DNA from: an uncultured bacterium
GTDB lineage: Bacteria; Oederibacteriota; PGYV01; CAWJRG01
Reading direction: 5' to 3'
Length of the DNA: 18,801 nucleotides
NCBI GenBank assembly: GCA_963845185.1
Contig: CAWJRG010000007.1
Coordinates: forward strand, 1 to 18,801
The notes beneath the pieces are model-generated. The model made no database searches. It had not been told where the DNA came from and worked only from the letters and a program-made list of their open reading frames with translations. This document shows positions 1-18,801 of the stretch, in pieces; position 1 is the stretch's first letter, and every line of letters starts with the position of its first letter. A program made the translations under genes and the position numbers.

Positions 1-582
1 GGTGAGATGGGGAAGATACCGGAGGGGTGGAAAGCCGGGAAACTTAATGACCTCGCGGAAATCATTATGGGACAGTCGCCGGCAGGAGAATCGATGAATG
101 AAAATGGTGAAGGTTTGCCTTTTTATCAAGGAAATAGAGATTTTGGATTTCGACTTCCCACAAACAGAGTATTTAGCACGGAGGAAACAAGAATCGCAGA
201 AAAAGGAGATATTCTTGTAAGTGTACGAGCACCAGTTGGTAGTTTAAATGTGTCAAAAGAAAAATGTATACTTGGAAGAGGAGTAGGCGCAATTAGGAGT
301 GATTATAAAAGTTATATTTTTTATTTACTTAAAACGGGTGGTATTGATTGGTCATCCTATGAAGCTAATGGAACAGTTTTTGGTTCAATCAACAAACAAG
401 AACTGACGGAAAGCAAAATTTTGGTTCCCGGTAAGAATATTTTAAAGGCTTTTAATGATATGGCTAGTAATATTGATGGATTAATTGAAATTAATGAAAT
501 TCAAAATCAAACTCTTTCCCAGCTCCGCGACTCGCTTTTGCCGCGCTTGATGTCGGGAAAAATCTCATATAATTTGAGGTGA
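1..582 (+). CDS. hsdS: Type I restriction-modification specificity subunit, C-terminal half (5'-truncated by the window edge)
   Basis: Frame is open from base 1 (GEMGKIPEGW, typical of the HsdS central conserved region). It continues through a TRD (IIMGQSP...KGDILVSVRAPVG...LGRGVGAIR) to the conserved C-terminal helix LSQLRDSLLPRLMSG. hsdR lies downstream. Confidence 0.93.
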   Translation, partial: GEMGKIPEGWKAGKLNDLAEIIMGQSPAGESMNENGEGLPFYQGNRDFGFRLPTNRVFSTEETRIAEKGDILVSVRAPVGSLNVSKEKCILGRGVGAIRSDYKSYIFYLLKTGGIDWSSYEANGTVFGSINKQELTESKILVPGKNILKAFNDMASNIDGLIEINEIQNQTLSQLRDSLLPRLMSGKISYNLR

Positions 583-586
583 TAAT

Positions 587-3001
587 GTGAATACCGATAA
601 ATATCGTGAACAATTATTGAATTTAATACAGGAAAATAAAAAAATAACTAATAGAAATGAAGCTACGACTAGATTACATTTAATAGATAAACTTTTACAA
701 GATTGTTTGGGGTGGAAATCTATAGATATAAGCGCAGAGGAAAACTATGATAAAACCTATGCTGATTATGTGTTGTCCGTTGATGGTAGAAGATTTGCAA
801 TTTTAGAAGCAAAACGGGAAGGAATATATTTTGAATTACCTTTAGATCATGATGATATTGAATATTCGATAGAATATTTATGTAAAGATAACAAACAAAT
901 TAAAGAAGCACTTAAGCAAGTTATACAATATTGTAATGAAAGAGGAACAGAAGTTGGTATTGTTAGTAATGGTTGGCAAATAATTGCACTTATTGCAACC
1001 AGAAGTGATGGAATTTCACCTCTTGAAGGAAAAGCAATCATATTCGACTCTATTGAAAAAATGGAAACAAATTTTATTGATTTTTATAATTTATTGTCAA
1101 AAGAAGGCATTCAAAAAAAACGTCTTTTACATCGATTAATTGATAGCGCAAGCGATACTCTGCCATTTAAATTATCTGAACAAATTGTAGGTTATCCGGG
1201 AAAACAAACAAGAAATGAATTACAAACTGAACTAAAAATTCTTGCCGAGTTAGTAATTGAAGATATTTCGACTAATAAAGAAATACAGACAAATTTTATA
1301 AGAGAATGTTATATACCGACTGGGACATTAACAAACTATGCATTATTAAGCAAAAAAATTTTAATGAGTCGGTATGAAATGCTATTTGATGAAGAGCAAA
1401 AACAAACTGCAAAATCTATTTCTTCAAAAAATGAAACTTTTGGTCGGGAAATAATCGCAGAAAGTATCAGCAAACGACCTATTTTGCTAATAGGAGATGT
1501 TGGTGTTGGCAAGACGATGTTTATTAAAAATTTTATTTTCATAGCGGCAGGTGAAGTTACAAGAAATGCAATAACTCTATATATTGATTTAGGACAACAA
1601 GCAAATATTTCGGCTGATATACGCGAAGCAATTCTGGAAATAATAGATGATCAATTATTAAAAGAACATAAAATTGATATCAAAGAAAGAAATTTTGTAA
1701 GAGGGACATACAGAGAAGAAATAGCTAGATTTAAACAAAGTTATTTCTCTGATTTAAAGAAAATTGATGATAAAGAATTAGATAAACGAGAAATTAATTT
1801 TATCGATAGTCTTGTTAGAAATAAAGAAAAACATATCAAAACAAGCTTAGAACATATTTCCAGAAAAGAAAAAAAACAAATATTACTTTTTTTAGATAAT
1901 GCAGACCAACGGGAAGAAAGTACACAGCAAACTGTTTTTCTTATGGCGCAAGAATTTGCAAGTAGTTGGCCACTTGCAGTTTTTGTTTCTATTAGGCCTG
2001 AAACATATTATAGTTCAAAAAAACGAGGAGCGCTCAAAGCATATCATACAAAATCGTTTACAATATTACCCCCTGATATATATGATGTAATAAAGAAAAG
2101 ACTTGAATTTGCACTTAAAATTACGAAAGGAGAAATGCCTCTAAATTATCCCGCTGGTTTAAAACTTGAAACAAAAAATCTAGAAAACTATATAAATATA
2201 TTATTATATTCATTTGATCGTGATAAACAACTAATCGAATTTATTGTGAATATTTGTTCTGGAGATTTAAGATTCGCTTTAGATTTAATTAACATTTTTT
2301 TGGGTAGTGGTCATGTAAATGTTTCGAAGATTTTAAAAATATATGAACAACAAGGTTTTTATCAAGTCCCAATTCATGAATTTTTACGTGCAATAATTTT
2401 TGGTGATAATCTATATTATGATCCAAATACTTCTCCGGTACAAAATCTTATCGATATAAAAAGTTCTTCGAAGAATGAGCATTTTCTATTGCTTATATTA
2501 CTTGATTTTATTTATAGGTCAAAAAAGACCCCGGGTACAGAAGGGTATATTTCATCGAGTGAAATTTTCAGTTATTTACAAAATTGTGGTTATCGAGAAA
2601 AACAGGTTTCAGATGCAGTGCTATTAGCTATCAAATATGGATTAATTCAAGGCAAAATCAAAGAAACAAATATAATTTCAATTCCAGAGACTTTGTGTAT
2701 AACAACTTCAGGAGCTTACCATTTTTTAAAATTAATTAAATTATTTATATATTTAGACGCTATTATAGTTGATACACCCATCCTTGATGATCAATTAAGG
2801 GCTTCATTGCAATCTAGTATTATAAATCATGATATTTTTAATAGACTTGAAAATTGTAGAAAGATAATAAGCTATTTAGATTCCTGTTGGAATGAAATCA
2901 ATGAGAATAAAATTGCGTTTAGGTGGAAAGAATATTCTTCAGTAATTTTAGAAGATATAAGATCTATTGAAGAAAGAGCAAGAAGAAAGCATGATATATA
3001 G
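587..3001 (+). CDS. Putative anti-phage nuclease-ATPase: HsdR_N-like PD-(D/E)xK nuclease + P-loop (AAA+/STAND-like) ATPase + probable C-terminal winged helix
   Basis: 804-aa ORF, GTG start, GAGGT SD overlapping the hsdS stop. The N-terminus NEATTR..LGW..YADYVL..ILEAKR..QVIQY..VSNG resembles HsdR N-terminal nuclease domains. Walker A is GDVGVGKT (1493-1516), Walker B is ILLFLDNADQ, followed by VFVSIR and SGDLRFAL motifs. Strongly AT-rich relative to most of hsdR. Confidence 0.75.
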   Translation: MNTDKYREQLLNLIQENKKITNRNEATTRLHLIDKLLQDCLGWKSIDISAEENYDKTYADYVLSVDGRRFAILEAKREGIYFELPLDHDDIEYSIEYLCKDNKQIKEALKQVIQYCNERGTEVGIVSNGWQIIALIATRSDGISPLEGKAIIFDSIEKMETNFIDFYNLLSKEGIQKKRLLHRLIDSASDTLPFKLSEQIVGYPGKQTRNELQTELKILAELVIEDISTNKEIQTNFIRECYIPTGTLTNYALLSKKILMSRYEMLFDEEQKQTAKSISSKNETFGREIIAESISKRPILLIGDVGVGKTMFIKNFIFIAAGEVTRNAITLYIDLGQQANISADIREAILEIIDDQLLKEHKIDIKERNFVRGTYREEIARFKQSYFSDLKKIDDKELDKREINFIDSLVRNKEKHIKTSLEHISRKEKKQILLFLDNADQREESTQQTVFLMAQEFASSWPLAVFVSIRPETYYSSKKRGALKAYHTKSFTILPPDIYDVIKKRLEFALKITKGEMPLNYPAGLKLETKNLENYINILLYSFDRDKQLIEFIVNICSGDLRFALDLINIFLGSGHVNVSKILKIYEQQGFYQVPIHEFLRAIIFGDNLYYDPNTSPVQNLIDIKSSSKNEHFLLLILLDFIYRSKKTPGTEGYISSSEIFSYLQNCGYREKQVSDAVLLAIKYGLIQGKIKETNIISIPETLCITTSGAYHFLKLIKLFIYLDAIIVDTPILDDQLRASLQSSIINHDIFNRLENCRKIISYLDSCWNEINENKIAFRWKEYSSVILEDIRSIEERARRKHDI

Positions 3002-3077
3002 AAACGATAAAAAGGATTACTGCGAAAAATGAATGAAGATGGTATAGAATTGATAGCACTAGAATTAATCAATACAA

Positions 3078-3110
3078 CCCTCATCTTGACCTTCTACTAT
3101 AAGGAGAAAG
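3078..3110 (+). repeat. Degenerate copy of the CCCTCA/hairpin repeat; its right arm contains the hsdR Shine-Dalgarno (AAGGAG, 3101-3106)
   Basis: CCCTCATCTTGACCTTCTACTATAAGGAGAAAG aligns with CCCTCATCCTCGTTCCTTCTCCCAGAGGGAGAAGG at 3980-4014. Confidence 0.55.
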
Positions 3111-3118
3111 ACGATTAG

Positions 3119-6100
3119 ATGATTGAAGACCAGATTGAACAAACTGCTTTAGAGATGCTTGGGAAAATTGGGTTTGAAACTTTATTTGGACCTTCTATTG
3201 CCTTTGACGGCGAAACGCCGGAACGTGAGGATTATGCGCAGGTAATACTTAAAGGTCGGTTAGAGAAAGCTATAAAAGCCTTAAACAAAAGCCTGCCTGA
3301 TAGCTGCGTTCAGGAAGTCATTAAAAAAATTCAGTCCTTCTCAAGCCCTGACCTTATTGTCAACAACGAGCAATTCCACAAATACCTTTTTGACGGGGTG
3401 GGAGTGGAATATAAGAAAAAAGACGGGGAAATAAAACACGACATAGCCCGGATAATAGACTTTGACAATGTAGAAAACAATGATTTCCTCGCTGTAAACC
3501 AGTTCAAAATAATAGAAAACCGCGAGAACAGGAGGCCGGACATAGTCATATTCATAAACGGCCTGCCTATCGGCATCATAGAGCTTAAAAATCCTGATAA
3601 TCCAAACGCGGATATACAGGACGCTTTCCACCAGTTGCAGACCTATAAACAATGCATACCATCCATATTCCAGTACAACGAAATCCTCATCATTTCCGAC
3701 GGCAATGAGGCGCGGGCAGGCACGATAACATCTGACTGGGAGCGGTTTATGCCGTGGAAGACCATAGACGGCGAGAAGATTATCGAAAAAGAGCCGCAAA
3801 TGAGAGTGCTTATAGAGGGCATGCTGAATAAAAAAGTGCTGCTTGACCTCATACATCATTTTATCGTGTTTGAAAAAACCAAAAGCGAGACGCTAAAGAA
3901 ACTCGCGGCGTATCACCAATATTTTGCCGTAAACAAAGCAGTGGAAGCGACATTACGAGCTAAGGGTTATACGGCAAAACCCTCATCCTCGTTCCTTCTC
4001 CCAGAGGGAGAAGGAAGTATGCCCTCATCCCTAAATCACCAATACCAATTGGAAAGGGGAAAAGAAGAGGAGAGAGCTGACGGAAGTATACCCTCAACCC
4101 CGGCCCTTCTCCCAGAGAGAGAAGGGTGGCTTGTGGCTGAGGACAATTATCGAGGCGGGTTTTACTTTTCAGGGCTTATAAAAGAAGCGAGGGAACTCAG
4201 GAAAAAACAAACTAAGGCTGAAGAATTTCTATGGGAAATACTAAGAAACAAGAAATTTATGGGATTGAAATTCCGGCGTCAGCACCAGATAGGCAAATAC
4301 ATAGCGGATTTTTATTGTGATGAAAAAAAGCTTATTATTGAACTTGACGGCGGGGTACATGGAACTGAAAAACAAAAGAAACATGATAAAACGAGAGACA
4401 AGTATTTAACTACGCTTGGAAACAAAGTAATCCGGTTTTCGAATCATGCCGTTTTTGATAATACAGAAGGGGTATTGAATTCTATAGTTGCATACGTAAA
4501 TCCCTCACCCCTTCACCCCTCTCCCATTGGGAGAGGGGCAGGGGGTGAGGGTAACGTAGATCACCGTATAGGCGTGATTTGGCATACTCAAGGTTCAGGG
4601 AAATCATTATCAATGGTTTTCTATACAGGCAAGATAGTCAGCATAATGGATAACCCTACAATAGTTATGCTCACCGACCGCAATGACCTCGACGACCAGC
4701 TATTCGGCACATTCGGCAACTGCAAGGAAACTCTACGGCAGACGCCTGTGCAGGCTGATGACAGGCAGGATTTGCAGGACAAGCTGAAAGTAGCCTCGGG
4801 CGGCATCATATTCACCACAATACAAAAGTTCTTTCCTGAGAACAAGGGCGAAAAATACCCCATGCTTTCAGAGAGGTCAAACATCATAGTCATAGCCGAC
4901 GAGGCGCACAGGAGCCAGTATGATTTCATAGACGGGTTTGCCCGGCACATGCGCGACGCGCTGCCGAACGCTTCTTTCATGGGGTTCACAGGCACGCCCA
5001 TAGAGAAAAAAGACAAGAACACAAAGGCTGTGTTCGGCGACTACATAGACATATACGACATAGAGCAGGCAGTGCATGACGGCGCGACAGTAAAAATATA
5101 TTACGAGAGCAGGATAGCCAGGATAAAACTAAAGGAAAGCGAAAAGCCGAAGATTGACCCGCAGTTTGAGGAAGTCACTGAAGGCGAGGAAACCGAGTTT
5201 AAGGAAAAATTAAAATCAAAATGGGCAAGGGTAGAGGCGCTGGTGGGAGCTGGCGAGAGGGTAAAGCAGATAACGGCTGACTTTATAAGCCATGTGGAAA
5301 AGCGGTTCGCGGCTTTTGACGGCAAGGCAATGTTTGTGTGCATGAGCAGGAGGATATGCGTGGACGTGTACAACGAGATAGCGCGCCTGAGGCCGGACTG
5401 GTGCGATGACGGCGACGATAAAGGCATGGTAAAAGTAATCATGACCGGCTCCGCTACAGACCCGGCTGACTGGCAAAAGCATGTGAGGACAAAAGAAAGA
5501 AGGCGGGAGCTCGCGAACAGGATGAAGGACCCTGCTGACCCGATAAAAATAGCCATAGTAAGGGATATGTGGCTCACGGGATTTGACGCGCCGTGCCTGT
5601 CCACCATGTACATAGACAAGCCAATGCAGGGGCACGGGCTCATGCAGGCAATAGCGAGGGTAAACAGGGTGTTTAAGGATAAAAAAGGCGGCATGATAGT
5701 GGACTATATAGGCATCGCGGACAGCCTGAAAAACGCGCTGGCTGACTATACCGAGGGCGATAAAAAGAACATAAAGCTCGATACGCAGGAAGCTGTGTAT
5801 GCTTTTGTAAAAGAGTTTGAGGTAACACGGGATATGTTTCACGGGTTCGACTATAATAAGCGGCTTGCCGGCGCGTCCATGAACGACAGGCTGAAGGCGC
5901 AGATACAAGGAGCGGATTTTATAGCAGGGACAGACAAGAAGGACGATTTCCGCGGGCATGTGGTGCGGCTGAACCAGGCATACGCGCTCGTGCCTACGTG
6001 CGACGAGGCGATAAAAGCGACGCCCGACATAGCTTATTTCCAGCAGGTAAAGACGCGCCTGGACAAGCTAAGGGAAGCGACAAAAAAAGACAGGAACGAG

Positions 6101-6751
6101 ATGGATACCGCGATAAAACAAATAGTGTCCGGGGCAGTGGCGTCGGACGAGGTCATAGACGTATTCGGCGCGGTGGGGCTGAAGAAGCCGGACATATCCA
6201 TATTTTCCGAACAGTTCCTCGCCGAGATACGGGGCATGGAGTACAGGAGCCTGGCCGCGGAGGTGCTCCGCAAGCTTTTAAGCGACGAGATAAAAAAATA
6301 TGAAAAGACAAACCTTGTAAAGGCAAGGTCGTTCCGGGAAATGCTCGAGGCTGCCGTCATAAAACTGCAAAAAAAGGCGATAGAAACAGCCGAGGTAATA
6401 GAGGAGCTCATAAAGCTTGCCAGGGAAATGCAAAAGGAGCAGGCAAGGGGCGGGACACTCGGGCTGGATGAAAAAGAGACCGCCTTTTACGACGCTGTGA
6501 CAAGCAATGAGTCAGCGGTGCGGGAGATGAAGGACGATACCCTGAAGCAGATAGCCCGCGAGCTGGTAAAGACGGTGAAAGAAAACGCCAAGGTGGACTG
6601 GAACATAAGGGATAATGTTCGGGCGCAGATGAGGGTGTCTGTCAGGAGGCTCCTGCGCAAGTATGACTACCCGCCGGACGCGGCAGAGCTGGCAGTGGAG
6701 ATAGTGCTGGAGCAGGCCGCGCTCATGGGCGAGGGGATGGCGGGGGCGTGA
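3119..6751 (+). CDS. hsdR: Type I restriction enzyme R subunit (nuclease + SF2 translocase) with an in-frame DUF559 endonuclease insertion
   Basis: Nuclease motifs [21 protein letters not shown] and QLQTY. Helicase motifs [30 protein letters not shown] and [11 protein letters not shown]3387-like C-terminus ([29 protein letters not shown]). Confidence 0.96.
3980..4016 (+). repeat. REP-like hairpin repeat unit 1
   Basis: CCCTCATCC leader, then a perfect 11-bp stem TTCCTTCTCCC (3992-4002) / AGA loop / GGGAGAAGGAA (4006-4016). Confidence 0.85.
4082..4126 (+). repeat. REP-like hairpin repeat unit (a partial unit also starts at 4013-4031)
   Basis: GGAAGTATACCCTCAACCC (4082-4100) repeats GGAAGTATGCCCTCATCCC (4013-4031). 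The stem CCCTTCTCCC (4104-4113) / AGA / GAGAGAAGGG (4117-4126) has one mismatch. Confidence 0.8.
4502..4551. repeat. REP-like double-stem hairpin at the right end of the DUF559 insertion
   Basis: Outer stem CCCTCACCCC (4502-4511) pairs with GGGGTGAGGG (4542-4551). Inner stem is CCCCTCTCCC (4516-4525) / ATT / GGGAGAGGGG (4529-4538). It reads as the repeat consensus on both strands and encodes [17 protein letters not shown]. Confidence 0.9.
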
Positions 6752-6961
6752 AGGCAGAGGGTTGGCAAGGGCGGAAGAGCGGAGGGATGGCAAAGGCAAA
6801 AGACAGGGGCAAGGCAGCTCAACAGAAAGCTCAAGAGTTCAAAAGCTCAACGACGAAAGGGGAAAAGGAATAGAATGGAAGAGCAGAGGAATTTAGGGAC
6901 ACTTCGCGGAAGAGTTGAACATTAGAAAGTTGAAAGTAGATTAAAAACAAAAGAATGTAGC

Positions 6962-8305
6962 TTACAATCCAGGAAAACCCGGAAATTGCATTCCGGGCAT
7001 GGGGCCGCCGTGGTGGCGTTTGCCGGCCTGTTTCATCATTTTTTTTACCTGGTCAAATTGCTTCAATAATTTATTTACCCTTTCAATACTTACCCCGCTG
7101 CCTTTCGCTATGCGTTTTTTTCTGCTTGATTCGATAATCTCGGGGTGATTTCTTTCCTTTGGAGTCATTGAGAGAATAATTGCCTCTATATGTTTCATTT
7201 CCTTTTCGTCAAAATTCATGTTTGACAGGCCCATGCTTCCCGCGCCTGGAAGCATTTTCAATATTTCATCCATGGGCCCGAGGTTTTTCATTGCCTGCAT
7301 CTGCTTTAAAAAATCATCAAGCGTAAAAGAAGCTTTCCTGAATTTTTCCTCTGCCTTTTTTGCATCTTCTACAGAAATGTTTTTCTGGACTTTCTCAACA
7401 AGGGAAACCACATCGCCCATATCGAGCATCCTTGAGGCAATCCTTTCGGGGTAAAAATTCTCGAACTTGTCTATTTTTTCACCGGTGCCGATGAATTTTA
7501 TCGGAACGTTTACCGTGTATTTCATGGACAGGGCAGCGCCGCCGCGTGCGTCGCCGTCTGTTTTTGTGAGTATTATGCCAGTGATACTTACAGCCTCGTT
7601 GAAATTCGCCGCTACGTTTACGGATTCCTGGCCGAGCATTGAGTCAGCGACGAGCAAAATGTCGGTAAACGGGATTATTTCCCTTATTTTTTTAATTTCG
7701 GACATCATTGTCTCGTCCACGTGCAGGCGGCCGGCAGTGTCAAAAATGCCTGCGTCGTAATTCTTATTGTTAATCTCAGCAAAGGCGTTTTTCGATATTT
7801 TTACAGCGTCGTCGTGTGCTTCGGTGTAAAAAGAAGCGTCGGCTGATCCCGCAAGTTTTTTCAGCTGTTCTTTTGCAGCAGGCCTGTAAGTGTCTGCGCC
7901 AACGAGCATTATTTTGTTTATGTTTTTTTCGTCTTTTAAAAATTTCGCGAGTTTGGCAGCGGCCGTTGTCTTGCCGGAACCCTGAAGCCCGACGAGCATT
8001 ATCAGGACAGGGGATTTTGTGAGGTTAAGGCTTGAACTTTTGTCGCCCAGGAATTTTACCAGCTCGTCATGCACGATTTTTATAAACTTCTTGTCTGGCG
8101 ACAGGGATTTTAAAACCTCTTCACCGAGCGCCTTTGTTTTGACATCGTCGATGAAATTTTTAACGACTTTATAATTTACATCGGATTCAAGCAGTGACAT
8201 GCGGATATCCTTAATGGCGTCCTCGATATTTTTTTCGGATATTACGCCTGCACCTGTTATTTTCCTGATTATGCCTGTGAGTTTTGATGAGACAGAGTCA
8301 AACAT
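6962..8305 (-). CDS. ffh: Signal recognition particle protein Ffh (SRP54)
   Basis: SRP GTPase motifs GLQGSGKTT, DTYRPAA, DTAGR and TKTDGDARGG, plus a Met-rich M domain (FTLDDFLKQM..MLPG..SRKKRIAKGSG). Start moved to the ATG at 8305 (MFDSVSSKL), with an AGAAAGGT SD at 8311-8318. Confidence 0.97.
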   Translation of the reverse strand: MFDSVSSKLTGIIRKITGAGVISEKNIEDAIKDIRMSLLESDVNYKVVKNFIDDVKTKALGEEVLKSLSPDKKFIKIVHDELVKFLGDKSSSLNLTKSPVLIMLVGLQGSGKTTAAAKLAKFLKDEKNINKIMLVGADTYRPAAKEQLKKLAGSADASFYTEAHDDAVKISKNAFAEINNKNYDAGIFDTAGRLHVDETMMSEIKKIREIIPFTDILLVADSMLGQESVNVAANFNEAVSITGIILTKTDGDARGGAALSMKYTVNVPIKFIGTGEKIDKFENFYPERIASRMLDMGDVVSLVEKVQKNISVEDAKKAEEKFRKASFTLDDFLKQMQAMKNLGPMDEILKMLPGAGSMGLSNMNFDEKEMKHIEAIILSMTPKERNHPEIIESSRKKRIAKGSGVSIERVNKLLKQFDQVKKMMKQAGKRHHGGPMPGMQFPGFPGL

Positions 8306-8388
8306 TAAAAACCTTTCTGATCCAAAAACAGTGGTAAGGGGCATGGGGTAAGTGGAAAGTAAAGATTACCACGCAGTCCATTGGATTA

Positions 8389-9063
8389 TTAATTTCCCCG
8401 GCAGTTTTTTACGGAATTCCTTAATTCTTTTATTGCTTTTTTAGGGTCAGGGCTGCCGAATATTGCATTACCCGCAACGAGCACATCCGCGCCTTCACTG
8501 CACGCAAGCGGCGCAGTGTATTTGTTTATGCCGCCGTCTATTTCTATAAGGCAGGAAAGCCTATTTTTATCAATGATTTCGCGCAGTTTTTTGATTTTGG
8601 GCAGTGCTCCGGGCATGAATTTCTGGCCTCCTAACCCCGGTTCTACGCTCATTATCAGCAATATATCAAGTTCCGGCACAAAGTCCAGAATTTTAGCAAC
8701 AGGGGTGGCAGGCTTGATCGATAATCCGGCTTTTTTGCCTGCGGATTTTATGTACCTGATGATTTTGCTGACATCCTTTGCAGCTTCGTAGTGCACTGTT
8801 ACTATGTCGGCGCCGGCGTTGAGGAAATTATCAAGCTGTTTTTCCGGTTTTGCTATCATGAGATGCGCGTCAAACGGTATTCTGGTCAATGGCCGCAGTG
8901 ATTTTATTATTTCAGCGCCGAAAGTCATATTTTTTACAAAATTACCATCCATTATGTCGAGGTGGATGAAATCAACCTTTGCGGCTGTGAGAAGTTTCAT
9001 TGTTTTGTCAAAGCATGAAAAGTCAGAGTTAAGTATGGAAGGAGACAGCATTATTTTTTTCAT
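8389..9063 (-). CDS. rpe: Ribulose-phosphate 3-epimerase
   Basis: Motifs SPSILNSDF, HLDIMDGNFVKNMTFG, DAHLMI, MSVEPGLGGQKF, IEIDGGIN and VLVAGNAIF. Confidence 0.97.
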   Translation of the reverse strand: MKKIMLSPSILNSDFSCFDKTMKLLTAAKVDFIHLDIMDGNFVKNMTFGAEIIKSLRPLTRIPFDAHLMIAKPEKQLDNFLNAGADIVTVHYEAAKDVSKIIRYIKSAGKKAGLSIKPATPVAKILDFVPELDILLIMSVEPGLGGQKFMPGALPKIKKLREIIDKNRLSCLIEIDGGINKYTAPLACSEGADVLVAGNAIFGSPDPKKAIKELRNSVKNCRGN

Positions 9064-9072
9064 ATTTATATT

Positions 9073-10020
9073 TTAATATTCCAGTTCTTTTACAAGGTCA
9101 GTGCCGATAAAGACCTGTACAAGCGCCTCGCCGAGAATTGATTCCTTGAGGTCTACAACCTCGTTCGGACTGGTAACATTGTTGTAAACAACCCTATTGC
9201 CTCCAAGGTCAAACAGATTTATTTTTACAAGCTTGGACACGTCGTAGCCTTCCAACTTATATGTTATTTTTATAAGTTTGTTCTTGAGCTTCGGATCTGA
9301 TGATTTTTTGTTTATTGTAAAAACGATCGGCGTGTCTTTGTTTACCATGTTGCCAGCTCCTGGTGACTGGTCCACGATGATGCCTGAGTCCAGGGTTTCG
9401 TTTGTGTTGATTGTAAGCCCGGTGACAAAAAGCTGGTTATCTTTAAGCGTCTTGAAAACGTCAAAAATATTCTGGTTTATGAAAGATGGCATTAAAAAGT
9501 TCGGCACTTCGGGAGGGCCGCTGCGCAGAAGGTCAACTTTTGTGCCTGTAGGGACGTTTTCTCCCTGAGCGGGGTACTGGGATATTACGGTATTTTCTTT
9601 ATAAATCCCGGATGTCACTATTGTTTCAAAACCCTCGTCGAGGTTTGATTGTTTTATGTTTAAGATGGCATTTTGCTTCAGCATGCCGATGATATTGGGA
9701 ACAGCAATCATTTTTGAGCCCATGCTGACGACAACATACACTGACCTGCCTTTTTTAATTTTTGATTTCGGCTTGATGTCCTGGGAGACAATACAGCCGC
9801 TTTCGTACAGGTTGGTGAAAATTTCGTTTTCTATTTTCAGGGTGAGTTTTAATTTATCCGCCACCTTTTTGGCGCTGTCAAAAGGGACACCTGTAAAATC
9901 AGGCATTGATATGGTGCTTATAGTAAAAATAAAGCGCATGACAAGCAAGGCTGTCAGGAAAAATACGACAATGCCTCCCAGCGTGACTTTAAATATAAAA
10001 CCGAATTTTTCTTTGTCCAT
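9073..10020 (-). CDS. Membrane-anchored PASTA-domain protein (three PASTA repeats, no kinase domain)
   Basis: N-terminal TM helix, then repeats MPDFTG..SQDIKP, VPNIIG..ISQYPAQG and MPSFIN..VDQSPGAG. AAGGA SD upstream. Confidence 0.88.
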   Translation of the reverse strand: MDKEKFGFIFKVTLGGIVVFFLTALLVMRFIFTISTISMPDFTGVPFDSAKKVADKLKLTLKIENEIFTNLYESGCIVSQDIKPKSKIKKGRSVYVVVSMGSKMIAVPNIIGMLKQNAILNIKQSNLDEGFETIVTSGIYKENTVISQYPAQGENVPTGTKVDLLRSGPPEVPNFLMPSFINQNIFDVFKTLKDNQLFVTGLTINTNETLDSGIIVDQSPGAGNMVNKDTPIVFTINKKSSDPKLKNKLIKITYKLEGYDVSKLVKINLFDLGGNRVVYNNVTSPNEVVDLKESILGEALVQVFIGTDLVKELEY

Positions 10021-10065
10021 TTTTATCCTTATTAAAAGTTTTTGGATTTTGTTACAACGGAAAAT

Positions 10066-10094
10066 ATTATATTGAAATACGCATGTTTTGGCAA
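10066..10094 (-). promoter_or_regulatory. Sigma70-type promoter for the PASTA-rpe-ffh operon
   Basis: Minus strand TTGCCA (10094-10089), 17-nt spacer, TATAAT (10071-10066), about 45 nt upstream of the start codon. Confidence 0.75.
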
Positions 10095-10413
10095 GTGAAA
10101 ACTGAAGTATTGAATATAACTCAAAAACTTAAAAAAGGAATGCTTAGATAAATAATGAAGGAGATTTTAAAAAGATGGAATTATGCATTTTAAACATTGC
10201 ATGCTTAATCATAGCAAATGCAGCAATAGATTAGATTAAACTGCAATGAAAATCATTAAGACGGGTAAAGGATAAAAAGAATAAGTTAACTATTTGAGTT
10301 AATAACATGATTAATGTGGACATATTGTTGATAAATAGCAAATATCTTAAAGTATGTTTATTTACTTGAAAATATCATATTTAATAGCACTTACAAAAAA
10401 ACCGAAAAATCTA

Positions 10414-10442
10414 TTGACAAAAAAGCTACAATTCGGTATAAT
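10414..10442 (+). promoter_or_regulatory. Perfect-consensus sigma70 promoter for the HTH gene and probably the giant surface-protein gene
   Basis: TTGACA (10414-10419), 17-nt spacer, TATAAT (10437-10442). Confidence 0.88.
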
Positions 10443-10534
10443 TGCTATACAAGGAATAGAAGCAACGAAAGTATATGTAATCATAGTCTAACAGAGTATA
10501 AGAGATTAAAAAATATTACAGGAGAACTATTCGC

Positions 10535-10753
10535 GTGAAAGAAGATTATCCTGATATTTTAACAGTGAAAGAAGTCGCAAAATATTTAAAAATGAAACCT
10601 GTGACTATTTATAAACTTTCAAAAGAAGGCAGGATACCTGCTTTCAGGGTGGCTTCATTCTGGAGATTTAAAAAAGAACTTATAGAGAAGTGGGTTACAG
10701 AAGAATCCAAAAAGAATTTTAGCAATGGCAATACATCCGGCGGAAATGCGTAA
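10535..10753 (+). CDS. Small excisionase-like/HTH_17 (MerR-superfamily) DNA-binding protein
   Basis: ILTVKEVAKYLKMKPVTIYKLSKEGRIPAFRVASFWRFKKELIEKW matches the Xis/HTH_17 pattern. GTG start with AGGAG SD at 10520-10524. Confidence 0.9.
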   Translation: MKEDYPDILTVKEVAKYLKMKPVTIYKLSKEGRIPAFRVASFWRFKKELIEKWVTEESKKNFSNGNTSGGNA

Positions 10754-10784
10754 TATGCAGACGCCGGATTTATTTTTTACGGGT

Positions 10785-10802
10785 TGGCCGTTTAAACGGC
10801 CA
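10785..10802. promoter_or_regulatory. Perfect 18-bp palindrome between the HTH gene and the giant gene (operator or RNA hairpin)
   Basis: TGGCCGTTTAAACGGCCA is its own reverse complement. No U-tract follows on the + strand. Confidence 0.5.
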
Positions 10803-10852
10803 GGGATGTTATGCGGGCTTAGCAACAAGTACTCCATAATTGTGGAGGAGAA

Positions 10853-12874
10853 ATGAAAAGAGCTTTCAGCATTAATAAGCCTGTAAAGAGAATAATAATA
10901 TGCCTTGCAATCCTCATGGCCGCAGGCCTGGCCATAAATAATAATATTAACGCTGCGGAATTTACTGTTACCGGTGACGTATGGGCAGCAAATGGAACTT
11001 CAGGCAGTGCTACATCAGAAAATAGTTTGGCAAGCTTGACTACGTTCAGGGTTGGAGACAACCAGGCAGCTTATCAAATTGAGGGGGAAAATTCTAACTG
11101 CCCCAATAAAATCTACGCAACGAGCGGTTCGGCAGTTGCTTATTATTATACGGATGCCGGATCGCAATGGACGAACCTATCGGTTCAAGCGGGTCAGACA
11201 ATAATAGCGATTGTCCAGACATACAGCGGCCAGTTCAGCAATTGTGTGTGGAGTGGAAATCCTTATGTCGGAGCTGTAGAGGCAATAGTAAGCCCCAGTG
11301 ATATTATCGCAACCTTGACAACCATGCCGCCCATTCAATTGCAGCAAATCCCTTCGCCGGCTTTGCAGTCAGCAAGCTATTTTAATTTATCACTGACATG
11401 GACAGGGCTTTCGATTGACCCAAATAATTTAATCGCAGGATACACGGTTTACAGAAGCGCGTCATTAGCAGGCACATACAGCCCGATTTCGTACACGGCA
11501 AATCAGGTGAAGGGCGGGCCTGTGTCTTTTACGGATTCGGGAGTTTCACCCGGGAACACGTACTATTATAAAATCGGGGTTAATTACGTATGGGATGGCG
11601 GCAGTAATACCATAAATTATTATACAAGTTATGCGCTGTCGAATCCATTGTCTGCTTCGACATTAAACGAAGACTTAACTGATTTAAAATATTCTCTTAA
11701 ATACGCGCCAACTAATATAACGGTGACAACGGGTGAGATTGTTACTTTAATTTCCCAGGTGAGCAATTACGGTTCTGAAAATGTAAATAACATAACTCCC
11801 TCACAGCCAGTCATAGTAGGTTCCCCTTTAAATGCGCTTGTTTTGCAAAGCGGTCCACAGCCGGCTACAATGTCATTGGGCTCCGGCGGAGGTATTGGCT
11901 ATTTTACATGGACATATTTGGCAAACGCGGGCGGCTCAATAACTTTTACCGGTAACGCCACGGGGATTGGAACCAGTTCAACTTTATACATTTCAAATAA
12001 TAGTTCTTCAAATCCAATAGCCGTGTTCACACGCGCCACTCTTAGCGCGCAGACAAGCGCAATGCCAAGCTCGGCTTCATTAGGCCAGACTATAACCGTT
12101 CTCATGACAGTCACGAACTCTGGCCAGGCAAATGCCGTCAACACATCAGGTAATATAACTGTAGTTGGAGTAACGGGCACGAATCCTTTAACTGCAGTGT
12201 CCCAGCTTTCTGCACCTCCGTCGACTACTATTTCAGGAGGAAACGGGGTAAATACATTTACATGGACTTATTCAGCTACAGGGGCAGGTACGGTTTATTT
12301 CAGCTGTTTTGCCTCGGGTACTGACCAGTACGCATTAAATGCAGTAACATCACTTCCTTCACCGAGCGCGAATATTATTATACAGATACCTGCAAGCCTG
12401 GCATCGACAATATATGTGCCGGCTACAACGAGCCAGGGGCAGGTATTTACAGTAATAATGAGCGTTACCAATTCTGGCCAGGCAGCGGCAAGCAATGTAA
12501 TACCGAATTTAACTGTTGTGCCGGCTACAAGCTTAACCCCGGTCAGCACGCCGGTGGCAAGTACAATAAACGGCAGTACATTACAGAATTTTACCTGGAC
12601 TTTCTCTGCATCAGGCCTTGGCAGTGTGAATTTCAGCGGGTTTGCTTCTGGCACAGACGCGAATTCGGGGTTTTCGATACATTCAAGCTCGACCAACACA
12701 TCCACAATAATCCAGTCGGGCAGCCACACTGGCAGCAGCGGCTTATGTAATGCCCGGGCAGGTATCAGTTGGCCAGCTTATAACAGTGATAATGAGGGTA
12801 ACAAACACTGGAGGAGCACTTGCGCAAAATGTTGCGCCGTTGCCGAGCTGGCCGGGTGTTTCAGTGCCAAATGA
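10853..12874 (+). CDS. Giant secreted repeat protein, segment 1 (signal peptide, FN3-like domain, first three repeats); true frame shifts at ~12718-12720
   Basis: GGAGG SD. Signal peptide MKRAFSINKPVKRIIICLAILMAAGLAINNNINA. FN3-like stretch LTWT..IAGYTVYRS..FTDSGVSPGNTYYYKI. The tail after IIQS is out-of-frame sequence. Confidence 0.8.
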   Translation: MKRAFSINKPVKRIIICLAILMAAGLAINNNINAAEFTVTGDVWAANGTSGSATSENSLASLTTFRVGDNQAAYQIEGENSNCPNKIYATSGSAVAYYYTDAGSQWTNLSVQAGQTIIAIVQTYSGQFSNCVWSGNPYVGAVEAIVSPSDIIATLTTMPPIQLQQIPSPALQSASYFNLSLTWTGLSIDPNNLIAGYTVYRSASLAGTYSPISYTANQVKGGPVSFTDSGVSPGNTYYYKIGVNYVWDGGSNTINYYTSYALSNPLSASTLNEDLTDLKYSLKYAPTNITVTTGEIVTLISQVSNYGSENVNNITPSQPVIVGSPLNALVLQSGPQPATMSLGSGGGIGYFTWTYLANAGGSITFTGNATGIGTSSTLYISNNSSSNPIAVFTRATLSAQTSAMPSSASLGQTITVLMTVTNSGQANAVNTSGNITVVGVTGTNPLTAVSQLSAPPSTTISGGNGVNTFTWTYSATGAGTVYFSCFASGTDQYALNAVTSLPSPSANIIIQIPASLASTIYVPATTSQGQVFTVIMSVTNSGQAAASNVIPNLTVVPATSLTPVSTPVASTINGSTLQNFTWTFSASGLGSVNFSGFASGTDANSGFSIHSSSTNTSTIIQSGSHTGSSGLCNARAGISWPAYNSDNEGNKHWRSTCAKCCAVAELAGCFSAK

Positions 12875-15800
12875 TGCCCAGGGATACGGCAGCCCTGTGC
12901 CTCTGAACCCGGTCAATATACCGGGAGGGGGCGTGCAGAATTATACGTGGACTTTCCAGGCAACTGCCACGGGAAGCGTCACTTTTACAATGAGCGCTTC
13001 CGGAACAGACGCGAACTCAAATTCAGCTATTACCTCAAATGTCGCAACAACATCGCCTCCTGTAAATATAGTATCGGCTACGTACTTGATTGCATCCATT
13101 TCAGATTCGCAGGCAGTTATTTCAACGGGCAATGTGCTGACAGTATGGCTCACGGTTACAAATACAGGACAGGCTGCGGCAAATAACGCGGCGCCGAACC
13201 CTGCTGTAATCACGGGAGCAGCCGGGTATACTCCGATAACAACTCCGGTTGCTTCAACCATACCCGGCGGCGGTTCAGTGACTTTCACATGGACATATTC
13301 AATGACAGGAGCAGGCTTATTTAATTTCCAGACATACGCGAAAGGCACGGATGCGAACTCCGGGGTTATTGTTAATTCTTCCCCGAGCAATAATATTATA
13401 GCCACGGTGCAGCAGGCAGCGGCACTTGCTTCTTCCATCAGCTTAAGCCCTGTTTTTGCAGGAGTAGGCTGGCAGGTAACCGTATATATGACAGTTACAA
13501 ACACGGGAGGCGCTGCAGCAAATAACGTCTCACCACAGCTTACGCCGGTATTATTAGGAGGAGGGAATGTGACGCTTACAACGCCGCCGTCTCCTTTTAC
13601 CGTGAGCATCGGGGCAGGGTTGTCGAATGTGTTTACATGGATATATTCGACAAATTCCACAGGCACGATTAATTTCTCGGGATATGCGTCAGGACAGGAC
13701 ATCAACAGCAACAATAATATAGCATCACCGTTCAATTATGCTTTATTATATATCCAGACGCCGGCAGCGCTTTCATCTGCAATATCCATAATCCCAGCTA
13801 CTTTATCTTCGGGGCAATTGTTTACAGTCATTATGACAGTTACAAACACAGGGCTCGCTGCTGCCAATGTCGTAACTCCGACAACTCTGACGAAGTACGG
13901 AAGCGGAGGTACATATCTCAATAGCGGGCCGCAGCCTTTAAGCACAAGCATACCTGGCGGTGCGACAGCATATTTCACGTGGACTTATATGGCCACAGGC
14001 CTGGGGTCAGTGGCTTTCTCCGGAGGCGCCCATGGCTGGGACAATTTGACCGGAGCCAATATAAATTCAATATGGACCATTTCCAACATGAGCATGATAG
14101 TGGCAGGCGCACAACTGGCATCGAGCATTACAGTCGCGCCGGCTTCGGTAAATTTAAACAACACAGTAACGGTTATAATGACCGTGTCAAACGGCGGAAC
14201 TGCAAGCTGCGTTAATGTCACGCCGGTTTTGATAAACGAAGGCTGGTCAGGCACCGGCGGGGTAGCTCTATTGTCAGGGCCGTCGCCTGCGTCCCAAGCA
14301 GTGCCGGGGCTGGGTATGTCGTATTTTACATGGACATATCAGAGCGTGGGAGTGGGCACGGTTATTTTCTCTGCCGAGGCGCAGGGAAATGACCAGAATA
14401 CAGGGAACCAGATAACTTCAAACTTTGCAAGTTCCAATACCCTTGCCATACAGACAAGGGCAATACTCACAGTAGCGGCTTCGGTGTTCCCGACAATAGT
14501 GGACACCGGCCAGAAGATTACTTTGATAATGACTGTCACCAACTCCGGACAGGGAAGCGCAAACAGTACAGTGGGTGTAGGCCCGGGTATGCAGGGTTCA
14601 GGGACTGTTTTGCTTTTCGGTTCGCCGCCGCCAGCGGTTACAATAACAGCCGGCTCAAGCGCGTATTTTACATGGATTTATACAGCTGAAACGCAGGGCA
14701 ATATAACTTTCACAATGAGCGCGCGGGGCATAGACAACAACTCGCAAACCGTGGTTACATCAAATGCAGACACGACAACCGCTGTTAATATCCAGAACGC
14801 TCCGAATTTAACCTGCAATATAACGGCAAACCCGCTGACAGTGGACCTGACATCCCAGCTTATCACGGTTGTTGTCAATATAAATAATTCAGGCGGGGCA
14901 ATGGTCAATAATGTTTTGCCGAATATAATTGTTATTGGCGGCAGCCCAACACCGGTATCGACACCGCAACCGGCAAACATTCCGGGGCAAAACAGCCAGT
15001 CATTTACTTATACATATATGCCCAGCGCTGCCGGGACACTGGTTTTTTCAGGCAACGCGTCAGGCACAGACGCAAACAATGGATCCACTGTTAATTCAAC
15101 CTATAATAATTCTTCAACCGTTACTGTCCAGACAACGGCGGCTTTAAGCGCGGCAATAACAGGCATACCTTCAATAATCGCATCAGGCCAGACTTTGACG
15201 CTTTACATGACTGTGACAAATGCAGGACAGGAAACAGCAAATAACACAATTCCGTTGCCTGTCGGCGTAAATTCCATATTCGGCGGCGCCTCGGCTACAA
15301 AACTCACAGGCCCGTTGCCTGCAAGTTATACGATACCGGGCAATTCCTCAGCGACTTTTACATGGACTTATCAAATGACAGGCGTCGGGACCGTCCAGTT
15401 CACAGGCAGCGCGCAGTGGGTTGACGCTGATTCAAGCGTTAACGCATCATCGCTTTCGGCAAGTTCCAATTTTATCAGCGTAATGACTCCTTCGCCGATA
15501 CTTGCCTCATCCATGTCGATCTCGAACAATGTCCTGTCAGTCAGTGAACAGATAACGGTAATAATGACAGTCACAAACAGTGGGGTATCGTCAGGCTGCA
15601 CGCACCCAAGCGCCATGAATATAATAGGAGGGGCAGAATCCCTGATCAGCGGGCCTTTACCGGCCTATGTAACAATAACCGCGCTTGGCGGGGTAGCGGA
15701 TTTCACATGGACTTATTCGGCGGCAAATGCAGGAGTCATACAATTCAGCGCGAGCGCCTATGCATATGAAGGAAACGGCTCCACGACAACCGCGGTTTCG

Positions 15801-16028
15801 CAGAACCTGACCATACAGACAGTTCCGGCCCTTTTAATATCGTTTACTGCTTTGCCTGTGTCTGTTGATGTAGGACAGGCGTTTACGGTAATAATGACGG
15901 TTTCAAATACGGGGCAGGCAACCGCAACCGGCATTGTGCCGGCACAGTACGGCAGTGACTGGCTTTTAAACCTGGCACCGGGACCGCATCACTGGTTTCA
16001 GGCCCATTGCCCGGTTCACAGGCAATAG
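12750..16028 (+). CDS. Giant secreted repeat protein, segment 2 (nine full repeats; the in-frame repeat sequence actually runs ~12720-15971)
   Basis: The repeat motif GQxxTVxMTVTNxG...FTWxY...GxxxFxxxAxGxDxN recurs every ~115 aa. The frame continues segment 1 if one G is removed from 12718-12720. Confidence 0.8.
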   Translation: MPGQVSVGQLITVIMRVTNTGGALAQNVAPLPSWPGVSVPNDAQGYGSPVPLNPVNIPGGGVQNYTWTFQATATGSVTFTMSASGTDANSNSAITSNVATTSPPVNIVSATYLIASISDSQAVISTGNVLTVWLTVTNTGQAAANNAAPNPAVITGAAGYTPITTPVASTIPGGGSVTFTWTYSMTGAGLFNFQTYAKGTDANSGVIVNSSPSNNIIATVQQAAALASSISLSPVFAGVGWQVTVYMTVTNTGGAAANNVSPQLTPVLLGGGNVTLTTPPSPFTVSIGAGLSNVFTWIYSTNSTGTINFSGYASGQDINSNNNIASPFNYALLYIQTPAALSSAISIIPATLSSGQLFTVIMTVTNTGLAAANVVTPTTLTKYGSGGTYLNSGPQPLSTSIPGGATAYFTWTYMATGLGSVAFSGGAHGWDNLTGANINSIWTISNMSMIVAGAQLASSITVAPASVNLNNTVTVIMTVSNGGTASCVNVTPVLINEGWSGTGGVALLSGPSPASQAVPGLGMSYFTWTYQSVGVGTVIFSAEAQGNDQNTGNQITSNFASSNTLAIQTRAILTVAASVFPTIVDTGQKITLIMTVTNSGQGSANSTVGVGPGMQGSGTVLLFGSPPPAVTITAGSSAYFTWIYTAETQGNITFTMSARGIDNNSQTVVTSNADTTTAVNIQNAPNLTCNITANPLTVDLTSQLITVVVNINNSGGAMVNNVLPNIIVIGGSPTPVSTPQPANIPGQNSQSFTYTYMPSAAGTLVFSGNASGTDANNGSTVNSTYNNSSTVTVQTTAALSAAITGIPSIIASGQTLTLYMTVTNAGQETANNTIPLPVGVNSIFGGASATKLTGPLPASYTIPGNSSATFTWTYQMTGVGTVQFTGSAQWVDADSSVNASSLSASSNFISVMTPSPILASSMSISNNVLSVSEQITVIMTVTNSGVSSGCTHPSAMNIIGGAESLISGPLPAYVTITALGGVADFTWTYSAANAGVIQFSASAYAYEGNGSTTTAVSQNLTIQTVPALLISFTALPVSVDVGQAFTVIMTVSNTGQATATGIVPAQYGSDWLLNLAPGPHHWFQAHCPVHRQ

Positions 16029-18801
16029 CAGGCAATTCAATGGGAAATTTCACATGGATTTATACGGCTACGGGGACAGGGAACATATCTTTCCAGGATA
16101 GCGTGACCGGATACGACATGAATACAGGCATTGCATATAATTCAATCCCGGCAAATACAAGCGCAGTTGCCATACAGTCGGGAGTAAACCTGGCTGCGCA
16201 GTTTAATGCCCTGCCAGCAGCGCTTGACTTAAACCAGACATTTACCGTGACCATGACAATTTCAAACACCGGCCAGGCCTCGGCATCAGGAGTGGCGCCT
16301 GTCACTTCAAACCTGCTGCCTATTATAGGCAGCGGCAGCGTGCTGCCGCTGACAGGCCCGCAGCCGGCGTCAACCCCGCTTGCAGGAGGCGCGTCAGCGG
16401 TATTTACATGGACATTCCAGGCAGTTGGCAACGGTACAATGCAGTTTTCTGCTCATGCCCAGGGCACTGAAATAAATACCGGGGCAACAAAAAATTCAGG
16501 CATAATAACAAGCCCGGTTATTACAATACAAAACCCGGCAACGCTTGTGTCAAGCATGCAGGCAGCGCCCAGCCAGGTAAGCGAAGGAAAAGTTATAACA
16601 GTAATAATGACGGTTTCAAACACAGGCGGGTCCACTGCTGCCAGCGTCGCGCCTCTGGCAGTTAATGTTTACGGCAATGTTGCATCAGTGGCTCTGGCCA
16701 CAGGGCCGCTGCCGGCTACGGCTTCAATATCGGGTCAAAGCCTGGCAACGTTTACTTGGACTTATAATGCGGTTGCGCCGGGCACAGTAACTTTCTCTGA
16801 CAATGCCACGGGCATTGACAGCGACAACTCGAATGTAATTACGAGCGCAATTACAGGCTCAAGTAGCGTGCAGGTATTGCAGGCTGCCGTGCTTAACCTT
16901 ACTGCGTTCACGGCTGCGCCCGCAACGGTAAGCGTAGGCCAGAATATAACCGTGACAATGACAGTGATTAATAATGGAGACGGCCCTGCCAACAGCGTGT
17001 TCCCGATGCCTATGCAATACCCGGGTATTACAGCAGGTTTGTCATTGACCTCATCGCCTTCCGCGGCTTTCAATTTGGCTGCAGGGATCAGCCATTCTTT
17101 CACCTGGATTTATAATGCGACAGGACAGGGCACATTGACTTTTGCCGGGCAGGCCACGGGAATTGACGCCAGTTCATTAAATATTATTTATTCGCAGATA
17201 GACACAAGCGCATTGATAAGCGTCCAGACGCCTGCCGGACTGAGTGCTTCATTCGTTTCATTGCCGGCAATAGTTTCAACAGGCCAGGCAGTCACTGTGG
17301 TAATGAATGTAACAAACACAGGCCAGGCATCCTGTAATAATGTAATTCCTTCGGCTCCAGGGCAGAGTGGCTCAGGCACATTCAGCGTGTCAGCAACGCC
17401 TGTCATCCAGACAATAGCGGGCAATACGTCTGCTCAATTTACATGGATCTATACAGCTGCTACTGCCGGCAATTTGTCGCTCACGTCATTGGCGCAGGGC
17501 ACAGACGCTGACAGCGGGAGCGCGGTTAATTCAAACGTAGCTTCCACAAATACGGTTACTATACAGAATAAAGCGGCATTGGCAGCGGAAATATGGGGAA
17601 GTCCTTTTGTTTCCAATACAGGGACTATTTATACATTGTACATGACAGTCACGAATACGGGACAGTCAACTGCAAACCTGACAAGCGCGGCTGTAAGCTG
17701 GCAAAATATATTAGGGTCAGCTTCTATTAATATATTAAGCTGGCCTGCGCCGGGAGCAATTACGATTACAGGCGGAAGCGCGCAGGTTTACACATGGACT
17801 TATAATGCGTCAGGCGCAGGCACAATAGCTTTCACCGGGTTTGCAATGGCAACGGACGCGGTCAGCATGCTTCCGGTCACTTCCACTGCAATAGTAAATC
17901 CAGTGCAGGAAATAGTCAAGGCGCCTGCGGCGCAGCTCAGCCTGCCGATATTGACTGCCATACCAGGCCAGGCAAGCATTGGACAAATTATAACCGTGGT
18001 AATGGGCGTAACAAATATAGGCATATCAGACGCTGTTGGAACCACTGCTTCTACAAGCATAGGATCAGGCAACGTTGTTTATCTTACTGGGCCTGTTCCC
18101 ACTGCAACTACAATCCCGGCGAACGGCGGCTATGCCACGTTCACGTGGACTTATTCGGCAAACGGAGCAGGCAACGCGACATTGATAGGCAGCGCTTCAA
18201 CAACAGGCTCTTTAAGCGGCCAGGCAAGCAGCAATACGGTGTTAATACAGACAGATCCCAGCCTGACGATTAATTTCACTCCGTTTACAACCAGCACTAT
18301 TTCAACAGGACAGGGAATAACCGTAATAATGAACATCCAGAATTCGGGACAGGCAACGGCAAACAATGTCCTGCCGCAGTTAATACCCGAAGGTGATTCT
18401 TCAAGTATAGGCTTAATATCAGCGCTGCCGTCAGCAGTCAATATACCTGGTAATTTAGGGAATGCTAATTTTACATGGATTTATAACACAACTGCCAACG
18501 GCGTGGTTAATTTTTATGGACAGGCAGCAGGCACTGACGCAAACTCAGGCGCTGTTGTTTCGCCAACTCCTGTTATCACCGGCAATGTTACCAATAGAAA
18601 GCCCGGTCAGCCTCGCGAGCCGAATATCATTGCCCGCGACAGTCAGCGAGGGCGAATCGTACGTTGTTTATATGACAATTACAAACACCGGCCAGGCAAA
18701 CTCAAACGCTGTCACGCCAGGAATGCTTATGCTGAGCACAGGCCCGGGTTCGGGCACAAGCATAAAGATTTTAGGGCCATCGCCTGCAAATGCGAATATA
18801 T
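15959..18801 (+). CDS. Giant secreted repeat protein, segment 3 (absent from the ORF track because it has no stop in the window); another +1 shift at ~18591-18594; runs off the window
   Basis: Manual translation of the frame starting at 15959 is open to the window end and gives eight more (F/Y)TWx(Y/F) repeats. After 18594 the repeat (IESPVSLASRISLPATVSEGESYVVYMTITNTGQA) is in the next frame. Confidence 0.8.
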   Translation, partial: MAFKPGTGTASLVSGPLPGSQAIAGNSMGNFTWIYTATGTGNISFQDSVTGYDMNTGIAYNSIPANTSAVAIQSGVNLAAQFNALPAALDLNQTFTVTMTISNTGQASASGVAPVTSNLLPIIGSGSVLPLTGPQPASTPLAGGASAVFTWTFQAVGNGTMQFSAHAQGTEINTGATKNSGIITSPVITIQNPATLVSSMQAAPSQVSEGKVITVIMTVSNTGGSTAASVAPLAVNVYGNVASVALATGPLPATASISGQSLATFTWTYNAVAPGTVTFSDNATGIDSDNSNVITSAITGSSSVQVLQAAVLNLTAFTAAPATVSVGQNITVTMTVINNGDGPANSVFPMPMQYPGITAGLSLTSSPSAAFNLAAGISHSFTWIYNATGQGTLTFAGQATGIDASSLNIIYSQIDTSALISVQTPAGLSASFVSLPAIVSTGQAVTVVMNVTNTGQASCNNVIPSAPGQSGSGTFSVSATPVIQTIAGNTSAQFTWIYTAATAGNLSLTSLAQGTDADSGSAVNSNVASTNTVTIQNKAALAAEIWGSPFVSNTGTIYTLYMTVTNTGQSTANLTSAAVSWQNILGSASINILSWPAPGAITITGGSAQVYTWTYNASGAGTIAFTGFAMATDAVSMLPVTSTAIVNPVQEIVKAPAAQLSLPILTAIPGQASIGQIITVVMGVTNIGISDAVGTTASTSIGSGNVVYLTGPVPTATTIPANGGYATFTWTYSANGAGNATLIGSASTTGSLSGQASSNTVLIQTDPSLTINFTPFTTSTISTGQGITVIMNIQNSGQATANNVLPQLIPEGDSSSIGLISALPSAVNIPGNLGNANFTWIYNTTANGVVNFYGQAAGTDANSGAVVSPTPVITGNVTNRKPGQPREPNIIARDSQRGRIVRCLYDNYKHRPGKLKRCHARNAYAEHRPGFGHKHKDFRAIACKCEY

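Follow-up and report, generated by a model that had tools for sequence, protein, structure and literature searches.

The window analysed here, an 18.8-kb stretch of 18,801 nt, is one entire short contig of a draft genome and opens with the C-terminal half of hsdS (positions 7-582, forward strand), which encodes one target-recognition domain (Pfam Methylase_S) and is cut at the contig start. The N-terminal half of hsdS together with hsdM is located at the start of another contig, C1. Between hsdS and hsdR lies a gene for an AAA_22 ATPase of 804 aa with a weak HSDR_N-like part (587-3001, forward strand), followed by hsdR itself (3119-6751, forward strand), which encodes the R subunit of a type I restriction enzyme and is open throughout its 1210 codons. 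HsdR contains the Pfam domains HSDR_N (residues 3-208), SWI2_SNF2 (481-693, the match beginning at profile position 17) and T1RH-like_C (880-1203), and additionally a DUF559 domain at residues 355-459 (E 3.5e-36). An earlier note on this DNA had described about 199 extra codons just before the Walker A motif. Comparison at the DNA and protein level with the empty allele L006 and the empty HsdRs P0003-P0006 confirmed the insert and corrected its size to 591 nt or 197 codons (3968-4558, forward strand), which are in frame, have no start or stop codon of their own and end 7 codons upstream of helicase motif I. The G+C content of the DUF559 core is about 0.35 versus 0.44-0.55 elsewhere in hsdR. 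Compared with the orthologue in the related genome G014, the host parts of hsdR show a pN of 0.086-0.091 at a pS of 0.62-0.73, indicating purifying selection.

The insert is bracketed by GC-rich hairpin repeats, as the earlier note had proposed. Their core, CCYTCTCCC-n3-GGGAGARGG, is found at 3994, at 4105 (with one mismatch) and at 4517, and was never matched in 200 shuffles. The left triplex-motif unit 1 (3979-4016) lies in reverse orientation, with the third block ACCCTCATCC followed by the hairpin CCTTCTCCC-AGA-GGGAGAAGG, and its outer end is the left terminal inverted repeat ACCCTCA. It is followed by a degenerate middle unit (4017-4089), which consists of a partial block CCCTCATCCC at 4022-4031 and a purine-rich stretch and translates as a Pro/Gly/Glu-rich linker, and by the left triplex-motif unit 2 (4090-4126), again in reverse orientation and with one mismatch in its hairpin. 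The right end is a nested 51-nt palindrome (4502-4552) that reads as a triplex-motif unit on either strand, CCCTCACCC..CCCTCTCCC-ATT-GGGAGAGGG..GGGTGAGGG, with the right terminal inverted repeat TGAGGGT at its outer end. Direct copies of the repeat extend over 3979-4014, 4090-4125 and 4502-4537, and a partial copy relates 4010-4031 to 4079-4100. Since 4089-4128 and 4514-4553 are moreover in inverted relation (40 nt, 83%) and the right unit has nested arms (4502-4518/4535-4551 and 4516-4526/4528-4538), this unit indeed reads as the consensus on both strands, which had likewise been noticed before. Folding of the three units as single-stranded DNA gave -10.9 (z -4.7), -7.5 (z -2.0) and, for the right unit, -24.1 kcal/mol (z -6.8); the hairpins are thus computed folds, and an intrastrand triplex at the cassette ends is putative and deduced from the block layout. 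The left array is shorter in the G014 orthologue, so that such arrays grow and shrink. What is conserved in the linkers is the DNA palindrome and not the peptide; their reading frames differ among copies (PSP..GRG, LP.GEG, LS..ER), and their pN is about 0.35.

At the left junction, a filler of 11 nt (3968-3978, forward strand) separates the host codon GGT from the first repeat. The host sequence TTTTGCCGTA at 3922-3931 (forward strand) is the exact reverse complement of the stretch 3970-3979, which makes an inverted pair of 10 nt with 100% complementarity at a distance of 38 nt. This inverted host copy is possibly a scar of repair synthesis; no host-derived inverted filler was seen in the junction sequences of G014 and G022. 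The right filler AACGTA (4553-4558, forward strand) encodes Asn-Val ahead of the host residues Asp-His-Arg, and a Gly-Glu-Gly-Asn-Ala/Val right junction recurs in several distant filled alleles. A target-site duplication was considered, as AGGGT is present both at 3963-3967 and at 4548-4552, yet the second copy belongs to the repeat and none is convincing. HsdR has no Pfam match to intein, HNH or LAGLIDADG families and its frame is continuous. An Rfam search of 3800-4700 gave nothing above the gathering score; the hairpin look-alikes, at 18-26 bits, stayed below gathering scores of 40-95 and were discarded.

The nuclease within the insert is complete, as had been claimed. Its core of 118 aa (4145-4498, forward strand) belongs to the Vsr-like PD-(D/E)XK family DUF559 (PF04480) and scores 123.8 bits (cut-off 20.6) over 103 of 109 profile positions, and 128.7 bits in a six-frame search of the genome. 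All ten columns that are invariant in an alignment of 68 sequences are kept (T84, E87, F104, R106, D116, D129, G130, H133, D142 and N161, in cassette numbering), as is the near-invariant E127, and the acidic and His residues among them presumably include the catalytic ones. In an AlphaFold2 model of the cassette pLDDT is above 90 over residues 70-180, and Foldseek with the modelled core returned PDB 3hrl with a TM of 0.88, the homing endonuclease I-Bth0305I (3r3p) with 0.73-0.75 (E 4e-4) and Vsr of E. coli (1cw0/1vsr) with 0.5. The best match, 3hrl, is the structural-genomics DUF559 protein NGO0050, which is not known to have an assigned function; it has the same fold as the modelled core and also matches it in sequence (E 1.6e-19, 40% identity). 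Between this genome and G014 the core is about 84% identical, with a pN of 0.108 and saturated pS. Judged from its sequence, the inserted nuclease is intact and under purifying selection. As a fixed and purely selfish nuclease would be expected to decay, such a pN over a saturated synonymous distance points to either a host-level function or ongoing transfer.

An alignment of HsdR homologues, which the earlier note had suggested, revealed both empty and filled alleles and set the junctions to 3968 and 4558. P0003-P0006 are empty and 77-82% identical to the HsdR of the window over the host part, and P0002 of G014 is filled and 86% identical. Of the orthologues in two relatives of the same order, that of G010 lacks the cassette and that of G014 (the same record as L014) has it at the same junction. 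The host tree places P0001 and P0002 inside a clade of empty alleles (support 100/100). The cassette is present in 96 and absent in 104 of 200 HsdRs examined, and in a second count 105 of the 120 HsdRs listed were without it. In P0003 numbering, the 96 cassettes sit near residues 283 (n=72), 222 (n=13), 101 (n=5) and 381 (n=5) and at 254 (n=1); furthermore, P0069, P0010 and P0027 carry repeat-only inserts. Truncated DUF559 cores also exist (P0282, P0335 and P0362). Host and cassette phylogenies disagree. The host tree pairs P0011 with P0118 (100/100), whereas the cassette tree pairs P0011 with P0001/P0002 (97/100) and unites P0118 (site 283) with P0057 (site 101; 98/96), and P0001 and P0011 are 54% identical in the host part but 80% in the core. 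This strongly supported conflict shows, on phylogenetic grounds, that the cassette moved laterally relative to its hosts, and in-frame insertion recurred at no fewer than five HsdR positions and in many genes. Co-conversion of the host flanks was also considered, but with a similarity near the site of 0.726 (overall 0.527) for filled and 0.695 (0.595) for empty alleles the comparison is ambiguous, as the region near the site is conserved anyway. Neither a near-identical genome pair differing by the cassette nor any read indicating its excision was found, and since the plasmids (51 records) and phages (5 records) searched held only relatives below 60% identity, no vehicle was identified.

The same repeats are dispersed over the genome. 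A scan for pyrimidine/purine hairpins found 117, many of them paired 100-180 nt apart, versus none in a shuffle. A strict genome search for the 3-nt-loop core of the window, a subtype confined to this operon, had suggested that there are no free copies and was overturned by this looser scan. A second, stand-alone DUF559 gene on contig C10 is associated with the repeat as well, and the ends that frame it are also those of an intergenic MITE-like family with about 25-30 copies, compared to two DUF559 genes in the genome. A cargo-less unit is found in frame in hsdM on C1, where the G010 orthologue is empty. These copies show that cargo-less derivatives, MITE-like as well as solo, exist. The earlier note had seen no transposase in the window, and genome-wide no RAYT (Y1_Tnp, PF01797) was found either; the genome is 99.4% complete and the control search was positive in 6 of 14 reference genomes.

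Beyond this genome, restriction-modification proteins account for 47 of 68 long representatives (25 HsdS, 8 HsdM, 4 HsdR, 8 type IIG and 2 type ISP) and for 47 of the 56 with a recognisable host domain, and housekeeping or other proteins for 8 of the 68; the protein sets were chosen by likeness to the cassette of the window, so that high core identities and this host spectrum are partly built in. Within this scope, the clade nearest to the cassette of the window is, as judged from the encoded domains, overwhelmingly found in restriction-modification genes. Non-restriction hosts include genes for aaRS, UvrC, CobT and EPSP synthase. Twelve long-frame GTDB loci comprise 8 HsdR, 2 HsdM and 2 class-I aaRS, with the DUF559 part of the LeuRS locus L035 known solely from tblastn (2e-9). 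A hairpin lies within 260 nt of DUF559 in 16 of 22 loci from many phyla, with 28 hairpins in the 11,440 nt near the core versus 12 in 91,202 nt further off. Repeat-derived peptides occur in the flanks of 95 of 150 representative proteins, compared to 1 of 150 with shuffled flanks. Five or more hairpins are present in 15 of 20 genomes with DUF559 and in 3 of 21 without (odds ratio 18, Fisher p 1.3e-4, although related genomes among the 41 are not independent). Exceptions are G021 and G029, which have 15-16 hairpins without DUF559, and G008 and G024, which have DUF559 without this hairpin pattern. Taken as an association, these data show that DUF559 is linked to the repeat across many phyla.

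The repeat itself can be assigned to a published motif. BoxC/PIT/TM(ECO) sequences are described by Holder et al. (2015; PMC4666352) as an intrastrand-triplex motif of 34-36 nt with three blocks and short spacers, namely the pyrimidine block CCCTCTCCC and, after a short loop, GGGAGAGGG, which is separated by 4 nt from GGGTGAGGG. They occur singly or as inverted pairs, dispersed and in multiple copies, in many phyla and at rearrangement-prone loci (PMC4666352). In a by-eye comparison with Table 1 of that paper, 4517-4552 shows the block layout of the TMECO sequences listed there, and left unit 1 shares their three blocks, the left units fitting in reverse and with mismatches. The dispersed hairpins of this genome, often in inverted pairs, resemble the motif in this respect too. 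By this layout, as far as the published table allows, the cassette end repeats are the BoxC/PIT/TM(ECO) triplex motif. In the text of that paper, the motif is treated as non-coding structural DNA, no protein is named and the word 'endonuclease' occurs 0 times (PMC4666352), whereas here the motif makes up both ends of a nuclease cassette, is read as protein within genes and is linked to DUF559. In E. coli K-12, the stop codon of the DUF559 gene ycjD lies within a degenerate unit, and TMECO number 9 of the published table follows about 170 nt downstream. Our literature search found no paper linking DUF559 to BoxC/PIT/TM repeats.

Several known systems resemble the cassette in part. REP and REPIN sequences are short GC-rich palindromes with scattered cargo-less copies, often in inverted pairs, which flank RAYT genes of the HUH Y1 type. 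The C10 nuclease gene, flanked by palindromes that are also dispersed genome-wide, is similar to this arrangement. However, the enzyme here is a Vsr-like PD-(D/E)XK protein and not HUH, the DUF559 repeat is nearly the same across phyla whereas REP are species-specific, and copies lie in frame inside genes. The latter is known from the Rickettsia palindromic elements, which insert in frame into protein genes and are translated as extra surface peptides while the host protein survives; they are not known to carry a gene or to have an enzyme. Like these and like in-frame MITEs, the palindromes in the intact hsdR and hsdM are translated and have empty alleles, but here a full-length form contains a folded nuclease domain, and the distribution covers many phyla. 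I-Bth0305I, an EDxHD Vsr-like homing endonuclease and the second-best predicted fold match of the core, is reminiscent of the cassette in that homing nucleases too reside within a conserved gene beside a conserved motif and spread laterally among alleles. In contrast to inteins and introns, nothing appears to splice the cassette out, so the domain would remain in the mature protein, and in contrast to homing endonucleases it uses many sites and host genes and has hairpin repeats as ends. As for homing to a single site, 72 of the 96 HsdR cassettes occupy one loop and the trees are incongruent, but at least four other sites and many other genes are used. Vsr nicks T:G mismatches as a stand-alone protein and has Dcm as its partner; the modelled cassette shares its fold, but no Dcm-like partner or role is evident.

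Altogether, the insert is probably the resident copy of a mobile, frame-tolerant cassette, in which a Vsr-like DUF559 nuclease gene is placed between inverted BoxC/TM-type triplex-hairpin repeats. Its arrival in hsdR would predate the split of the alleles of G000 (this genome) and G014, and its site would be a linker on the protein surface that joins the nuclease domain to helicase motif I. Today it would be translated into an additional folded domain, tethered by two floppy linkers that the repeats encode. The earlier idea of a mobile nuclease cassette that survives inside genes by being translated is thereby supported, as close HsdR homologues include empty alleles, the two phylogenies are incongruent and DUF559 genes elsewhere are associated with the repeat. 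How the cassette moves can be proposed with more doubt than confidence. DUF559 might recognise a hairpin, cruciform or mismatched fold-back of its own end repeats and nick there; the break would be repaired by copying, giving a gene-conversion-like spread between related alleles, and new sites might be reached via microhomology or snap-back synthesis. Only open, in-frame insertions in tolerant loops would survive. Hopping within the operon would then, in combination with the frequent horizontal transfer of restriction-modification operons, explain the pile-up in hsdR, hsdM and hsdS. As we know of no strand-transfer activity of a PD-(D/E)XK nickase, integration would by conjecture have to rely on host repair. 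The bias could also reflect function rather than hopping, since tethering to any of the three subunits reaches the same complex, and the recurrence at one loop could reflect survival in the sole permissive loops rather than targeting.

The former of these thoughts leads to a rather unlikely reading, in which DUF559 is a domesticated accessory domain, a working second nuclease or nickase module that improves or alters restriction, with the repeats as flexible linkers and shuffling by ordinary recombination. In accordance with this, purifying selection acts on the core about as strongly as on the host (pN 0.108 versus about 0.09, with saturated synonymous distance), every family-invariant residue is kept, hsdR is strongly constrained despite the insert, and most long representatives with a host domain (47/56) are restriction-modification proteins, whose R, M and S subunits form one complex. 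Yet the same repeats bound stand-alone intergenic DUF559 genes and cargo-less MITE-like copies, cassettes also occur in the aaRS, UvrC, CobT and EPSP synthase genes, and most HsdRs in both counts lack the cassette. The varied linker frames and high linker pN, the differing insertion positions inside one protein family, and the truncated cores and repeat-only inserts argue in the same direction. The domesticated state may also have followed arrival as a mobile element and does not fully exclude the mobile cassette; given the strong selection on the nuclease in hsdR, such a role may accompany or even replace a purely selfish one.

Unlikely, too, is that the nuclease is parasitic on the repeat. 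Here the repeats would spread by replication slippage, an unknown enzyme or host recombination, and DUF559 would be a homing-type endonuclease inserting between paired units, which would be the reason why it is always flanked by repeats. A repeat nearly identical across phyla would be an ideal universal target for an enzyme with a modelled fold near I-Bth0305I, and the excess of MITE-like copies over nuclease genes here as well as the hairpin-rich G021 and G029 fit to this. However, the DUF559 frame usually enters the repeat, and since the repeat encodes the C-terminus of the nuclease and, in E. coli, the stop codon as well, nuclease and repeat look like one unit. Moreover, DUF559 and hairpin abundance co-occur, and no other candidate mobilising enzyme was found in this genome, where Y1_Tnp is absent, although these data hardly tell this reading apart from the mobile cassette. 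An assembly chimera, or chance low-complexity repeats in an anciently fused gene, is extremely improbable. The window is a short whole contig without usable public-read cover of the cassette: one public DNA run contains 0.09 of the sampled words, its contigs hold parts of hsdR and separately the repeat unit 4516-4552 with other flanks, none spans the insert, and no RNA run is listed. Yet the independent G014 orthologue with the same cassette at the same junction effectively refutes this reading, and the same architecture in dozens of independent assemblies, the frame intact over 1210 codons and the failure of all shuffles to reproduce the repeat speak against it as well.

If the mobile cassette is taken further, it is conceivable, although we would not yet call it probable, that DUF559 is the missing enzyme of a repeat family known since the 1990s, the BoxC/PIT/TM triplex repeats. 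The enzyme and the repeats might then form a distinct class of prokaryotic mobile elements, in which a Vsr-like nickase acts on its own fold-back or triplex ends and host repair does the pasting without a transposase. Such elements would spread across phyla, leave MITE-like and solo copies as well as translated in-gene domains, and colonise restriction-modification operons, which carry them between genomes. The cassette family is widespread and apparently undescribed. If true, a testable origin and an enzyme would be gained for repeats that have been listed from hundreds of genomes, E. coli K-12 among them, and that have no known cause, and a nuclease-only, hairpin-ended cassette would be added to the known modes of DNA movement. 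Whole folded domains could then be inserted into working enzymes without killing them, which would be a route to new domain architectures. Annotated "HsdR/very-short-patch-repair endonuclease fusions" should therefore be viewed with caution, as they would not be designed fusions, and one may ask, given the accumulation in restriction-modification genes, whether the cassettes modulate defence systems or merely ride along.

In E. coli, where ycjD and BoxC would be such a pair, the flanks of DUF559 that the earlier note had proposed to score show the repeat just as those of the stand-alone gene of this genome, the 16 loci and the 95 representatives do. The ycjD locus is whole in 3346 of 5426 E. 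coli genomes, and in the remaining ones homology breaks off some 40 nt short of the BoxC unit; one O157:H7 record has an efflux operon behind fabI.

The window is the entire contig C7 (18.8 kb) of a 3.5-Mb draft genome and harbors on its forward strand a complete hsdR gene (3119-6751) for the 1210-aa R subunit of a type I restriction enzyme. In this HsdR, Pfam finds the domains HSDR_N (residues 3-208), DUF559 (residues 355-459, E 3.5e-36), SWI2_SNF2 (residues 481-693) and T1RH-like_C (residues 880-1203). The SWI2_SNF2 helicase match begins only at profile position 17, so that the first part of this domain lies beyond the DUF559 segment and DUF559 is therefore an insert. The G+C content of the DUF559 core is about 0.35, compared to 0.44-0.55 in the remainder of hsdR. 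Among 7999 HsdR relatives scored, PF04480 is present in 15 of the best 120, and the empty-site alleles that the earlier note proposed to look for among close homologues do exist: P0002, with 86% host-part identity to the window's HsdR, is filled at the same position, and P0003 to P0006, with 77-82%, are empty (..TL.A.KGD). Likewise, among 40 relatives, the hsdR orthologue is filled in genome G014 and empty in genome G010, both of the same order as the window's genome, and the right junction common to the window and G014 shows that both derive from a single insertion event. DNA comparison with empty alleles places the insert at 3968-4558 (591 nt, 197 codons), where it separates the Gly codon from the Asp codon of the Lys-Gly-Asp present in empty alleles. 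Within it, the element itself extends from ACCCTCA (3979) to TGAGGGT (4552), both ends being mutually inverted repeats, and is flanked on the outside by fillers of 11 nt and 6 nt. The left filler (3970-3979) was recognized in a repeat search as the exact reverse complement of host positions 3922-3931, which is the type of scar left by snap-back repair synthesis and is taken only as a hint at such a process; no inverted host copy was seen as filler at the junctions of G014 and G022. The simplest account is that this hsdR houses an old cassette copy in the linker that precedes helicase motif I.

The repeats of the cassette match their earlier description, as core, direct copies, partial copy and inverted relation were all recovered. 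The core CCYTCTCCC-n3-GGGAGARGG is found at 3994 and 4517 and, with one mismatch, at 4105; 200 shuffles gave no match. A repeat search yielded three direct copies plus a partial fourth and showed that the right unit also relates to the left ones as an inverted repeat and forms a nested 51-nt palindrome of its own. Folding of the three units as single-stranded DNA gave -10.9, -7.5 and -24.1 kcal/mol (z -4.7, -2.0 and -6.8). The TMECO units of E. coli, members of the triplex-motif family BoxC/PIT/TM(ECO), are described as CCCTCTCCC, a loop, GGGAGAGGG, a 4-nt spacer and GGGTGAGGG, 34-36 nt in total (Holder et al., 2015, PMC4666352). Compared with this description, window positions 4517-4552 share the layout and the left units have the same layout reversed. 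The motif type is reported there from >260 genomes and unstable loci, and the article names no protein and does not contain the word "endonuclease" in its text (PMC4666352). A single unit is stop-free in five of six frames, the sole stop being a TGA within the GGGTGAGGG block in one frame, which helps to explain why read-through is possible for so many copies. The left arrays of the window and G014 are unequal in length, and a G022 cassette (locus L008, G022:C203) has four tandem 39-nt triplex-motif units at its right end, which indicates that the arrays expand and contract. These four units read as a repeated 13-residue peptide (PLS.WERTGEDN.).

In an alignment of 25 HsdR sequences, the cassette is present in frame after residues 100, 226, 283 and 379 of P0003, always bordered by repeat-encoded peptides (PSP..GRG, LP.GEG), and P0069, P0010 and P0027 carry nuclease-less, repeat-only inserts. 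A survey of 200 HsdRs of at least 950 aa, taken from host-likeness and cassette-likeness searches, revealed the cassette in 96, near P0003 position 283 in 72 of them, near 222 in 13, near 101 and 381 in five each, and at 254 in one. Host and core identities are discordant, as for the window's HsdR (P0001) and P0011, whose identity is 54% in the host part and 80% in the core. Of 4560 pairs, 1344 have a core identity more than 25 points above that of the host, against two with the opposite difference, although this set was largely picked by cassette likeness and high core identity is thus partly built in. The ML trees were calculated only from a subset chosen by host likeness and are therefore free of this bias. 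Here, the DUF559 and host-gene phylogenies, whose comparison the earlier note had suggested, conflict in well-supported groupings: the host tree unites P0011 with P0118 (support 100/100) and embeds P0001 and P0002 in a group of empty alleles (100/100), whereas the cassette tree places P0011 with P0001/P0002 (97/100) and P0118 (site 283) with P0057 (site 101; 98/96). Hence, cassettes moved between alleles as well as between sites and, judged from sequence, the DUF559 cassette is a recurrent, laterally moving unit. Many HsdR homologues (P0041, P0045, P0048, P0087, P0007) are also extended at the C-terminus by about 165 aa that contain a LexA-like Peptidase_S24 domain, another add-on in another place than the cassette.

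A search with the 118-aa DUF559 core alone against 1.84 billion representative proteins gave 26,448 relatives at E <=1e-3 and 12,681 at E <=1e-10. Among the best 150 of the 26,448, 71 are of stand-alone size (<=200 aa) and 63 exceed 300 aa. Pfam analysis of the 68 proteins >250 aa within these 150 identified as hosts HsdS (25), HsdM/N6_Mtase proteins (8), HsdR (4), type IIG enzymes of the MmeI/Eco57I kind (8), type ISP enzymes (2), a DUF1156 protein with an additional GIY-YIG domain (1) and eight housekeeping or other proteins, namely two EPSP synthases with NUDIX, UvrC, a class-I aaRS, CobT, a radical-SAM/TRAM protein, a GNAT protein and a DEAD/AAA protein; the other 12 contain only DUF559 without another host domain, three of them as tandem copies. 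Two further samples agree with this host range. Among 41 genomes sampled by taxonomy, three of 27 strong DUF559 matches (E <1e-20) lie in frames >400 aa, all hsdR, and the remaining 24 have frames of 111-290 aa. In the second sample, 22 GTDB loci of many phyla, 12 lie in frames >400 aa (eight HsdR, two HsdM, two class-I aaRS), and these originate from Calditrichaceae, Thermodesulfobacteriota, Latescibacterota, Verrucomicrobiota, Elusimicrobia, Rickettsiales, candidate-phyla-radiation groups, Bacteroidota and Firmicutes. GIY-YIG is found beside DUF559 in the same kinds of host proteins (P0126, an HsdM; P0381, a DUF1156 protein) and may represent a second nuclease-cassette family behaving alike.

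When DUF559 flanks were scored for the repeat, the association supposed in the earlier note was confirmed in two sets. A pyrimidine/purine hairpin lies <=260 nt from the core in 16 of the 22 GTDB loci, with 28 hairpins per 11,440 nt near the core versus 12 per 91,202 nt elsewhere in these loci and a stem sequence that is nearly constant across phyla, and a repeat-derived peptide lies <=70 residues from the core in 95 of 150 representatives versus one of 150 with shuffled flanks. In the 41 genomes, at least five hairpins (TCTCCC-n3-5-GGGAGA) are present in 15 of the 20 genomes where DUF559 matches strongly versus three of the 21 others (odds ratio 18, Fisher p 1.3e-4, which overstates the significance since the genomes are related and not independent). 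Exceptions occur both ways: G021 and G029 have hairpins and lack DUF559; G008 and G024 have DUF559 and lack the hairpin pattern. In E. coli K-12, the stop codon of the DUF559 gene ycjD (1351407-1351760, reverse strand) is within a degenerate BoxC unit, and TMECO number 9 (1351204-1351239), as given in PMC4666352, lies about 170 nt downstream. In this region (NC_000913.3, 1351040-1351830), the 3' end of ycjD is partly duplicated behind the gene, and a full BoxC unit comes next. The locus is whole in 3346 of 5426 E. coli genomes; in the others, homology breaks off about 40 nt short of the BoxC unit, and one O157:H7 record has fabI followed by an RND efflux operon there. Among the papers listed for DUF559, YcjD, triplex-motif repeats and in-frame palindromic or miniature inverted elements, neither a DUF559-repeat link nor such cassettes were found.

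In the window's genome, the strict 3-nt-loop subtype is confined to the window's locus. Free copies of the repeat, whose count the earlier note had proposed, emerged from a looser scan, which gave 117 pyrimidine/purine hairpins, intergenic copies included, versus none in the shuffled genome. They comprise a MITE-like intergenic family of an estimated 25-30 copies, of which 21 pairs were extracted and inspected: copies of 125-185 nt with 5-nt loops and one forward and one reverse triplex-motif unit as ends (e.g., C10:370649-370742, C5:565344-565479, C9:497991-498175). Some of them sit within a larger repeated unit with identical flanks. A second, stand-alone DUF559 gene (C10:215383-215772, reverse strand; L037 2383-2772) encodes 129 aa with 55% identity to the window's core and has a surface-protein gene on one side and a glycosyltransferase gene on the other. 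Its C-terminus is repeat-encoded, and since it is bounded by repeat ends of the MITE-like type, the MITE-like copies look like cargo-less forms of this gene. The genome, with a completeness of 99.4%, yielded no Y1_Tnp/RAYT. Within real long genes, hairpins occur only as the hsdR set and as one cargo-less, in-frame triplex-motif unit in hsdM at the start of contig C1 (C1:4279-2636, reverse strand; L036/L038), which adds about 17 codons after YHAWK and no nuclease. The G010 orthologue (81% identical) is empty at this site, and the G022 hsdM (60% identical) carries another, longer repeat insert at this loop.

The simplest account of these data is a mobile cassette of a nuclease with triplex-hairpin ends and with miniature derivatives. 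The favoured route of its movement is nicking and repair copying, in that the nuclease would nick at a structure built by the cassette ends, repair of the break would copy the element, and selection would remove all insertions except those that are open and in frame in tolerant loops. The bias towards restriction-modification hosts could stem from hopping within operons together with the mobility of restriction-modification operons. This bias also speaks for a serious rival, domestication, according to which DUF559 has by now become a functional component of the restriction enzyme, and so does purifying selection on the core. Comparing the window's hsdR part by part with the G014 orthologue, pN is 0.086-0.091 and pS 0.62-0.73 in the host parts, 0.108 and 0.82 (saturated) in the DUF559 core, and about 0.35 and about 0.5 in the repeat-encoded linkers. 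Thus, the nuclease is constrained like the surrounding restriction enzyme, the linkers are free as peptides, and hsdR is, by these substitution patterns, kept under selection with the cassette inside. A second serious rival regards DUF559 as a homing-type parasite of repeats that are themselves spread by other means. The window's core retains 10 of 10 invariant DUF559 columns of a 68-sequence alignment, and AlphaFold2 predicts for the 199-aa segment a compact domain (pLDDT >90 at roughly residues 70-180) with unstructured repeat-encoded flanks (pLDDT 47-64). The best structural match of the modelled core is the DUF559 protein 3hrl (TM 0.88); predicted similarity also extends to the homing endonuclease I-Bth0305I (TM 0.73-0.75) and to Vsr (TM 0.5).

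A single operon across contigs C1 and C7 probably comprises hsdM, a split hsdS and hsdR, as supported by the gene order in G014 and G010. The hsdS gene is seemingly in two halves, each at a contig start (window 7-582 and C1:2208-1477), and an interruption, possibly by a repeat or an inserted element, broke the assembly. Between hsdS and hsdR, a gene at 587-3001 (forward strand) encodes 804 aa with an AAA_22 ATPase domain and a weak HSDR_N-like nuclease part and may be an accessory gene of the restriction system. A second hsdR (C9:535190-538243, forward strand), about 50% identical to that of the window, has an empty insertion site and one internal TAA. Furthermore, the window contains three consecutive large genes of 673, 1092 and >931 aa (10853-18799, forward strand) that are unrelated to the cassette, two of them with weak CARDB/BatD-like matches.
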